DNA of 64,000 nt from an uncultured virus (IMG/VR IMGVR_UViG_3300025018_000154) (IMGVR_UViG_3300025018_000154); one strand, 5' to 3'; positions 1 through 64,000 are shown, counted from the first letter of the stretch. Notes: generated from the sequence alone by a model not told the origin. Numbers and translations are program-made.

Positions 1-1
1 G

Positions 2-13
2 GGTGCGCGGAGC
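2..13 (+). other. Putative cos (cohesive end) sequence GGTGCGCGGAGC
   Basis: At the window start; one mismatch from the Salmonella phage Chi 12-nt overhang as I recall it (GGTGCGCAGAGC); GpA-type terminase and Chi-like gene order. Confidence 0.6.
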
Positions 14-44
14 CCCGGTTCGCGGCATTTTTTGGCGGAACTCG

Positions 45-500
45 GGTTTTACCGCAGATTTTCCCGTGGGGAAGCGGATTTTACCCCCCCCGACGTTACC
101 GGCATTACCGTGGGAGCCCCCAGAACGGTAGAACAACGGTAGAGCCTTCGGTAGAACCGCAACCCCTTGAAAACCCTCATTTTTCTACCGTTTCTACCGT
201 TCTACTGAAGAATCCCTATAGAGACAAACGAGAGACAGAGAAAACAGAATGAGATTCAAAACAGAGTCTAGCCGCAGCGGGGAGACAGCTATATGGGATT
301 CCGTGGTAGAACGGTAGAAAGGTAGCCCCACCCGGGTCGTAAACGCCTGTAATATATGGGGAAAAACCGTCTACCGAAGCTCTACCGTCGTTCGGTAGAA
401 AAACGGTAGAACTCGGGAACGGCGGTAAAGTCGGTAACGCCGGTAAAAGAAAAGGCCCGAGGCGAACCCCGGGCCGGTAACGACGGTAAAGCCGGTAAAA
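45..500. repeat. Iteron-like CGGTAR/YTACCG clusters with a ~40-bp imperfect inverted repeat; candidate replication origin or terminase-binding region
   Basis: About 20 copies in alternating orientation; arms 181-220 and 290-326 are near reverse complements around a purine-rich spacer; non-coding and adjacent to the primase 3' end. Confidence 0.65.
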
Positions 501-3149
501 TCAGATCAGGTCCGTTCCCGTCTCGGCTTCTTCCTCTTCTTTCCACTTCTGCTTCACCATGTCGGTCGGGACGAAGACCTTTACCGAAGCCCCGTTGATC
601 TTCTTTACCGAGGGGTGCGGAGCCCAGCCGCACTTCCGCAAGGCTTTCCCGACAACCCGGAGATCGGTGGGGGACGCGCGGTTGTTCTGTTCCAGCGCGC
701 CCGTCCAGACTTCGGAGATCGTGACGTGCCGACGGTGGTGCAGTTCCTCGAAGCCTTCGTCGTCGGCCGTGATCTTGCGGTCGAGCCACGGTTCGATGAT
801 CTCGGCGTAGTGATCCATCTCCGAGCTGATCCGGGTCTGCTCCTGAAGGGCCATCGCCTCTTCCAGCGCCTCCGGGTCGCGGAAGGTCAGATCGAGATCG
901 CCGTGCGGCTTGGCTTCGCGCATCTCCTTGTAGATCGCCACGGCCGCGCCCCAGATCGTATCGCGCTCCCGCAGCAGGAGGTCCGTGTCGATCATCTCGG
1001 CCGAGACCTTGATCGGCCACCAGCGCCGGTTTCCCGTGTTGTCGATCAGGAACTCTTCGTCGTTGGTGGAACCGATGAACACGCACTGCCGCTTGTAGAC
1101 CTTCGACCGGCGAGCCCATGCCAGACGGACGTGAGACGACGTGGCCGAGACGAAAGCCTTGGCATCTTCGACCTGCGACCGGGTGATCGACCCAAGCTCG
1201 GGCATCTCCAATATCCAGCCGCCGGTCATCTGCTCGACCAGCTTGTTCTCGTCGGAGAAGGTGGCCTTCAGTTCGCCGTGCCAGTCGCACGCGAGGATTC
1301 GGCAGAAGGTGGACTTTCGCTTACCCTGCGCACCGAAGAGGATGGGAACGAAGTCGAACTTGTGGCCGGGCTCGTAAACCCGGGCGACGGCACCCACGAG
1401 GAACAGTCGTGCGGCTTCCCGGTGATAGGGCGTGTCGGGGCAGCCCATGTAACGGACGAACAGGCTTTCCGCTATCGACGGCGGCGCGAAAGAGAGTGAT
1501 TCCAGATACTCTCGAACCGGGTGGAAGCGCGCCTGTCTGGCGGCCAGCTCGATCCCTGCGTCCATGTCGCGGTCGGAAACCTTGAACCCGTAGCCGGTCT
1601 TGCCCGGCCCGTTCTCGCTCTCGATCATCGCCCTGACGGCCGTGGTGTGAATGTCTTCCCAGACATCGCCGTTCACCGGGTCGGTGATCCTGAAGTCGCA
1701 GACGAAGGGCATCCGTGTGCGGAGGGCATGGCGCGAGACGACTCGCTCCGTGAACTCGTTGAACTCGACAGACTCGCGAGTCCGCTTATCGTTCTGGATG
1801 ATCTGCGCCACGTTCGGGCTGTTTGCCACGATGACGCCATCCTGCGTGAGCTGCAACCCCTGAATCCAGTCTTTCGGCGGGGGCTCTTTCTTGACGCGCT
1901 TCTGGGTGGTCGGGCCGAGATCGGCTGCGTCGTCCCGGTGGGCCTCGACCGTCTCGCGCTTCGGTGGAACCCCAACCAGATCGTCGATCTCCGGGTCTTC
2001 GATCTCGATCTCGTCGCCCAGCTCGGCCATCGCGTCGTCGAAGTCTTCGTTGATCGCGTCGATGTCATAGCGGGAGGCGACCTGCTGGGCCTTGTATTTC
2101 TCGTCGTGTTCGAGTGATTCGACCATCGCCTTGAAGCTCGGCCGCTGGTGCATCGCCTTGCCGTCCGGGTCGAACTTCTCGTCCTTGTCCCCGAACTTGT
2201 GGATGCGGACCAGATCGAAGGCGTTGACGAGCATATCCGACACCGGGTCGGAGCCGTGGTGCGAATACAGGAACAGGCCGTCGTCTTGGACCTCGGCCCC
2301 GTTCGTGGTCGTGCCGCCGAGGTAGGTGTAGCGCGGCTTGCCGGAATAATCGTCAACCTCCTGATAAGGGAGATCGAAGGCTTCGATGGCCTCCATGACG
2401 TTGTAGGCCCGGCAGAAATCACCCACGATTCCTTTCTTCTCGGTCGGGTCTTCGGCCTTCTCCGCGACCTCCCGGGCGTTCTCGCCCTCGACCTGCGGGA
2501 GCTGGGTGATGTCGCGCCAGTCGCCCTTGGTCTGCTCGTAGATGTCCAGCATCGCGGACCAGTCGAGCAGATCGCCGTTGTTCTCATGGAAGATAAACTC
2601 GCCGTCCTTCGAGATCGTCGGCATGAACATCATCTGCGCCGGGCGGAACGACACCTTGTCCACGTGGATCATGTCAGGGTCGAAGTGCTGGGCGACGATT
2701 CGGCTGACCGGGCCATAGAGGTCGTTCGGGACCGGCTCGGACAGGAAAATGAAGAGGCGGACGCGGGGCTTCTCGGCGGTGTGGCGGCGCGACGTGTGGA
2801 GAAACCATTCCCATTCGGTCGCGACTTCGCCGTCCAGCAGCGAGCGCAGGTATTCGGGGGTCGCGTAGTCGAGATCGAGCGTCACCATGTCGGACGGCAA
2901 GCCGGAGCCCCGGTTCCGTCTCTGGCCCTCGATCTGGGTGCGGTAGAACCAGCCAGCGGCCGACTTCAGGTGGGCTTGGTCCTTGTCCGGGAGCTTCAGG
3001 AAGTCCTTCATCCGCTCGTTGGTCACGACCGGCTTGCGGAACATATTGCGGAATGTTTTCAGGGACTTGGATGCGTTTTTGGCTTTGCCAAAGCTACGGC
3101 CTGTCCCGGTGGAGAAGCGAACGACGAAGTTTTCATTTTTCTTGGACAT
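501..3149 (-). CDS. DNA primase-helicase (N-terminal primase, C-terminal VirE/VapE-like P-loop domain)
   Basis: 882 aa; TLDLD and HTSRRH primase-like motifs; GAQGKRKST, EMPEL and DNTGNRRWWP VirE motifs. Confidence 0.85.
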   Translation of the reverse strand: MSKKNENFVVRFSTGTGRSFGKAKNASKSLKTFRNMFRKPVVTNERMKDFLKLPDKDQAHLKSAAGWFYRTQIEGQRRNRGSGLPSDMVTLDLDYATPEYLRSLLDGEVATEWEWFLHTSRRHTAEKPRVRLFIFLSEPVPNDLYGPVSRIVAQHFDPDMIHVDKVSFRPAQMMFMPTISKDGEFIFHENNGDLLDWSAMLDIYEQTKGDWRDITQLPQVEGENAREVAEKAEDPTEKKGIVGDFCRAYNVMEAIEAFDLPYQEVDDYSGKPRYTYLGGTTTNGAEVQDDGLFLYSHHGSDPVSDMLVNAFDLVRIHKFGDKDEKFDPDGKAMHQRPSFKAMVESLEHDEKYKAQQVASRYDIDAINEDFDDAMAELGDEIEIEDPEIDDLVGVPPKRETVEAHRDDAADLGPTTQKRVKKEPPPKDWIQGLQLTQDGVIVANSPNVAQIIQNDKRTRESVEFNEFTERVVSRHALRTRMPFVCDFRITDPVNGDVWEDIHTTAVRAMIESENGPGKTGYGFKVSDRDMDAGIELAARQARFHPVREYLESLSFAPPSIAESLFVRYMGCPDTPYHREAARLFLVGAVARVYEPGHKFDFVPILFGAQGKRKSTFCRILACDWHGELKATFSDENKLVEQMTGGWILEMPELGSITRSQVEDAKAFVSATSSHVRLAWARRSKVYKRQCVFIGSTNDEEFLIDNTGNRRWWPIKVSAEMIDTDLLLRERDTIWGAAVAIYKEMREAKPHGDLDLTFRDPEALEEAMALQEQTRISSEMDHYAEIIEPWLDRKITADDEGFEELHHRRHVTISEVWTGALEQNNRASPTDLRVVGKALRKCGWAPHPSVKKINGASVKVFVPTDMVKQKWKEEEEAETGTDLI

Positions 3150-3227
3150 GCCCGACCCGTATTTAGGAGAGAGAGCCGAGTCCGTCCCATGAAGACTCAG
3201 CAGCGCAGACCAGTCTAAGCGACCGGC

Positions 3228-3521
3228 CTAGAAGTTGTAAACGAACGGGTCGAAGTCGTCGCGGGAAACCCGGGGCTCGCCTTTGATCGGCTTGCCCTTA
3301 TCGTCGTATCCGGTGATCCTGCTGATCTCGATGATCTGCATGACCCTCTCCGGGCTGATTCGGTCCTTGCGGACCCACTTGTTGATCGACCATCGGTTGA
3401 TCCCCATGAGTTCTGCGAGATGGAGAATCGTCTTGTTCCCATGCTCGTTCTCTGGGACCGCCCGAAGAAGCAGGCGGTGCAGACCGCTTGCCGCATCTTC
3501 CGGGGAATTATAGGTGGGCAT
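3228..3521 (-). CDS. Cro-like HTH transcriptional regulator
   Basis: ILHLAELMGINRWSINKW helix-turn-helix pattern; divergent from the replication operon. Confidence 0.7.
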   Translation of the reverse strand: MPTYNSPEDAASGLHRLLLRAVPENEHGNKTILHLAELMGINRWSINKWVRKDRISPERVMQIIEISRITGYDDKGKPIKGEPRVSRDDFDPFVYNF

Positions 3522-3554
3522 TGGCTTTCCTCTTGCGCTTCGTCTGGACTGATA

Positions 3555-3602
3555 TACATACGCACCGTGCGGTTGACAATCCCTTGACCGTCATCCATAT
3601 CT
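3555..3602. promoter_or_regulatory. Overlapping divergent promoters
   Basis: TTGACA at 3573-3578 on plus; on minus GGGATT-17-TATGTA carrying the ATTGTCAACCGC motif shared with other phage promoters. Confidence 0.55.
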
Positions 3603-3647
3603 GTCATCGCCCACCAAGGGCAACTGTTCAAACCCGAAAGGAACACC

Positions 3648-4082
3648 ATGTCCATCGAAGCTCTCCTGACCCGTGTGGCTGAAGCCCTCGAAGCCAACAC
3701 CGACGCGATGCACTCGCTCATGAAGGATTCGGCCGGATCGAAGCCCGCGTCGAAGCCCGCAGCATCGACCAAGGCGGCTGACAAGCCCGCGTCGAAGCCC
3801 GCCGCCTCTTCCAAGACCACGACGAAGAAAGGCGCAACGACCGTTGAGGACGTGACCGAGCGCGTCACGACCTACCTGAAGACCGGCTCCAAGGCCGAGC
3901 GCGAAGAGCGCAAGGGCCACGTGAAGGCGATCCTCGACCACTACGACGCCGAGCGTTTCACGGCCATCGACGCCGAGAACTTCGATGAAGCCCTTGGCTT
4001 CCTCGACACGTTCGAGGCTGGCGACGACCCTTTCGCTGGCGATGGAGCCGACGAGGGCGACGAAGACGACGCGATGGTCTGA
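3648..4082 (+). CDS. Hypothetical protein with SKPA/Lys-Ala linker and acidic tail
   Basis: AAAGGAA RBS; phage-typical codon usage. Confidence 0.75.
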   Translation: MSIEALLTRVAEALEANTDAMHSLMKDSAGSKPASKPAASTKAADKPASKPAASSKTTTKKGATTVEDVTERVTTYLKTGSKAEREERKGHVKAILDHYDAERFTAIDAENFDEALGFLDTFEAGDDPFAGDGADEGDEDDAMV

Positions 4083-4210
4083 CCGAATAGGTGGTCGGTC
4101 TCGACCCCGGCTGTCTGGCGCAACTCCCAGAGACCCCCGACCCATCTTTGGGGGTTGCGAACTAAACAAGAACGTCGTTCTATAGCTATCTCCCTTTGAC
4201 CGAGGACTCC

Positions 4211-5524
4211 ATGCTGGATCACGAGACGGAAGAACTGCTGCACTCCGAGCGAGGGCCGTCCACGGCGCATCGCTGGCGGAAGTGTCCGGGCTCCGTCCGT
4301 CTGTCCCGGGGCCTGCCCAACACGGCGGGGATCGAGGCCGCCTACGGCACGGTCTTCCACGACTTCGCGGCCGACTGCCTTGAACTCGGGTTGGACCCGC
4401 AGGGCTTCGTGGGCGACCGGATGGAGGTCGAGGGTTGGGGCGAGCTGGTCTTCGATCAGGAGATGGCCGACAACATGCTCAACGGGCTCGATCTCGTGTG
4501 GGCGATGGCCGATGTCCCCGGGGCCAAGCTGATCGTCGAAGAGCGGGTCAGCCTCGAAGAGTGGGTGGGGGAGAACGAGTTCGGCACGACCGACGCCGCG
4601 ATCATCGACCCCCTCAACTGGCGGCTGGTCGTGTTCGACTGGAAATACGGACAGGGCGTCCCGGTTGCTCCCGAGCGGAACGATCAGGCGATGCTCTACG
4701 CGCTCGGCACGTGGTCCACGTTCGCCCGGCGCATGTTCTTCGAGGCGCTGGCGGAACGAATAGGCCGGGAAGAGGCCGAGCAAGCGGATGCGGCCGGTGC
4801 CCCGTGGGAAGACGACATCGAAGTGGTCATCATGATCGAGCAGCCCCGGGCTCCCGGCGGCGGCGGAACGTGGACGACGACGATGGGCGAGCTGCTGGCC
4901 GAGGGCCAGAGGATTCGCCGGGATGCGAAGCTGACGGAAGACCCGGAAGCCCCGTTCAACCCCGGCCCGAAGCAGTGCCAGTTCTGCGTCGCGGCGAAGT
5001 TCAACCGCTGCACCGCCCGGGCGGCCTTCGTGCTGGAAGCCTTCGGCGCGGACTTCGACGACCTCGACGAATCGGCCGAGACCGGCGAGCCCCTGACCTT
5101 GCCGGAGAAGCGCAGCTTGACGCCGGAGCAGCGATCCGCCGTGCTCTTGAACCGCAAGCTGATCGAGAAGTTTCTGGACGACCTGCACGAAGAGGCGATG
5201 ATCGACGCGAACTCGCGCCGCCCCGTGCCGGGCATGAAGCTGGTTTCCGGGCGCAACCCGCCCCGGAAGTGGAAGGACGAGTTCAAGGCTGAAGTGATGC
5301 TCGAACACGACTTCGCACACAAAGCCTACGCGAAGAAAATCCTCTCGCCCGCAGCGGTCGAGGACAAGATCGGGAAGCGGGCTTACCGGACCCGCTACTC
5401 CCGTATGGTGGACATTGGGGAGGCCAAGCCGATCCTCGTCCCCGAAGATGACAAGCGCGACCCCCTGCCCGACATCACGTCGGATTTTGACGGGCTTGTC
5501 GATGATGATGAACCACTGGTCTAG
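4211..5524 (+). CDS. DUF2800 family PD-(D/E)XK (Cas4-like) exonuclease
   Basis: HSERGPSTAHRWRKCPGS, GTTD..VFDWKYG, QAMLYALG, PGPKQCQFC; start set to ATG 4211 after GAGGA. Confidence 0.85.
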   Translation: MLDHETEELLHSERGPSTAHRWRKCPGSVRLSRGLPNTAGIEAAYGTVFHDFAADCLELGLDPQGFVGDRMEVEGWGELVFDQEMADNMLNGLDLVWAMADVPGAKLIVEERVSLEEWVGENEFGTTDAAIIDPLNWRLVVFDWKYGQGVPVAPERNDQAMLYALGTWSTFARRMFFEALAERIGREEAEQADAAGAPWEDDIEVVIMIEQPRAPGGGGTWTTTMGELLAEGQRIRRDAKLTEDPEAPFNPGPKQCQFCVAAKFNRCTARAAFVLEAFGADFDDLDESAETGEPLTLPEKRSLTPEQRSAVLLNRKLIEKFLDDLHEEAMIDANSRRPVPGMKLVSGRNPPRKWKDEFKAEVMLEHDFAHKAYAKKILSPAAVEDKIGKRAYRTRYSRMVDIGEAKPILVPEDDKRDPLPDITSDFDGLVDDDEPLV

Positions 5525-5534
5525 GAGAAAAGTC

Positions 5535-6230
5535 ATGGCCGACAAAAAAGCAGCCGATCCGACGAAGGTGATCCTCATGAACGTCCGCGCGTCGTTCCTG
5601 AGCGTCTTCGAGCCGAATCGGCAGAAGCAAGACGACGGGTCGATCCGCGAGACGTGGAAGGGTAACTTCCTGATCGACAAGGACGACATCAAGAACGGGA
5701 CCGCCAAGGCGAAACACATGGGCAAGGTCATGCCCATTATGGACGCGCTGAAGGCAGCCTCGGCAGCCGCGAAGGCGAAGAAGTGGGGCGAGAATCCCGA
5801 CAAGTGGCCCAAGCTGAAGCCCGAGAAGGTCTTCGTCCGCGACGGCGATCTCGAAGATTGGGACGGCTACGAGAACCAGCGGTATGTCTCGGCCAACGCC
5901 CAGCTTCAGGACAAGCCCGCCGTGGTCACGAACCGCAAGGGCAAGGACGGCTGGATTCCGGCCGAGCCCGGCGGCCACGGTGCGCCCTACTCGGGCTGCT
6001 ACGTGAACGCGACCATCGTGGTCTGGGCACAGGACAATGAGCACGGCAAGCGGGTGAACGCCCAGCTCAAGGCTCTTCAGTTCTACGCCGAGGGCGAGGC
6101 GTTCGGCGCGGCTCCGAGTGACCCGAACGACGACTTCGACGACGACATGGTTGGCGAAGAAGGCGACATGGGCGACGACGACTTCGGCGGGGACGCCGAT
6201 GACGGTGACGAGGACGACGGCCTCGTCTGA
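5535..6230 (+). CDS. DUF2815 family ssDNA-binding protein
   Basis: NVRASF, RDGD, PYSGCYVNA, LQFYAEGEAFG and acidic tail; ATG 5535 after AGGAG. Confidence 0.85.
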   Translation: MADKKAADPTKVILMNVRASFLSVFEPNRQKQDDGSIRETWKGNFLIDKDDIKNGTAKAKHMGKVMPIMDALKAASAAAKAKKWGENPDKWPKLKPEKVFVRDGDLEDWDGYENQRYVSANAQLQDKPAVVTNRKGKDGWIPAEPGGHGAPYSGCYVNATIVVWAQDNEHGKRVNAQLKALQFYAEGEAFGAAPSDPNDDFDDDMVGEEGDMGDDDFGGDADDGDEDDGLV

Positions 6231-6245
6231 CCCGCAGGGGGTCGC

Positions 6246-6269
6246 GGCCGGGCGCTTCGGTGCCCGGCC
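6246..6269 (+). terminator. C-UUCG-G hairpin after the SSB gene (terminator or mRNA stabiliser)
   Basis: GGCCGGGCGC-TTCG-GTGCCCGGCC; no clear U-tract. Confidence 0.45.
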
Positions 6270-6305
6270 AACCCCGCCTCCCTTCCCGCGACCAGAAAGA
6301 AACCC

Positions 6306-6554
6306 ATGACCGAGATCACCACCATTGTCGTAAGTTCTGACCGGAAACCCCACAACCTCCGAAGGAATCTCACGGACCTGCCCTTCCGCGTCGTATCGGC
6401 CAAAAATCCTTCTGAACTCAGTGGTTTCGCTAGCAGGCTGATTCTCGTGGATTCCGACGTAGACTTGAACGCGCTCGTCGAGGGTAGCCCCTTGGGCCTT
6501 GTCCTCGTGGGCCGCACGAGCACGTTCTTGGACGGTCGCGTGGTGAAGCTCTAA
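6306..6554 (+). CDS. Hypothetical protein
   Basis: 82-aa ORF with TAATG overlap to the next gene. Confidence 0.55.
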   Translation: MTEITTIVVSSDRKPHNLRRNLTDLPFRVVSAKNPSELSGFASRLILVDSDVDLNALVEGSPLGLVLVGRTSTFLDGRVVKL

Positions 6555-7537
6555 TGGCTGCCTACTACAACGAGATCGACCCTTACGCAGCGCAGTGGCT
6601 TCGAAACCTTATGGACGCGGGCGAGATCGCGCCCGGTGAGGTAGACGAGCGATCAATAGAAGATGTCTCGCCAGACGACCTGTCTGGGTTCGAGCAATGC
6701 CACTTTTTTGCTGGCGTGGGAGTTTGGAACTATGCACTCAGGCGGTTTGGTTGGCCCGACAACAAACGAGTCTGGACGGGATCGTGCCCGTGCCAGCCTT
6801 TCAGCTCGGCAGGCAAAAGAACAGGGACTTCTGATGAGCGGCACCTATGGCCGGCGTGGTTTCACCTTGTTCAAGAGTGCCGCCCTGAAATCCTTTTTGG
6901 AGAGCAGGTTGCGAGCAAGGACGGACTCGGTTGGCTCGACCTTGTATCGTCTGACTTGGAAGGAACGGATTACTCCTTCGGGGCAGCGGATTTGTGCGCT
7001 GCGGGGTGTGGCGCACCGCACATCCGCCAACGGCTCTTTTTCGGGGCCTACCATACTGGATTTAGCCTTGAAGGGTTGGACCACCCCGCAAGTTCACGAT
7101 ACGAATCCTCGCGGTGCAGGGAACAGGCAGAACCCGAACGGGGGCGGCGCTTGCTTGGCTTGGGACGCGAGGGCGTGCGGTCGGCCGACCCCGAACGCCC
7201 GAGACTGGAAAGACGGGGCTGCGCCAAGCGTGGTCATGACAGAGAGAACGGATCGGCGCACTCACGCGGTGCATATGGTGGGTTGGGTGAAAGAAACCCC
7301 CGCCCGACTAACGGATTCTGGCGAGATGCTGACTGGCTCTTCGGCACAGATGGGAAGTGGAGACCGGTTGAACCCGGCGCATTCCCGCTGGCTTATGGGG
7401 CTGACAACCGCGTGGGACGACTGCGCGCCTACGGCAATGCCATCGTCGCGCCTGTTGCGGAAACTTTCATCCGATCCTTTGTGGAAGCTGCCGAACTCGA
7501 CCGCCAGCTTGGTCTGGGGTTCGAGGGGTTGGTCTAA
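6554..7537 (+). CDS. C5 cytosine DNA methyltransferase, alpha subunit (M.EcoHK31I-like)
   Basis: Motif [41 protein letters not shown]. Confidence 0.9.
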
Positions 7538-7547
7538 TCATGCCTGA
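6834..7547 (+). CDS. C5 methyltransferase beta subunit nested in the +1 frame
   Basis: Open for over 230 codons inside the alpha gene; [18 protein letters not shown] and motif IX-like [12 protein letters not shown] resemble M.EcoHK31I beta; start uncertain. Confidence 0.75.
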
Positions 7548-9639
7548 CCGCTTGAACCTCGACTTTGAGACCTTTTCCGAGGTCTCTCTTCCCGATGTCG
7601 GGACGAGCCGCTACGCGCAGCATCCGTCTACCGAAGTCCTCATGGCCGCCTATGCCTTCAACCGTGGGCCGGTAAGCCAGTGGGTGCCTGCGGAGGGGGA
7701 GCCGATACCGCGCGAGCTGGCCGAGGCGCTGGTGGACCCGGAGGTCGAGAAGTGGGCATGGAACGCGCCCTTCGAGATGGCGATCACGGACAACCTCGTG
7801 GCCGAGGTCTCGATCCCGCAGTGGCGGGACACGATGGTCCAAGCCCTGCACTGCTCGCTCCCGGGCAAGCTGGAAAAGGCAGGCGAGGTCGTCGGGCTGC
7901 CGATGGAGATGCAGAAGGACCGCAGGGGCAAGGCCCTCATGCGGAAGTTCTCGTTCCCCCGGAAGCCGACCAAGAAGAATCCCAACACCCGGCTCTTCTG
8001 GCACGAAGACCCGGAAGAGTGGGAAGGCTACAAGCAGTATAACCGGACGGACGTGGTTTCCGAACGCGGGGTGCTTATCAAGCTCTCGAACTACCTCATG
8101 AGCCCCGAGGAATGGGAACTCTGGCATCTCGATCAGGAGATCAACCAAGCCGGGCTGCCGATCAACATTCGCATGGTCCGCAACGCGATCCGCATCTACG
8201 AGCAAGCTCTGGAAGAGAGCTTCGAGCGGATGCGCGAGCTGACCGGGCTGGCGAACCCGAACTCCCAGCCCCAGCTTCTCCCGTGGCTCCAAGATCAGGG
8301 CTATATGTTCGACGATCTTCAGAAGGCCCACGTGAAGGTCGCGGACTCCTACTTCGAGGAACAGCCCGATCACTGGACCGATGACCAGTGGATCGAATAT
8401 CGGAACAACGAGACGCTGAAGGAGGTCTTGACCCTCCGGCTCGAAACCTCCCGGACCTCGATCAAGAAATACTACGCCCTCGCCCGGGCGACCGACGATG
8501 ACGGCAACCTGCGCGGCACCCTTCAGATGAACGGGGCGGCTCGGACGGGACGCTGGGCGGGCCGCATCTTCCAGCCCCAGAACCTCCCCCGGCCGGAGAA
8601 GCGTTTCGAGCCCATGCAGCCGCTCTTGGCCCGCAACATCGAAGAGCTGGACTACGAGTCCCTGAAGCTCGTCCACGGCAACGTGTTCGACGCGCTGGCA
8701 TCTGCGATCCGCCCTGCTGCGCAGGCTCCCGACGGCATGATCTTCATCGACGCCGACCTCTCGGCCATCGAGAACCGGGTGCTGGGCTGGCTGGCCGGGT
8801 GCGACAAAATCCTCGACGTTTTCCGCAATGGTCAGGACGCCTACATCGCGTTCGCCTGCTACCTCTACGGCCGCCCCTACGACGAACTCTGGCACGAGTA
8901 TAAGGTCGAGAAGAACTCGGCCAAGCGCACCATCGCGAAGCCGGGCACGCTGGGCTGCGGCTACGGCATGGGCGCTGGCGAGAAGCGGGTGAACCGGAAG
9001 ACCGGCGAGATCGAAGCGACCGGGTTGCTCGGCTATGCGTGGGGCATGGGCGTCAAGAACTTCACGCCCGAGGATTCCAAGCACTCGGTCGATACCTTCC
9101 GCAACGAGTTCAAGGAGGTCGTCTCCTACTGGTATGACCTCGAACGCGCCATGCGTCGCTGCATCAAGACCGGCAAGCCGACCGCCCACGGCGTCGCTGG
9201 CGGCCCCGAGGTCCGGTTCGAGATGGACGGCCCGTTCCTGAAGATGATCTTGCCCTCCCGACGGCCGCTCTACTACCTGCGCCCCCGGATCGAGATGACC
9301 GATACGCCGTGGGGCGAGAAGCGGATGCAGATCACCTACGAAGGGCTCAACGACCGGAAGCAGTGGGTCCGCCAGCACACGACGCCGGGCAAGGTGACGG
9401 AGAACGCCGACCAAGCGACTTCGCGTGATCTGCTGGTCCACGGGATCAAACTGGCGAAGAAGCGCGGCATCAACGTGCGCCTGCACGTGCATGACCAGAT
9501 CGTCGGCCTCACGCCCGAGAGCCGCAAGGACAAAGACCTCGAAACGCTGATCGAGTGCATGGAAGAATCGCCGTGGTGGGCCGCCGGTCTGCCCCTCGGC
9601 TCCAACGGTTTCACCACCAAAGTCTTCATGAAGGATTGA
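7540..9639 (+). CDS. polA: Family A DNA polymerase with 3'-5' exonuclease
   Basis: DFET exonuclease I; motif A DLSAIENR, motif [15 protein letters not shown], motif C VHDQ. Confidence 0.93.
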
Positions 9640-9643
9640 CGCC

Positions 9644-9922
9644 ATGACCAACAAAACCTGCACCGTCGTCTACGGCCCCCAAGGCTGCGGAAAGACCACG
9701 AACGCGGACGCCATCGCCAAGGCTTACGGCTGCCACAAGATCGTCGATACCGGCGTCTCGGACATGGGCATGGTGAAGCCCGAAAAGCTCGGCCCGGGGG
9801 TCTTGGTCCTCTGCACCGAAGACCCTGACCTCTTTCGTGCTCGTTTCGACTTCCCCCTTCGCGTCGTCACCTATAAGGTGGCGATGGAGATGGTGAAGAT
9901 CGACGAGGAAGGGCGTGCTTGA
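9644..9922 (+). CDS. Small P-loop protein
   Basis: VVYGPQGCGKTT Walker A in 92 aa. Confidence 0.65.
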   Translation: MTNKTCTVVYGPQGCGKTTNADAIAKAYGCHKIVDTGVSDMGMVKPEKLGPGVLVLCTEDPDLFRARFDFPLRVVTYKVAMEMVKIDEEGRA

Positions 9923-10235
9923 ATCAGCGGTTGAGAATCCCGTTGTTAAGAGAGCCGAGCGGGCGGGATACTTCGTCCGCAAGGTGCAGTGGGTTGGGCG
10001 CATCGGTGCGCCTGACCGGCTGTTCGCTCGCAAGGATCGCGGGCAGGTCTACATCGAGTTCAAAGCGCCCGGGGAGGAACCCCGGCGATCCCAGAAGGAA
10101 GAGCACAAGGAGATGCGGCAGGCGGGAATAGAGGTCCATGTGTGCGACAACGTGCAAGACGCGCTGCGCATCCTTTGGCTCCTGCCGGGCTCTAACGGCG
10201 GGCCGGTGGTCGAGACATGGAGGGACTTGGTTTGA
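9915..10235 (+). CDS. VRR-NUC domain nuclease
   Basis: LESAVE, GAPDRL, IEFKAPG..Q; sits between polymerase and helicase. Confidence 0.85.
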   Translation: MLESAVENPVVKRAERAGYFVRKVQWVGRIGAPDRLFARKDRGQVYIEFKAPGEEPRRSQKEEHKEMRQAGIEVHVCDNVQDALRILWLLPGSNGGPVVETWRDLV

Positions 10236-11764
10236 AGGTCGTCCTCCCGAAGCACCTGACCGACATCGAAGCTATCGAGCTGATCCACGGGCCGCCGTTG
10301 CGGACCCTGAAGCACGAGAACTTCCGCGAATACCAAGACTGGATGAAGGACAAGATCATCGACCTCGACGCGCTGCTGCTCGGGGCCGAGATGGGCTTGG
10401 GCAAGACTGGCGCGACGCTGAAGGCGATGGTCGATCTCATGGAGACCGGCGAGGTCAAGACAGCCCTTATCATCGCCCCCCTCCGGGTCGCAGAAGAGAC
10501 ATGGCCGGAAGAGATCGCGAAGTGGGACTTCAGCCGCCACCTGCGCTACCGGATCGTCACCGGGAATCAGGCAGAGCGCATGGCCGCGCTGAAGTATGGC
10601 CCGGCCGAAGTGACCATCGTGAACCGGGAAAACCTGCTCTGGCTCTACCAGACGCTCGGCATCCGGCGGTGGCAGTTCGACATGATTGTCTATGACGAAG
10701 CCTCGCGCCTGAAGAGCGGCCGCAAGCGGTCGAAGCCGAAGCCCCGGGCGGACGGCACGATGCCTCCGAAGCGCCTGACCGAGCTGGGCGTGATCCAGCG
10801 CGCCCGGCACAAGACCAAGCGATTCGTCGAGCTATCGGGGACGCCAAGCCCGAACGGCCTGATCGACCTCTGGGGGCCGATCTACGCGCTGGACAAGGGG
10901 CAGCGCCTCGGCACGTCCATGACCAAGTTCAAGCAGCGGTGGTTCCGGGAGAACCCGTGGACCCGGCGCATGGAGCCCTTCGATCACTCCGAGAAGGAGA
11001 TCATGGGGGCGATCAAGGACGTGTTCTTCAGCCTCCGGGAAGAGGACTACCTGAAGCTCCCCCCGCTGACGCCGAGGGACCACTACGTCCAGCTCCCGAA
11101 GAAGGCCATGAAGCTCTATCACGAGCTGGAAGAAGAGATGGCAATCGACGTGCGGAACCGGGCTGGCGATCCCGAGGTCATCCGCGCAGTGAACAACGGC
11201 GTCCTGACCGGCAAGCTGCTTCAGCTCGCGAACGGATCGCTCTACCTCGGGGACAAGTTCGACGAAGAGACGGATCGAAAGCTCCCCCGGGAATCGGTCT
11301 TCGTCCACGACGAAAAGCTGAAGGTCTTGGAGTCGATCATGGAAGAGGCTATGGGTCAGCCTGTCCTCGTCGCCTACTCCTTCCAGTTCGACAAGGCGGC
11401 AATCCTGAAGAAGTTCCCCTACTGCCGGGTCTTCGGTGACAGCCCCAACGACATGCGCGACTGGAACGCAGGCAAGATCAGGATGCTCTTGACGCACCCT
11501 GCGAGCGCCGGTCATGGTTTGAACTTCCAGTTCGGCTCGAACATCGCGGTCTGGTATGGCCTGACGTGGAGCCTTGAACTCTACCGGCAGTTCGTGAAGC
11601 GCCTGCACCGCTCGGGGCAAGAGCGAGAGAAGGTCTTCCTCCACCGGATCATGGCGAAGGGGACCGTGGACGAAACCATGCTCCCGGCGCTGATCGCTCG
11701 CGGGCAGACACAAGACGGAATCAGCGACCACGTGCGCGTGAGATTGAATAGGATGGCGGCATGA
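10217..11764 (+). CDS. SNF2-family (SF2) helicase
   Basis: EMGLGKT, DEAS, LSGTP, HGLNFQ, RLHRSGQ; start may be TTG 10232. Confidence 0.9.
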   Translation: MEGLGLKVVLPKHLTDIEAIELIHGPPLRTLKHENFREYQDWMKDKIIDLDALLLGAEMGLGKTGATLKAMVDLMETGEVKTALIIAPLRVAEETWPEEIAKWDFSRHLRYRIVTGNQAERMAALKYGPAEVTIVNRENLLWLYQTLGIRRWQFDMIVYDEASRLKSGRKRSKPKPRADGTMPPKRLTELGVIQRARHKTKRFVELSGTPSPNGLIDLWGPIYALDKGQRLGTSMTKFKQRWFRENPWTRRMEPFDHSEKEIMGAIKDVFFSLREEDYLKLPPLTPRDHYVQLPKKAMKLYHELEEEMAIDVRNRAGDPEVIRAVNNGVLTGKLLQLANGSLYLGDKFDEETDRKLPRESVFVHDEKLKVLESIMEEAMGQPVLVAYSFQFDKAAILKKFPYCRVFGDSPNDMRDWNAGKIRMLLTHPASAGHGLNFQFGSNIAVWYGLTWSLELYRQFVKRLHRSGQEREKVFLHRIMAKGTVDETMLPALIARGQTQDGISDHVRVRLNRMAA

Positions 11765-12447
11765 ACGACGACGTGGACACAAGGCTTTCCCGCCTGACCG
11801 AGACCAAGAGGCAGATGCCCGCGACTGGCGGCCTCTACGCGGACCCCCTCAACCGGGGCGTCTCGGTGGCGTGGCTCGCCCACGTCTTTCGGATGGAGCA
11901 GGCGGCGGTAAAGCGGAAGCTGGGAAATTGCCCGGTCAAGACCCAGCGCCGCCGGGGCGACAAGATGACGACCGTGCTCTACGACCTCCCGACGGCGGCC
12001 GCGTTCCTCGTGACGCCCGCGTTCTCGACGGCCGAGTATATGCGGGCGGTGCGGCGGGGCGATCTGCCCCCGGCTCTCCAACAAACGATCTGGGACGCGC
12101 TGTTGAAGCGGCAGAAGTGGGAAGAGAACGCTGGTCAGCTCTGGCGGACGGAGAAGATCAGGACCGTGCTCGGCTCCACCTTCCAGACGATCAAGTTCAC
12201 CATGCAGCTCTGGATCGACACACTCGAAAGGCAGGTCGAGGTCTCCGACGAGCAGCGCGAGATCATCGTCAGTCTGGTGGACGGGCTTCAGGCGGAACTC
12301 TATGACGCCCTGATACAGCAGATGAACGAGAACGCCACCGGGCCGCAGCTCGAAGAGATGGACGAGCTGGTGGGTGAGAGCGGGACGGTCGGGGAGACCA
12401 TCGCCCGGGTTGAAAGTGAAGATGACGAGATCGAGCAACTGATATGA
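11761..12447 (+). CDS. terS: Terminase small subunit (DUF1441/Nu1-like)
   Basis: N-terminal wHTH-like VSVAWLAHVF..YDL; directly upstream of terL. Confidence 0.75.
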   Translation: MNDDVDTRLSRLTETKRQMPATGGLYADPLNRGVSVAWLAHVFRMEQAAVKRKLGNCPVKTQRRRGDKMTTVLYDLPTAAAFLVTPAFSTAEYMRAVRRGDLPPALQQTIWDALLKRQKWEENAGQLWRTEKIRTVLGSTFQTIKFTMQLWIDTLERQVEVSDEQREIIVSLVDGLQAELYDALIQQMNENATGPQLEEMDELVGESGTVGETIARVESEDDEIEQLI

Positions 12448-14621
12448 AGATCGCTGGCCGCCGAGAGCTGAAGGGGAAACCCGCCGGGATGAATACGCTG
12501 GAATCCCTGATCGTGGATTCCGCTGCGGCCGCGCGTCCACCCGAACGCCTGACGGTTTCGCAGGCGGCCGAGAAATACCGCCAGATCAACAACCCCGGGG
12601 CCTACGTCGGCCCGTGGGAAAACGACACGACGCCCTACCTCGTCGAGCCGATGAACGAGCTGCAATCGTTGCTCTATGACAGCATGGTATTCGCCGGTCC
12701 CGCGCAGTGCGGGAAGACGGACATGGCGCTCAACTGGATCGGATACAGCGCGGTCAGCGACCCGGCCGACATGATGGTGATCCAGACCTCGAACGTGACG
12801 GCCCGCGACTTCTCGATGCGCCGGATCGACCGTCTGCACCGCCATAGCCGCGCCATCGGGGAGAAGCTGGTGCCCGGCAAGGCGGCCGACAACACCTTCG
12901 ACAAGCACTACCGCTCCGGGATGCTCCTGACGCTCTCGTGGCCCACGATCAACGAACTCTCGGGCAAGCCCATCCCGCGCCTCTGGCTGACGGACTATGA
13001 CCGGATGCCCGAAGACGTGGACGGCGAGGGCAACGCCTTCGACCTTGCCCGGAAGCGCGCGACGACCTTCAGGCGCTACGCCATGTGCGCGGCCGAGTCC
13101 TCGCCCGGCTACGCGGTGGAGAACCCGAAGTGGGTGCGCAAGACCCGGCATGAGGCCCCGCCGACGCGCGGCATCCTCGCCCTCTATAATCGTGGCGACC
13201 GGCGGCGCTGGTATTGGCGCTGCGTCGAGTGCCACAACGCCTTCGAGCCCTCCTTCGAGCTGCTGGACTGGCCCGACTCCGAGGACATCATGGAAGCGGC
13301 CGAGGGCGTCACTCTGGTCTGCCCTCACTGCAACCACCGCTACCACCACGACCCCGGCCACGGCCCCGGCAAGCACGAGATGAACCGCTCCGGCAAGTGG
13401 ATCAAGGACGGCCAGCTCTGGACGCCCGAGGGTCTGATCGTCGGGACGGCATCGCGCTCGTCCACGGCCTCGTTCTGGCTGAAGGGGGTCGCGGCCGCGT
13501 TCTCTGACTGGAAGACGCTCGTGCATCGCCACCTGACGGCCGAGGCGGAATACGAGAGCACCGGGTCAGAGGAAGCCCTGAAGGCGACGGTCAACACGGA
13601 TCAGGGGGAAGCCTACACCCCCAAGAGCCTTGCGAACGACCGGGTGCCGGAAGCGATCAAGGCCCGGGCTCGCGATCTGGGCGACCGGGTTGTTCCGGTC
13701 GGCGTCCGGTTCTTGGTCGCCTCAATCGACGTGCAGAAGAACCGCTTCGTCGTGCAGGTTCACGGGATCGCGGCCAACGGCGACATCTACGTGATCGACC
13801 GCTTCGAGATTCGGCACTCCAAGCGCCCGGACCCGGAGCGCGAGGATCAGGTGCTTTGGGTGAATCCCGGGGCCTATCCCGAGGACTGGAAGCTGGTGGC
13901 CGAGCAGGTGATCCAGAAGAGCTACGAGCTGGGCGACGGCTCGGGGCGCAGGATGGCGATTCGCTTCACCGTCTGCGACTCTGGCGGTAAAGAGGGCGTC
14001 ACGGCGAACGCCTATGACTTCGTGCGCTGGCTCCGGCACGGCGACCCCGTGGGCGAAGACGGCAAGCCCCTCCCGACCGAGGACCAAGGCGAGTATGAGT
14101 GGCAGCACGGCATGGCTGGGCGGTTCACTCTGCTGAAGGGTGCCTCGACCAAGAACGCCCCCCGGGTGAAGATCGACTTCCCTGATTCCCAAAGAAAAGA
14201 CCGACATGCAGGCGCACGCGGGGAAATCCCGGTGCTCTTCATCAACACGAACTTGGTCAAGGATATGGTCGATCACCGGCTAGATCGCACGGAGCCCGGC
14301 GGCCGGTTCGTGTTCCCGAATTGGCTGGGCGACAACTTCTATACCGAGCTGACGGTCGAGGTCAAAGACCCGAACAAGGGCTGGCTCAACCCCAAGAGAT
14401 ACCGCAACGAAAGCTGGGACTTGCTCGCTTACTGCATGGCGGCTACTCTGACACCGACGATCAACCTTGAACGGCTCGACCTCGTAGGGGAACCTCCGCT
14501 CTGGGCTGCTGAATGGGACGAGAACGATCTGGTATTTGACCCGGTTGTGAACGATAAGCCCTTTGACGCGGAACAGAAGACCCGGCGCTCGTTCAAAGAC
14601 CTTGCAGGGAGCCTCGCATGA
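12444..14621 (+). CDS. terL: Terminase large subunit, lambda GpA family
   Basis: TPYLVEPM, GPAQCGKT, LTDYDR, CVEC/CPHC zinc motif, IDVQKNR, RNESWDLLAY. Confidence 0.93.
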   Translation: MKIAGRRELKGKPAGMNTLESLIVDSAAAARPPERLTVSQAAEKYRQINNPGAYVGPWENDTTPYLVEPMNELQSLLYDSMVFAGPAQCGKTDMALNWIGYSAVSDPADMMVIQTSNVTARDFSMRRIDRLHRHSRAIGEKLVPGKAADNTFDKHYRSGMLLTLSWPTINELSGKPIPRLWLTDYDRMPEDVDGEGNAFDLARKRATTFRRYAMCAAESSPGYAVENPKWVRKTRHEAPPTRGILALYNRGDRRRWYWRCVECHNAFEPSFELLDWPDSEDIMEAAEGVTLVCPHCNHRYHHDPGHGPGKHEMNRSGKWIKDGQLWTPEGLIVGTASRSSTASFWLKGVAAAFSDWKTLVHRHLTAEAEYESTGSEEALKATVNTDQGEAYTPKSLANDRVPEAIKARARDLGDRVVPVGVRFLVASIDVQKNRFVVQVHGIAANGDIYVIDRFEIRHSKRPDPEREDQVLWVNPGAYPEDWKLVAEQVIQKSYELGDGSGRRMAIRFTVCDSGGKEGVTANAYDFVRWLRHGDPVGEDGKPLPTEDQGEYEWQHGMAGRFTLLKGASTKNAPRVKIDFPDSQRKDRHAGARGEIPVLFINTNLVKDMVDHRLDRTEPGGRFVFPNWLGDNFYTELTVEVKDPNKGWLNPKRYRNESWDLLAYCMAATLTPTINLERLDLVGEPPLWAAEWDENDLVFDPVVNDKPFDAEQKTRRSFKDLAGSLA

Positions 14622-14854
14622 ACCTTACTACCGAACAGCGGACCCTCTACGAAACGCGCCTCGCGGACGCAGAGACAGCATATCACGACCTGCGCCTCGG
14701 CAAGCAAGCCCGGGTCTTCGTTGACCAGAACGGCGAGCGTGTGGAGTTCGCGGTTGCCAATGCAGGTCGTCTTCAGGCATACATCACGGAACTGAAGTCC
14801 CTTCTCGGCAAGCCGACGGGGATCACCGGGCCGTTGAACGCATGGATGCTCTGA
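14618..14854 (+). CDS. Head-tail joining protein, gpW-like
   Basis: AYHDLRLGKQ..DQNGERVEF; between terL and portal. Confidence 0.85.
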   Translation: MNLTTEQRTLYETRLADAETAYHDLRLGKQARVFVDQNGERVEFAVANAGRLQAYITELKSLLGKPTGITGPLNAWML

Positions 14855-14855
14855 C

Positions 14856-16550
14856 ATGGAAGACTTGACCACGCACGAGCTGCGGGAAATTGACAGCCTA
14901 GTCGGATCGCCCCTGCCGGTTTCTGCCGCGCTGGGGCGTGGCGGTTATGACGGCGCAGCCCGCATGGACAAGCAGATCGCAGGATGGCGGCCCGCGCTTC
15001 AGTCGGCAGACCTCGACATGCTCCCGGACAAGGACACGCTGGACGCACGAGCGCGCGACCTCGGCCGGAATGACGGCTACGTCCAAGGTGGGGCGCAGCT
15101 CCACAAGGACTCCATCGTCGGGGCCTTCTACATGCTCAACTCGAAGCCCTCGTGGGCCGTGCTGGGCAAGGATGAAGAGTGGGCCGAGGCTTTTCAGGAA
15201 GAGGTCGAGCAGAAGTTCACCCTCTGGGCCGAGAGCCCGCAGAATTGGGTGGACGCTTCCCGGCAGAATGACTTCACCGGCTTGATCCGGTTGGCCGTGG
15301 GCGTGACCGTCTTCGGTGGCGAGGTTCTGGCGACGGTCGAGTGGCCGAAGCAGCAGGCCCGGGAGTTCAACACGGCGATCCAGATGATCGACCCTGACCG
15401 ACTCTCGACGCCGACCACCATGCAGTTCGATTCGCGCATCCGTGGCGGGATCAAGAAAGACCCCTACGGTGCTCCGATCTCCGCGTTCATCCGCACCCGG
15501 CACCCAGCCGACTACCACTTCCCCTACGGCTCGGCCGGAAGCATGGAGCAGTGGTGGAAGGAAGTGCCGTGGCGCAAGCCTTGGGGCCGTGCGCAGGTTC
15601 TCTACTTCCGGGAGCAGAAGCGCGTGGACCAGACCCGGGCCGTGGCCGACATGGCTGCCGGTCTCCGGGAGATTGCGATAACCCGCAAGTTCCGGGACGT
15701 GACGCTTCAGAAGGCCGTCCTCGCGGCGACCTACGCAGCCACCATCGAATCGGAGCTGCCCGCGCAGGCGGTCTACGAACAGCTCGGGGCTGGCGGCGGC
15801 GGGCAGGGGTCGTTTGGCTCCGGTGCGGTGGACTACGCCTCGCACTTCCTCGAAGCCGTCAACGAGTATGTCGGGGCCTCGAAGAACATGCTGATCGACG
15901 GGGTGAAAATCCCGCACCTGTTCCCGGGCACCAAGCTCAACTTCCAGAACGCCGGGGCTCCGCAGGGCGTCGGTCAGGACTTCGAGCAATCGCTGCTGCG
16001 CTACGTCGCGGTCTCGCTCGGCGTGTCCTACGAGGAACTATCCAAGGACTACACCAAGACGAACTACTCGTCCGCCCGGGCGGCGATGTCGAACACGTGG
16101 AAGTTCATGCAGTCCCGGAAGCGGATCATCGCGGACGCGATGGCGAACTCGATCTACCGGCTCTGGCTGGAAGAGGCGATCAACAAGGACATGCTCACGA
16201 CTTTCCCTGCGTCCGAGGCTGACAAGCTCTACACCAACGGCTACCAGAACCTCATGTTCGACGCGCTGGCGGAAGCGGACTGGATCGGCGCGGCGCGCGG
16301 CCAGATCGACGAGCTGAAAGAAACACAAGCGGCCGTGTTGCGGATCAAGTATGGTCTCTCCACGCACGAGGACGAACTTGCACGGCTCGGCAAAGACTGG
16401 CGCAAGACTTACGCCCAGCTCGAACGCGAGAAGAAGGAGCGGGAGCTGCGCAACATCGAGCTTCAGGAAGACAACAGCGTCAACGCCGCCTCCGGGACTC
16501 CGCGAGAGCAGGAAGACGACGGAACGGAGGGCCAAGATGCCGACGAATAA
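14856..16550 (+). CDS. Portal protein, lambda family
   Basis: RARDLGRND, DYTKTNYSSAR, QIDELKE. Confidence 0.92.
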   Translation: MEDLTTHELREIDSLVGSPLPVSAALGRGGYDGAARMDKQIAGWRPALQSADLDMLPDKDTLDARARDLGRNDGYVQGGAQLHKDSIVGAFYMLNSKPSWAVLGKDEEWAEAFQEEVEQKFTLWAESPQNWVDASRQNDFTGLIRLAVGVTVFGGEVLATVEWPKQQAREFNTAIQMIDPDRLSTPTTMQFDSRIRGGIKKDPYGAPISAFIRTRHPADYHFPYGSAGSMEQWWKEVPWRKPWGRAQVLYFREQKRVDQTRAVADMAAGLREIAITRKFRDVTLQKAVLAATYAATIESELPAQAVYEQLGAGGGGQGSFGSGAVDYASHFLEAVNEYVGASKNMLIDGVKIPHLFPGTKLNFQNAGAPQGVGQDFEQSLLRYVAVSLGVSYEELSKDYTKTNYSSARAAMSNTWKFMQSRKRIIADAMANSIYRLWLEEAINKDMLTTFPASEADKLYTNGYQNLMFDALAEADWIGAARGQIDELKETQAAVLRIKYGLSTHEDELARLGKDWRKTYAQLEREKKERELRNIELQEDNSVNAASGTPREQEDDGTEGQDADE

Positions 16551-17850
16551 CCTTCACCCGCTGGCGCAAGCCTTCTCCGGGGAGCCACTGCTGATCGAGC
16601 CTGCCAAGGTCGATGTCATCGCCTCGACGATCCAGTATCTCTCGACGGACCCGGACGCGGCCAAGCTGCTCAACGAGGGTATGTCGGCCGCGTCCATGCA
16701 GGCAGACGAGTTCTGGGGCCGGGACGAACACCCCTACCGCCCCTACGTCGTCCACAACGGCGTGCTTCAGATTCCGGTGCAAGGCACGCTCCTGAATCGC
16801 TTCAGCTACCAGTTCGGCCGCTGGGCGACCGGCTACAAGTATATCGAGATGGCGCTGGCCCGGGGCGTTGCCGACCCGCAGGTGAAAGCCATTGCCCTGA
16901 TCTGCGACAGCCCCGGCGGCGAGGTTGCGGGCTGCTTCGAGCTGGCCGACAAGATTTACGAGGCCCGGCAGGAAAAGCCGATCCGGGCGTTCGCAGCGGA
17001 TCACGCCTACTCTGCGGCCTATGCGCTCGCCAGCTCGGCAACCGATGTCGTCGTCACGCGCTCGGGAGGCACCGGCTCGGTCGGCGTCGTCACCGCGCAT
17101 ATCGACGTGTCCGGTGCGATGGAACGCATGGGAATCAAGATGACCCTGATCTACGCCGGGAAACATAAGGTTGACGGCAATGCCTACGAGAAGTTGCCTG
17201 ATTCGGTAAAAGACCGTATTCAGGGGAGAATCGACAAAATCTACGGTTCGTTCACGGGAATGGTTGCCCGGAACCGTGGGATCGAGGGTAAAGATGTCAG
17301 AGCCACCGAGGCTTTGACTTACGACGCGCAGGACTCCACGGCGCAGGGTTTTGCGGATAGGATCGGGGCGCTTGACGAAGAGATGGTCATCTTCACGCAA
17401 GAAGTGGCCGAAGCAGAGGATGAACAAATGAGCTTCACGCAGGAACAGATGGACGCAGCGATCTCGGCCGCAAAGGCTGAAGGACATGCGGCCGGGTTGG
17501 CCGAGGGCAAGTCCCAAGGCACCAATGACGGCGTGACCGCAGAGCGCGAGCGCGTGACTGCGATCATGGGCTCGGACGAGGCGAAGAAGCGCCCGGCCGC
17601 AGCGCAGATGATGGTCGATCTCGGCGTCCCCGCCGACAAGGCCAGCGAACAGCTCGCGAAGCTGCCGGAAGAAGCCGTGGCCCCCAAAGGCGACGCTCCC
17701 AAGGGCCAGCAGAAGTCGGGCTTCGAGCGTGCGATGGAGACGGGCAACCCGAACGTCGGCGCAGAAACCGGCGACGAAGGGAACGACCAGATGTCGATCC
17801 CGGACTCGATCTTCGCCTCGGCGGGCTACGCCCCGGCGAAGACCAACTGA
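16537..17850 (+). CDS. S49 prohead protease with C-terminal scaffold (lambda C/Nu3-like)
   Basis: DSPGGEV, AYSAAYALAS, GSVGV, AGKHKVDG; start at MPTNN. Confidence 0.9.
   Translation: MPTNNLHPLAQAFSGEPLLIEPAKVDVIASTIQYLSTDPDAAKLLNEGMSAASMQADEFWGRDEHPYRPYVVHNGVLQIPVQGTLLNRFSYQFGRWATGYKYIEMALARGVADPQVKAIALICDSPGGEVAGCFELADKIYEARQEKPIRAFAADHAYSAAYALASSATDVVVTRSGGTGSVGVVTAHIDVSGAMERMGIKMTLIYAGKHKVDGNAYEKLPDSVKDRIQGRIDKIYGSFTGMVARNRGIEGKDVRATEALTYDAQDSTAQGFADRIGALDEEMVIFTQEVAEAEDEQMSFTQEQMDAAISAAKAEGHAAGLAEGKSQGTNDGVTAERERVTAIMGSDEAKKRPAAAQMMVDLGVPADKASEQLAKLPEEAVAPKGDAPKGQQKSGFERAMETGNPNVGAETGDEGNDQMSIPDSIFASAGYAPAKTN
17428..17850 (+). CDS. Putative in-frame nested scaffolding protein
   Basis: Internal GAGGA RBS before in-frame ATG 17428 (MSFTQEQ); analogous to lambda Nu3. 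Confidence 0.55.
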   Translation: MSFTQEQMDAAISAAKAEGHAAGLAEGKSQGTNDGVTAERERVTAIMGSDEAKKRPAAAQMMVDLGVPADKASEQLAKLPEEAVAPKGDAPKGQQKSGFERAMETGNPNVGAETGDEGNDQMSIPDSIFASAGYAPAKTN

Positions 17851-17911
17851 TCTTTCCCCCGGCGACCCCATAGGGGCGTCATGCAACCCCAAGCCAAAGA
17901 GGTAATCCAAC

Positions 17912-18361
17912 ATGGCTACGATTAACCCGAAGAACGGCGACCTCACGGCTGGCGTCGCCGGTCAGTCTTCCGACATCATCAACGCCAGCCCCGATCCGCT
18001 GGTCACTGGCGACACCCCGGCCCTCTACACCGAGGCCCTTCCGGTCGCCGCCGGCATGGACCTCGCAGCTCGCGAAGTCGTGGGCTTCGACGGTGGTGGC
18101 AACATCATCCCTGCTGTTCTGGATGCGGTCACCCCCGCGAACGACGTGCAGGCCATCGGCTTCGTGATGTATGCCATCGACACGACTGGCGAAGCAGCCG
18201 GTGCGGTCGAAGTCGAAGTCGTCCGAGGCGGCGTCTTCAACCCTGACCTTCTGGTCTGGGAGGCGGGCTTCAGCACTGACGCCCTCCGTCGCGCAGCGTT
18301 CCGTGGGGCTCCCACCCCGACGAACATCATCATCCGCAAACCCACGACCATGACGGTCTGA
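17912..18361 (+). CDS. Head decoration protein, gpD-like
   Basis: GVFNPDLLVW motif; between protease and capsid genes. Confidence 0.8.
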   Translation: MATINPKNGDLTAGVAGQSSDIINASPDPLVTGDTPALYTEALPVAAGMDLAAREVVGFDGGGNIIPAVLDAVTPANDVQAIGFVMYAIDTTGEAAGAVEVEVVRGGVFNPDLLVWEAGFSTDALRRAAFRGAPTPTNIIIRKPTTMTV

Positions 18362-18404
18362 TCCCAGACCCGGAAGTCATAGACAGAAAGGAAGAGAGAC
18401 CGAC

Positions 18405-19490
18405 ATGGCCCTCGATATTTACACCCCCCTTGATCTCTACCGGGTCATGTTTGACCCGCGCCAGACGATCAAGACGAGCCAGTGGCTCGAAATGTTCTTC
18501 CCGAACTCGTTCTTCTCCACGCAGGAGCAGATCGCGTTCTCGAAGATCAACGCATCGCGCCCCATCGCGCCGTTCATGCTGCCGAACGAGCCCGGTAAGC
18601 CGATCTACCGTCGGGAAGGCGAACGGATCGAATCGTTCAAGCCTGCCTACACCAAGCCGAAGGACGCCATCCGCCCGAGCGAGATGCTGGCCCTTCAGCC
18701 GGGCGAACTGTCCCGCCGTCAGGCGCTTCAGTCTCCGCAGGCACGCTACAACGCCGAAGTGATCCGCATCACGAACTACCAGCGTGACGCGATCCACCGT
18801 CTCTGGGACTACATGGCCGCCAAGGTCATCCTCGACGGTCAGATCACCATCACCTACCAAGGCCCCTCCGGTGGCCCCGGGCAGCGTGTGGTTCTGGACT
18901 TCGGCCGCGACGCAGGACACACCATCACCCTCGGTGCTGGTGCTCGTTGGGGCGAAGCCGGGGTGAACGTGTTTACCTCGTGCCAGAGCTACATCGACCT
19001 CGTGGCGAACGCAGAGTTCGGCGGTTCGGTGACGGACATCATTCTCGGTTCCTCGGCTGCCGTGCCCTTCATGGCTTCCGAAGACATCGAGAAGAAGATG
19101 AACTCGGGCTACACCAACACGACTGGTGTGGACATTCAGCGTGGCCTTATCCGCACTGATCCGATGAACCCGTTCACCTACCTCGGCACGCTGGGTTCCG
19201 GTGTTCGCTGCTGGCGCTACGCAGGCCCCGGCTCGAAGCACCAGAACAACGACGGCAGCTACACCGACATCATGGACCCGCGCGACGCGCTGTTCGTGAG
19301 CCCGGCGGTGGATGGCGTCAAGGCGTTCGGCGCGATCCTCGACAACGCGGCCAACCTCGAAGTGGCGGACATCTTCACGAAGATGTGGGATCAGGAAGAC
19401 CCCAGCGCCCGCTTCATCATGAGCCAGTCCGCGCCGCTCATGATCCCGACGAACCCGAACTGCACGGCGCGCGTGCGGGTCGTCGCCTGA
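18405..19490 (+). CDS. Major capsid protein, lambda E family
   Basis: IAPF, FKPAYTKPK, WDQEDPSARFIMSQSAPL. Confidence 0.92.
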   Translation: MALDIYTPLDLYRVMFDPRQTIKTSQWLEMFFPNSFFSTQEQIAFSKINASRPIAPFMLPNEPGKPIYRREGERIESFKPAYTKPKDAIRPSEMLALQPGELSRRQALQSPQARYNAEVIRITNYQRDAIHRLWDYMAAKVILDGQITITYQGPSGGPGQRVVLDFGRDAGHTITLGAGARWGEAGVNVFTSCQSYIDLVANAEFGGSVTDIILGSSAAVPFMASEDIEKKMNSGYTNTTGVDIQRGLIRTDPMNPFTYLGTLGSGVRCWRYAGPGSKHQNNDGSYTDIMDPRDALFVSPAVDGVKAFGAILDNAANLEVADIFTKMWDQEDPSARFIMSQSAPLMIPTNPNCTARVRVVA

Positions 19491-19502
19491 TCTGAAGACT
19501 GA

Positions 19503-19530
19503 CCCAGCCCTCCCGGGGGCTGGGTTTCCA
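19503..19530 (+). terminator. Putative terminator after the capsid gene
   Basis: CCCAGCCC stem with GGGCTGGG, followed by TTT. Confidence 0.55.
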
Positions 19531-19559
19531 CCTTTCACCTGACCAACGGAGTCCCCATC

Positions 19560-19961
19560 ATGGACATGATTGCAATCACCACCATCCAACGGGCCGAGAA
19601 GCCCGGCAAGGAAGCCACCGCAACCTCGAAGGCCGTGCCCCCGAAGACCGAGACCATCTTGGCCGGTGCCTCGTTCACGGCGACTGCCGAGGAAGCCGAA
19701 GAGCTGATCGCTCTGAAGGCGGCGCGCAAGGACACGTCGAAGAAAGCGGCCAAGGCTGCCCCGGCGAAGAACACCAAGACCAGCTCGACCGCTGCGGCGA
19801 AGCAGCAGGCACAGACCGGCGAGCCCAAGGCCCCGGATGACATGACCGTGCCCGAGATCAAGGCCGAGCTGGACGAGCTGGAAGTCGAGTATGCTTCCGA
19901 CGCTCTGAAAGACGATCTGGTCAAGGCCCTGACCGACGCTCGTTCGGATTCGATGGTCTGA
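19560..19961 (+). CDS. Protein with C-terminal HeH/LEM-like domain
   Basis: DMTVPEIKAELDELEVEY..LKDDLVKAL after a Lys/Ala-rich linker. Confidence 0.7.
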   Translation: MDMIAITTIQRAEKPGKEATATSKAVPPKTETILAGASFTATAEEAEELIALKAARKDTSKKAAKAAPAKNTKTSSTAAAKQQAQTGEPKAPDDMTVPEIKAELDELEVEYASDALKDDLVKALTDARSDSMV

Positions 19962-19964
19962 TCC

Positions 19965-20363
19965 ATGTCGATCAGCCGGGTCAAGGCTACTGCACGTGCG
20001 GCGCTCCATAGCTTTATGGGGCGTCCTGCCATGTTGTATCTTGATCCGGCAGTCGAGCCCCCGGCACCTATCACCGTCCGCCACCATGAGAAGGCGGCAC
20101 TGGTGGGCGATCTGGCCGGAACGAATTTGAGCTACGCCGAGACCCACGACGACGAAGAGACCGTCGTGTTCTGGTGCGAACAGCTTGAACCCCTTGTCGG
20201 GGCCACGGCCTCCCCTCCCCGGGGCGCTCTGGTGGTCCTGTCCGCGACCGAAGGCTATTGGGTGAACAACACGCGCCTGCGCTACGGCCAGACGGTCACG
20301 GCCGAAGTTACACCGGCTTCCGAAGCTGAATTGGCGGGGAAGACCACTCCCGAGGGATCGTAG
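19965..20363 (+). CDS. Putative head-tail adaptor
   Basis: Position and size only. Confidence 0.55.
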   Translation: MSISRVKATARAALHSFMGRPAMLYLDPAVEPPAPITVRHHEKAALVGDLAGTNLSYAETHDDEETVVFWCEQLEPLVGATASPPRGALVVLSATEGYWVNNTRLRYGQTVTAEVTPASEAELAGKTTPEGS

Positions 20364-20364
20364 A

Positions 20365-20982
20365 ATGGCAGGCCAGTTCGCAGTCTTCTTGGACGGGCTG
20401 GAAGTCGATCTGCTGGAAGGTCTGGACTCGAAGAGCCGCCACACGGCCGCCGTCCGCGCGATCAACAAGGTCGCCCGGGATGCACGCGCCGAGGCAGCCC
20501 GGAAGATCAGGGATCAGGTCAATCTCCCGGCCCGGTATGTCTCCCCCTCGCAGAAGCGGTTCTATGTCTCCAAGCAGGCGCAGGGCCGCAGCCTCGAAGC
20601 TCGGATCACCGCGCAGGGCCGCGCTACGTCTCTCGCACAGTTCATCCCCGGCGGCGCGAGGAAGGGCCAGCGGGGCGTCTACGTCGAGGTCTCCCCGGGC
20701 AAAGCACGCCTCATGAAGAAGGCGTTCGTCATCCCCCTGAAGCGCGGGAACTCGTTCACCGACACGAAATACAACCTCGGCCTCGCGATCCGCCTGCGCC
20801 CCGGGGAGAGCCTTCAGAACAAGACGTTCGCCAAACGTGTCGAGAATGGGCTATACCTTCTCTACGGCCCGTCCGTGTCCCAGATTTTCCGGGCCAATGA
20901 CGGTTCTGGGGTTGCCTCCGATATGGCACCCGAGGTAGCCAATGACTTGACCGCCGAGTTCCTTAGACTGTTGGACATCTGA
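20365..20982 (+). CDS. Neck or tail completion protein (lambda Z-like)
   Basis: Basic; RAINKVA, LYGPSVSQIF; synteny. Confidence 0.7.
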   Translation: MAGQFAVFLDGLEVDLLEGLDSKSRHTAAVRAINKVARDARAEAARKIRDQVNLPARYVSPSQKRFYVSKQAQGRSLEARITAQGRATSLAQFIPGGARKGQRGVYVEVSPGKARLMKKAFVIPLKRGNSFTDTKYNLGLAIRLRPGESLQNKTFAKRVENGLYLLYGPSVSQIFRANDGSGVASDMAPEVANDLTAEFLRLLDI

Positions 20983-20983
20983 T

Positions 20984-21496
20984 ATGCCCCTTGCAAACCC
21001 CATCCGCCTCGAAGTCCACAAGCGAATGACCAACGTGCTGAAGACGATCAGCATTGCGAACGGGTATGCGACGGACCTCAACGGCAACGTGTTCCGGGGC
21101 CGGATCGTCTTCGGGTCGGAGACGCCGATCCCGTCGCTGGCGATCCTCGAAGTCCCCATCCCCCTCGACCAGCTTCCGCCACCTTCCGCGTCGCCCACCG
21201 TCTCCGGGCCGTGGGAGCTTATGATCCAAGGCTGGGTCAACGATGATCGGGAGAACCCGACGGACCCGGCGCACCTGCTTATGGCGGACGTGAAGCGGTG
21301 CCTTGCAAAAGAGCGCAAGCGCATGGACTGGGACAAGCCCGAGGATGGAATCTTCGGCCTTGGCCGGAATGTCACGGAGATGTATATCGGAGCTGGGGTT
21401 GTCCGACCGCCTGAAGAGGTTTCTGCGAAAGCCTATTTTTGGCTGACTGTCACGCTGGACTTGGTGGAAAACTTGGAAGACCCTTACGAAGAGTGA
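20984..21496 (+). CDS. Tail terminator protein
   Basis: ISIANGYATDL..VFRGR; precedes the tail tube gene. Confidence 0.65.
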   Translation: MPLANPIRLEVHKRMTNVLKTISIANGYATDLNGNVFRGRIVFGSETPIPSLAILEVPIPLDQLPPPSASPTVSGPWELMIQGWVNDDRENPTDPAHLLMADVKRCLAKERKRMDWDKPEDGIFGLGRNVTEMYIGAGVVRPPEEVSAKAYFWLTVTLDLVENLEDPYEE

Positions 21497-21524
21497 ACGC
21501 AGGAGCCACTGAAAGGAACACGAC

Positions 21525-22310
21525 ATGGCAAAGCAAAACTATACCCTCGGCCGAGGCAAGGTCTACATCTCGCGCTACGTGAACGGCGTCGCAGATGGGG
21601 CCTACCGCTATATCGGCAACACGCCCGAGTTCTCGCTGAACATCGAATCCCAGACGCTGGACCACTACAGCTCGGACGAGGGCATCCGCGAGAAGGATGA
21701 TTCGGTGCTGCTGGAAGTCAACCGCACCGGCTCGATGACCACGGACAACATCGACCCCGGCAACGTGGCGCTGTTCTTCTTCGGTTCGGAGAGCACCGTT
21801 GCGCAGGCTTCGGTCGTATCGTCCACCGAGACCCTGACCGGGATCGAGGCGGGCCACTCCTACAAGCTGGGCGTCACCGCATCCAACCCGGCGGGCTACT
21901 TCGGCATCGACGAGACGGGCTTCGCGGTTGCCGTCGCCCCCGGCGGCACGCCGCTGGTCGTGGACGAAGACTACACCATCGACTACGACAACGGCATGAT
22001 CCACTTCATCGACACGTCCACCATCGCGGTTGACGGCGAAAACATCGAAGTGACCTATGCCGTCGCGGCCAGCTCGCGGTCCCGCGTCATCTCCGGCTCC
22101 GAGCCGGTCGAGTGCGCGATCCGCTACGTCACGAAGAACCCGAAGGGGGACAACTGCCAGTTCTTCTTCCCCTACGTGAAGCTGACGCCGAACGGCGACT
22201 ACGCCCTGAAGGGCGACGAGTGGCAGCAGATTCCGCTCTCGATGGAAATCCTCAAGCCCACGGGCGCAGAGGCGATCTACCGGGACGGCAAGCCCGCCCT
22301 CGTGGTCTGA
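21525..22310 (+). CDS. Major tail tube protein
   Basis: YTLGRGKVY, YIGNTPEFSL, LTPNGDYALKGDEW. Confidence 0.85.
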   Translation: MAKQNYTLGRGKVYISRYVNGVADGAYRYIGNTPEFSLNIESQTLDHYSSDEGIREKDDSVLLEVNRTGSMTTDNIDPGNVALFFFGSESTVAQASVVSSTETLTGIEAGHSYKLGVTASNPAGYFGIDETGFAVAVAPGGTPLVVDEDYTIDYDNGMIHFIDTSTIAVDGENIEVTYAVAASSRSRVISGSEPVECAIRYVTKNPKGDNCQFFFPYVKLTPNGDYALKGDEWQQIPLSMEILKPTGAEAIYRDGKPALVV

Positions 22311-22378
22311 TAACCGGGTGGGGGCTTCGGCCCCCACACCGACCTCTCCCCCTCCCCCGCTGACCAAAGGAAACCACT

Positions 22379-22852
22379 ATGGGAAAACTGAAATCCATCC
22401 GCATCCGGCGCGAGCCAGTCGAACTCTCCGACGGCCAGAGCTTCGATGTCCGGGCCGCGTCCACGAACGACCTCATGATGCTTGTGGCCGAGCACGGCTC
22501 GACCCTCGGCATCCTGTTCGCCAGGCTGCAAAGCGGCCGCAGCGAGCCCGGGTCGCTCTCGACCGACATGGTGCGGCAACTCATATTCGACCTTGCCCGG
22601 GAGTTCCCCTCCATCGCGGCCGAGGTCATCGCACTGGCGTCTGATTCTTATGACGCAGAGGGCATCGCTATGGCCCGCGATCTGCCGATCACGGTGCAGG
22701 TCGATGCCATCGAGAAGGTCTTCCGACTCACCTTCGCCTCGGAGGGCGAGGTAAAAAAGTTCGTCGAGTCCCTGACCCGGATGCTGGTGGGGGTCTCTGG
22801 GGCTCTGACGAACAAAGCGGGCCTACCTTCGCAGAATGGTATTGGGGACTAA
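22379..22852 (+). CDS. Tail assembly chaperone (G)
   Basis: Between tail tube and tape measure genes; contains a slippery heptamer. Confidence 0.8.
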   Translation: MGKLKSIRIRREPVELSDGQSFDVRAASTNDLMMLVAEHGSTLGILFARLQSGRSEPGSLSTDMVRQLIFDLAREFPSIAAEVIALASDSYDAEGIAMARDLPITVQVDAIEKVFRLTFASEGEVKKFVESLTRMLVGVSGALTNKAGLPSQNGIGD

Positions 22853-23130
22853 GAAGGCAGGCGAATCTCTGTTTGAGCCACAACCACCTGCACGCCTTCG
22901 ACTACCCCCTTGGCCGGTTGGCCGACGAGGCGGCGTTCATTGTGTCTCGGGAGAATGGCCGGATCACGACCGAGGCAAACCTGCTTCAGCTCTGCGTGGC
23001 GGGAATCCTATCGCCAAAAGCGCGCACTGCGTTTACAAAGCAGATAGAAGCCCTCGCAATCGAGACCAAGCCGATCAACGGACTGTTGGGAGAGAGCGCG
23101 GAAAACACGGGGCTCTTCGACGAAGAATAG
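22753..23130 (+). CDS. Tail chaperone frameshift extension (GT), reached by -1 shift at A AAA AAG (22753-22759)
   Basis: Heptamer is in the correct phase; the -1 frame is open from the site to TAG 23130. Confidence 0.8.
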   Translation, partial: KKVRRVPDPDAGGGLWGSDEQSGPTFAEWYWGLRRQANLCLSHNHLHAFDYPLGRLADEAAFIVSRENGRITTEANLLQLCVAGILSPKARTAFTKQIEALAIETKPINGLLGESAENTGLFDEE

Positions 23131-23140
23131 GGAGCTGCCG

Positions 23141-26100
23141 ATGGCACGGAAAGATGTAGACCTCGTAATCCGTGCCAAGGACGAAGCCGAGAACGTCGTC
23201 AAGAGTATCACGAAGGCGCTCAACGGTTTCATCGACGCGCAGACCGGCCTTCAGGAAAAGGCCGATGGCACTGAAGGGGCCTTGCAAGGTCTCGGCGCTG
23301 CCATCGGCCAGCTCGACAAGAGCCTGAAGAGCCTCGACATCGGGGCCACGTTCACGCAGGACATGGACAAGGCGGCCGGTGCGGTCGCCCGGTTGGAGAA
23401 AGAGGTCGCCTCGTCGCAAGGCGAGTTTGCCCAGCTCGAACGCCGCGTGCGCAATGCCGAGACGGCGACCACCCGATACCAGCAGAAGCTCGACGGTGCG
23501 GCCGCTGCGCAGAACCGCCAGTCGCAGGCGGTTGCCCGGGCGAAGAAGGAAAGCAAGGAGCTGGCAGGGGCCTATGACCAGTCGGTCGCGGCCGTTGAAA
23601 AGCTCTCGGCCCGGTTCGACCGGCTGCCCCCCAAGATCATCAAGTCGCAGACGGCGTTCGAGAAGACGGCCGCCCGTGTTGGCGAGCTGCGCGAGCAGAT
23701 GGCCGCGACGACCAACCCCACGCGCACCCTGACCAACCAGCTCGCGGCGGCCGAGCGGAACCTGATCTCGCAGACCGAGAAGCTGACCAAGCTCCGGGCC
23801 GAATACAACGCGGTCGAAAGCGAGCTGCGTTCGGCCGGTTCGGCCGTGACCCTGTTTGCGGGTCAGTCTGAAGCTGCGGCCCGGAACCTCGCCCGGCAAG
23901 AAACGATCCTCGGGAAGATCAGCGGCAACCTGACCGGGCTCGGCACGCGGGCCAAGGCGGCCTCGGCCGACCAGTCCCGCCTCGAAGGCAATCTGGAAAA
24001 GACGAGCGGGGCGCTGGCCCGGCAGGTCGAACAGCTCGGCCGCGCCGAGGGGGCCTATGTCGAACTGGCGGAAGCTGCGGGTCGGTTCGATTCGGCCGTC
24101 GCCGCTTCGGCCAACGTGTCGCGGGGCAATCTCGAACAGCAGCTCGTCGAGCAGGGTATTGCGGCACGCAAGGCACGGGAAGAGTTCGAGAGACTCGACA
24201 AGGTGGCTTCCGCGTATTCTGCCACGATGTTGAAGGCAGGGCCGCCCACCCGGGAGGTCTCGCAGCGAATCCAGTTCCTCGCCCAGCGGGCCGACGAAGC
24301 CCAGATGTCCTTCATGCTTCAGGAAGAGACTCTTCAGCGGATGGGCAACGCCTACCGCGAAGTCTCGCAGGACATGCTCTCCGTCACCAACGGGCAAGCC
24401 CGCTTCATCGCGGCGCAGGAAAAGCTCGCAGCGTCCATGACGGAGGTAGCGAACGACGGGTTCCGCCAGCGTCAGGCGATCCGGGGCGTCCACCAAGCCG
24501 CAGACAGGGCCGCAGGCTCCGTTGCGAAGCTGGCGGGGGCCTCCCGGTCCCAAGCGGACGCAGCGCGCCGTGGAGCCACGGAGACGGGCCGTCTGGCCGA
24601 CGCTTACCGTCGCCTCTATGGGGACACCCGCCAGTCGCTCTCCTACACCCAGCGGCTCCGGGGTGAAGTCCTCTCGCTGATCGCGGCCTACGGCGGCTTC
24701 TACGGGGTGATCGAAGTCCTCCGGGGCGTTGTTGGCGCATACCAGACCCTCGAAGCGGCGCAGGCCCGCCTCAACGTCGCCCTCGAAGGGGACGTGGGGC
24801 AGGCGGCGCAGGAGATGGACTTCCTGCGGCGGACAGCCAACCGGCTCGGCGTGGACCTTGGAACGCTCGCGACCGAGTATTCCAAGTTCGCCATTGCCAC
24901 GCAGGGCACGAACCTCGCGGGGCAGAACACCCGCCGAATCTTCATCTCGGTAGCCGAGGCCGCCCGGGTCAACCGCTCGACGACTGAAGAGATGTCCGGG
25001 GTCTTCACGGCCCTGACCCAGATCGTGTCGAAGGGCGCGGTCCAGATGGAAGAGCTGCGGCAACAGCTCGGGGACCGTCTGCCGGGTGCGATTCAGATCA
25101 TGGCCGACGGCCTCGGCGTCACGACGGCCGAGCTTATCAAGATGATGGAGGCCGGGGAGGTCACGGCCGACGCCCTCGTGCCCTTCTCCGAGGAACTGTC
25201 CCGCCGGTTCGGCCCCGGCCTCGCTGACGCGCTGGCCGGAACGTCGGTTGCTCTCGGCCGCCTGAAGAACGCCGCCTTCCAAGCTCTTGTCCAGTTCGGG
25301 GAAGGGGGCTTCATCGCGGCCTTCACCGATCTGGCGAACAAGCTGACGACGCTGCTTCAGGACGCGGACTTCGAGGCGTTCCTTGGTCGGGCGTCTGCGG
25401 CCTTTGCCGTCCTGATCGACACGCTCGGCGTGCTGGCGGACAACTTCGATCTGGTGGTCGCTGCGATCACCGGCTTCCTCGGGCTGAAGCTGACCCCGCT
25501 GCTCGTGGCGATGGTCGCGCAGTTTGCCAAGCTCCCGGCCATGTTGGCTGGCGCGGCAGTCGGGATGCGCGCCTTCGCCGCCGGGACGGCCACGGCGTCT
25601 GCGACGGCCGGTGCTGCTGCGGCAAGCGTGGGTCGCCTGACCCTCGCGATCCGGGCGCTCATGTCGTCCACCGGGATCGGCCTGCTGGTCACGGCCGTCT
25701 CCGTTGGTATCGGCCTCTGGGCCACCCGGGCGGACGAGGCGACTGAAGCCCTCAACACCCACCAGAAGATTGTCGATGAAGTCCGCAACGCCTACGACGC
25801 CGTGGGCGGCTCGGTCGAGGACTGGCGCAACCAGCTCAACGACCTGACGGCTACCGAGGCGCAGGCGAACCTCAACCGGATCGAAGAAGCGGTGCGGTCT
25901 CTCGAAGACACGCTCGACTCCACGTCCAGCGGCACCGAGGACTTCTGGACCAACTTCTTTGGCTACAACCTCCGCGCCTCGGTTCGCAATGTGCCCGGCG
26001 AGCTGCGCGACGAGATCGAGCGGCTTTCGCAGGAGTTCTCGAACGGCAACTCGTCGGCCGAAGAGTTCTACGACGCCGTGGACGAGGCGGTCGAACGGCT

Positions 26101-28204
26101 GGGCGAAGGTTCCGACGAATCCACCGAGTTCGCAGAGCGGGTGATCCAAGCGGCTCGGGCTCTCGAAGAGGCGAGGGACTCGGCAGAGGAAGCCGGGAAT
26201 ATCGTGCGCGCTCTGGGTGATGATACCGAAGACGCGCAGGCCGCTTTTGACGACCTCGGGAACTCTGCGGAAGAGGCGGGCCGTAGCATCGAAGAGGTCG
26301 CGGCCGAGAAGTCTGCTGCCTTCACCGCTGCGATGCGCGAGATGGCCGAGGGCATCGAGTCGGTCAACCGCGAGCTGGAATACATCGAAGCCTCGCAGGC
26401 TCTCGAAGAGCTGGGTCGTCAAGCCATCGAAAACGCCCAGAGCGCGGACGAGCTGGCGGCGGCTCTGGGCCGCGTGGCTGCCGCGCAGGATGCCCTCGAC
26501 GTGGAGTATGGCAACAGCGTCGCCGGGATGGCTCGGGGCGACACGGGAACCGAAGCTGCGGCCTCCCTGCTGCGCCAGTTCGAGGGCTTCCGCGAGACCC
26601 CGTATTGGGACGTGAACGCCTACCGCACGGGCTACGGTTCGGATACTATCACCCTGTCCGACGGCACGATCCAGCGCGTCACGCAGGGGATGCGCGTCTC
26701 GGTGGCCGATGCCAACCGCGATCTGATCCGCCGGATCGAAACCGAGTTCGGCCCCATTGCGCGGCAGGCCGCCGGGGGCAGCCGGTTCGACACGTTCAAC
26801 CCGCAGCAACAAGCGGCGTTGATCTCCATCGCCTACAACTACGGGGAAATCCCTGACCGGATCGCGGAAGCGGTTCGCTCCGGCACGAACCAAGAGATCG
26901 CCCAAGCCATCCGCTCGCTTGGCGGCGACAACGACGGCGTAAACCGGGGCCGCCGGAATCAGGAAGCTGGGCTCTTTGTCGCGACCGACCCTTACGAGGA
27001 TGCCGCGCGCCGGGGGATGGAAGCGGACGAGCGCCGGGCCGAAGAGCAGCGCCGCCTCGCGGAAGAGGAAGAGCGCCGGGCAGCTCGGGCACAGGAGGCC
27101 ACGGACGAGCGGCTGGCAGACGGTCAGTTCGAGCTTGAACAGCAGCGCCTTATCAACGCCGAGCGTGGGCGTGAAGCCGCGATCCGGGAAGCCGTGCGGG
27201 ACGCCCGCCGGGAAGACCCGGACATCTCCGAGGCGGAACTGGCGACTATCCGGGAACAAGCTGGTGCCCTCTACGATCTGGAAACCGCGCAGGATCGCGT
27301 CAACGCGGGCAAGGAGCGTGCGCAGGAAGCCGAAGAGCGGGTCAACCAACTGCTGACCCAGCGCAACGCTCTGGAAGAGCAGTTCCGCATCGCCCAAGAG
27401 TCCGGCGACACGGAGCTGGCCGAAGAGCTGCGCGTCCGCATGTCCGAGGTCAACGCGGAGATGATGGCCGCCATCGACACGGCCCGGCAGCTCTGGGAAG
27501 CCGTCGGTGGGGCTGACGCCGAGACCGCCATTGCGCAGCTCGACGCGGCCACGGCCAGCGCCCGTCGGTTCGGTCAGGAAGCCACGAAGAACTACCTCGA
27601 CTGGTCGCGCGTCGGAGACCTCTTCATCAACGGTCTGACCGGAGCCTTCGACAAGTTCGCGCAGGCCGTGGCAAACGGCGAGGACGCCGGGCAGGCTGCC
27701 CGTGAAGCGTTCCTTCAGTTCGCCTCGGACTTCCTGCTTCAGATCGCCAAGATGATCGTCCAGCAGGCGATCCTCAACGCCCTGAAGGCCGCCTTTGGGG
27801 GCACCGGCTTCGGCGCGCTGATCGGCATCGGCGCGGGCCACACGGGCGGCGTCGTGGGCAGCTCTCGGGTGGGCTCTGGCAACCAGACCCGCTCGGTGAA
27901 CCCGGCCGTCTTCGCAGGGGCCATGCGCTACCACACGGGCGGCATGATCGGTCTGCGGCCGGGCGAGGTTCCCATCATTGCGAAGCAAGGCGAAGAGATG
28001 CTGACCCGGGACGACCCGCGCCACGCGCTCAACGGTGGGGCAACCCCGTCGGCTCCGGCTCGTGGCGGCAACACGCGCGTCGTCAACGCTTTCGACGGCA
28101 CGTCCTTCCTCGAAGAAGCCCTGAAGACCCGGGCCGGAGAGGAAGTCCTTCTCAACTACGTGTCGGCCAACCGCTCGTCCGTCCGTTCCGCGCTGGGGGT
28201 CTGA
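23141..28204 (+). CDS. Tape measure protein with embedded lysozyme-like domain
   Basis: 1687 aa, Ala-rich; KGAVQMEELRQQLGDRLPG tape-measure motif; FEGFRETPYWD..TGYG near 26570. Confidence 0.92.
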   Translation: MARKDVDLVIRAKDEAENVVKSITKALNGFIDAQTGLQEKADGTEGALQGLGAAIGQLDKSLKSLDIGATFTQDMDKAAGAVARLEKEVASSQGEFAQLERRVRNAETATTRYQQKLDGAAAAQNRQSQAVARAKKESKELAGAYDQSVAAVEKLSARFDRLPPKIIKSQTAFEKTAARVGELREQMAATTNPTRTLTNQLAAAERNLISQTEKLTKLRAEYNAVESELRSAGSAVTLFAGQSEAAARNLARQETILGKISGNLTGLGTRAKAASADQSRLEGNLEKTSGALARQVEQLGRAEGAYVELAEAAGRFDSAVAASANVSRGNLEQQLVEQGIAARKAREEFERLDKVASAYSATMLKAGPPTREVSQRIQFLAQRADEAQMSFMLQEETLQRMGNAYREVSQDMLSVTNGQARFIAAQEKLAASMTEVANDGFRQRQAIRGVHQAADRAAGSVAKLAGASRSQADAARRGATETGRLADAYRRLYGDTRQSLSYTQRLRGEVLSLIAAYGGFYGVIEVLRGVVGAYQTLEAAQARLNVALEGDVGQAAQEMDFLRRTANRLGVDLGTLATEYSKFAIATQGTNLAGQNTRRIFISVAEAARVNRSTTEEMSGVFTALTQIVSKGAVQMEELRQQLGDRLPGAIQIMADGLGVTTAELIKMMEAGEVTADALVPFSEELSRRFGPGLADALAGTSVALGRLKNAAFQALVQFGEGGFIAAFTDLANKLTTLLQDADFEAFLGRASAAFAVLIDTLGVLADNFDLVVAAITGFLGLKLTPLLVAMVAQFAKLPAMLAGAAVGMRAFAAGTATASATAGAAAASVGRLTLAIRALMSSTGIGLLVTAVSVGIGLWATRADEATEALNTHQKIVDEVRNAYDAVGGSVEDWRNQLNDLTATEAQANLNRIEEAVRSLEDTLDSTSSGTEDFWTNFFGYNLRASVRNVPGELRDEIERLSQEFSNGNSSAEEFYDAVDEAVERLGEGSDESTEFAERVIQAARALEEARDSAEEAGNIVRALGDDTEDAQAAFDDLGNSAEEAGRSIEEVAAEKSAAFTAAMREMAEGIESVNRELEYIEASQALEELGRQAIENAQSADELAAALGRVAAAQDALDVEYGNSVAGMARGDTGTEAAASLLRQFEGFRETPYWDVNAYRTGYGSDTITLSDGTIQRVTQGMRVSVADANRDLIRRIETEFGPIARQAAGGSRFDTFNPQQQAALISIAYNYGEIPDRIAEAVRSGTNQEIAQAIRSLGGDNDGVNRGRRNQEAGLFVATDPYEDAARRGMEADERRAEEQRRLAEEEERRAARAQEATDERLADGQFELEQQRLINAERGREAAIREAVRDARREDPDISEAELATIREQAGALYDLETAQDRVNAGKERAQEAEERVNQLLTQRNALEEQFRIAQESGDTELAEELRVRMSEVNAEMMAAIDTARQLWEAVGGADAETAIAQLDAATASARRFGQEATKNYLDWSRVGDLFINGLTGAFDKFAQAVANGEDAGQAAREAFLQFASDFLLQIAKMIVQQAILNALKAAFGGTGFGALIGIGAGHTGGVVGSSRVGSGNQTRSVNPAVFAGAMRYHTGGMIGLRPGEVPIIAKQGEEMLTRDDPRHALNGGATPSAPARGGNTRVVNAFDGTSFLEEALKTRAGEEVLLNYVSANRSSVRSALGV

Positions 28205-28205
28205 C

Positions 28206-29996
28206 ATGGCGAAGAAGGCGATCTTCATCTCGCTCGACAACTCGGGCTCTATGGCCGGTGCGAAAGCTGCCGCCCTGCGCATGTCCATGATCCAGCTCCT
28301 TGACGGGTTCTCGGACTTCATCGACACGCCCGGCAACACGCTCGATCTCGGCCTCTGCGTCTGGTCTGACACGGCCGAGACTCGCGTGTGGCGGTCGATC
28401 TCCCGGGCAGGTCTTGGCGGTGCGGTCTCGTGGCTGGACAGGTTGACCGGCGACGGCGGCGGCACGAACTTCGCGGCCTTCGCGCCTTCGGCCTTGACCT
28501 TCTTCGAGGAAACGCTGGGCACGACCTACGCTGACCGCTCGATGATCTTCTTGACCGACGGGGAGCCCACCCCCCTGTCTACGGCCGACACGGCAGCGGC
28601 CACGCTGGCGGACGTGCTGGACACGTCCACGGCCCCCTTCACGACGCTCAACGGCACGGCGGTCAACTGCTACGCGGCGAACATCGAAGTCGGCACGACC
28701 ACGCACACGGCCAAGCTCGACAACACGGGCGCAGACGGGGTTCCGGTGATCTCTGGGAGCACACGCGCCCTGACTGCCTACCTGAAGGCCGTGACGCTGC
28801 CGACGCCCTCCCACCGGCTTTGGGGCTGGCCGATCCAATGGTCGAACGGCTACGAGGAAGAGCTGGCGTTCCGCACCGAGATCATTGTCAGCCGGGACGG
28901 CCACGAACAACGGATCGGGCAGCGAATCAACCCGCGAACGAACTACGATTTTTCCTCCGTCCTGCGCGGCGAGAACTTCCGCTCGGCCTTGACCCGGATC
29001 AGCAAGAACCAAGGCGGGAAGTTCTTCATCCCGCACCCCCGGGAGCCGGTCGTGCTGGCCTCTATCCTGTCCAGCGTCGGGCTCTCGTTCACCATGCAGG
29101 GGGCGACGCCCGACTGGCTCGTGCCCGGCGTCTACATCATCCTGCAAGGCCGAGACGGCAAGACCGCGCTCGGCGTGGTGATCGGCATCTCCGGCTCGCA
29201 GGTGAACCTCGCGGCGGCCGTCGGCCAGACCTTCCCCGTGGGGAGTCAGGCTCGCCTCGCTTTCGAGGGCCGGTTCGACGGGGCGACCGAGTTCAACGTC
29301 CTGACCAGCGACCGGGCCACGGTGCAGACGCAGTTCACGGGAGACCCGGTGGACACGCCGCACCCGACCTTTGGTGCGGCCCCGGTAACGCTGGACGGCG
29401 TGGAGTTCTTCGACATGCGGCCGAACTGGCGGCGCGGCGTGGAGCTTTCGGTCGAGCAGCAGATCGAGCTTCTGGACCTCAACCGGGGGGCCATTGACGC
29501 GCTGTTCCCGATCACCTTCTCACCGCGCACGCTGAAGCTCAACTTTGCCGCTCGCAACATGACGGAACTCGACCGCATCCTCGGTCTGTTCTACCGATCC
29601 AGCGGCCGCAGGAAGCGGTTCTTCATGCCGCTCTGGACTGACGAGATCAGGCCCCTCGGCTTGACCCTCTCCGGCCAGAGCGTCGTCACCGTGCCCGGCT
29701 CTGACTTCGCCTCGGCCTATGGGGCGGACCTCGCCTACAAGCGCATCCTCGTGCGCCGCCGAGGGGTCTTGGCCGACCTCTACCTTACCGTGGAATCGGT
29801 CACTCTGGACGGGGCGGGGAACTCGGCCATAAACCTTGCCGACCCGGCACCCGACGACATCATCCCGCAGGAGATCACAAGCATGAACTGGATCATGCCT
29901 GTCCGATTCGCCAGTGACCGCCTGACGGTGGACTGGCTGACAGACGGTGTGGCCCAGATCACGATCTCCGTCACGACATTGGAGCACGAAGCATGA
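28206..29996 (+). CDS. Distal tail-like protein with N-terminal VWA domain
   Basis: LDNSGSM MIDAS, GGGTNF, FLTDG; C-terminal FRTEIIVSRDGHEQRI minor-tail pattern. Confidence 0.7.
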   Translation: MAKKAIFISLDNSGSMAGAKAAALRMSMIQLLDGFSDFIDTPGNTLDLGLCVWSDTAETRVWRSISRAGLGGAVSWLDRLTGDGGGTNFAAFAPSALTFFEETLGTTYADRSMIFLTDGEPTPLSTADTAAATLADVLDTSTAPFTTLNGTAVNCYAANIEVGTTTHTAKLDNTGADGVPVISGSTRALTAYLKAVTLPTPSHRLWGWPIQWSNGYEEELAFRTEIIVSRDGHEQRIGQRINPRTNYDFSSVLRGENFRSALTRISKNQGGKFFIPHPREPVVLASILSSVGLSFTMQGATPDWLVPGVYIILQGRDGKTALGVVIGISGSQVNLAAAVGQTFPVGSQARLAFEGRFDGATEFNVLTSDRATVQTQFTGDPVDTPHPTFGAAPVTLDGVEFFDMRPNWRRGVELSVEQQIELLDLNRGAIDALFPITFSPRTLKLNFAARNMTELDRILGLFYRSSGRRKRFFMPLWTDEIRPLGLTLSGQSVVTVPGSDFASAYGADLAYKRILVRRRGVLADLYLTVESVTLDGAGNSAINLADPAPDDIIPQEITSMNWIMPVRFASDRLTVDWLTDGVAQITISVTTLEHEA

Positions 29997-30841
29997 CCTA
30001 CGACGCCCGCGAGACAAGCCAACAAGACGGCCTCATGGCCTCCCTCTTCCTGATCGAATACGGCGAGACGGACAGCGCCTTCTTCGCCTACACGGACGCA
30101 GACCAAGCGATCACGTTTGGGGGCAAGACCTATCTGCCCACGACCATCGGCCGGGAGAAGATCGAGGCGGCCGGGAACAGTCTCGACAACACGACGCTTC
30201 GGATCGACATCACGCCGAACGCTTCCATCGTGACCATGTTCCGGGGGCGGCTCCCCTCGCACGCGATTCGCCTGACCATCTATCAGGGGCACGCGGATGA
30301 CCCGGACCTCGACTTCAAGGTGGTCTGGACTGGCCGGATAATCTCGGTTGCCCGGAAGACCAAGTTCGCGCAGATCGCAGCCGAGCCCGTCAGCACGTCG
30401 ATGCGTCGAGCCGGGCTGCGGCGGCACTACCAGTATGGTTGCCCGTGGGCGCTTTACGGGGACCAGTGCAAGGCGAATAAGGCTGCGGCGAGGGTCAACC
30501 CGCTCGCGGTCGATGTCGGCAAGAACTTCATCACCTTCGAGGCCGGATGGTTCAACGCTCTGCCGGTCGGCAAGTTCGTCGGCGGCTATGTGCAGTGGAC
30601 CGACAACGAGACGGACATCGTGCAGACCCGGACGATCCTGACGCTCGGTGCGACCAACACGCAGGTTATCGTCAACGGCGATGTCTTCGGGCTGGCGGCC
30701 GGGGAGCAGGTGCAGGCATATCTTGGGTGCAATCACCAGCTTTCCGATTGTGAGCATCTGCACCACAATGTAGTAAACTTCGGAGGGCAGCCTTGGATTC
30801 CCAAGGACAACCCGACGAAGCTGACCAACCAGTTCTATTGA
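29993..30841 (+). CDS. Tail hub protein (DUF2163/BR0599-like)
   Basis: YQYGCPWALYGDQC and GCNH..C..NFGGQPWIP Cys motifs. Confidence 0.85.
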   Translation: MTYDARETSQQDGLMASLFLIEYGETDSAFFAYTDADQAITFGGKTYLPTTIGREKIEAAGNSLDNTTLRIDITPNASIVTMFRGRLPSHAIRLTIYQGHADDPDLDFKVVWTGRIISVARKTKFAQIAAEPVSTSMRRAGLRRHYQYGCPWALYGDQCKANKAAARVNPLAVDVGKNFITFEAGWFNALPVGKFVGGYVQWTDNETDIVQTRTILTLGATNTQVIVNGDVFGLAAGEQVQAYLGCNHQLSDCEHLHHNVVNFGGQPWIPKDNPTKLTNQFY

Positions 30842-30854
30842 CGGAGGATGACAT

Positions 30855-31088
30855 ATGCCTTGGTGGTTCCTGATCCAGCTCGCTATCGGCGTCGCGCTCA
30901 TGGTCGTGGCATACGCCCTCGCACCCAAGCCCAAGCAGGCGAAACCTGCGGCATCGTCTGACCTCGAAGCCCCGACGGCGGAAGCGGGTCGGCCGATCCC
31001 CGTGATCTTCGGATCGCTGGAATTGAAGGGCGGCAACGTGATCGGCTTCTGGGACAAAGAGAAGCACGACTTCGAGATCACGGCATGA
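30855..31088 (+). CDS. Small tail assembly protein
   Basis: Hydrophobic N-terminus; PTAEAGRPIPVIFGS. Confidence 0.75.
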   Translation: MPWWFLIQLAIGVALMVVAYALAPKPKQAKPAASSDLEAPTAEAGRPIPVIFGSLELKGGNVIGFWDKEKHDFEITA

Positions 31089-31303
31089 CGACCACGCAGG
31101 ACATCGGGGACTTCATCGTCACCATCGGGGACGTTCGCAAGTCGGGGCATTGTGCTGCCGGGGCGCGGGAGTTCTTCGAGGCCAACAAACTCGACTTTCG
31201 TGCCTTTCTGCGCGACGGTGTGAAGGCAAGCACGCTCCTTGCGACCGGCGACGCCCGGGCCGAGCAGGTCGTGAACAGGACGAGGACTCGCCGCTATGGG
31301 TAA
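31085..31303 (+). CDS. Small tail assembly protein
   Basis: HCAAGAREFF..FLRDGV..LLATGD; translationally coupled. Confidence 0.7.
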   Translation: MTTTQDIGDFIVTIGDVRKSGHCAAGAREFFEANKLDFRAFLRDGVKASTLLATGDARAEQVVNRTRTRRYG

Positions 31304-34300
31304 AAGGAGCAAGAAGCCTAAGATGCGAGTGACGGAGTATTTTTGCTCCGTCCACTACGGCCTCTGCCAAGGCCCCGTCGATAGGCTCAACCATATCCGA
31401 ATCAACGACAAGATCGCGTGGTCGGGTCGGGTCGGCCAAGAGGCCGTCTTCGAGATCAACAAGCAGAAGCTCTACGGCGGGATCAAGAAGGAAGGTGGCG
31501 TCCAAGGGTATGCCGTCTACCAGCCCGGGTCGTTCGACCAATTCAGCTCGGCCACGGCCGCTGCCAAGGTCGGCAGGAACGCAGGGAACGCCCCCGCGTA
31601 TCGCGGTCTGGCGAATGTCCTCCTGACCGGGCACCCCAGCTTGGCGAACGAAGAGGCCCCGGTCGATAACGTGAACGACGGCGGCTCCGGGGGAACCATA
31701 GTCAGTGGGTTCCTCGGGCTATTCTCGGCGCTCTTCAGCGGTAAGGAGAACGGGAGCGGGTCGCAGGTCGGGAGCCGCAGGGGGTTCTACTGGTCCGCGA
31801 ACCAGCCCTACATCTGGCCCTGCGCCTTCCATCTGACACGCATCCCGAACGGCTGGTATCCCGAGCGGGCTCCCATCTACTTCGGGCTGGAAACCCCGAG
31901 AGCCATTCACTTCGCCATCGACAACTCCGGCTCTATGACGGCGGATCGCCGGAACACGGTCAAGGCCGCCTTCTCCGGGCTTGTGGCACAGCTCCGTGGG
32001 CTGGTCCTTAGCGGTATGCAGTTGAGCCTCGGCGTCACGATCTGGGGCGGCAATCGAAGCTCCCAGACATACCTCAACGTGACCGAAGCCAACCTGCTTT
32101 CGGCCGAAAGCTTCGTGAACACCGCGCTCAACGGTGCCGGGGGAGGCACGGACTTCACGCAAGCCGCGCAGGGGGCCGTGGAGTTCTTCGATCAGACCTT
32201 GGCGTCGAACCTCGACCGGCGGATCAACTTCTTCATCACGGACGGCCTCGCGACCGGGACGACGCACGAGCAGGCCCGGACAATCATGAGCGATCTGCTC
32301 GACCGCTCTTCCGGTTCGTTCAACACCGGGGCGGGGACGGACGTTGACTGTTACTCGGTCAATATCGTGGAGCCCAACACCGACCAGTCCGACAACCTCG
32401 ACAACACGACGGGCACGCTGAAAGACATCACGACCGACGGGGAAGTCCCGGTGATCGGGGCGAACGAGGCGGCCCAGCTCACGAACCTGATCTTCGAGGC
32501 TTTGAGCGGCGGGATTGACCCGTCTGCCAACCCAGCACACATGATCCGTGAGGCCCTGACCGACCGGGCGTGGGGCATGGGCGCGCACCCGTCTGCCATC
32601 GACGACGTGGCCTTCAGGGCGGCGGCCGACGTGTTCTTCAACGAGAGCTTCGGCCTCTCGATGATCTGGACGCAGCAGCAGTCGATCCAATCTTTCGTGC
32701 AGGAAGTCCTCGACCACGTGGAAGCCAACCTCTACGTCGATCCTGCGACCGGGAAGTTCGTGCTGAAGCCGATCCGGGACGACTATGACCCGGACACGCT
32801 CGACGTGTTCGACGAATCCAACTGCACCGTGCGGGACTTCCAGCGCCGGTCGCCCACCGAGATCACCAACGAGATCAACCTGACGTGGACGAACCCGGAG
32901 ACCGAAGAGGAAGAGGTCATCACGCAGCAAGACCTCGGCGGCATCGTGGTCAACGGCGGGGAGATCATCTCCGACAACCGGAACTACTACGGCATCCGGG
33001 ATCGCCGCTTGGCGGCCATCGTGCTCTCGCGCGACCTCTCGGCCGTGACTGCGCCTCTCGCGACGGCCGAGGTCGAGGTTGACCGCTCGGCTTGGCGGTA
33101 TGCCCCCGGAGACGTGCTGAAGCTCTCTTCGTCCGAGCACGACGCGGAAGAGCTGGTCATGCGGATCGCCAAGATCAACTACGGAAAGCCCGGGGACTCC
33201 AAGATCGTCGCGTCTCTGACGCAGGACATCTTCAGCTTCGCCCGGCCGCAGGTCGTTCTCCCCCCGGAGACCGAGCTGGAATCGGGGGCCAGAGAGCCCA
33301 CGGTCATCGAGTATGTGGAGTTCATGACGCTCGGGTATTTCTTCGCCGCGAACCTCATTCCGCCGACGGCGCAGATCGGCGTGGAATACCCGGACGCCTT
33401 CGTCGGAATCCTCGCCTCGTCCCCGAACCCGGACGTGACCGCGATCTACATTCTCGGGGAGAGCGTGGATGCTGCTGGCAACACCTACGCCGAGCCCACG
33501 GGCACCATCATGCCGGTCGCACGCGGCCTTCTGGCCGAGGACTTCGTGAAGGAGGCCGAGACCCTGACGCCCGGCTTCAGCAGCCTCACGACCGGCTCCG
33601 GCCCCACCCCCGGCGGCTTCGCCCTGATCGGTCTCGAAGACGGTTCGGAGCAGGGCCGGGAGATCGTCATGTTCGTGAACAACGACGGGTCGAACTGGAC
33701 GATCAAGCGGGGCGTTCTCGACACGGTTCCGCGCGAGTGGCCCATCGGCACGCCGATCCGGTTCTTTGGTGCGACGGACTTCATCACGGACGCGGAGCTG
33801 GAAACAGCCTTCTCGCCGCGCGACTACAAGATGGTCATGCAGACGACCCTCGGGGCCTACCCGGAGTCTCTGGCCCAGACCGAAACATTCATGCCGGGCG
33901 AGCGCGCTTGGCTGCCCCTCCGGCCTGCGAATGTCCGGGTCGCCGGGTCCGCTTGGGATCGGGTTGACGCGAACGAGCTGACCGAGATTCCCGTCACGTG
34001 GTCGAACCGGAACCGCCTGACCGAAGACACGCAGGTTCTCGCTTGGGACGACCCGAGCGTCACGCCCGAGCCGTCGCAGCTCACGAAGATCACGATCCTC
34101 GACGCCGACACGCGAGATGTCGTCAACGAGATCGAAGACCTGCCGGGCGAAAGCTATGCAATACCGAAGGCTTCCTTTGGATCGGCAACTCGGGCTATTG
34201 TCCGGGTGACATCTACCCGCAGCGGCTTCGAGTCGCTTCAGGGCCACGAGATCGAAATCACAATCGCTTCGGGCTATGGCTACGGCTACGGCCTGTCCTA

Positions 34301-34310
34301 CGGAGGATAG
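31296..34310 (+). CDS. Central tail tip protein with inserted VWA domain
   Basis: HYGLCQGPVD, PAYRGL, ANPAHMIRE..WGMG; VWA at ~31900-32500 (IDNSGSM, ITDG). Confidence 0.8.
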   Translation: MGKRSKKPKMRVTEYFCSVHYGLCQGPVDRLNHIRINDKIAWSGRVGQEAVFEINKQKLYGGIKKEGGVQGYAVYQPGSFDQFSSATAAAKVGRNAGNAPAYRGLANVLLTGHPSLANEEAPVDNVNDGGSGGTIVSGFLGLFSALFSGKENGSGSQVGSRRGFYWSANQPYIWPCAFHLTRIPNGWYPERAPIYFGLETPRAIHFAIDNSGSMTADRRNTVKAAFSGLVAQLRGLVLSGMQLSLGVTIWGGNRSSQTYLNVTEANLLSAESFVNTALNGAGGGTDFTQAAQGAVEFFDQTLASNLDRRINFFITDGLATGTTHEQARTIMSDLLDRSSGSFNTGAGTDVDCYSVNIVEPNTDQSDNLDNTTGTLKDITTDGEVPVIGANEAAQLTNLIFEALSGGIDPSANPAHMIREALTDRAWGMGAHPSAIDDVAFRAAADVFFNESFGLSMIWTQQQSIQSFVQEVLDHVEANLYVDPATGKFVLKPIRDDYDPDTLDVFDESNCTVRDFQRRSPTEITNEINLTWTNPETEEEEVITQQDLGGIVVNGGEIISDNRNYYGIRDRRLAAIVLSRDLSAVTAPLATAEVEVDRSAWRYAPGDVLKLSSSEHDAEELVMRIAKINYGKPGDSKIVASLTQDIFSFARPQVVLPPETELESGAREPTVIEYVEFMTLGYFFAANLIPPTAQIGVEYPDAFVGILASSPNPDVTAIYILGESVDAAGNTYAEPTGTIMPVARGLLAEDFVKEAETLTPGFSSLTTGSGPTPGGFALIGLEDGSEQGREIVMFVNNDGSNWTIKRGVLDTVPREWPIGTPIRFFGATDFITDAELETAFSPRDYKMVMQTTLGAYPESLAQTETFMPGERAWLPLRPANVRVAGSAWDRVDANELTEIPVTWSNRNRLTEDTQVLAWDDPSVTPEPSQLTKITILDADTRDVVNEIEDLPGESYAIPKASFGSATRAIVRVTSTRSGFESLQGHEIEITIASGYGYGYGLSYGG

Positions 34311-34313
34311 AAT

Positions 34314-36974
34314 ATGCCCATGAGAGAGACCCCCGGCCTCGGCCTCAACGCCTTCTGGGACTTGGGTGCCGACGGCTGGAACACCGGCATGGACACCAAC
34401 CTGCGGCTTCTCTCGGCCGTGGTCGGTGCCCGCGTCCAGTCGCGCACGTCGGCCTTGCCGGGCTCTCCCTCGGCGGGCTCCATCTACATCGTGCCCGTCG
34501 GGGACGCGACCAACGGTAGCAAGCTGGCGGTCTGGGATGGCCCCACCGGGGCGAAGCAGTGGGTCTACATCACGCCGCAATCCGGGTGGCACTTCTACGT
34601 CGTGGACGAGGGCATCAACGTCCAGTGGACCGGCACGTCTTGGGTCGAGTTCGCGGCTGGCGGCGGTGGGGGTGGCACGTCCATCTCCGGCTCGCAAATT
34701 CTGATCCAGCTCGCCCAGACGACCGGGCAGGTAATCGACACGACGACCGAGACCTTGGCTTTTGGGAACATCGTCTCGGACGACAACGAGTATTTCAACG
34801 CGGCCGACAACACGATCCGAATCCCGGAGTCGCAGGAAGGTCGAACGGCCGTCTTCGTCGCCCACACCAAGCACACGGCCGACGGTGCTGGGGCCATCGA
34901 GACGACGCTTGAACGGTCGGAAGACGCGGGCGTCACGTGGGTTCCCGTCGCCAGCTCGGCCGACGAGGAAGACTACTTCGGCACGACGACCTTGACCGCC
35001 CTCGTCACCTTCATCGGCGGGGACTGGTATCGGTTGCGCCACACAACCTCGGCCACCAAGACCACGAGCGGTGACGCGCAGACCTCTCTCGCAGTGACGA
35101 CCGTGGGTGCCGGGCAGGTCGGCCGGATCGTTCGCACGACCTCGAATCGGGTGGTCCCGAACCACATCTTCCAGTCTGGCGACTTCGGGGAATGGACGAA
35201 CTTCACTGCCTCGGGAACGCTGAAGGTCTACATTCCCCCGGATCGTGAGGCTGACCACGTTCTGCACCCGGACGGCTACGCCTACATGGGCCTTCAGGGC
35301 AGCATCGGCGGCCCGTGGTATATCGAGCAAGTGATTGACCTTCCGACCGACCCGTCCTCGATCACGGTCTATTGGGACCAGCACACCCGGCTCGTGGATG
35401 ACCTCATGCGCTTGGAGCTGGACTTCCTCGACGCCAGCGACCAGATCATCGGCCAGTATGTCGGGGGCGGCCGCCTGAACTCGGCAATCCAGCTCTGGGA
35501 GACCTTCGCAGATACAGCCGCGAACATTCCGACCGGGACGACGAAGGTTATGCTCCGTCTCAACACAATCGTCACGGGTGGTCCGCAACAGATAAACGTG
35601 ACCAACGTGCGGGTCGTGACTACCACACTCGGGGTCTCCGGCATGTTGCCCGGGTCGATTTACGCCTACTTGCCGAGCATCGCGACGAATCAGAACAAGG
35701 TGCTTCGGGTCAACTCGACCGGAGACGACGTGGAGTGGGGCGGCAGCCCGATCCGGTTCCGTGCCGGGTCTCTCGACGAGCCCGAGGTCATGGACCTTCA
35801 GTTCCTCGGGACGGCCTTCAACGCGGTCAAGACCGGCGACACGATCCAACTCTCGTTCACCGGGGGTCTTGCGCTCCACGGGGCGGCCGGAGAGGTCAGC
35901 GGTGCGGTAACGAAGCTGACGATCACCGGAGCGGGTGCTGGCATCACGTCGCCGGTTCCCGGGGAGATCGAGATCACCATCCCGGGGCCGGGCGAGACCG
36001 CTCCCCCGGCCACGACCATCGAAGAGGTCGAGGGAATCAACGCAGTCCGTTCGGCCATGTCCAGCGACCAAAACGGGCAGCCGCTCGTGTGGGATCAGGG
36101 GGCGAACGCCTTCATCCCGCTCCCGGCGAACTTCAGCCCCATCGCCTATGGCGGCGGCGCGGACATTCTCTGGGCTGGCGATCTGGCCGGGGTGCGCAAC
36201 GTGGTCCTGACCGACGACACGCACAACCTCTACCAGTATGACGAGTTGCACTTCGTCTTGCGCAACGCGAACGATCACGCCGATGTAGCGGTCTCGGCCG
36301 ATGGCGGGAGCACGTGGTCCACCGTCTTCTGGGCGTGGTCTGGCGTTGGTGGCACGGGTGAGGGGACGACCTCGACCGATGCTTTCCGGCTTGGGGGCTA
36401 TACTTCGGACATAAACCTTCAGATCGGCACGGCGGTTCTTCGCTTTTTCAGCGAGGCGGGCTTCCCCACCATGTATCACGGCATGGGCTCTGGCCCGGGG
36501 GCGAGCCAAGACATCGCCCTCGTCGGTTATTCCAGCGCGGCCGAGAAGCACAATGCGGTCATTGTGCAGCGGGACAGCTCGGGCAACTTCACGGGCGGCC
36601 AGCTCTACATCATCGGCGTGAAGAAGACCCGGCAGCCGGTGGACCTCTCTGCGCGAGTCCAGAACGGCGGGCCGCTCTCGGCTGATCAGGAAATCCTCTT
36701 CCACGAGACGATGGGACTTCGGTTCGACCAAGGCTCTACGGTGGGGCGCGTCCGCGTCTCCCCGGCTGCGGCCGGGCCTTCGGTCTTCCAGTTCCAGTCT
36801 GACGACGGGACCGAACTTTGGACGGCTACCGTGGCGGCCGGGGAGACCCAAGTTGAGTTTGCCTTGCCCTCGTCGGTCGTGGTCAACGATGCGCTCCGTG
36901 TGCTGGCCCCGGCGACCCCGGACGCCAACATAACCGACGTGTTCCTCTCGCTGCGCGGGGAGGCCGCACGATGA
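34314..36974 (+). CDS. Tail fibre or receptor-binding protein with DUF2793-like N-terminus
   Basis: PGSPSAGSIYIVP..W.YITPQSGW, then beta-rich domains after a poly-Gly hinge. Confidence 0.75.
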   Translation: MPMRETPGLGLNAFWDLGADGWNTGMDTNLRLLSAVVGARVQSRTSALPGSPSAGSIYIVPVGDATNGSKLAVWDGPTGAKQWVYITPQSGWHFYVVDEGINVQWTGTSWVEFAAGGGGGGTSISGSQILIQLAQTTGQVIDTTTETLAFGNIVSDDNEYFNAADNTIRIPESQEGRTAVFVAHTKHTADGAGAIETTLERSEDAGVTWVPVASSADEEDYFGTTTLTALVTFIGGDWYRLRHTTSATKTTSGDAQTSLAVTTVGAGQVGRIVRTTSNRVVPNHIFQSGDFGEWTNFTASGTLKVYIPPDREADHVLHPDGYAYMGLQGSIGGPWYIEQVIDLPTDPSSITVYWDQHTRLVDDLMRLELDFLDASDQIIGQYVGGGRLNSAIQLWETFADTAANIPTGTTKVMLRLNTIVTGGPQQINVTNVRVVTTTLGVSGMLPGSIYAYLPSIATNQNKVLRVNSTGDDVEWGGSPIRFRAGSLDEPEVMDLQFLGTAFNAVKTGDTIQLSFTGGLALHGAAGEVSGAVTKLTITGAGAGITSPVPGEIEITIPGPGETAPPATTIEEVEGINAVRSAMSSDQNGQPLVWDQGANAFIPLPANFSPIAYGGGADILWAGDLAGVRNVVLTDDTHNLYQYDELHFVLRNANDHADVAVSADGGSTWSTVFWAWSGVGGTGEGTTSTDAFRLGGYTSDINLQIGTAVLRFFSEAGFPTMYHGMGSGPGASQDIALVGYSSAAEKHNAVIVQRDSSGNFTGGQLYIIGVKKTRQPVDLSARVQNGGPLSADQEILFHETMGLRFDQGSTVGRVRVSPAAAGPSVFQFQSDDGTELWTATVAAGETQVEFALPSSVVVNDALRVLAPATPDANITDVFLSLRGEAAR

Positions 36975-39478
36975 TCGTCATCACGGTCCACCTTCCGCAC
37001 GCCCGGCAGGCGGTCATGGACGAGCTTTCCGTCTACGGGGAGGTCACGCCCTACGAGCACCTGAAGAGCGCCTTCACGTTAGAGCTGCGCGATCCGCAGG
37101 ACGAAGCGGACCTCATGCTGACCCTTGCTAACGACGAGCGGGTCTCTGGCGCTATGGACGGGGCGGCTTCGGTCGCCCCTATGGCCTACGAAGAGAAGTT
37201 CATCCGGGAAGGCCGACTCTTCACCGACAAGATCGGCGCGCTTCGCCTGAAGGCTACGGTGGACGCAAACCGGGGCGTCTTCAATCCGTGGTGGAAGCAG
37301 CCTGACTTCTTCAAGTGGCGCTACGACACTGACCGTCTGGGCCAAGGCACGATCATCGCTATCGTCGATGGTGGTATCCGCTGGGGACACCCGGAGTTCG
37401 CCAAGAACCCCGGCCGCGTCACGCGAATCTTCAACTACTCGACCTCCCAGCTTGGAGCCTCGAACCATGGCACGGCCTGCGCGGCGATCTCGGCCGGAGA
37501 CACCATCGGCATCGCCCCGGAAGCCGAGCTTTGGGACGTGAAGGTCTTCTCGGACGATGACGGGACCACTAAGACGGCATGGATTGTTTCGGGCCTTAAC
37601 GCGCTGCTCGGCGCGGCAACCGATCCCGTGCAGAACCCCGATGGGAAAGCCGTCATCGCGAACTTGTCTTTCGGGTCGGCAGGGGCCAACCTTGCCAACC
37701 CTTATGGAACGATCATCAAAGACCTTCAGAACGCGGGCATCATCGTCTTGATTGCAGCCGGGAACGACGGGCAAGACCTCGACACGACATTCGAGGCTTG
37801 GCCCGCAGAGTCGTCCGAGTATGCCGTCGGGGCGATCCACTATGACGGCCGCCGGGCGGCATACTCGAACTACGGATCGCGCGTAAAGTTCTACGGCTTC
37901 GGCCACAAGGTCATGGGCGCAGGCTACCCGGGAGGAAACCGCTACGCGGACATCAACGGCACGAGCTTCGCCTGCCCCTACGTTTGTGGCTGCCTCGCGA
38001 CGTGGATGCCCGGCCGCTGGGTGCCGCAGGACTCGGAGCAGGTCCGCACGCTCATGACGGACTACATGGCCTTCTGTTCCGAGGGCGTCTACGGCCAGAG
38101 CGTGCGCGAGCACGTGGGCGATGCCTTGGTCCCCGGGGCGGTGATTGGCCGGGCATCCTACTTCCCGGTCTTGCCGGGCGACGTGATTGTTCCGCAGATC
38201 AATGTCGTCGCACGCTTCGGCACGGCCGAGTATGGAGTCCTTGGCTGGAAGACCCGGGCGACGCCGATCATCGGCGGGGCGAACTATGGGGCCACGGGGC
38301 AGACTATGGGGGTTGCGGCCTTCTTCGAGGGGCCGTTCGAGTGGGACCAAGGCGGGCCGTGGATAGACCCCCTCTACGTCCCGACGGGCTGGACCATCGA
38401 CAATGACCGGGTGAAGAACCGCTCGGGAGTTTCAGGAGACGGCATGTTCGTGGTCAATGACGCCAACCTTCAGTTCAAGGAGTATTGGGAGATCGACGTG
38501 AAAGGCCCTGCCGCTGGTATGGTCGTCGGTGTGACCAAGACCTCGAACCTCGCGAACCACGACGAGGCGACGACCGGCATGGGTGCCGCAGGCGTCGCGT
38601 GGGGGGCCGACGGCGCACTGATCGCTGACGGCGTAGCCCAGACCCCGACCATCGGTTACGTCGAGGGCGACCGCCTCATGCTGGCCTACGATAACGCGAC
38701 CGGCGAGTTCTGGTGCGGAAAGAACGGCACGTGGGCAGCCGACCCGGCTTCGCAGGCGGCGCTCGCGACGGTCCCGACCGGGAACAGCCGAGCGGCCCTC
38801 TCGGTGCCTGACGGCAGCTCCTTGCAGCTCTTGGGATCGTCCGTCCACCAAAACTACACTGTCCCCCTCTTCACTGGATTCGATCTGGGCGAAGAGGCCC
38901 CGTGGACCGTGGACCCGGCTTACGTCGGCACGGGAATCCTGTCCGAAGGCAATACGAAACTGACCAACGCAGGCTCCAACGACTACCGAGCCTACACCGT
39001 CACGCTCAACGGAATCGACCCGACTGACCCGCTGGTCTATTGGGAAGTTCTGCACGCGGGCGGGCCAACCATCTACAATGGTTGCAACGCTCTCGTTCCC
39101 GAGATCATGGTCGGCGCGAGCAACGGCCCCGGAACGACGTTCGACCCGGTTGAAGACGACGCCGTGGGCCGTCGCGGTAACAATAGCATCTGGGGGCCAA
39201 ACGCCGCGCGGACGCACGCGGGGTTGCAGACCTACGGGGCCGGGAAGACACTCATGATGCTGTTCGACCCGCCCACCGGCCGCCTCTGGACCGGCGTGAA
39301 CGGCGTCTGGGACGACAACCCGGCCTCGGCCCCCCGGAAGACGGTGCCCCTCGGGCACACTCGCCGGATCGGCTTGCAGGCACGCGACGCGAACTGTTCT
39401 GCAAAGCTCGTTTCCATGAGCACCGACTTCCTCTATCCTGTCCCTGCCGGTGCCGTGGCGCTCGGTGTTCTCTCGTGA
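36971..39478 (+). CDS. S8 subtilisin-like protease fused to two SPRY/B30.2-like domains
   Basis: IAIVDGG, HGTACA, AAGNDG, GTSFACP; two YWE..(LAYD/LLFD)..W.G.NG.W repeats. Confidence 0.85.
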   Translation: MIVITVHLPHARQAVMDELSVYGEVTPYEHLKSAFTLELRDPQDEADLMLTLANDERVSGAMDGAASVAPMAYEEKFIREGRLFTDKIGALRLKATVDANRGVFNPWWKQPDFFKWRYDTDRLGQGTIIAIVDGGIRWGHPEFAKNPGRVTRIFNYSTSQLGASNHGTACAAISAGDTIGIAPEAELWDVKVFSDDDGTTKTAWIVSGLNALLGAATDPVQNPDGKAVIANLSFGSAGANLANPYGTIIKDLQNAGIIVLIAAGNDGQDLDTTFEAWPAESSEYAVGAIHYDGRRAAYSNYGSRVKFYGFGHKVMGAGYPGGNRYADINGTSFACPYVCGCLATWMPGRWVPQDSEQVRTLMTDYMAFCSEGVYGQSVREHVGDALVPGAVIGRASYFPVLPGDVIVPQINVVARFGTAEYGVLGWKTRATPIIGGANYGATGQTMGVAAFFEGPFEWDQGGPWIDPLYVPTGWTIDNDRVKNRSGVSGDGMFVVNDANLQFKEYWEIDVKGPAAGMVVGVTKTSNLANHDEATTGMGAAGVAWGADGALIADGVAQTPTIGYVEGDRLMLAYDNATGEFWCGKNGTWAADPASQAALATVPTGNSRAALSVPDGSSLQLLGSSVHQNYTVPLFTGFDLGEEAPWTVDPAYVGTGILSEGNTKLTNAGSNDYRAYTVTLNGIDPTDPLVYWEVLHAGGPTIYNGCNALVPEIMVGASNGPGTTFDPVEDDAVGRRGNNSIWGPNAARTHAGLQTYGAGKTLMMLFDPPTGRLWTGVNGVWDDNPASAPRKTVPLGHTRRIGLQARDANCSAKLVSMSTDFLYPVPAGAVALGVLS

Positions 39479-39491
39479 CGAAAGGCTGACC

Positions 39492-40442
39492 ATGACCGAC
39501 TACCTTATCACCAACGACCCCTTCGATCTGGGCGGCATTTATGACACGACGGCAGGCCGATTCGACCCGGCGTTCGCGGATCACGCTATCGCGCTCTCGG
39601 AGGACACCTCGCACGGGGTAAAGCTTCCCGAGGTCGATTCTCTCTGGATTGCGTTCGATTTTTACACTCCGGCAATGGGGCCAAACGAAGACGGGGTGTG
39701 CTGGCAAATCTATTCGCAGGACAACGTGGTCCTTGGGCGAGTTTCTCTGCTCAACGGCGCGTTCCGGTGGATCTCTACTTCGGCAGCAAACGAGCTGCTT
39801 ACTTTCGGCGTCCCGACCGATCAGGTCGTGAGGATCGACATCTTCGTTGAGACCAACATTGGGGCCAACCCCAACCAGCACCGGGAATCGGTCTACGTGA
39901 ACGGCTCGCTAGCCGTGCTGACTCAGATCAACTCGAACGGTGGCGGCGCTCCGGCGCGCTTCAACTTCGGCGGGCTGGACTACATCAACGGAAACAACTG
40001 CTGGGTCTCGAACATTCGGATCAGCGACGAGAACACCGTCGGGACCAAGTTCAAGGTGCTGCCGCCCACCGGGCAGGGGTTCCATGACGACTTCATGGGC
40101 GGTGCGACCGAGCTGGGGGACTACCTGTCCACGACCGTCGCCTACGCCACGGCTGGCGGCCAGCGGACGAGCGGCACGCTCACGCCCGGCGCGCAGCCCG
40201 CAGGGACGCTCACACGGGTCTTCCTGTCCTCCACGACCCGATCTACCGGCCCGGGGGCGAACCCCAGCCAGATCGGCCTCTTCGCCCGCCTCGGCGGCGT
40301 TGACTACGACGGTGCGTTGCAGACGCCCGGCGCTGCGATCTTGCCTATCGTTGAAGCCTACCCGGTCAACCCGGACACGGGCCTTGACTGGACGTGGGCA
40401 GACCTCGCGGGACTTGAAGTGGGCCTACGGGCCGTAACCTGA
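39492..40442 (+). CDS. Putative virion protein, beta-sandwich (ConA/LamG-like)
   Basis: SVYVNG, beta-rich, NPDTGLDWTWADL C-terminus; last gene of the tail module. Confidence 0.6.
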   Translation: MTDYLITNDPFDLGGIYDTTAGRFDPAFADHAIALSEDTSHGVKLPEVDSLWIAFDFYTPAMGPNEDGVCWQIYSQDNVVLGRVSLLNGAFRWISTSAANELLTFGVPTDQVVRIDIFVETNIGANPNQHRESVYVNGSLAVLTQINSNGGGAPARFNFGGLDYINGNNCWVSNIRISDENTVGTKFKVLPPTGQGFHDDFMGGATELGDYLSTTVAYATAGGQRTSGTLTPGAQPAGTLTRVFLSSTTRSTGPGANPSQIGLFARLGGVDYDGALQTPGAAILPIVEAYPVNPDTGLDWTWADLAGLEVGLRAVT

Positions 40443-40447
40443 CGGAG

Positions 40448-41647
40448 ATGACCATGACCGAATTTAAGGATTTTCAAGGAGCTGCAAAGCGGCTCGACGA
40501 CATCGACCTCCCGCTGCTGGGCTATCGGATCGGCGTTGGGGAAGACGAGGTTCACGCCTTCATGGAAGTGGAGGCCGCCAGCTCGGGCTTCGACCGGCAC
40601 GGCCGCCCGGCCATGCTGTTCGAGCCGCACGTCTTCTATCGGCAGCTCGGCCCGGGACCGAAGCGAGATCGCGCCGTGGCGGCCGGTCTGGCCTACGCGA
40701 AGTGGAAGCGCGACTACCCCTCGGACTCCTACCCCCGGCTGAAGGAGGCCATGCTGATCGACGAGACGGCCGCCCTGAAATCCGCATCGTGGGGCATCGG
40801 TCAGATTCTCGGCAGCAACTACGAGGCTGCGGGCTTCGAGACGCCGCAGGCGATGGTGCTGGCCTTCATGGAGGACGAGGAAGCGCACCTTGAGTCGATG
40901 ATCCTGTTCCTCGTGAACGAGGGCATCGCGGACGATCTGCGGGCGCACCGCTGGGCCACCGTAGCCCGGGTCTACAACGGCCCGTCCTACGCCGTCCACG
41001 GCTACCACACGCGCCTCGAAGCGGCCTACCGGAAGTGGGCGGGCATCCCGGATACTCCGTGGCAGCCTGACCGGGCCGAACAGCAGCCCGTCAACGGGGA
41101 AGAGCTGAAGGCCGTGCAGCGGCAGCTCCGCTCGCTGGGCTACACCGAAGTCGGCGTCCCGGACGGGAAGTGGGGCACCCGGACCCGGGCGGCCGTGCTG
41201 GCCTTCCGTGCTGACCGTGGGCTGCCCATCTATGTCGGGATCGACGACGAGCTGCTGGCCGAGATGCTGCGCTCTGCGCCGCGTGAGGTCGCACCGGAGC
41301 GTCGGACGGCCACGACCGAAGACCTGCGCCGGAGCGGCTCCAAAACTATCGAAGCGACCGACAAGGCGAACGGCGCGGCCGTGGTCGTCGGGGGTGCCGG
41401 GGCTATCGGTGCCGCCGTGCAGGGGATCGAGGCGCTGGGCGGCCAGCTCGAAGCCGCGCAGGGCGTCCTTGCGATGCTCGAACCCCTGAAGGATTCCCTG
41501 ATCGCGGCCGGGCCGTGGGTCATGATGGGGGTCGCCGGGTTCGTGGTCTACCAGATGGTCTTGGCCCAGAAGGCCCGGTTGGACGATCATCGCAGCGGCA
41601 AAAACGCCGGTCCTGACGCACACGCTAAGATTGAGGTCGCGCGATGA
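40448..41647 (+). CDS. Endolysin: DUF3380 N-acetylmuramidase, peptidoglycan-binding domain and hydrophobic C-terminus
   Basis: VEAASSGF, LFEPHVF, SASWGIGQILG, YNGP; VQRQLRSLGY..DGKWGTRT. Confidence 0.9.
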   Translation: MTMTEFKDFQGAAKRLDDIDLPLLGYRIGVGEDEVHAFMEVEAASSGFDRHGRPAMLFEPHVFYRQLGPGPKRDRAVAAGLAYAKWKRDYPSDSYPRLKEAMLIDETAALKSASWGIGQILGSNYEAAGFETPQAMVLAFMEDEEAHLESMILFLVNEGIADDLRAHRWATVARVYNGPSYAVHGYHTRLEAAYRKWAGIPDTPWQPDRAEQQPVNGEELKAVQRQLRSLGYTEVGVPDGKWGTRTRAAVLAFRADRGLPIYVGIDDELLAEMLRSAPREVAPERRTATTEDLRRSGSKTIEATDKANGAAVVVGGAGAIGAAVQGIEALGGQLEAAQGVLAMLEPLKDSLIAAGPWVMMGVAGFVVYQMVLAQKARLDDHRSGKNAGPDAHAKIEVAR

Positions 41648-41988
41648 TCGCGCGGCTGATAACGTGGGCAGCAGGTCCGGTCGGTAAATGGGTGCTTATC
41701 GCCTTGGTGTTCGCTGGCTGGACCGTGTTTAACCGCGTCGATGCTGCCCGAGAAGCCCGGGCGGAATGTCAGCTCGGTCAGGTGGAAGCCGCACTGGCGG
41801 CCGAGCAAGACCGCGCCGAACGAGCCGAGCAGATCGCCGCAGAAGCCAGAGAACGCGCAGATCAGGCGCAGGCCGAGATGGCGGAACTAGAAGGGGCGCG
41901 CGATGCGATACTTGAAGAACTTGAAGACCAAGGCGATCAGTGCGATCTTCCTGACGATCTTCGTGAGCGGCTGCGCGGGATTCAATAG
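41644..41988 (+). CDS. i-spanin (Rz-like)
   Basis: N-terminal transmembrane segment then coiled coil, after the endolysin. Confidence 0.75.
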   Translation: MIARLITWAAGPVGKWVLIALVFAGWTVFNRVDAAREARAECQLGQVEAALAAEQDRAERAEQIAAEARERADQAQAEMAELEGARDAILEELEDQGDQCDLPDDLRERLRGIQ

Positions 41989-42184
41989 CCCCCCGCCCAC
42001 CGTAGGAACCCCCGTGCCTCGTCTCGATCCCCGGGACGAGGCACGTTGCATTGACCCCGGGGTTCGTGGTAATGCTGTTCAAGCATTGGCCGACAACCGG
42101 CTCGCGCTCGCAGAGTGCAGTAGGAAGCACGCGAACGTGGTGGGGCAATACAACGAGGTATATCAAGAAGCGCAAGGGCAGTAA
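41903..42184 (+). CDS. o-spanin lipoprotein (Rz1-like), overlapping Rz
   Basis: Signal peptide with lipobox VSGC and Pro-rich mature part, in the +1 frame. Confidence 0.75.
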   Translation: MRYLKNLKTKAISAIFLTIFVSGCAGFNSPPPTVGTPVPRLDPRDEARCIDPGVRGNAVQALADNRLALAECSRKHANVVGQYNEVYQEAQGQ

Positions 42185-42188
42185 CGGA

Positions 42189-42476
42189 ATGTGGTGGGGT
42201 CGCGGCGACACTTCCCAACTCGACGAGAAGGTAAGGGCTACGCTAGACCACCTTCGTCGGTTGGACGAGACAGGACATCTCACTGTCCTTGACGCTCGGA
42301 GGGCAGAGATCGCCGTCCGAGCCGTTCACTTTTACGACCAATGGGAATCGGCGCTGAAGCTCGCTTCCAGCATCAAGAACGTGGCTCTGCTGGTGGGTGC
42401 CCTCTTGGCGATATATTGGGCCACGGAGGGGTGGATCGTCCACCGAATCATAGACATCGTTGGGGGTGCGCAATGA
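42189..42476 (+). CDS. Membrane protein, holin candidate
   Basis: One C-terminal TM segment; in the lysis cassette. Confidence 0.5.
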   Translation: MWWGRGDTSQLDEKVRATLDHLRRLDETGHLTVLDARRAEIAVRAVHFYDQWESALKLASSIKNVALLVGALLAIYWATEGWIVHRIIDIVGGAQ

Positions 42477-43006
42477 AGAGCTGGTCTTGGTGGCGTTCCC
42501 GCCTCGGAGAGACTGCCGTAGCTTTGGTCATCGTGGCCGTGGTGGTGCAGCTCTCCGGGGAGATCGCAGAGCGCCAGAAAGAACTCCTTCCCGCCTCGTC
42601 GTGGCTCGTGGTCAACGAGGTCTACGTCCCGGACTTCGAGCAGGGGGACTACCCGAACATTATCTACGACCGGGAGATTCAGGAGAACTTCGACGCCTTC
42701 TGGATCGTTGAAGTCCAGCGCACGTCGGACGTGGGCCTCTGGTCTACTGTCTGCTCGGGCAGTGGCGTCAACGAATACGACCCGGCCGAGGTCATCCCGG
42801 ACAACACCGTGAGCTGGGTATGGTTCACCAATACCGAGTGCGACATGGACCCCGGCGTTCACCGCCTGAAGACGACCTACACCATGACGCGCCCCGGGTG
42901 GCCCCAGAAGCGCCTCTTCGTGCTCTCGAACGAGTTCAATGTCTTGGACCCAGACGGCGGGTGCCCTATGTGCGGTCGAGGCCGAGAAGGCGACGCTGCT
43001 CCTTGA
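42473..43006 (+). CDS. Membrane-anchored hypothetical protein
   Basis: ATGA overlap; N-terminal TM segment and Cys-containing soluble domain. Confidence 0.6.
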   Translation: MKSWSWWRSRLGETAVALVIVAVVVQLSGEIAERQKELLPASSWLVVNEVYVPDFEQGDYPNIIYDREIQENFDAFWIVEVQRTSDVGLWSTVCSGSGVNEYDPAEVIPDNTVSWVWFTNTECDMDPGVHRLKTTYTMTRPGWPQKRLFVLSNEFNVLDPDGGCPMCGRGREGDAAP

Positions 43007-43205
43007 GTCTGTTCGCCCCGGTGTGGTCGGGGCACTCGTGGGACCACCCGCCCTCGGCTCGGTGGTCTCGCTTCACCTTCCAGCCCAGCTCGCGAATGTC
43101 GTCCACGGCGGCTTGGAAGTCCGCGAGGTTGTAGTCGGCGCTCATGTTGGTGCAGCGGTCACACCGAAACACCATCGCTCCAACTGATTCGTCTTTCTCG
43201 ATCAT
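42966..43205 (-). CDS. Small zinc-binding hypothetical protein
   Basis: CDRC..GW..HECPDH; AAGGAG RBS. Confidence 0.65.
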   Translation of the reverse strand: MIEKDESVGAMVFRCDRCTNMSADYNLADFQAAVDDIRELGWKVKRDHRAEGGWSHECPDHTGANRLKEQRRLLGLDRT

Positions 43206-43388
43206 GGGGTTCTCCTTGAATTGAGCGCGCGGCCCGGTCAGAATGATAGAAGGAATCAACTATAGGGGGCGGGTATGGCAAGCGAGCTGGACCACATTTT
43301 CACCTTCAGGCGTTACCAGATCCCCCCTCCGTTCATCCCCTGACTGATCCTGCAACCACTCACGGACTACCATCACGCCCTCGGTGCC

Positions 43389-43742
43389 TCACGGCCCGGG
43401 GGCTTCCTCTTTGGCGGCCTTGGCCTTCTCTGCGGCTTCCTTTTGGCGGCGTTCGGCCGAGAAGTATTCCCGGCGCTGCCGGTCGTTCCGCAGGAAGCGG
43501 TCAACGATGGACGCGGCCTCGGTCATGGCCCCCTCGCCCGGCGTGCCCTTGCGGCCGCGATGCTTGCGCCACCGCTTCAGCACGCGCAGGACGATCTTGC
43601 CTTGGGCAGCTTCGAGGCGGACGAGCTGGGCTTCGCAGGACAGGGAGCAAGCCACGTCGGCCTCTTCGCAGGTCTTGCCGCACCACTCGCAGGTGCCCGG
43701 TGTGAGGGGCGTCTGGGTCATGAGAGTGTTCTTGATCGTCAT
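43389..43742 (-). CDS. Zinc-ribbon hypothetical protein
   Basis: CEWCG..CSLSC; AAAGGA RBS. Confidence 0.7.
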   Translation of the reverse strand: MTIKNTLMTQTPLTPGTCEWCGKTCEEADVACSLSCEAQLVRLEAAQGKIVLRVLKRWRKHRGRKGTPGEGAMTEAASIVDRFLRNDRQRREYFSAERRQKEAAEKAKAAKEEAPGP

Positions 43743-43755
43743 AGCGGGAGTCCTT

Positions 43756-44151
43756 TCAGATCAGGTCGAGCCCGTCGTCTTCTTCGGGCTTGTGGGTCAC
43801 GGGCTTCTTGAAGTTCGCGAAACAGGAGAGGGCGTCTCGCAGGGCTTCGTCAGGGTCGGGGCGTTTGGCGACGGCATCGCCGTTCTGGCCGTCGGAGATG
43901 CGGGCCTCCCAGAGCGTCGGCTTGTTCTTCCGGGATGGCCCCCGGCCGTCAGGCTTCGGGGAGAACTCCACGGCACGGACGGTCATGGAGATCATGCCTC
44001 GGCCGAGACAGTCGGCCAGACCGGCCGCATGTTGCGTCGGCCCGGGCTTGCGCTTGTTCATGACGAACCCGGCGTCGCAGGAGTTCGAGCAAAAGTCGCT
44101 CCCCGGGAGAACCGGCTTGCCGCAGTTCCGACACTTGGCCTTTGTCATCAC
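43756..44151 (-). CDS. Zinc-ribbon hypothetical protein
   Basis: CRNCGKP..FCSNSC. Confidence 0.7.
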   Translation of the reverse strand: MMTKAKCRNCGKPVLPGSDFCSNSCDAGFVMNKRKPGPTQHAAGLADCLGRGMISMTVRAVEFSPKPDGRGPSRKNKPTLWEARISDGQNGDAVAKRPDPDEALRDALSCFANFKKPVTHKPEEDDGLDLI

Positions 44152-44915
44152 ACCAGCTCCATGATGTCCGAATCGTCATCGTCTTCCGGTGCAGCCAGCG
44201 CGCGGCCCGGGTCGAACTTTCCGACCTCGTTGCCCATCTGGTCCCAGCCGGGGCGTGTCGCGCGGGAGAACAGCTCGCAGTAGGGGCCGGGCACCAGCGC
44301 CTCGACCCGGGCCAGCGCCTCGTCGGGCTTCCGGCTATGCTCACGGCGCGGTGCGACGATCAGGCGACGGACTCCCTTGCCGTCGTCATTGCGCTTGGGG
44401 CTGCCTCTCGTCGCCAGCAGGGCGTCTTCCGGGTTGGCGCGGGTCCAGAACCCCATGCCGGTGAAGAAGGCCCCCTCGTCGAGCGCAGACAGCTCGGCCG
44501 CGTTCTTGTTGGTCTTGACCCAAGTGAAGCCCTTCGTCTTGAAGGTGAAACCCCACGCCTCGATCACGTCGAGCGCCATCTGGATATGCGTGTCGATGAT
44601 CCACATGAACAGCACGCAGTCCTTGGCCGCGATCTCCCCGACCGGCATGGCCTTGATCTCGTCGAGGGTCATGCAGTCATAGTGCTGCTCCGGGGAGCGG
44701 TCCTTGCCCTTGTCAGAGCGCGTCAGGAAGCTCCACGGTGGGTCGGCCACGATGGCTTGGTAGTGACGCCTGCGGAGGCCCGCCAGCGGCCCGGTGCGGA
44801 TCACGGGGCCTTTCCCCTCGACCGGCGCGTGGGGGCAGTCCTCGGCCGCGTCCTCGGTCTTGCAGCGTGTCTTGTCCACGAGGCCGCAGAATTGGCAGGT
44901 TGGTTCAATGCTCAT
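44148..44915 (-). CDS. MT-A70 family adenine methyltransferase
   Basis: IVADPPW, CVLFMW, WGFTFKT, GMGFWTRANPE, REHSRKPDE, ELFSR. Confidence 0.9.
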   Translation of the reverse strand: MSIEPTCQFCGLVDKTRCKTEDAAEDCPHAPVEGKGPVIRTGPLAGLRRRHYQAIVADPPWSFLTRSDKGKDRSPEQHYDCMTLDEIKAMPVGEIAAKDCVLFMWIIDTHIQMALDVIEAWGFTFKTKGFTWVKTNKNAAELSALDEGAFFTGMGFWTRANPEDALLATRGSPKRNDDGKGVRRLIVAPRREHSRKPDEALARVEALVPGPYCELFSRATRPGWDQMGNEVGKFDPGRALAAPEDDDDSDIMELV

Positions 44916-45202
44916 ATCAGGTCTTTCCAATCGTCCTCGACCCGGTAGTAGGTCTCGAAGAGCCGCTTGATCCCCGGGAGGTCCGGGTGCTTGTGAATCC
45001 ACGAGCCCGTGTGCGGCTCGAACTCGGTCAGGAAGAACAGGTCTTCCTCGGCCCGGGTTGTGGCGATGGTCGTGTCGATGCTCGCGGCCAGTTCGTCGAA
45101 CTCGGCGTCCGACATGATGGGGTCGTTCGCGATCTCATAGGCGTAGGCCGCGACGGAGACCCGGATGCGATTCCGGGTCTCCACGCAGAAGGCGACGGTC
45201 AC
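44912..45202 (-). CDS. Stand-alone protein resembling NAD-dependent DNA ligase domain Ia
   Basis: AYAYEIANDPIMSDAEFDEL matches the LigA YY..D.P.ISDAEYD pattern. Confidence 0.65.
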   Translation of the reverse strand: MTVAFCVETRNRIRVSVAAYAYEIANDPIMSDAEFDELAASIDTTIATTRAEEDLFFLTEFEPHTGSWIHKHPDLPGIKRLFETYYRVEDDWKDLI

Positions 45203-45549
45203 ACCATGCCCTCTTCGTCCCCCTCGTCGTCATCGCCCCGGTCGCCGTAGCTCTCGGAAGCCGTGTTGACGAGGGAGTAGGACATGCCCAGAGCTTCCCG
45301 GTAGAGTTCGCGGATGGACTCTTCCTCCGCAATATCGTTCGGGTCGCGACGGCGCTCTGCGATGATCGAGCGAAGGACTTTCGTGTCATAGCCCCGGCCC
45401 TTGGCTTCGGCCATAAGCTCTTTCTTGTCGTCCTTCAGGGCCTTCTCGTCGGCCTCGATCCGCTCGATCCGTTCGACGAAGCTCCGCAGCTCGTCCTTCC
45501 CGGACAGGCTGTTGGCCCGGTCGTCGGCTGCTTCCTTCTTGGCTGCCAT
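45199..45549 (-). CDS. gapR: GapR/DUF2312 family DNA-binding protein
   Basis: LRSFVERIERIE..KE..AEAKGRGYDTKVLR.II..LY..ALGM. Confidence 0.88.
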   Translation of the reverse strand: MAAKKEAADDRANSLSGKDELRSFVERIERIEADEKALKDDKKELMAEAKGRGYDTKVLRSIIAERRRDPNDIAEEESIRELYREALGMSYSLVNTASESYGDRGDDDEGDEEGMV

Positions 45550-46178
45550 TAGACCAGCCCTCCGGCGTCATCGTCGTCATCGTCGTCATCCAGCTCGGGC
45601 TCGTCTTGCTCGGGCAGGTTGTCCGGGTCGATCTCGACTTCGGTGATCCCCTTGCGCAGCTCGAAGAACTTGTCGCGGGTGATCTTGTCCACGTTGTCGC
45701 CAATCGGGAGCAGCTTGCCACCCTCGATCTTGAACACGCTCTCCGGGTCGCCCGTGAAGTGCCAGAACGAGTTGTTCTTCAGGCTTTTCTTGCCGAAGGC
45801 GAGCTGCCGGGCGACGGAAGCCGAGACCTCGGCCGTGGCCGCGTCAGGTTCCTTCTCCGGGGTGGCCTTGGGGGCGCTGGGCTTCGCCTTCTTCGGCTCG
45901 GCACCGAACAGCAGGGACGTGCCCAGCTCGTAGGGGGCTTCCCGACCAGCCACGGCCCGCCACGCCTCTTCGGACTCGAAGGTGCGAGACCATGCCGGGT
46001 CAACGACGGCACCTGTCCCGGGCAGACGATACGCCTGTCCCGTCAACGGATCGGCACCGTAGGGGAGGATGGGGAAGCCGACGTAGCCGGAGACGCCCCA
46101 GCCGATAATCGGCACGGGCTCTACGTCGGGGTCGAGGTCAATGAGCCACGTGCCGGGCTCGGCGGGGAAGAAGGTCAT
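45549..46178 (-). CDS. Hypothetical protein
   Basis: 209 aa, coupled to both neighbours, acidic tail. Confidence 0.7.
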   Translation of the reverse strand: MTFFPAEPGTWLIDLDPDVEPVPIIGWGVSGYVGFPILPYGADPLTGQAYRLPGTGAVVDPAWSRTFESEEAWRAVAGREAPYELGTSLLFGAEPKKAKPSAPKATPEKEPDAATAEVSASVARQLAFGKKSLKNNSFWHFTGDPESVFKIEGGKLLPIGDNVDKITRDKFFELRKGITEVEIDPDNLPEQDEPELDDDDDDDDAGGLV

Positions 46179-46591
46179 TGCGGTTCCTTTCCATAGGTTA
46201 CTTCAGAGAGCCGGTTGATCTTTCCCGCGATCCAGCGAGCCGCAGCGTCGTCGGTAAGCGTGGCAAGATCGTTCCGAGCCCAGAGATGCAGGTCGCGGAG
46301 GATATTGGCCTCCCGGTCTGCGATCCCGTTCTCGGTGATGTAGGTCTCGATGTCGATCTTGTTTCGAGCACCCACACGAAGGTCGGTAGGGGATTCCTCG
46401 GCACGGATGGAGCAGATGTGCGAGGCTTTACCGAGATCGACCGCGCCGCCCTTGGCAGCGTGGCGGGTCACATACTTCAGGATCGAGAAGCACGCGGCGT
46501 CATAGTGGTTCACGAGGGCGAACGTGAAGGGCTCGATCTTGAGTCCCTTGTAGTGTCCGCCCCCGATCTGGGTGGAGAGAGCTTTGGTCAT
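46175..46591 (-). CDS. DUF3310-like protein
   Basis: TQIGGGHYK..IEP..LKYVTRH..KGG..DLGKA. Confidence 0.75.
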   Translation of the reverse strand: MTKALSTQIGGGHYKGLKIEPFTFALVNHYDAACFSILKYVTRHAAKGGAVDLGKASHICSIRAEESPTDLRVGARNKIDIETYITENGIADREANILRDLHLWARNDLATLTDDAAARWIAGKINRLSEVTYGKEPQ

Positions 46592-46610
46592 AGCGATTCC
46601 TTTCTCTGGG

Positions 46611-46639
46611 AACATAGGCAACCCATAGTCGCCAGTCAA
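46611..46639 (-). promoter_or_regulatory. Sigma70-type promoter
   Basis: TTGACT-17-TATGTT upstream of 46591. Confidence 0.6.
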
Positions 46640-46771
46640 CTACCAGAGAGGCCAGTTCGCCCAGAGCTTCCAGATGATCGCGACCACCGTGTAGAAAAGC
46701 CCTGTAATCAGAAAGGCGACATAGATTCCCTTGGCAGCTCCAAGCGGGTCGTCGTCATCGTCGTCGTTCGT
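46640..46771 (-). CDS. 43-aa membrane protein with apparent ACG start
   Basis: AAAGGAG 6 nt before ACG; reads NDDDDDDPLGAAKGIYVAFLITGLFYTVVAIIWKLWANWPLW; absent from the ORF track. Confidence 0.5.
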   Translation of the reverse strand, partial: TNDDDDDDPLGAAKGIYVAFLITGLFYTVVAIIWKLWANWPLW

Positions 46772-46805
46772 GATGGGCTCCTTTCAGGTGCCCGTCACTA
46801 TGGCA

Positions 46806-47090
46806 TCAAGCACGGTCGATCACCAGCCCCAGAACGCTATCCCGGCGCAGCCTTTCGATGGGGAAGTGCCAGTAGTCCGGGGTCATGGTCCCCACGCTCG
46901 TCCAAAGGAGCGAGATGCCCAGCACCGAGCCCCCCGGGCCGTGCGTCAGCTTGCCGCCGGTCACCCGTCCTTCCCCGAAGTAGTCCAGCACACCCTCGCT
47001 CGTGTCGATCAGGTGGACGTGCTTGCTCCGCAGGAAGCGGAGGACGCCCGCGAGCACGATGCCCGCGAGCTTTTCCTTCAGCCAGTTCAT
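46806..47090 (-). CDS. Hypothetical protein
   Basis: MNWLKEK start, ATGA-coupled to the ACP gene. Confidence 0.6.
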   Translation of the reverse strand: MNWLKEKLAGIVLAGVLRFLRSKHVHLIDTSEGVLDYFGEGRVTGGKLTHGPGGSVLGISLLWTSVGTMTPDYWHFPIERLRRDSVLGLVIDRA

Positions 47091-47326
47091 GCCAGCCTCC
47101 GTTCGATCTCGGCCGCCATTTCCGCGATCTTCACGGACTCGTCGGGCCGGTAATCGTGCAGGACACCAGCCCCCCAGCGATCCTCGAACATGAGCTGGAC
47201 TTCCACGGCGTCGAGGGAATCCAGCCCCAGCTCGGCAAGGGTGGTCGTGCCGGTCGGGGGCACGTCCAAAGGAAAGGCCATCGACACCATGTCGATGATC
47301 TCTTGTTCGATCTCGGGTTGCTTCAT
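47087..47326 (-). CDS. acpP: Acyl carrier protein-like
   Basis: 79 aa, acidic; LAELGLDSLDAVEV phosphopantetheine site. Confidence 0.8.
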   Translation of the reverse strand: MKQPEIEQEIIDMVSMAFPLDVPPTGTTTLAELGLDSLDAVEVQLMFEDRWGAGVLHDYRPDESVKIAEMAAEIERRLA

Positions 47327-48240
47327 GTCGGTTCTCCCAGAGCTTTGTGGAACGCGGCGCGCTCGCGGTCGGACACGCCGTCGATGGAGAGGGTGGGTGG
47401 CCCCATGTCTTCCGAGAAGTCCCGCAGCTCGGCAAGGTATGCCCGGAGCGCGACCATCTCCTGCCGCGAGAACGTGTGGGATTCGAGCCGGTAGTCCACG
47501 AAGGCTTCCCAGACATCGGGCAGCCACTCTTCGACGATCCGGCAGATCACGTTCGCATAGTCTCTGATCTCCTTCTGGGCGTGCGGGTCGGCGCGCAGGC
47601 GAAGGAAGTGCAGGAGGTTGTGCAGGTTCACCTTCCAATACCACTCGGTATAGATGCCCAGCGGCAGGACTTCCCGGGCCGTCTCGCGGGCGAGGTCCAG
47701 ATCGTTCTCGTCGATCAGGTCGGCGTAGGTCATGTAGGCCGAATCATAGGCCCGGGCCATGCCGCGCCGGATCACCTTCTTCTCGTCCGCGTCATACTCC
47801 CCGGCGCGGCCCTGCTTGTTGGTCTTGCTCTGCGGGGCGAGGTCGTCAGGATGCGGCAGGTGGAACTCGCTGCGCAGGATCGAGTAGCGCGCGGAGTATT
47901 CGTTCACGCTCGCCGTCCGGTGCCTGATCCACTGCCGAGCCACGAAGACGGGCAGCTTCACGTGCAGCTTGATCTCGCACATCTCGAACGGCGTGGTGTG
48001 CCAGTGCCGCATGAGGTAGCGGAGCAAGCCCCGGTCGCTGCTGCGGCTCTCGGTGCCCTTGCCGTAGCTGACACGGGCTGCCTGCACGACCGCGCCTTGG
48101 TCGCCCATGTAGTCGATCAGGCGGATGAAGCCGTGATCGAGCACGTATTCCGGGAGGCCAAGGCGGGAGTCCATCGCGGGGACGGACGGTCTGGTGATGG
48201 TCTCGAATTGGGGGGCATCGCCCTCGAAGTCTTTGTTCAT
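47323..48240 (-). CDS. thyX: FAD-dependent thymidylate synthase
   Basis: AARVSY, HTTPFE, RHRTASVNEYSARY, HAQKEIR. Confidence 0.95.
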   Translation of the reverse strand: MNKDFEGDAPQFETITRPSVPAMDSRLGLPEYVLDHGFIRLIDYMGDQGAVVQAARVSYGKGTESRSSDRGLLRYLMRHWHTTPFEMCEIKLHVKLPVFVARQWIRHRTASVNEYSARYSILRSEFHLPHPDDLAPQSKTNKQGRAGEYDADEKKVIRRGMARAYDSAYMTYADLIDENDLDLARETAREVLPLGIYTEWYWKVNLHNLLHFLRLRADPHAQKEIRDYANVICRIVEEWLPDVWEAFVDYRLESHTFSRQEMVALRAYLAELRDFSEDMGPPTLSIDGVSDRERAAFHKALGEPT

Positions 48241-48503
48241 ATCGGTCTCGCAAGATCAGGGAAGGTCGCAGCCTTCGTGTGCTTCGTCAGTTCGTTGTAG
48301 GCGGCCGGGCCGACGAAGAGGGTGCCGTCATAGTAGAGGCCCCCTCCTGCGCGCTGCACGGCCTCCCAGCGGGGCGACACGGGCGTCCGGTGGGTCTGCC
48401 CGGGCCGCCACGGCCGGGAGAACAGGCGCTCCCGCCACGACCGCTTCACGGGCAGAGGCGGATGCACCACCACGATCCGAACGCCGGGCGGGAGCAAGGC
48501 CAT
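48237..48503 (-). CDS. Hypothetical protein
   Basis: KRSWRERLFSRPWRP; coupled to neighbours. Confidence 0.6.
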   Translation of the reverse strand: MALLPPGVRIVVVHPPLPVKRSWRERLFSRPWRPGQTHRTPVSPRWEAVQRAGGGLYYDGTLFVGPAAYNELTKHTKAATFPDLARPI

Positions 48504-48961
48504 CAGACCAGCTCGGCCGAGAGCACCGCCGCAGCGCCACCCTTCCGCTTGCCCTTCATGGCGTCCATCTTCGCCGTGTGCAGCGCGCTCTTCTCGGTGC
48601 GGCGCTGGTGCTGGCGGTAGACCTGCCGGGTCATCGGCTCGGGGTTCTCCGCAGGCTCCCGCCCGGCGAGGAACTGGATCACACGCTTCTTGTTCACGAC
48701 GCTGCCGTGCCGTTCCCGGGGTGCCTTGTATTCGCGCTTGCGCATGTCCCACGCCTTCTTCTCGCGGACGTGTGCAGGCAGCTTGGCCGGGGAGATGGCC
48801 GCCTTGAACTGGTCGAGGTTGCGCTTCAGCCAGCTCCGCTTGTCGGACACGCGCATCTTGCCCCAGCCTGCGGGGGCGATTCCGGCTTGCTCGAACTCGG
48901 CCTTCGTTTCATCCAGCTCTTTGCCGGTCAGGCCGTCGAGGTCTTCGGGTTTATAGTCCAT
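48503..48961 (-). CDS. Basic hypothetical protein
   Basis: AAGGAG RBS, MDYKPED start. Confidence 0.65.
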   Translation of the reverse strand: MDYKPEDLDGLTGKELDETKAEFEQAGIAPAGWGKMRVSDKRSWLKRNLDQFKAAISPAKLPAHVREKKAWDMRKREYKAPRERHGSVVNKKRVIQFLAGREPAENPEPMTRQVYRQHQRRTEKSALHTAKMDAMKGKRKGGAAAVLSAELV

Positions 48962-48984
48962 GAGTCTTCTCCTTGGTTTACGAT

Positions 48985-49386
48985 TCAGTCGTGGGTGCCG
49001 CGCACGTGTTCGATGGCCTTTCCCGGCGCGGCCGTGCGCCAGTCGGGCCAGTCGCGCAGCTCGTTCTTGCCCTGCTTTGCGACGATCATCTCGACGGCCT
49101 TGGCGGCCACCTGATCGAAAGGCAGGTTCGGGTTGGCCGCCGAGATCGCGCGGGTCAGCCCGTCGATACCGAGGATCGCCACGTCGGTCCACTCTTCGGC
49201 GGCCTCCATGTGGGTGTGGAAGTCGGGCTCTTCGCCCGGGTTGCCGTCGTTCTCGGCGTAGACCTTGGCGACCTCGCGCAGCTCCTTGCCTACGTGGTCG
49301 ATCACGCCCTCGGTGCGCGGACCCGGGCCGAACGTGGCGCGGGAGAACGCCGCTTGGCGGGTCAGGTGGGTGACAAAATCAGTCAT
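48985..49386 (-). CDS. DUF550 family (MazG-like dNTP pyrophosphohydrolase)
   Basis: FSRATFGPG..DHVGKELREV..EWTDV..KQGKNELRDWPDWR. Confidence 0.85.
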   Translation of the reverse strand: MTDFVTHLTRQAAFSRATFGPGPRTEGVIDHVGKELREVAKVYAENDGNPGEEPDFHTHMEAAEEWTDVAILGIDGLTRAISAANPNLPFDQVAAKAVEMIVAKQGKNELRDWPDWRTAAPGKAIEHVRGTHD

Positions 49387-50293
49387 CGTCTTGCTCCTTC
49401 AGCATGGCTTCGATGTCGGTCCAGCGGTGACGGACGCCACGCAGCAGGGCCTTGTTCTCGCGCTCCTTCTCCTGCGCCCGGGACCATGCGTCCTCGTCGA
49501 TCAGGGGTTGGATCGCGTCTTGGATCAGGGCGACCACGACCGACGGTTCGAGGGCGTCCAGCTCCCAGCTCGTGCGGCCGTGCCGGGCGATGTAGTCGGC
49601 GGCGCGCGAGTCGGTGATCTTGGCTGGGTTGGGCGGCGGCCGGTAGCGGTCGATCTGGTCCCGGTTGAGGGCGATGCGGTTGACCTCGACGCGCTCCCCG
49701 GCGAACAGACCGAGCCGGTCGTGGTTGTCCCGGGTCATGTCGATCCCCGAAGGGTCGTGGTCGCCAAGGTGGATCACCAGCGGGGTCTTCCCGTTGTCAA
49801 TCTGCGCTTGGAACCGCTTACCGGAGCGGTAGGCTTCCGAGGCGGACAGGTAGCCCTTGCAGGCCATGTAGGGCACCCGGAGCGGGCCGCACGCGCGCTG
49901 GACCACGTTCGAGAGGGCTTCCTTCTCGACCCAGACCTCGACGTAGTAGTCCTGCTCGGCCCAGAAGTCGGCGGCATACTCGCTCGGGAGGTCACGCAGA
50001 ATCTCGTCGATGCTCTCTTCGATCAGCCACGGCTTGACGCCCCGGCCGCGATCCTCGATCCCGTCCCACGGCAGCAGCCCGGCCATGCGGGCGTCCGTGA
50101 CGAGCCCACCGAGGCGCTTGTAGCTCTTCTCGCTGTTCTCGATGATGTCCCGGGAGACGAACTGGTAGTAGAGCTGGCGCAGGGTCAGGACGTAGCCCTG
50201 CCCCTCGTAGTCCGTGATGATGTCCTCGGCCAGCTCGATCAGGCGCTTGGAGTCTCCCCGGAAGTTCTTCTCGACGAATTGCTCGTAGTGCAT
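49379..50293 (-). CDS. Topo VI-A/Spo11/JetD-like wHTH-TOPRIM protein
   Basis: LTLRQLYYQ, VWVEKEAL, KGYLS, LGDHDPSG, ELDAL. Confidence 0.75.
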   Translation of the reverse strand: MHYEQFVEKNFRGDSKRLIELAEDIITDYEGQGYVLTLRQLYYQFVSRDIIENSEKSYKRLGGLVTDARMAGLLPWDGIEDRGRGVKPWLIEESIDEILRDLPSEYAADFWAEQDYYVEVWVEKEALSNVVQRACGPLRVPYMACKGYLSASEAYRSGKRFQAQIDNGKTPLVIHLGDHDPSGIDMTRDNHDRLGLFAGERVEVNRIALNRDQIDRYRPPPNPAKITDSRAADYIARHGRTSWELDALEPSVVVALIQDAIQPLIDEDAWSRAQEKERENKALLRGVRHRWTDIEAMLKEQDDD

Positions 50294-50294
50294 G

Positions 50295-50643
50295 TCAGCT
50301 CTCCTTCACGGGCTCGATTGGGCGCGTCACGGTCACTCCGATGCTGGGCGTCAACACCATCGGCACCGTCCTGACCGGCGGGGCCTTGGGCACCGTCCTT
50401 GCCGTCAACGCCATCGGCACCGTCAGCACCATCCTGACCGGCGGGGCCTTGGGGGCCTTGCGGACCCGGTGCGCCGTCCTGACCAGCAGGGCCTTACGGG
50501 CCGGTCGGTCCAGCGGGGCCTTCGGGGCCAGTGTCGCCGCAGAAGAACGGCGGGTTCGGCGTGTTGCACGAGTTTCCGCCGGTAGCAAAGGCCGGGCTCG
50601 CGAGAAGCGCAAGGGCGGCGAAGAGGGAGGTCATTTTCAGCAT
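50295..50643 (-). pseudogene. Disrupted exported collagen-like gene
   Basis: Signal peptide then G-X-Y repeats; TAA at 50494-50496 where Gln is expected; repeats continue in frame, then break near 50345. Confidence 0.7.
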
Positions 50644-50753
50644 GGTTCATTCCTTTTGCTGGGTTTCAGGTGCCCGACCGAGGCGGGTGGGATTTTCCCC
50701 GGCCGGGCGTCGAGGGGATCAAGGCTTTGCAGTCCAATCACCCCCCGATTCGT

Positions 50754-51896
50754 TTACCACTCGGCCAGATCGAGCAGGTTGCCGCCCCGGCGCTCGACGC
50801 CCACGCGGTCGTCCTGATTCTTGATAGACTTGGCGTAGGCGGTCACGCCGGTCACGGCATCCCAGAGGGTTTCGATGGGGCGGCTCTCTTCCCGCAGGTG
50901 GGCTTCCTTCGCGCCGTTGATCTCGGCCATCGTGAACTTCCGGTCCTTCAGGAACTTCGTCAGGTCGTCGTCCACGCGCTTCTGCTGCGCGATCTGGATG
51001 GTCTTCTCGACCGGCGCGGCCGCTGCGTTGGCGTAGTCCTTCAGGACCGGCACGATGTTCTCCATCCAGCGGTCAGGGGCACCGCTCGTGTGGCGCAGCC
51101 TGATCTCCTTGAAGCCCTGCGCGCCCCAGACGATCCGGTTGGAGCAGGCGTAGTCGAAGAGGAAGAACGCGGCCCCGAGGGACTGGCTGCCGACCTCGGA
51201 GTTCCAGACGAAGAAGCCCCGGGCGAGCGACCCGCCCTTGCCGTCACGGCGGTTGTCCATCTCGACACGGTTGGTCTCGTCCGCAAGGAAGATGAACATA
51301 TCGCGGTCGGATGCGTAGAGCGTGGTGTTGTCCTTCGTGATGTTCACCTGCTGGCCGAACTCGCCCGGCACCCGGAAGTCCCCGGTGCGGCCGTCACCGA
51401 ATTTGCCCATGAGCATACCGATGATGTCGTTGTTCCAGACGCGGCCGTAGTTCGGGCCGGTGGCGGCGCGGAGCTGCACGTGCTGGCCGACCTGCGAGAA
51501 GTCTTCGCCCGGCGCGGTGATGTCCACGTCGTTCACGGTGCGCAGGACGCCGATCTCCTGCACGTCGCGGTGAAACTGCATCCCGTAGTTGAGGGCGTCA
51601 GCGGCGAGCGGTGCGGGCAGCTTGCGCAGGTAGGAGGCCGGGGCACTGACGAGCGAGGCGAGCTGACCGAACGAGTAGTGCGTCGGGTCGATGTAGCCGT
51701 TGGAGCCTTCGATGGTCAGGCCGCGAGTCGGGTTGGCGGGATGGGGCGTGAAGCGCACCTTGCGGTTCGTGATGACGTTCTCGACCGAGTTCTCACGGCT
51801 GGCGTCTGCCATTGCCTTCATCGACGGGAGGTCCAGAAAACGCTCGTCGGCCGGGCGCTTCATCCACTGTTCGCTGCACTGCATAAGGGTAGTCAT
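50754..51896 (-). CDS. DUF932/DUF945-like protein
   Basis: YGRVWN, LYASDRDMFIFL, WNSEVG, CSNRI, RLRHT, TLWDAVTGVT. Confidence 0.7.
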   Translation of the reverse strand: MTTLMQCSEQWMKRPADERFLDLPSMKAMADASRENSVENVITNRKVRFTPHPANPTRGLTIEGSNGYIDPTHYSFGQLASLVSAPASYLRKLPAPLAADALNYGMQFHRDVQEIGVLRTVNDVDITAPGEDFSQVGQHVQLRAATGPNYGRVWNNDIIGMLMGKFGDGRTGDFRVPGEFGQQVNITKDNTTLYASDRDMFIFLADETNRVEMDNRRDGKGGSLARGFFVWNSEVGSQSLGAAFFLFDYACSNRIVWGAQGFKEIRLRHTSGAPDRWMENIVPVLKDYANAAAAPVEKTIQIAQQKRVDDDLTKFLKDRKFTMAEINGAKEAHLREESRPIETLWDAVTGVTAYAKSIKNQDDRVGVERRGGNLLDLAEW

Positions 51897-51956
51897 GAGC
51901 TTGAGTCCTTTTCAAAGGGGTTCTGCTGGACCGGAGCTTCGTGCCCCGGTGACAGA

Positions 51957-51985
51957 CAGATAGACTACCCCCGGTGGACAATCAA
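51957..51985 (-). promoter_or_regulatory. Phage promoter, conserved class
   Basis: TTGATT-gtccaccgggggtagtc-TATCTG. Confidence 0.65.
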
Positions 51986-52097
51986 GTGGTCATGACCAAC
52001 TTTTTTCCAAACCATCTGGTTTTTCGGCGCGGCGAACCGGGAATCCGCCGCGCTATTTTTTGCGGGGTTTTTCTATTTTACCCCTATTTTCATTGGC

Positions 52098-55000
52098 TTA
52101 CCCGCAGGAAGACCAACCGCAATCCACGCAGGAAGAGCACCCACTTTCCCGCTTGAAATTGTAGCCGCCGCAGTTCGGACAGGGCTTCCCCTTGACCTCG
52201 AAAGCCATCTCCGGGATGGGCATCTCGGCCAGAGAGGGGTCAACCCGGAGCGCCTTGACCGGCTTGGTGATTCCCCCAACGTCCATGTGTTCGAGCAGCT
52301 TGGTCCCGATGGCCGCGAGCGTGGAGGGCTGGTAGCCCCGCTTGCCCCAGAAGCCGCCGGTCGAGGACGAGTGGATGCGCCTGAAGTCCTCCGCGATGAA
52401 GCGGGCCTCGCCCCGGCGCATCACGGCCGAGACCGTCCGGGCGATCCCGACCATCCATTCGTCGTGCGCCGGGTCGCTCGACCGCAGGAATATCTCGAAG
52501 GGCCGGGTGACGCCGTTCTCTGTGATGTCCGAGACGGTCAGGTAGACCGCCTTGTTCGAGCCGACCTTGATCTTGTAGGTCGTCCCGGACAGGGCCTCGG
52601 GTCGCTGGATCAGGTCGCCCTCGTCCCGGTCGAGTTCGAGGTTGGCCTTGGCAAAGCTCGCGGCCTGCGCCTCGATCTCTTCCGGGGACATCTCGTATTC
52701 CCGGGCTGCCTCGATCAGCTCGTCCAGATCGGGCTTCTCTTCCTTCGGGGGATCGACGGACAAGACGGAGCCCGTGACATCGTTCGGCCGGTAGGTCGTG
52801 CAGCCCTTGCAGCCCGTGTCATACGCCTGATCGTAGACTGCCTTGAAGTCCTCGAACGAGATGTCCTCCGGGCAGTTGATCGTCTTCGAGATCGACGAGT
52901 CCACGTGGCGCTGGGCGGCTGCCTGCATGATGACGTGCTCGTGCGGCTTCAGCTCTTGGGCCGTCACGAAGTAGTCGGGCAGGGGCTCGTCGCCACGCAG
53001 CTCGCGCCAGAGCTGGACGGCATAGTCCACGACCTCTTCCTCGGTGCGCGTGCCGTCCTTCTGCAAGACCTTGCGCTTGTAGGCGAGGGCGAAGACCGGC
53101 TCGATCCCGGAGGACACGTTGCCAGCGTAGAGCGAGATCGTCCCGGTCGGCGCGATGCTGGTCAACAGGGCGTTGCGGATGCCGTGCTCGCGGATCGCGG
53201 CCTTCACGTCGTCAGGCATGGTCGAGGCGTGGGTGCCGTCGGCAAGGAACTTGTCGGCATCGAAGAGCGGGAACGCCCCCTTCTCCTTTGCCAGCTCGAC
53301 CGAGGCCCGGTAGGCTTCCACGTCGATCAGGCGCATCCACTTGTCCAGCCGCTCGGCAGCCTCTTCCGTGCCATAGCGCAGGCGGACCATCATGAGTGCG
53401 TCGGCCACGCCGGTCACGCCCAGCCCGATCCGGCGCTTGTTCTCGGCCTCTTCCTTCTGCTGGGGCAGCGGGAAGTTCGAGACATCGACCACGTTGTCCA
53501 TCATGCGGACGGCCGTGTGGACGAGCTTCTTCAGGCGGTGGGAATCGAGCCCGGCGTTGTCCGCGAACGGCTTGTCGATAAGCCGGGCCAGATTGATCGA
53601 GCCGAGCAGGCACGCGCCGTAGGGAGGCAACGGCTGTTCGCCGCAAGGATTCGTAGCGGCGATGGTCTCGACGTAGTTGAGGTTGTTCGCCTTGTTGATC
53701 CGGTCGATGAAGATCACGCCGGGCTCGGCATAGCCGTAGGTGGATCGGAGAATCGTGTCCCAGAGTTCTCGGGCGTTGACGACCCGGTGGACGTAGCGCG
53801 GCAGGCCGTCTCCGTCCCGGCCGGTGCTCCCCAGATGATCCAGAATCTCGGTATTCAGGCCAGAGTGCGGGCCGGTAGCAGGCGGCTCGACATGGACAAG
53901 AGGCCAGTCTGCATCCGACCGAACCGCCTTCATGAAGTCGTCTGTCACCAGCACGCTCATGTTGAACATGCGCAGGCGCGCGGCGTCCTGCTTGGCGGTG
54001 ATGAAGTCTTCGATGTCCGGGTGGTCGCAGCGCATGGTCGCCATCATGGCTCCCCGTCGTGATCCTGCGGACATGACCGTTCGGCACATGGCGTCCCAGC
54101 AGTCCATGAAGGTCAGCGGGCCGGAGGCGTCCGCGCCGAGCTTCTTGACCAAGGCACCCTTCGGCCGGATCGGGCTGAAGTCGTAGCCGATGCCCCCGCC
54201 CTGCTGCATGGTCAGAGCCGCTTCCTTCAGCATCGAGAAGATGCCGTCCATCGAGTCGGGGATCGTCCCCATCACGAAGCATTGCCCCGTGTGGATGCCG
54301 AGATCGAGTTGCACCGAATCCGTCGAAAGAACACGAGGACAATAGACCGGCTCCGGGTCCGCATACGACCCAATCTCGATAACTTCCCAGCCGGGTTCCG
54401 ACGCCACGAAGTTCGCAAGATGCTTGGCAAGAAGGAAGTCATCTTCGGTCATCGTCCAGCGGTGGAAGCCGACATTGAACAGCGGTTTGTTGCGAGGCCC
54501 AAGATTGGTCTTCGTAGGTTGCGCCGTAGCGAAGGAAACCTCCATCCCGGCAATCGCACCGAACTTGCGAAGCCATGCGAGTTCTTCTTCCCCGCAGGAA
54601 AGAATGGCCTTCATATCACGGGCACAAACGCTGCCATCCGTGGCGAGCCAGCCACGAAGAAAGCCCGTGAGGTATTCGACATTGTGGGTGATCGAAGACG
54701 GGAGAGCCTTCAGATCAAGACGAATACCCGTAAGACGAACGAGGGGGTCCCCGTCGAAACTGGGCGGTTCCGTAATAGCGACACCCGGATGCGAATCGAA
54801 GAACTCGATAAGATCAGCCTTGTCCCCGCAGAGGCGGATACGGAACGAACGAAGGCCCTCGGTGTTGGTGGATTCCAAAGAGCCATCACCGTAGATCAGG
54901 CCGTGGGCAACTCCGAGACGGTAGGACGGGCAGTCTTCGACTTCCTTACGGCGGACGAACTTCAACTTGTCCCCAGCGGCGAGTTGTTCTGTGGTTTTCT

Positions 55001-55493
55001 CAGAACCGTCGGCCATGACCCAGCGATGCCCAGCAGTCGCCCGGATCGTCTTGCGCTTCCGACGATTATATCCGCCTGCGAGAATGACATTCGCCACGGG
55101 CTGTTCTCCGAACGAGTTGATCGGAGCAGCAATCCATTCGCCGTTCCCGTCGAGAACATGGACGTTCATGCCCGCGATCTCGCCAATCTGCACGAGGCCG
55201 TGTTCTTTCGTCAGAATCGTCGTGTCGGCAGCGAGGCAGTTGAACAAGGTCACACTGCGCCCGGTGCCCGCGCCTGCGGTGATCCGCCCGGCGGGGAGAT
55301 ACTGGAAGTCTTCGAGCGCCTTGTAGAACTCGTCCTCGCGCTCGATGTCGAGCCCTTCCGGCTCGGCCAGCGCCCCGGCGATCCTGCGCCACGTGTCCTC
55401 GACGGTCTGGTCAACCGGCGTGCCGTGGTTGTCCTTCAGGCGGTATTTCATATCCCAGATTTGCTCGGAGATAGGAGCAGAGAAGCGTGTCAT
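52098..55493 (-). CDS. nrdJ: Class II (B12-dependent) ribonucleotide reductase with intein, C-terminal TSCPD-like domain and zinc ribbon
   Basis: [44 protein letters not shown]. Confidence 0.93.
54282..55238 (-). mobile_element. 319-aa intein with LAGLIDADG endonuclease, ending in Gln
   Basis: [10 protein letters not shown]...[15 protein letters not shown] block B; HGLIYGDG and RGWLATDG; lower GC than flanks. Confidence 0.9.
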
Positions 55494-55526
55494 GATTTTC
55501 CCTCATATTGATTCGACCCGGCCAAC

Positions 55527-55736
55527 CTACGCCATATGTAGCGGTCGGGACAGCTTCAGTTCATCCAGCGCCTCGTCAACGTCGAGAGGCCAGACCGACC
55601 AATCCAACCGCTCCGCAGAGATCAGGTGAATAGGCATCCCGCGCCGGATGGGGGCGACGGGTTTCTCGGCGCACGCCTTGCAGAGCCCGTCGTCATCACG
55701 GCGGGCTCTGCGGGCGCAAGATCGGCACTTCTTCAA
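55527..55736 (-). CDS. Small zinc-binding hypothetical protein
   Basis: CRSC..LCKAC; TTGA overlap start. Confidence 0.5.
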   Translation of the reverse strand: MKKCRSCARRARRDDDGLCKACAEKPVAPIRRGMPIHLISAERLDWSVWPLDVDEALDELKLSRPLHMA

Positions 55737-56263
55737 GGCTGAATCCGTGCGAGCTGAAGCAGCTCCTTCAGGCGGTCTTCCGAGATCGGCGGCATGGGCT
55801 TGTTCCACGGGGCCGGGGCGTTGCCGAAGACCCAGAGCCATTCGACCGTCTCGGCCGCCTTGTCATACTGGTGGACCAGCTCTCGGGTAGATCGGGCCGG
55901 GTAAGCGCGCCCCCGGGCCGCGCAGATCGCCCGGTCGAGGCCGTCTTCGATCCGGTGGAGCACGTTGGTTTCGTAGGAGATCAGCGACTTGATCGGACCC
56001 GGAATGTCCCCGGTGATCGCCTCATGGTCGTCGTGGTGCAGGCACCAGTCGATGACCTCTTCCCGTTCGTTCATCTCCTGCGCCAGTAGGGCGACGAGAT
56101 GGCGGTGCTGGTGGACGGTCAGCGCCCTCGGGTCGTTCGACCAGCGGTGCATGATCCGCAGGCGATCCTCGATAGCCCGTAGGTCGATCTGACCGGGGCA
56201 GGGGTTCATGATGTCGCGAATCAAAGACTTCCCGACTTGGAGGCAGTAGACCTTCATTTCCAT
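55733..56263 (-). CDS. HD-domain nucleotidase (YfbR-like)
   Basis: TVHQH, LHHDDHEAITGDIPGPIK, YD..AE..E. Confidence 0.8.
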   Translation of the reverse strand: MEMKVYCLQVGKSLIRDIMNPCPGQIDLRAIEDRLRIMHRWSNDPRALTVHQHRHLVALLAQEMNEREEVIDWCLHHDDHEAITGDIPGPIKSLISYETNVLHRIEDGLDRAICAARGRAYPARSTRELVHQYDKAAETVEWLWVFGNAPAPWNKPMPPISEDRLKELLQLARIQP

Positions 56264-56601
56264 TCCTTCAGAGCTGCGAAAGCCGCGCCGCAGCCCTCTT
56301 CGTCAACTTGCGTTTGAATGTCCTTCATCGCCTTATCCACGGCCGCCTTCAAGGCGTGGTGGAGCCAGAAGCCGATCCTGCGGCCCGTGGAGTGGCCCCC
56401 TGCACCCAGATAGGTCATGTCGGTGTAGTAGTAGCGGCCGACCTCCGAGGTCGCGTTGAGTGCGGCCTTCGCGGCGTCCATGTTGGCGTAGTCGATGGGG
56501 CCGGAGAGAGACTCGGGGGTCTTGTGGTAGTCCCAGACCTCGCCCTTGTATTCCAGCAGCTTGCCGTCCATCGGGCCACCGATGATAAGTCCTCTGTTCA
56601 T
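56254..56601 (-). CDS. Hypothetical protein
   Basis: MNRGLIIGGPMDG start, coupled to neighbours. Confidence 0.65.
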   Translation of the reverse strand: MNRGLIIGGPMDGKLLEYKGEVWDYHKTPESLSGPIDYANMDAAKAALNATSEVGRYYYTDMTYLGAGGHSTGRRIGFWLHHALKAAVDKAMKDIQTQVDEEGCGAAFAALKEWK

Positions 56602-56822
56602 TGTGCGTGCTCCGGGCAGGTGAATGTGGTGCGGCGGACAGTCCAGCCCCGGCGCTTGGCGATGTTGTGGAGAACTTCGGGCGGCTTGCGCTTGCCGCAG
56701 ATGACGACCTCGACCGTGTTCTGGCAGCTCTCGCAGGAGCACGGGAGGACGTGAAGGCGCTGGGTTCCATCGCCAACGCGACGGACGGTTTCGACGATGC
56801 CAGGGTATGATGCTTTCCGCAT
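56598..56822 (-). CDS. Small zinc-binding hypothetical protein
   Basis: CESC..RGW..TCPEH; GAGGAG RBS. Confidence 0.65.
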   Translation of the reverse strand: MRKASYPGIVETVRRVGDGTQRLHVLPCSCESCQNTVEVVICGKRKPPEVLHNIAKRRGWTVRRTTFTCPEHAQ

Positions 56823-56834
56823 GATGGACTCCTC

Positions 56835-56875
56835 TGTCTACCGCAGAACATAGAGGCCCTGCGGTAGACAATCAA
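56835..56875 (-). promoter_or_regulatory. Phage promoter with overlapping 12-bp perfect inverted repeat (operator candidate)
   Basis: TTGATT-17-TATGTT; TGTCTACCGCAG (56835-56846) and CTGCGGTAGACA (56859-56870). Confidence 0.7.
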
Positions 56876-56877
56876 GC

Positions 56878-57327
56878 CTAGATTGGCACTTTCTGCGAGA
56901 TCAGGTCTTCCCAGCTCGGCCGCAGGACATTGCCCGGGTCGAACTGGATTGCCGTCAGCCCCACACCGAAGGGGTCTTGCGACCCGGGCGCGGTCTTCTC
57001 GAAGAGCTGGCAAGCGATCACCCCGGGCTGCTCCCGAAGCAGCGTCTCGATGGGGGTCTGCGTGACCTCGCAGTAGCGCACCAGCTTGTCCAGCTCGTCA
57101 TAGGTGGACGTAGAGAACAGCCGGGGCTTCCGGGCCGAGCGGATCGAGAAGAGGCCCCAGCGGCCACGAGAGGCGTTATCTACGGCGTGCGGGAGGCTGT
57201 TGACGATCTCGACCGGCAGCTCGTCCACCGGCACGGCAAGACCATATTGCGGGTTCCTGCCGTCCGGGCCGGGCGACGGCTCGGTCAGGGACAGATAGTT
57301 CATGCGGGATACGTGGAACTCGATCAT
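56878..57327 (-). CDS. Hypothetical protein
   Basis: 149 aa, ATGA-coupled. Confidence 0.65.
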   Translation of the reverse strand: MIEFHVSRMNYLSLTEPSPGPDGRNPQYGLAVPVDELPVEIVNSLPHAVDNASRGRWGLFSIRSARKPRLFSTSTYDELDKLVRYCEVTQTPIETLLREQPGVIACQLFEKTAPGSQDPFGVGLTAIQFDPGNVLRPSWEDLISQKVPI

Positions 57328-57887
57328 TCGGGCATGTCCCCTATCAGGTCGCCAGCTTCCTCCGGGATGCGGGCGAGTTCGGACTGGTAGTGGTCATGCT
57401 CTTCCTGCCACTGCTCGAACGCGGCCCAGCCATCCGGGTTGGACTCGTCGTCGCCCTCGGGCTCTTCCATCTCGTCGGGCTCTTCAAGGTCGGTCAGCTC
57501 TTGGGCCAGCGTATCCAGCTCGTCCGCGATCCGCTCGGCCTCGTTGGCCCGGTTCTCGATCATCTGGCCCGTGTCGCCCTGCTGAAGCCCCTCCGGCATG
57601 TTGTCGAAGTTGTTCTGGGCCTCTTCCCCGATCTCGCGGATCGCCTCGGCCGCAGCGGTGATCGCCTCGGCGTCCTTGTCGCCGCGCTCCCATTCCTCCT
57701 GCATCCCATACCACGCCTGCTTGAACGGCGAGCTGGTAAGCTGGCTCTGGGTGAAGGGGGTCTTGGACCGCATCACCTTCGACGAGCGAGGCCCCGTCTT
57801 CATCTTCGTGTAGTAATACATCTCGCCCTTGACGATCCCTTGGTTGGGATAGTCCTTGCGGGCTTTCACGTGCTTCACTCTGGGCAT
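57324..57887 (-). CDS. Hypothetical protein with basic N-terminus and very acidic helical C-terminus
   Basis: FDNMPEGLQQGDTG; AAGGA RBS. Confidence 0.75.
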   Translation of the reverse strand: MPRVKHVKARKDYPNQGIVKGEMYYYTKMKTGPRSSKVMRSKTPFTQSQLTSSPFKQAWYGMQEEWERGDKDAEAITAAAEAIREIGEEAQNNFDNMPEGLQQGDTGQMIENRANEAERIADELDTLAQELTDLEEPDEMEEPEGDDESNPDGWAAFEQWQEEHDHYQSELARIPEEAGDLIGDMPE

Positions 57888-57889
57888 AG

Positions 57890-58099
57890 TCAGGAGTCCT
57901 TCTTCAGTCGGTTGAGAATTGCTTCACCACGGAAGCGGGCGTAGTCGGGGCTCTTGTCCTCGAACTTCACGCGCAGCTCGCCGTAGTCGATGGTTTCGTC
58001 AGCACCCAGCTCGTGAGCGATCTCCCGGGCGCGCTCGATCTGGTCGGCCGGGACTTCCTCTTCGCTGAAGGTGATCCACACGTCGGTCTGGAATTGCAT
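57890..58099 (-). CDS. Hypothetical protein
   Basis: GGGGAG RBS, MQFQTDV start. Confidence 0.6.
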   Translation of the reverse strand: MQFQTDVWITFSEEEVPADQIERAREIAHELGADETIDYGELRVKFEDKSPDYARFRGEAILNRLKKDS

Positions 58100-58153
58100 G
58101 TCGCTCCCCTTTTGGTGCGGCCCGGAAGGCAAAACCCTCCGGGCGGATTCGTT

Positions 58154-58633
58154 TCAGAGGAACCGGATCGAGTATTCGTCGGCTTGGCAGAGGTCGAGGG
58201 CGGCCTTGGCCGCGTCCTTCTTCGTGCCGATGGTCACGGTCTCGACGATGCCATAGCAGGTGGGCAGCTCGACGTTCGCCATTGCGGTCAGGCTCTCCCC
58301 ACCACGGCCGTTGACGATCAGGAAGGCGGCCCGGTTCGGCGCGAGCGCCCCGGCGATGGACCAGAGCTTGCCGTCCTTCTCCGCATCGCGCTCGGACAGC
58401 TCGCGGTCCTTGACCATGATCTCGGTCATGATGCTGGCGGCAGAGAGGGTGGGGGTTTCGTTGCGGGCGCAGACGGCGCGGACTGCCTCTTGCACACCCT
58501 TGCCCTCGGCTTGGGCTTCGAGGAAGTGGACGCACCACATGAACGGGCGGCCCGTCGTCTGGGCCAGCTCTTCGGCGCGGGTCATCGAGATCATCGGGCC
58601 GGGGGTCACGGTCTCTACGGTCTTGTCGGTCAT
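58154..58633 (-). CDS. Hypothetical protein
   Basis: GGAG RBS, MTDKTVE start, downstream of a promoter. Confidence 0.65.
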   Translation of the reverse strand: MTDKTVETVTPGPMISMTRAEELAQTTGRPFMWCVHFLEAQAEGKGVQEAVRAVCARNETPTLSAASIMTEIMVKDRELSERDAEKDGKLWSIAGALAPNRAAFLIVNGRGGESLTAMANVELPTCYGIVETVTIGTKKDAAKAALDLCQADEYSIRFL

Positions 58634-58669
58634 CTTCGGTCTCCCGGGGCGGGAATCGCCCTCGCCAGA

Positions 58670-58698
58670 GAGATAGACCACCGCGAGTAGACAATCAA
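58670..58698 (-). promoter_or_regulatory. Phage promoter, conserved class
   Basis: TTGATT-gtctactcgcggtggtc-TATCTC. Confidence 0.65.
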
Positions 58699-58703
58699 TA
58701 GGG

Positions 58704-58774
58704 GTCGCTCAACTTTCGTCGCTCAACTTTTGGCGATTCCTAGAATCAGATTCGTTTGCGCGGATTCGTTTGCG
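58704..58774. repeat. Two pairs of short direct repeats with four GANTC sites
   Basis: GTCGCTCAACTTT x2 and GATTCGTTTGCG x2. Confidence 0.8.
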
Positions 58775-58913
58775 TGCGAGGGGGTCTGGAATGAGAAGGG
58801 CCGGTCAAGGCTCCCGCGCCCTAGACCGACCCCCGCGTTATGGGACTAACGCTGCCCTCTCCTGACAGGCCCGTGACCTCGGGTTCGCCCTATCGCCTCG
58901 GATAGTAGCGCGA

Positions 58914-59384
58914 TCAGGCTGGATCGGCAAGTCTGGTGCGATCTGCTCGGCAAGCGTCGATGTCGAAAGCTGCGTTGAGCTGGCGAACCCCTGCCCACTG
59001 CTGGCGACAGTAAAGGGCCAAGGTCAAGTCGAGCCGTTGGGCCAAGCTGGCGTTCTCTGGGGACGGGACTTCGGCAATGCGCTGGGCGGCGAAGAGCATA
59101 AGGGTCTCGCACTCTGCGACGTGGACCGGAAGGTGGGAAGTGAAGTTGTTGGCGCAGTAATCGAGCGCAGCGTTGATCTCGGCCAAGGTCGTTCGTTCCG
59201 AGAGGTTGGCCGGGAAGCTCCGAATCACCCCGGAGTCGATGACCCGGGCTTGGTCGGCCGTGAGCGGGTTGTCCGTGATGGTCTCCCAGAGGTCTTTCGG
59301 CGTCGGGAACATGACCACCGTGGCAGTCATGATTGCAGCAAAAGCGTGAGAGATCATTCCGTTCATAGTTAAACCATTTGCCAT
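58914..59384 (-). CDS. Hypothetical protein, possibly exported
   Basis: Hydrophobic N-terminus, four Cys; start uncertain. Confidence 0.5.
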   Translation of the reverse strand: MANGLTMNGMISHAFAAIMTATVVMFPTPKDLWETITDNPLTADQARVIDSGVIRSFPANLSERTTLAEINAALDYCANNFTSHLPVHVAECETLMLFAAQRIAEVPSPENASLAQRLDLTLALYCRQQWAGVRQLNAAFDIDACRADRTRLADPA

Positions 59385-59515
59385 TTGTGTCTCCGGGGCT
59401 TTCCCATCTCACCGCTCGCAATGGCCCCGGGGGCTATGCGCTCGGTCGGTCGCCGCGCTGGCGGACCTTGGCGCTAAGACATACGCGAGCTTGGGTTGCC
59501 TGTCAAAGCCGCCGG

Positions 59516-59588
59516 AAATTTTGAACGGGCCAGACTCCCGAAGTAGTGGCGAAAAAATTTTGAACGGGCCAGACTCCCGAAGTAGTGG
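59516..59588. repeat. Perfect 34-bp direct repeat x2
   Basis: AAATTTTGAACGGGCCAGACTCCCGAAGTAGTGG at 59516 and 59555. Confidence 0.9.
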
Positions 59589-59839
59589 AGCGGCGGGTCC
59601 GTGCGCTTGCAGGTAGAACTCTTGATCCGGGCGCACCGTTCCCTCTCGCGGGTGGATCGGCCGCGCGATTCGCAAGATTCCGCCGTTCACGGGACGTTCC
59701 GGGAACATCGCAACCCATTGGAATCGTTGACGGAATCCGGCCCCCCGGGGGCGATCGCACGCGGAACGGCCCGCAACCCGTTGAAACTAAACGGTTTTTC
59801 GCGTTCCGGGGGCGAAAACCGCCCGCCGGGCCGCGATCC

Positions 59840-60115
59840 GGGCCAGCTCGGCCGCCGGGGGCGAGGGCGAGGGCCGCCAGCTCGGCCGCGATCCGGGGCG
59901 AGGGCGTGGGCCAGCTCGGCCGGGCGTCATGAGGGGGCGAGGGCCGCCAGCTCGGCCGGGCGTCATGAGGGCCGCCAGCTCGGCCGCCGTGGGGCCGCCT
60001 TCAGCTCGGCCGGGGGCGAGGGCGTGGGGCCGCCTTCAGCTCGGCCGGGGGCGAGGGCGTGGGGCCGGGCGGACGTGCGAACGCCCCCGGCGGGCGGCCG
60101 AGGGCGTGGGGCGGA
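59840..60115. repeat. Non-coding GC-rich array of CAGCTCGGCCG and GAGGGCGTGGG units
   Basis: Seven CAGCTCGGCCG copies between 59844 and 60050, about 26-36 bp apart. Confidence 0.85.
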
Positions 60116-60117
60116 TA

Positions 60118-60142
60118 TGAAAACGCCCCCGGGCCGGGGGCG
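60118..60142 (-). terminator. Putative intrinsic terminator of the right-end operon
   Basis: CGCCCCC stem with GGGGGCG, followed by TTTT on minus. Confidence 0.55.
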
Positions 60143-60156
60143 CGGGGGCGTGGGTT

Positions 60157-60375
60157 TCAACGGCGGCCGGTTTTTCGGTCTAACTCTTCAGACGGCCCTG
60201 GCCGGGCCAGATAGGTGACGCCCGCGACAAGGGCGAAGGCGAGGGCGTGCGGGGGTCCTTTCCAGAATAGCGCGACGGCGGCCGCGAGGGCGAAGGCGAG
60301 GCAAAGGAAACGGGCCGCGCCCTCGGCCGCCATATGCCCCCGCAACCGGGCGCGCGTTCGGTTGCGTTCCGTCAT
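60157..60375 (-). CDS. Small membrane protein
   Basis: Two hydrophobic segments; ATGA-coupled. Confidence 0.6.
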   Translation of the reverse strand: MTERNRTRARLRGHMAAEGAARFLCLAFALAAAVALFWKGPPHALAFALVAGVTYLARPGPSEELDRKTGRR

Positions 60376-61508
60376 GCCGGGAACCGTTCAACGCCCGCGC
60401 CCTCGCAAAATGCCGCCCGGGCGTCCGCGTCCGGGTAGAAAATGAAGGGCGACTCGTCGCCTTCAGCAAGGCGGGCACGCTCGGCCATAAGCTCGGCCCG
60501 GGCCGCCAGCTTGCCCCGGATCGCCTCGCAAAAAATAGCGTGAGTCCGGGGCATTTCCTCGGCCGTTGCCGCGTGCAATCTGTTTTGACGCAATGCCGCC
60601 AAAACCTCGGCCCGGATCGCCGCGAGGCGTTCGCCCGCGTCCGCCCACGCGGAACCGGCCCCCCATGCGGTTTTATATTCCCGTTCCGCCTCGGCCACGG
60701 TTTCGGCCATGCTATCGGCCCGGCGGGCGCAATCCTCGGCCGCCTCTTCAGCGTCCGACTCCTCGCGGCCCTCGGCCACAACGGCGGCCCGCATGTCGAA
60801 TTGCGCGCCCCCTTGGCAATCGTCGCCTAACCGCCAGCCCGGAACAAAAACCGCCCGGCCGTCGCGCCCGCGCAACTGGCCCACGACTCCCACGATAAGC
60901 CCGGAACCGTCGCGGAACGACTCGCCGTGCGGGTTGTCATAATATCCCGTATGGCCGAGGCGGGCGAGGGCGTGGGCGTCGCGGATATTGCGAACCGTGC
61001 CGCCGTCATAAAGGGCGAAGAATTGCCCGCCCTTGTCGCCCGCCGCCATATGCCGGGGGCCGCCCTCGCCTTGCCAGAATCCCGCGCCATAATCCGGCCC
61101 GGGGGCCGCGCATAGATTGCGAAGGCGGGCAACCTCGGCCCGGGCGCGGGCGTGCCGCCGTTCGGCCATGTCATAGGCCCCGGCGGCCGCCGTTACCGCT
61201 TGCGCGGCCGCCTCATATGCCGGGCCGCCCTCGCGGGCCAGCGATTGCGCCGCGAGCTTTGCCGCGTTCGATTCCTCGCGGGCGTGATCGCGGGCGACGG
61301 CCGAGTCTTCATACTCGGCCCGGGCGTCGCGGAACGCGGCAAGGTTCGCCCGCGCCTTGTGCAAGGCATAGGCGGCCGCGCCTTTCCCGTCATGGGGCGA
61401 GTCGTATCGCTGGCCCATGAAGGCGGGCAAGGGCGCGGCCGTCTGAAGGGCGGACGCGGGGGCCGGGAACGTCCGGGCGCGGGCAAAGGCGGTTGCGAGG
61501 TTTTCCAT
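60372..61508 (-). CDS. Ala-rich hypothetical protein (early region)
   Basis: GAAGGA RBS before MENLAT; HTGYYDN..GVVGQL core. Confidence 0.75.
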   Translation of the reverse strand: MENLATAFARARTFPAPASALQTAAPLPAFMGQRYDSPHDGKGAAAYALHKARANLAAFRDARAEYEDSAVARDHAREESNAAKLAAQSLAREGGPAYEAAAQAVTAAAGAYDMAERRHARARAEVARLRNLCAAPGPDYGAGFWQGEGGPRHMAAGDKGGQFFALYDGGTVRNIRDAHALARLGHTGYYDNPHGESFRDGSGLIVGVVGQLRGRDGRAVFVPGWRLGDDCQGGAQFDMRAAVVAEGREESDAEEAAEDCARRADSMAETVAEAEREYKTAWGAGSAWADAGERLAAIRAEVLAALRQNRLHAATAEEMPRTHAIFCEAIRGKLAARAELMAERARLAEGDESPFIFYPDADARAAFCEGAGVERFPA

Positions 61509-61509
61509 A

Positions 61510-61603
61510 GTGAGTCCTTCAGGTTGTGCCCCGGGGGGCGGGTTGTCGCCTCTCATGAGGGCGGGAACGGGGGCGGGTTGTCCGCCCCCTAACCGGCCGT
61601 CAC
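61510..61603 (-). repeat. Conserved structured intergenic leader, copy 1
   Basis: Near-identical to 63847-63942, with three hairpins and the RBS. Confidence 0.8.
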
Positions 61604-61722
61604 GCCTTGCGGGCGTAGTATATCCAACGGCCCCCGGGCGATTGCCGCCGGGCGTTGTCAGAATTGCGGAGTCCGCCCCGTTGCCGCCAGCTCGCGGCCG
61701 TGATGCGAGTCCAGCCGGTCAC
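61600..61722 (-). CDS. 40-aa basic hypothetical protein
   Basis: GTGA-coupled; MTGWTRITAASWRQRGGLRNSDNARRQSPGGRWIYYARKA; below the ORF-track cutoff. Confidence 0.55.
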   Translation of the reverse strand: MTGWTRITAASWRQRGGLRNSDNARRQSPGGRWIYYARKA

Positions 61723-61868
61723 GCCTTGCACGCTCGCGAGCTGGCGGCATATGAGGCGGACGAGTCGGCCGCGTTATATTCCCGGGCGAGGCGGAACGCC
61801 TCGGCCATTGTCTCGGCCGAGTCCACGGTTTCAACGTCGCGGCCGTCATGGCGATTCACGTATGGCAT
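61719..61868 (-). CDS. 49-aa hypothetical protein
   Basis: AAAGGACTCAC RBS; MPYVNRHDGRDVETVD...RACKA. Confidence 0.65.
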   Translation of the reverse strand: MPYVNRHDGRDVETVDSAETMAEAFRLAREYNAADSSASYAASSRACKA

Positions 61869-61922
61869 TGTGAGTCCTTTCCTGAAGGGGGGCCGCCCGG
61901 ATCGCCCGGGCGGCCGGTTGCG

Positions 61923-63842
61923 TTAGGCGTGGGCGCGGGTTTCGGTTGTATCGGCCGGGGCCAGCTCGGCCACGCCTAACCGTTCCGCAAGGGCGGAAAC
62001 CTCGGCCCACGCGATCCGGTGGCAACCGGCCCGGAATCCGCCGTCGGATTCTACCCGGTCAATTCGGAATTGCCCGACAGGAAGAGTCCGGCCGTTCGCT
62101 TGCCACGCCTCGCCCTTGTCGCGGCACGCCTTCAGGAACCGGAACGCCCGCAAGGCGTGGGCGAGGGGCACGCGCGCCCCTTGCGAGGTTTCCAGCTCGC
62201 CCCCCGTGATCGCCCCGGCCGCGTCGCGTTCGACTCCGTTCGCCCGGATATAGGCGGAACCGTCGGGCAAGGCGCGGGGCGTATGGCGGGCCAGCTCGGC
62301 CGGAACGCGGCCGCCGTCGCGCCATATCCGCAACGCCTCGGCCCGGGCGCGTTCGGTTTCCTCGGCCGCGATCCGGGCAAGCTCGGCCCGTTCGGTTTTC
62401 TCGGCCGCCTTCAGCTTGTCCGCCAGCTCGCGGAACCGTTCGGGAGTCCATCCGGCAACGGCCCACGCCCCCGGGATAGGGTAAAGCGAACCGGGGCGGA
62501 AACCGGCCGAGGCATAACGCCCGGCCGCGCGCGCGCCCTCGGCCATAAGGGCGGCCCGTTCGCCCGGGTTGCCCTCGCCCGCCGGGATTGTCACGGCCGC
62601 CCGGATTGCCGCCAGCTCGCGACGGCGGGCGGCCCGGGTTTCCGCCTTGCGGCAATCGTCGCCCACGGAGTCCAGCTCGGCCGCCAGCGTATGAAGGCGG
62701 GCCGCCAGCTCGGCCGGGTTGTGCCCCGCGATCCGGGCCGCCGGGGCCGCCCATGCGCCGCGCATGTCATCCGCCGGGATAAGGGCGGCCGCCAGCTCGC
62801 GCGCCTTATCCGCGCCCCGGTCAATATCATATGCGCCCCCGGGCCGGTTGCCGCCCGTTACCTTGACTCGAACCTCGCGCCCCTCGCGGAACGCCTCGGC
62901 CACGCGGACGCCCTCGCGAACGCCCGCAACCCGGCCTCGCCAGATTGCGAGTCGGTTCGCCCTCATGTCCGCCGCGTCAAAGGCGGGCAACGTGGCCCGG
63001 ATCGCGGCCCGGACGGCGGACGCCTTGCGAACGCGGGCCACGTGCCCGGCCGCCTTGCCCGCCTTCATTGCGCGCAATATCTCGCGGCCCACGCTTTCCC
63101 ATTGGCCCGACTCATATGCGACGGCCCCGCCCTTGCCCGCAACCCGGCGGGCGTCCGCCGTCATACGTTCCACAACCTCGGCCGGATTCGTCCGGGCGAA
63201 CCTTGCGAGGGCCGCCAGCTCGGCCCGGGTTTTCGCCTTTGCCTTTTCAACGGCGGCACGCTCGGCCGCCTTGCCCGCCTTTGCCACAATGGCGGCCGCC
63301 CGCCGTTCCGGGTTGTCCGCTTGTGCCGCCTTCAAAACCTCGGCCACGCTGGCGGCAATGTCCGCCCGGCCCTCGGCCGAGGCGTTGCGCGGATCGCCGG
63401 GCAGGTTGTCCGGTTTCGCAAAATGCGCGGCAAGGCGCGGCACGGCATAGCGGGCAACCTCGCGGGCGTTCGGTTCGCCATATTCCGACGGGAAACAACC
63501 GGGATTCAGACGGGGCGAGGCATTGCGCAAGGCGTCCGCCAGAATCTCGGCCACGGGATTCAGGTTCGGAATCCAAACGCGGCCCCGGTGGCGGGTTGCG
63601 CTTGCCGCGTTTGAAACGTGCCGCGAGGTTGAAACGGAATAGGAGTCCGCATTGATAAGGGCGACGCCCACGCCCGCCGGATTGCCCGGGGCCGGGGCCA
63701 GATACGCCGCGACATAATGGCGGCCATATGAATAAAGGGCGCGGCCCTCAAAAAATAGATTCCCGTTATGCGAACGCCCCGACTCTTGCGAGAATTGCGC
63801 GAAAACATGGGCTGTCATAGCGTTGTCAAATACCGTTGCCAT
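61923..63842 (-). CDS. Large Ala-rich hypothetical protein (early region)
   Basis: 639 aa; LYSYGRHY, YSVSTSRH, LETSQGARVP, AGCHRIAW; GAAGGA RBS. Confidence 0.8.
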   Translation of the reverse strand: MATVFDNAMTAHVFAQFSQESGRSHNGNLFFEGRALYSYGRHYVAAYLAPAPGNPAGVGVALINADSYSVSTSRHVSNAASATRHRGRVWIPNLNPVAEILADALRNASPRLNPGCFPSEYGEPNAREVARYAVPRLAAHFAKPDNLPGDPRNASAEGRADIAASVAEVLKAAQADNPERRAAAIVAKAGKAAERAAVEKAKAKTRAELAALARFARTNPAEVVERMTADARRVAGKGGAVAYESGQWESVGREILRAMKAGKAAGHVARVRKASAVRAAIRATLPAFDAADMRANRLAIWRGRVAGVREGVRVAEAFREGREVRVKVTGGNRPGGAYDIDRGADKARELAAALIPADDMRGAWAAPAARIAGHNPAELAARLHTLAAELDSVGDDCRKAETRAARRRELAAIRAAVTIPAGEGNPGERAALMAEGARAAGRYASAGFRPGSLYPIPGAWAVAGWTPERFRELADKLKAAEKTERAELARIAAEETERARAEALRIWRDGGRVPAELARHTPRALPDGSAYIRANGVERDAAGAITGGELETSQGARVPLAHALRAFRFLKACRDKGEAWQANGRTLPVGQFRIDRVESDGGFRAGCHRIAWAEVSALAERLGVAELAPADTTETRAHA

Positions 63843-63846
63843 ATCG

Positions 63847-63942
63847 TGAGTCCTTCAGGTTGTGCCCCTATCCGGGGCGGGTTGTCGCCTCTCATGAGGG
63901 CGGGAAGGGCGGCCCGTGGGGGCCGCCTAACCGGCCGTCACG
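63847..63942 (-). repeat. Conserved structured intergenic leader, copy 2
   Basis: Matches 61510-61603 with a different hairpin-1 sequence. Confidence 0.8.
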
Positions 63943-64000
63943 TGACGGGATGGAACCGGGCCAGAATTGCGGCCACGTCGCCCGCTAGGGCCGTTTCCAG

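Follow-up and report, generated by a model that had tools for sequence, protein, structure and literature searches.

Phage T5 delivers its genome in two steps, the first-step (FST) DNA amounting to 8% of the genome and ending at a repeat-rich stop region, and lambda-type cos phages eject their right end first; for Chi-like phages, to our knowledge, no staged entry is known. Introduction of a site into T5 FST DNA sensitises the phage, according to work cited in the Discussion of PMC12455610, where the leading regions of conjugative plasmids are also cited as first-entering DNA that is poor in restriction targets and rich in anti-defence genes. In T7-like Murciavirus facing type I restriction, pressure acts on the hypervariable early-injected region only, and sites elsewhere are tolerated (PMC12455610).

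The present locus is the right end of a 64,000-nt stretch of DNA from an uncultured virus (IMGVR_UViG_3300025018_000154; the whole stretch is called the window), for which a terminal block purged of asymmetric tetramers had been proposed (the original prediction). This block resembles T5 FST DNA as the terminal ~8-10% of a fixed-ended genome with early genes, a lack of sites that are common elsewhere and a repeat-rich boundary, but T5 FST DNA is part of a long terminal repeat, its two-step entry has been demonstrated experimentally and it is purged of single hexamer sites, whereas the genome described here has 12-nt cos ends and the purge concerns about 20 tetramers. With Murciavirus it would share restriction pressure limited to the leading region, hypervariability of that region and tolerance of sites elsewhere; Murciavirus, however, are podoviruses with transcription-driven entry and a single bipartite motif, whereas this Casjensviridae siphovirus shows a broad and lineage-specific purge. 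The likeness to conjugative plasmids would be the depletion of restriction targets from first-entering DNA, although plasmids enter single-stranded by conjugation and carry other gene families.

Regarding the genome ends, the 12-nt 5' cohesive end (cos overhang) of Chivirus is GGTGCGCAGAGC (PMC9409062 Table 2), and phage Chi (NC_025442) starts with this 12-mer. The window opens with a close match to it (Table 1), bearing out the predicted cos at position 1, and in the relative G002 the sequence GGTGCGCTGAGC lies 66 nt from the contig end. The same left end was present in three assemblies, and the genome is non-permuted with fixed ends. Judged against the Chi annotation and S-ESS1, the nearest named relative, which is classified in Casjensviridae, the gene order is that of Chi: a minus-strand primase at the left end is followed by a regulator, exonuclease, DNA polymerase and helicase, then by small and large terminase, portal, head and tail genes, and the right arm holds leftward nucleotide-metabolism genes. 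The proposed Chi-like identity is upheld by this order, and the GGTGCGCAGAGC-type 12-nt 5' end that goes with it in Casjensviridae is present as well. Near the left end, 12 of the 61 matches to CGGTAGARC in the window (at most one mismatch) fall within the first 492 bp, five of the eight exact ones in 126-412, and S-ESS1 and G002 have short repeats of their own at this position. The cluster is a candidate for terminase-binding (cosB-like) sites; the repeats adjoin the primase gene and could be origin iterons instead.

Table 1. Features of the window discussed in the text (positions counted from its first nucleotide).
Feature	Position	Strand	Remarks
Left cohesive end (cos)	1..13		2-13 = GGTGCGCGGAGC; 11/12 match to GGTGCGCAGAGC
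CGGTAGARC cluster, 12 copies (<=1 mismatch)	46..492		Adjoins left end
Paired 34-bp boundary element	59516..59588 (59516-59549 + 59555-59588)		Immediately outside purged block
Changepoint, onset of word purge	59655..59710		Maximum likelihood 59,710; spanned by single Logan contigs
Purged block, part within window	59660..64000		Continues past 64000 to right genome end
GC-rich tandem arrays, periods 34-42	59842..60154		7 co-oriented copies of CAGCTCGGCC
Intrinsic-terminator-like hairpin + T-run	60123..60143	-	Ends leftward operon; RNA fold -26.8 kcal/mol, z -3.5
72-aa ORF	60157..60375	-	Basic, hydrophobic; last gene of operon
378-aa ORF (394 aa from upstream ATG)	60372..61508	-	Match to phrog_8188 (unknown function) over the C-terminal half
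Intergenic hairpin element, copy 1	61509..61620	-	Upstream of 378-aa ORF; fold -50.6 kcal/mol, z -3.0
49-aa ORF	61719..61868	-	In patch replaced in near-identical L011
639-aa protein, basic (pI 10.1)	61923..63842	-	phrog_7247
Intergenic hairpin element, copy 2	63843..63960	-	Upstream of 639-aa ORF; fold -52.3 kcal/mol, z -2.6

The five tetramer counts originally given for 60372-64000 were reproduced exactly (ACCA/TGGT 0, GCAG/CTGC 1, CACC/GGTG 2, GACC/GGTC 3, CATC/GATG 4). Over the whole block (4,341 bp) these words occur, in the same order, 0, 1, 3, 5 and 5 times, compared with 447, 743, 556, 985 and 590 times in 1-59659; the density in the rest of the window would place 32.5, 54, 40.4, 71.6 and 42.9 in the block, and 7.3, 18.8, 16.7, 24.9 and 22.2 are still expected under a second-order Markov model built from the block's own sequence. 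The depletion is confirmed as real and is stronger than had been stated. Codon use shifts between block and elsewhere in the predicted direction (CAA 83% vs 19%, TAT 85% vs 27%, CAT 42% vs 14%, ATT 31% vs 11%, GTT 40% vs 10%). Encoding the block proteins with rest-of-genome codon usage gives expectations of 6.1, 41.5, 22.7, 29.5 and 20.1 for the five words, and permuting the block's own codons among synonymous sites gives 5.2, 26.2, 17.4, 19.4 and 17.6. The observed counts were reached in 0 of 1000 shuffles; the one exception was ACCA, for which a single shuffle in 1000 reached the count when the block's own codons were permuted. Amino-acid composition and codon usage do not account for the depletion in this control, which had been suggested at the outset, and a by-product of either is ruled out as the cause of the purge.

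The purge is broad, affecting 21 of the 114 tetramers with an expectation of at least 10 in the block, each present at no more than 20% of that expectation. Since 20 of 105 asymmetric and one of nine palindromic tetramers are purged, the asymmetry stressed in the original prediction only mirrors base rates. Both orientations of the words are depleted on the mRNA strand, and the depletion is a property of the double-stranded DNA. Many of the words purged here rank with the most frequent in the GC-rich remainder of the genome. Totals of 22 words per segment, by which coding status was compared, are low in the conserved domains (10 vs 36, 9 vs 40 and 19 vs 63), in the variable helical segments (13 vs 94) and in the non-coding segments (5 vs 88, 8 vs 37, 0 vs 9.6 and 4 vs 28) of the block and normal in control intergenic regions outside it; the purge is independent of coding status.

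Changepoint analysis gave a sharp onset close to the predicted 59660 (Table 1), with the final normally spaced word occurrence at 59,651. Across the window, successive occurrences have a median spacing of 13 bp, and the longest gap within the block is 1,448 bp. The window ends inside the block, and in the 97%-identical relative L011 the purge covers ~5.5 kb, up to the contig end. One-sidedness was scored per 1.5-kb interval as the number of tetramers expected at least five times yet observed at 20% or less of this; the score is 12-24 in the block, at most 4 across the 116 other intervals and 0 in each of the first ten intervals at the left end. As the original prediction had proposed, related phages were scored too, and the purge recurs at the same end in S-ESS1 (9-10 in the right-terminal block vs a maximum of 5 elsewhere), G002 (5-10 vs a maximum of 3) and L011, and more weakly in Chi (a sustained 3-5; background mostly 0-2, maximum 5). 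In the right block of Chi, the enterobacterial sites GATCAG (0 vs 6.1), CAGCAG (1 vs 7.9) and AGACC (3 vs 11.8) are scarce, and many other words are also low. The purge is confined to the right-terminal block in this phage, in S-ESS1 and in another complete relative, and more weakly in Chi; restriction of the depletion to this one terminal segment holds beyond the composition and codon controls.

An artefact, either low-complexity Ala-rich coding sequence derived from repeats or a chimeric assembly, might be suspected from the tetramer entropy (6.2-6.3 bits in the block vs 6.6-6.8), the many short repeats such as CTCGGCC and the Ala content of the block proteins (22-31% vs 7-17% elsewhere), but we consider it highly improbable: conserved non-repetitive domains and non-coding DNA are equally purged, the changepoint lies within single Logan contigs in 4/4 runs (spanning 59,559-59,958 or further with 0 mismatches), the block is present in 24 runs from 21 studies, and relatives share the pattern. 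A low-complexity or tandem-repeat artefact is rejected, the depletion not being limited to repetitive coding segments, and the chimeric join or recent import against which the original prediction had cautioned is not supported. The depletion is a regional, selected, DNA-level property that does not arise from composition or codon use.

Outside the block, 26 of 34 palindromic hexamers with an expectation of at least 10 are present at no more than 20% of it, compared with 10 of 1,376 non-palindromic ones, and GTAC (0 vs 99) and CCWGG (2 vs 162) are nearly absent; this phage lineage is under heavy restriction pressure. The genome-wide palindrome avoidance of phages is strong here too, but the block adds a regional layer of mostly non-palindromic tetramers that are tolerated in the remaining genome.

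Regarding its organisation, this Chi-like siphovirus has a non-permuted genome with cos ends, whose right-terminal segment of ~5.5-7 kb (about 8-10% of the total) includes the block as its inner part. A single leftward operon of early type lies in the block and ends at a terminator, beyond which come the GC-rich tandem arrays and the conserved 34-bp pair. The paired element occurs only here in the window; S-ESS1 and G002 each keep both copies at the same boundary, and 17 columns are invariant. The arrays lie between it and the operon, and S-ESS1 and G002 have lineage-specific arrays in this position. The intergenic hairpin is a repeat (D20) with a 95% identical core. The 72-aa ORF is 97% identical in L011 and had no match in the family search, while the 378-aa ORF has syntenic homologues in S-ESS1, L035, L037 and L039, and in L045 and L079 its homologues lie upstream of the counterpart of the 639-aa gene. 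In the 639-aa protein, a long helical stretch rich in Ala separates two conserved alpha/beta domains at the N and C termini, and each of these domains contains conserved columns of His, Cys and Asp; a search for a known fold found none. For the four block ORFs, no Pfam family was detected at E<=0.01, only PHROGs of unknown function matched and no fold match was obtained, and none matched a known anti-restriction family (Ocr/ArdA-type DNA mimics and the like). Net charges are +23, -2, -9 and +7 for these ORFs, and the two ORFs that lie upstream in L011 carry -1 and -6; no strongly acidic, DNA-mimic-like protein was found among the block proteins by this measure. The Ala-rich ORFs had been put forward as anti-defence or takeover candidates, but Ala-richness scales with purge strength across homologues (rho 0.63; 0.84 for Ala+Gly+Arg+Pro) and seems to result from the constraint on the DNA rather than to signal a function.

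Comparison with L011 shows that the purge has been actively maintained since divergence: 252 substitutions within the block left the two purged-word totals at 101 from 87 and at 13 from 14, whereas random placement of these changes gives 197+-12 and 55+-6, with values as low in 0 of 1000 trials. The purged vocabulary is lineage-specific, as shown by within-gene codon permutation on 22 homologous genes (23 with the window's own), of which 13 have at least three purged words, in differing sets, and five have none; eight control genes from the window have 0-1. CACC, for example, is purged in the block of the window and enriched in G002, and ACCG is purged (1/65) in R16L only. The block turns over fast, with 95.4-96.5% identity to L011 compared with 99.5-99.9% in the flanks, and natural variants in other metagenomes differ by ~3% in the block and 0.1-0.3% in the flanks. 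The purge is not universal: among 17 long loci with a homologue of the 639-aa gene it is absent in eight. A homologue of the C-terminal domain of this protein sits in the terminal repeats of phiCbK-like phages, and the repeat bearing it is mildly purged.

This turnover might point to a mobile early-gene cassette, a mosaic module swapped among phages, with a vocabulary shaped elsewhere or by many hosts and an incidental terminal position. A block 10-30 times more divergent than its flanks, patchy replaced segments and homologous purged blocks on different backbones (R16L, L046, L049) would suit such a module. It is nonetheless improbable as the explanation, as exchange would only move the cause of the purge elsewhere without explaining it, the purge was kept after divergence from L011, synteny of the block with HD-phosphatase and RNR genes holds in S-ESS1, G002, L011 and L039, and strong purge (score at least 8) in long contigs lies at or beside the contig end in six of seven. 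Constraints of expression or physics, such as early transcription or translation needs, mRNA-cleaving toxins or the mechanics of last-packaged, first-ejected DNA, are very unlikely causes: the block does coincide with a separate unit of transcription, in which intergenic hairpins recur, and its codon choice is unusual, but the depletion is strand-symmetric, non-coding DNA including ~450 bp past the terminator is equally purged, the purge follows codon context and not codon frequency, and it differs among lineages, which a universal physical rule would not.

The block is more probably a leading early-operon segment under defence-avoidance selection, like T5 first-step DNA and T7-like early regions, a reading in which we have moderate confidence. 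By analogy with lambda, and given the one-sided purge, the right end would lead genome entry and would therefore be exposed to host sequence-reading nucleases (restriction-modification and related systems) ahead of phage counter-measures, so that short double-stranded words would be removed from this segment only. The purging agents would be restriction-type nucleases, and the purged words may be their targets (type I, IIS, III or BREX-type in the original prediction, with EcoP15I, EcoP1I, HphI and FokI named as examples); the lineage-specific word sets and the palindrome avoidance outside the block are indirect support. The rest of the genome could carry these words freely, its entry being delayed by a pause at the boundary or by transcription-limited pulling halted at the terminator, and the operon products may protect it; it would avoid only palindromic (type II-like) sites, the enzymes cutting which early inhibitors typically cannot neutralise. 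Several observations weigh against this reading. The block ORFs matched no known anti-restriction family, and eight of the long loci with a homologue of the 639-aa gene are unpurged. In Chi the genes of the terminal block are directed outward, to the genome end, and an operon read in entry order is therefore not general. Word length is a further difficulty: a type I site specified by 7 bp would be present only about once in a 7-kb segment, and a 5-mer ~10-25 times, and with so few copies a few systems of known type cannot cause the near-total loss of ~20 tetramers in every context. The purge is broader than 5-7 bp sites predict, and needs very many specificities, selection on half-sites or a different agent; tentatively, its tetramer-level breadth may reflect selection on short half-site words by many type I-like specificities in a diverse host community.

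A different agent could be the phage's own nuclease, if an early-operon or virion protein releases a cutter of low specificity that attacks common short words in host DNA: the leading segment, already in the cell at that time, would have to lack these words, and the rest of the genome would enter only afterwards, on the model of T5, which destroys the DNA of its host ahead of second-step transfer. Such self-avoidance fits naturally with a tetramer-level, both-strand purge that affects coding and non-coding sequence alike and stops sharply on the inner side, with the commonness of many purged words in the remainder and with the conserved His/Cys/Asp columns of a 639-aa protein without known fold. 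We regard it as unlikely, since the purged sets differ strongly even among fairly close homologues, so that nuclease specificity and the whole block would need rapid co-evolution; moreover, family searches did not detect a nuclease family in the block ORFs, some loci with the homologue are unpurged, and staged entry would still be required.

Under defence avoidance, a possible but doubtful extension is two-stage genome delivery in Chi-like cos siphoviruses, with the right ~8-10% entering first and halting at the conserved boundary of array and 34-bp pair, and the operon disarming host nucleases before the rest follows. If two-stage delivery is true, the lineage-specific list of purged words would reveal, from sequence only, which targets are cut in the local host community (type I half-sites, for example), and computation could then map the polarity of injection and the first-step regions of phages that have not been cultured.

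Regarding the five words whose scarcity had been noticed by eye, the counts of the original prediction for 60372-64000 were recovered exactly (ACCA/TGGT 0, GCAG/CTGC 1, CACC/GGTG 2, GACC/GGTC 3 and CATC/GATG 4). Over the whole right-terminal block (59660-64000; 4,341 bp, 70.6% GC vs 63.6% in the remaining window) the words occur, in the same order, 0, 1, 3, 5 and 5 times, against 447, 743, 556, 985 and 590 times in 1-59659, a density from which 32.5, 54, 40.4, 71.6 and 42.9 occurrences would be expected; the block's own second-order Markov model still predicts 7-25 of each. The spacing of the five words has a median of 13 bp window-wide and gaps of up to 1,448 bp within the block, and changepoint analysis puts the left limit, originally given as about 59660, at 59,710 (best fit; final normally spaced occurrence 59,651). 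An unbiased scan revealed further depleted words, among others AGCC, CCAA, CTCC, CTTC, CAGG, ACAC and AAGT, and 21 of the 114 tetramers with an expectation of at least 10 are present at ≤20% of the rest-of-window expectation. The stress laid on asymmetric words did not hold, because this level is reached by 20 of the 105 asymmetric tetramers and by one of the 9 palindromic ones (TCGA), so that the stress reflects base rates only. GANTC, the CcrM methylation site of alphaproteobacteria, has 8.75 copies per kb inside the block and 3.17 outside it, a density 2.8 times higher, and GAGTCC has 11 copies there, all on the + strand.

Codon use in the block is shifted as described before (block vs rest: Gln CAA 83% vs 19%, Tyr TAT 85% vs 27%, His CAT 42% vs 14%, Ile ATT 31% vs 11%, Val GTT 40% vs 10%), and amino acid or codon composition, the alternative raised at the outset, fails to account for the depletion. 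With the amino acid sequences of the four open reading frames fixed and codons drawn from rest-of-genome usage, 6.1, 41.5, 22.7, 29.5 and 20.1 copies of the five words are predicted in the coding part of the block, and with the block's own codons permuted among synonymous positions 5.2, 26.2, 17.4, 19.4 and 17.6, compared to 0, 1, 3, 4 and 2 observed; the observed count was attained in 0 of 1000 shuffles, apart from ACCA, for which one of the 1000 own-codon permutations did so, and the depletion therefore resides in codon juxtaposition. Both orientations are depleted on the mRNA strand (observed/expected: GCAG 0/12.6 and CTGC 1/13.1; AGCC 1/14.8 and GGCT 2/13.1), which makes a cause at the mRNA or codon level unlikely. 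Avoidance of CRISPR PAMs, of phosphorothioate-type motifs of 3-4 bp or of mRNA-interferase sites does not fit the word list or its strand symmetry, and a derivation of the purged words from the cos sequence was dropped, as few words overlap.

The block has a lower tetramer entropy and many short repeats. A low-complexity repeat artefact is rejected, since the purge is found in conserved, variable and non-coding segments alike: for 22 purged tetramers pooled, a list picked from the whole block so that the ratios are somewhat favoured, observed vs expected counts are 10 vs 36, 9 vs 40 and 19 vs 63 in the conserved domain-coding segments, 13 vs 94 in the variable Ala-rich helical segment of the 639-aa ORF, 7 vs 37 in the variable N-terminal half of the 378-aa ORF, and 5 vs 88, 8 vs 37, 0 vs 9.6 and 4 vs 28 in non-coding stretches, and five control regions from other parts of the window, mostly intergenic, show a normal level. 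The block was found in 24 sequencing runs from 21 studies, with no RNA run listed among them. In all four runs checked at contig level (aquifer, hot spring, cold spring and groundwater) one contig with zero mismatches covers the changepoint, reaching from 59,559 to 59,958 or beyond, and the sole contig breaks are at the 34-bp direct repeat and within the tandem array. The relatives S-ESS1 (Casjensviridae), G002/L003, L011 (97% identical to the window) and L039 have in common the order 639-aa gene, 394-aa gene, HD phosphatase and ribonucleotide reductase; with these single contigs and syntenic homologues, the block is neither an assembly artefact nor a one-off import. The purge is confined to a region and acts at the level of double-stranded DNA.

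PHROG and Pfam annotation, compared with the annotated Salmonella phage Chi and S-ESS1, shows a Chi-like siphovirus with the gene order of Chi, as the original prediction had supposed. The placement of cos at position 1 was likewise borne out: the 12-mer at the left end reads GGTGCGCGGAGC, against GGTGCGCAGAGC for the Chivirus 12-nt 5' cohesive end as determined in Table 2 of PMC9409062, the Chi record starts with this latter 12-mer, and in G002 GGTGCGCTGAGC lies 66 nt from the contig end; the window therefore begins at the left cos end. Between this end and the primase gene are 12 copies (≤1 mismatch) of CGGTAGARC, candidate cosB-like sites or origin iterons. At the right, the window is cut at 64000. 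Judging from the extra 1,427 bp that L011 has upstream of the 639-aa gene, with more ORFs in the same orientation, and from the 66,694 bp of the longest contig that encodes the 378-aa protein of the window, the block probably extends over about 5.5-7 kb, or 8-10% of the genome. A scan of viral contigs gave no exact-pattern match to the window's end, megablast of the block against named phages returned zero matches, and the near-identical 28-kb fragment G001 lies outside the block. About 312 codons of lower GC (0.57) are inserted in frame into the ribonucleotide reductase gene; they are missing from L039 and from L011 (99.5-99.9% identical), which suggests an intein or other mobile insertion, and a Pfam search found zero domains in them.

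Regarding related phages, the purge was scored as the number of tetramers expected at least 5 times per 1.5-kb window yet observed at ≤20%. This number is 12-24 in the right block and at most 4 elsewhere in the present genome (116 windows, the first ten at the left end all 0), 9-10 in the right-terminal block of S-ESS1 and at most 5 elsewhere (108 windows), and 5-10 in that of G002 and at most 3 elsewhere (110 windows). In Chi the block begins at about 53 kb with a sustained 3-5, against a background of mostly 0-2 (maximum 5), and in L011 about 5.5 kb are purged, counted inward from the end of the contig, with an abrupt stop, so that a one-sided right-terminal purge recurs in S-ESS1, G002, Chi and L011. 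Erythrobacter phage R16L, with a different backbone, is purged over about 6 kb surrounding its homologue of the 639-aa gene, and the terminal repeat of phiCbK, which carries a homologue of the C-terminal domain, is mildly purged (1-6 vs 0). Among the 17 of 80 metagenome loci with at least 10 kb, the purge around the gene is strong (≥8) in seven, moderate (6-7) in two and absent in eight.

The depleted vocabulary differs among lineages. Among four phages, correlations of the block-vs-rest log-ratios are no higher than r 0.22-0.55; every one of the four has low GACC, CACC is purged in the window's block (3/40) and enriched in G002 (100/49), CTTC is a purged word in G002, and ACCG is low (1/65) in R16L only. 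Codons were permuted within the window's 639-aa gene and 22 homologues, near-full-length matches picked from the 80 loci with one further locus left out for its short ORF; at least three purged words were detected in 13 of the 22 homologues and none in 5, the sets varying (CTTC and GAGC in L013; CCAC, CCCC and CCTC in L049; ACCC, CCCC and GGGA in L078/79), while eight control genes from the window gave 0-1. Compared to L011, the block is 95.4-96.5% identical with patchy replaced segments and its flanks 99.5-99.9%, and natural variants in other metagenomes show about 10 times more differences in the block than beside it. The 252 block substitutions vs L011 change the purged-word totals from 87 to 101 and from 14 to 13, whereas the same changes randomly placed give 197±12 and 55±6, values as low as those observed arising in 0 of 1000 trials. 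The purge vocabulary is thus lineage-specific and actively maintained. The divergence from L011 is patchy at 60500-60750 and 61500-62000, some 250-bp bins having 88-164 differences and their neighbours 0, and L011 lacks a counterpart of the 49-aa ORF, which indicates segment replacement by recombination.

Positions of features at the inner border of the block and elsewhere in the window
Feature	Position	Strand or direction	Remark
Operon	right-end side	leftward	contains 639-aa, 49-aa, 378-aa and 72-aa ORFs
Terminator-like hairpin	60,143-60,123	-	leftward of operon
GC-rich tandem arrays	59,842-60,154		after the hairpin, reading leftward
Changepoint			between tandem arrays and paired element, reading leftward
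Paired 34-bp element	59,516-59,588		nowhere else in window
Next leftward gene	start 59,384	leftward
Repeated intergenic element, two copies	61509-61620; 63843-63960	-	upstream of both large ORFs
cos-like 12-mer	2-13		left cos end
CGGTAGARC cluster	46-492
Insertion in ribonucleotide reductase gene	54285-55231

The order of elements at the boundary is the same in S-ESS1 and G002, the arrays being lineage-specific and the paired element recognisably conserved. A paired element of 34-36 bp with the core ATTTTG..CGGGC..AAGTAG marks the inner purge border in three phages, namely the present one and loci L001 (10177-10244) and L006 (5579-5649). The boundary is a candidate stop of DNA entry, or promoter/operator of the next operon, or has another role; it resembles that of T5, whose first-step DNA ends in a repeat-rich region. 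Window-wide, the word CAGCTCGGCC has 20 copies on the + strand and a single one on the - strand, seven copies lying in the tandem array (59844-60037). As a Chi-like oriented motif it was set aside, since the skew comes mostly from the block and array and CAGCTCGG, skewed 20:6 outside the block, is non-significant after correction; such an orientation signal is possible but unsupported, and in S-ESS1 other words are strongly skewed (CGGGTG 28:0, TCGGCGGC 26:1). The repeated intergenic element has a GC-rich hairpin whose stem differs in sequence between the two copies with pairing kept; after it come a conserved stretch, CCCTCATGAGAGGCGACAACCCGCCCC, and a ribosome-binding site, GAAGGA. For 59000-64000, Rfam returned one sub-threshold chance match only, and a sigma-70 promoter scan gave one weak, uninformative site.

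Of the 34 palindromic hexamers expected at least 10 times outside the block, 26 are present at ≤20%, most at 0, as against 10 of 1,376 non-palindromic hexamers, and in 1-59659 GTAC occurs 0 vs 99 times expected, CCWGG (CCAGG/CCTGG) 2 vs 162 and CTAG 12 vs 84, which shows heavy restriction-type pressure of another kind. The ten asymmetric hexamers near-absent from 1-59659 include CTGGAG (0 vs 26), CTGAAC, GGATCT, ACTGGG and GAGGAG. Palindromes being avoided everywhere and some 20 mostly non-palindromic tetramers in the terminal block only, the picture is two-layered.

We infer that avoidance of host defences at the leading end plausibly explains the purge. To our knowledge, staged entry is undescribed for Chi-related cos siphoviruses, and a right-end-first polarity would follow from the analogy with lambda and from the one-sidedness of the purge. 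Restriction pressure concentrated on first-injected DNA is established in T5 and, since 2025, in T7-like phages, and by the logic set out for them sites of enzymes neutralisable by early proteins need be absent only from DNA exposed beforehand; the roles of Ocr and the T5 pre-early genes are as cited in PMC12455610. The two layers fit this T5 and T7-like logic, the principle being the same but the sequence footprint here very large and the family different, lambda-style cos siphoviruses related to Chi. The literature searched contains the principle (PMC12455610), and such a block in Chi-like phages is undescribed in it. Thus, the original observation was confirmed, extended and generalised, and its interpretation is partly supported: the left cos end, membership among Chi-like phages and a terminal purge that is one-sided, selected and exerted on the DNA stand, defence avoidance at a leading end is plausible and has precedents, and staged entry, the enzyme classes proposed and anti-defence roles of the ORFs are candidate features.

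Several difficulties bear on a restriction reading. The block genes of Chi are directed towards the genome end, and R16L and the window, as well as the other relatives in part, have lost all 5-mer extensions of words like GACC, for which a few sites of 5-7 bp are insufficient because a 7-kb segment has about one copy of any 7-bp-specified site. Selection on half-site words of type I enzymes of many specificities, or a large number of defence systems, could reconcile defence avoidance with such short words; possibly, the phage instead avoids the targets of its own nuclease. The enterobacterial sites GATCAG, CAGCAG and AGACC are low in the Chi block (0 vs 6.1, 1 vs 7.9 and 3 vs 11.8), which is non-specific because many other words are low too. 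CAGAG, a Salmonella type III site, has 12 copies in Chi (L092+L093, counting CAGAG/CTCTG), all in the first 28.3 kb and 9 on one strand, one of the 12 lying inside the cos overhang.

Regarding the block proteins, the 639-aa protein (phrog_7247) is basic (pI 10.1) and is predicted to have conserved N- and C-terminal alpha/beta domains with long helices between (model pLDDT 85). Foldseek gave zero hits at E≤0.001 for it, and a wide VIA search only generic helical-bundle matches (Z≤9.7, residues 211-403). For the N-terminal domain alone (pLDDT 84) the best VIA Z was 3.2, the top Foldseek match was uninterpretably weak (E 0.16, TM 0.29), an alignment profile found no solved structure at E≤1, and a Pfam scan of 24 alignment members no consistent family. 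The protein atlas returned unnamed viral clusters only, some with a DUF, and the other block ORFs gave zero matches or PHROGs of unknown function; no strongly acidic protein is among the block proteins. Their Ala content is 22-31%, compared to 7-17% in 14 other proteins. Across the window's 639-aa gene and its 22 homologues (L003, L011-L083), which are phylogenetically non-independent, purged words become more numerous as the content of Ala+Gly+Arg+Pro (Spearman 0.84) or of Ala (0.63) rises. A DNA-level constraint may shift the coding sequence to G/C-only codons and so shape protein composition.

If defence avoidance at the leading end holds, a simple k-mer scan could locate the leading end, early region and boundary in uncultured phages and could flag new anti-defence genes, and the purged vocabulary would reveal the defence specificities of unknown hosts. 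Selection at the DNA level may moreover reshape proteins, the enrichment in Ala, Gly, Arg and Pro following the strength of the purge.
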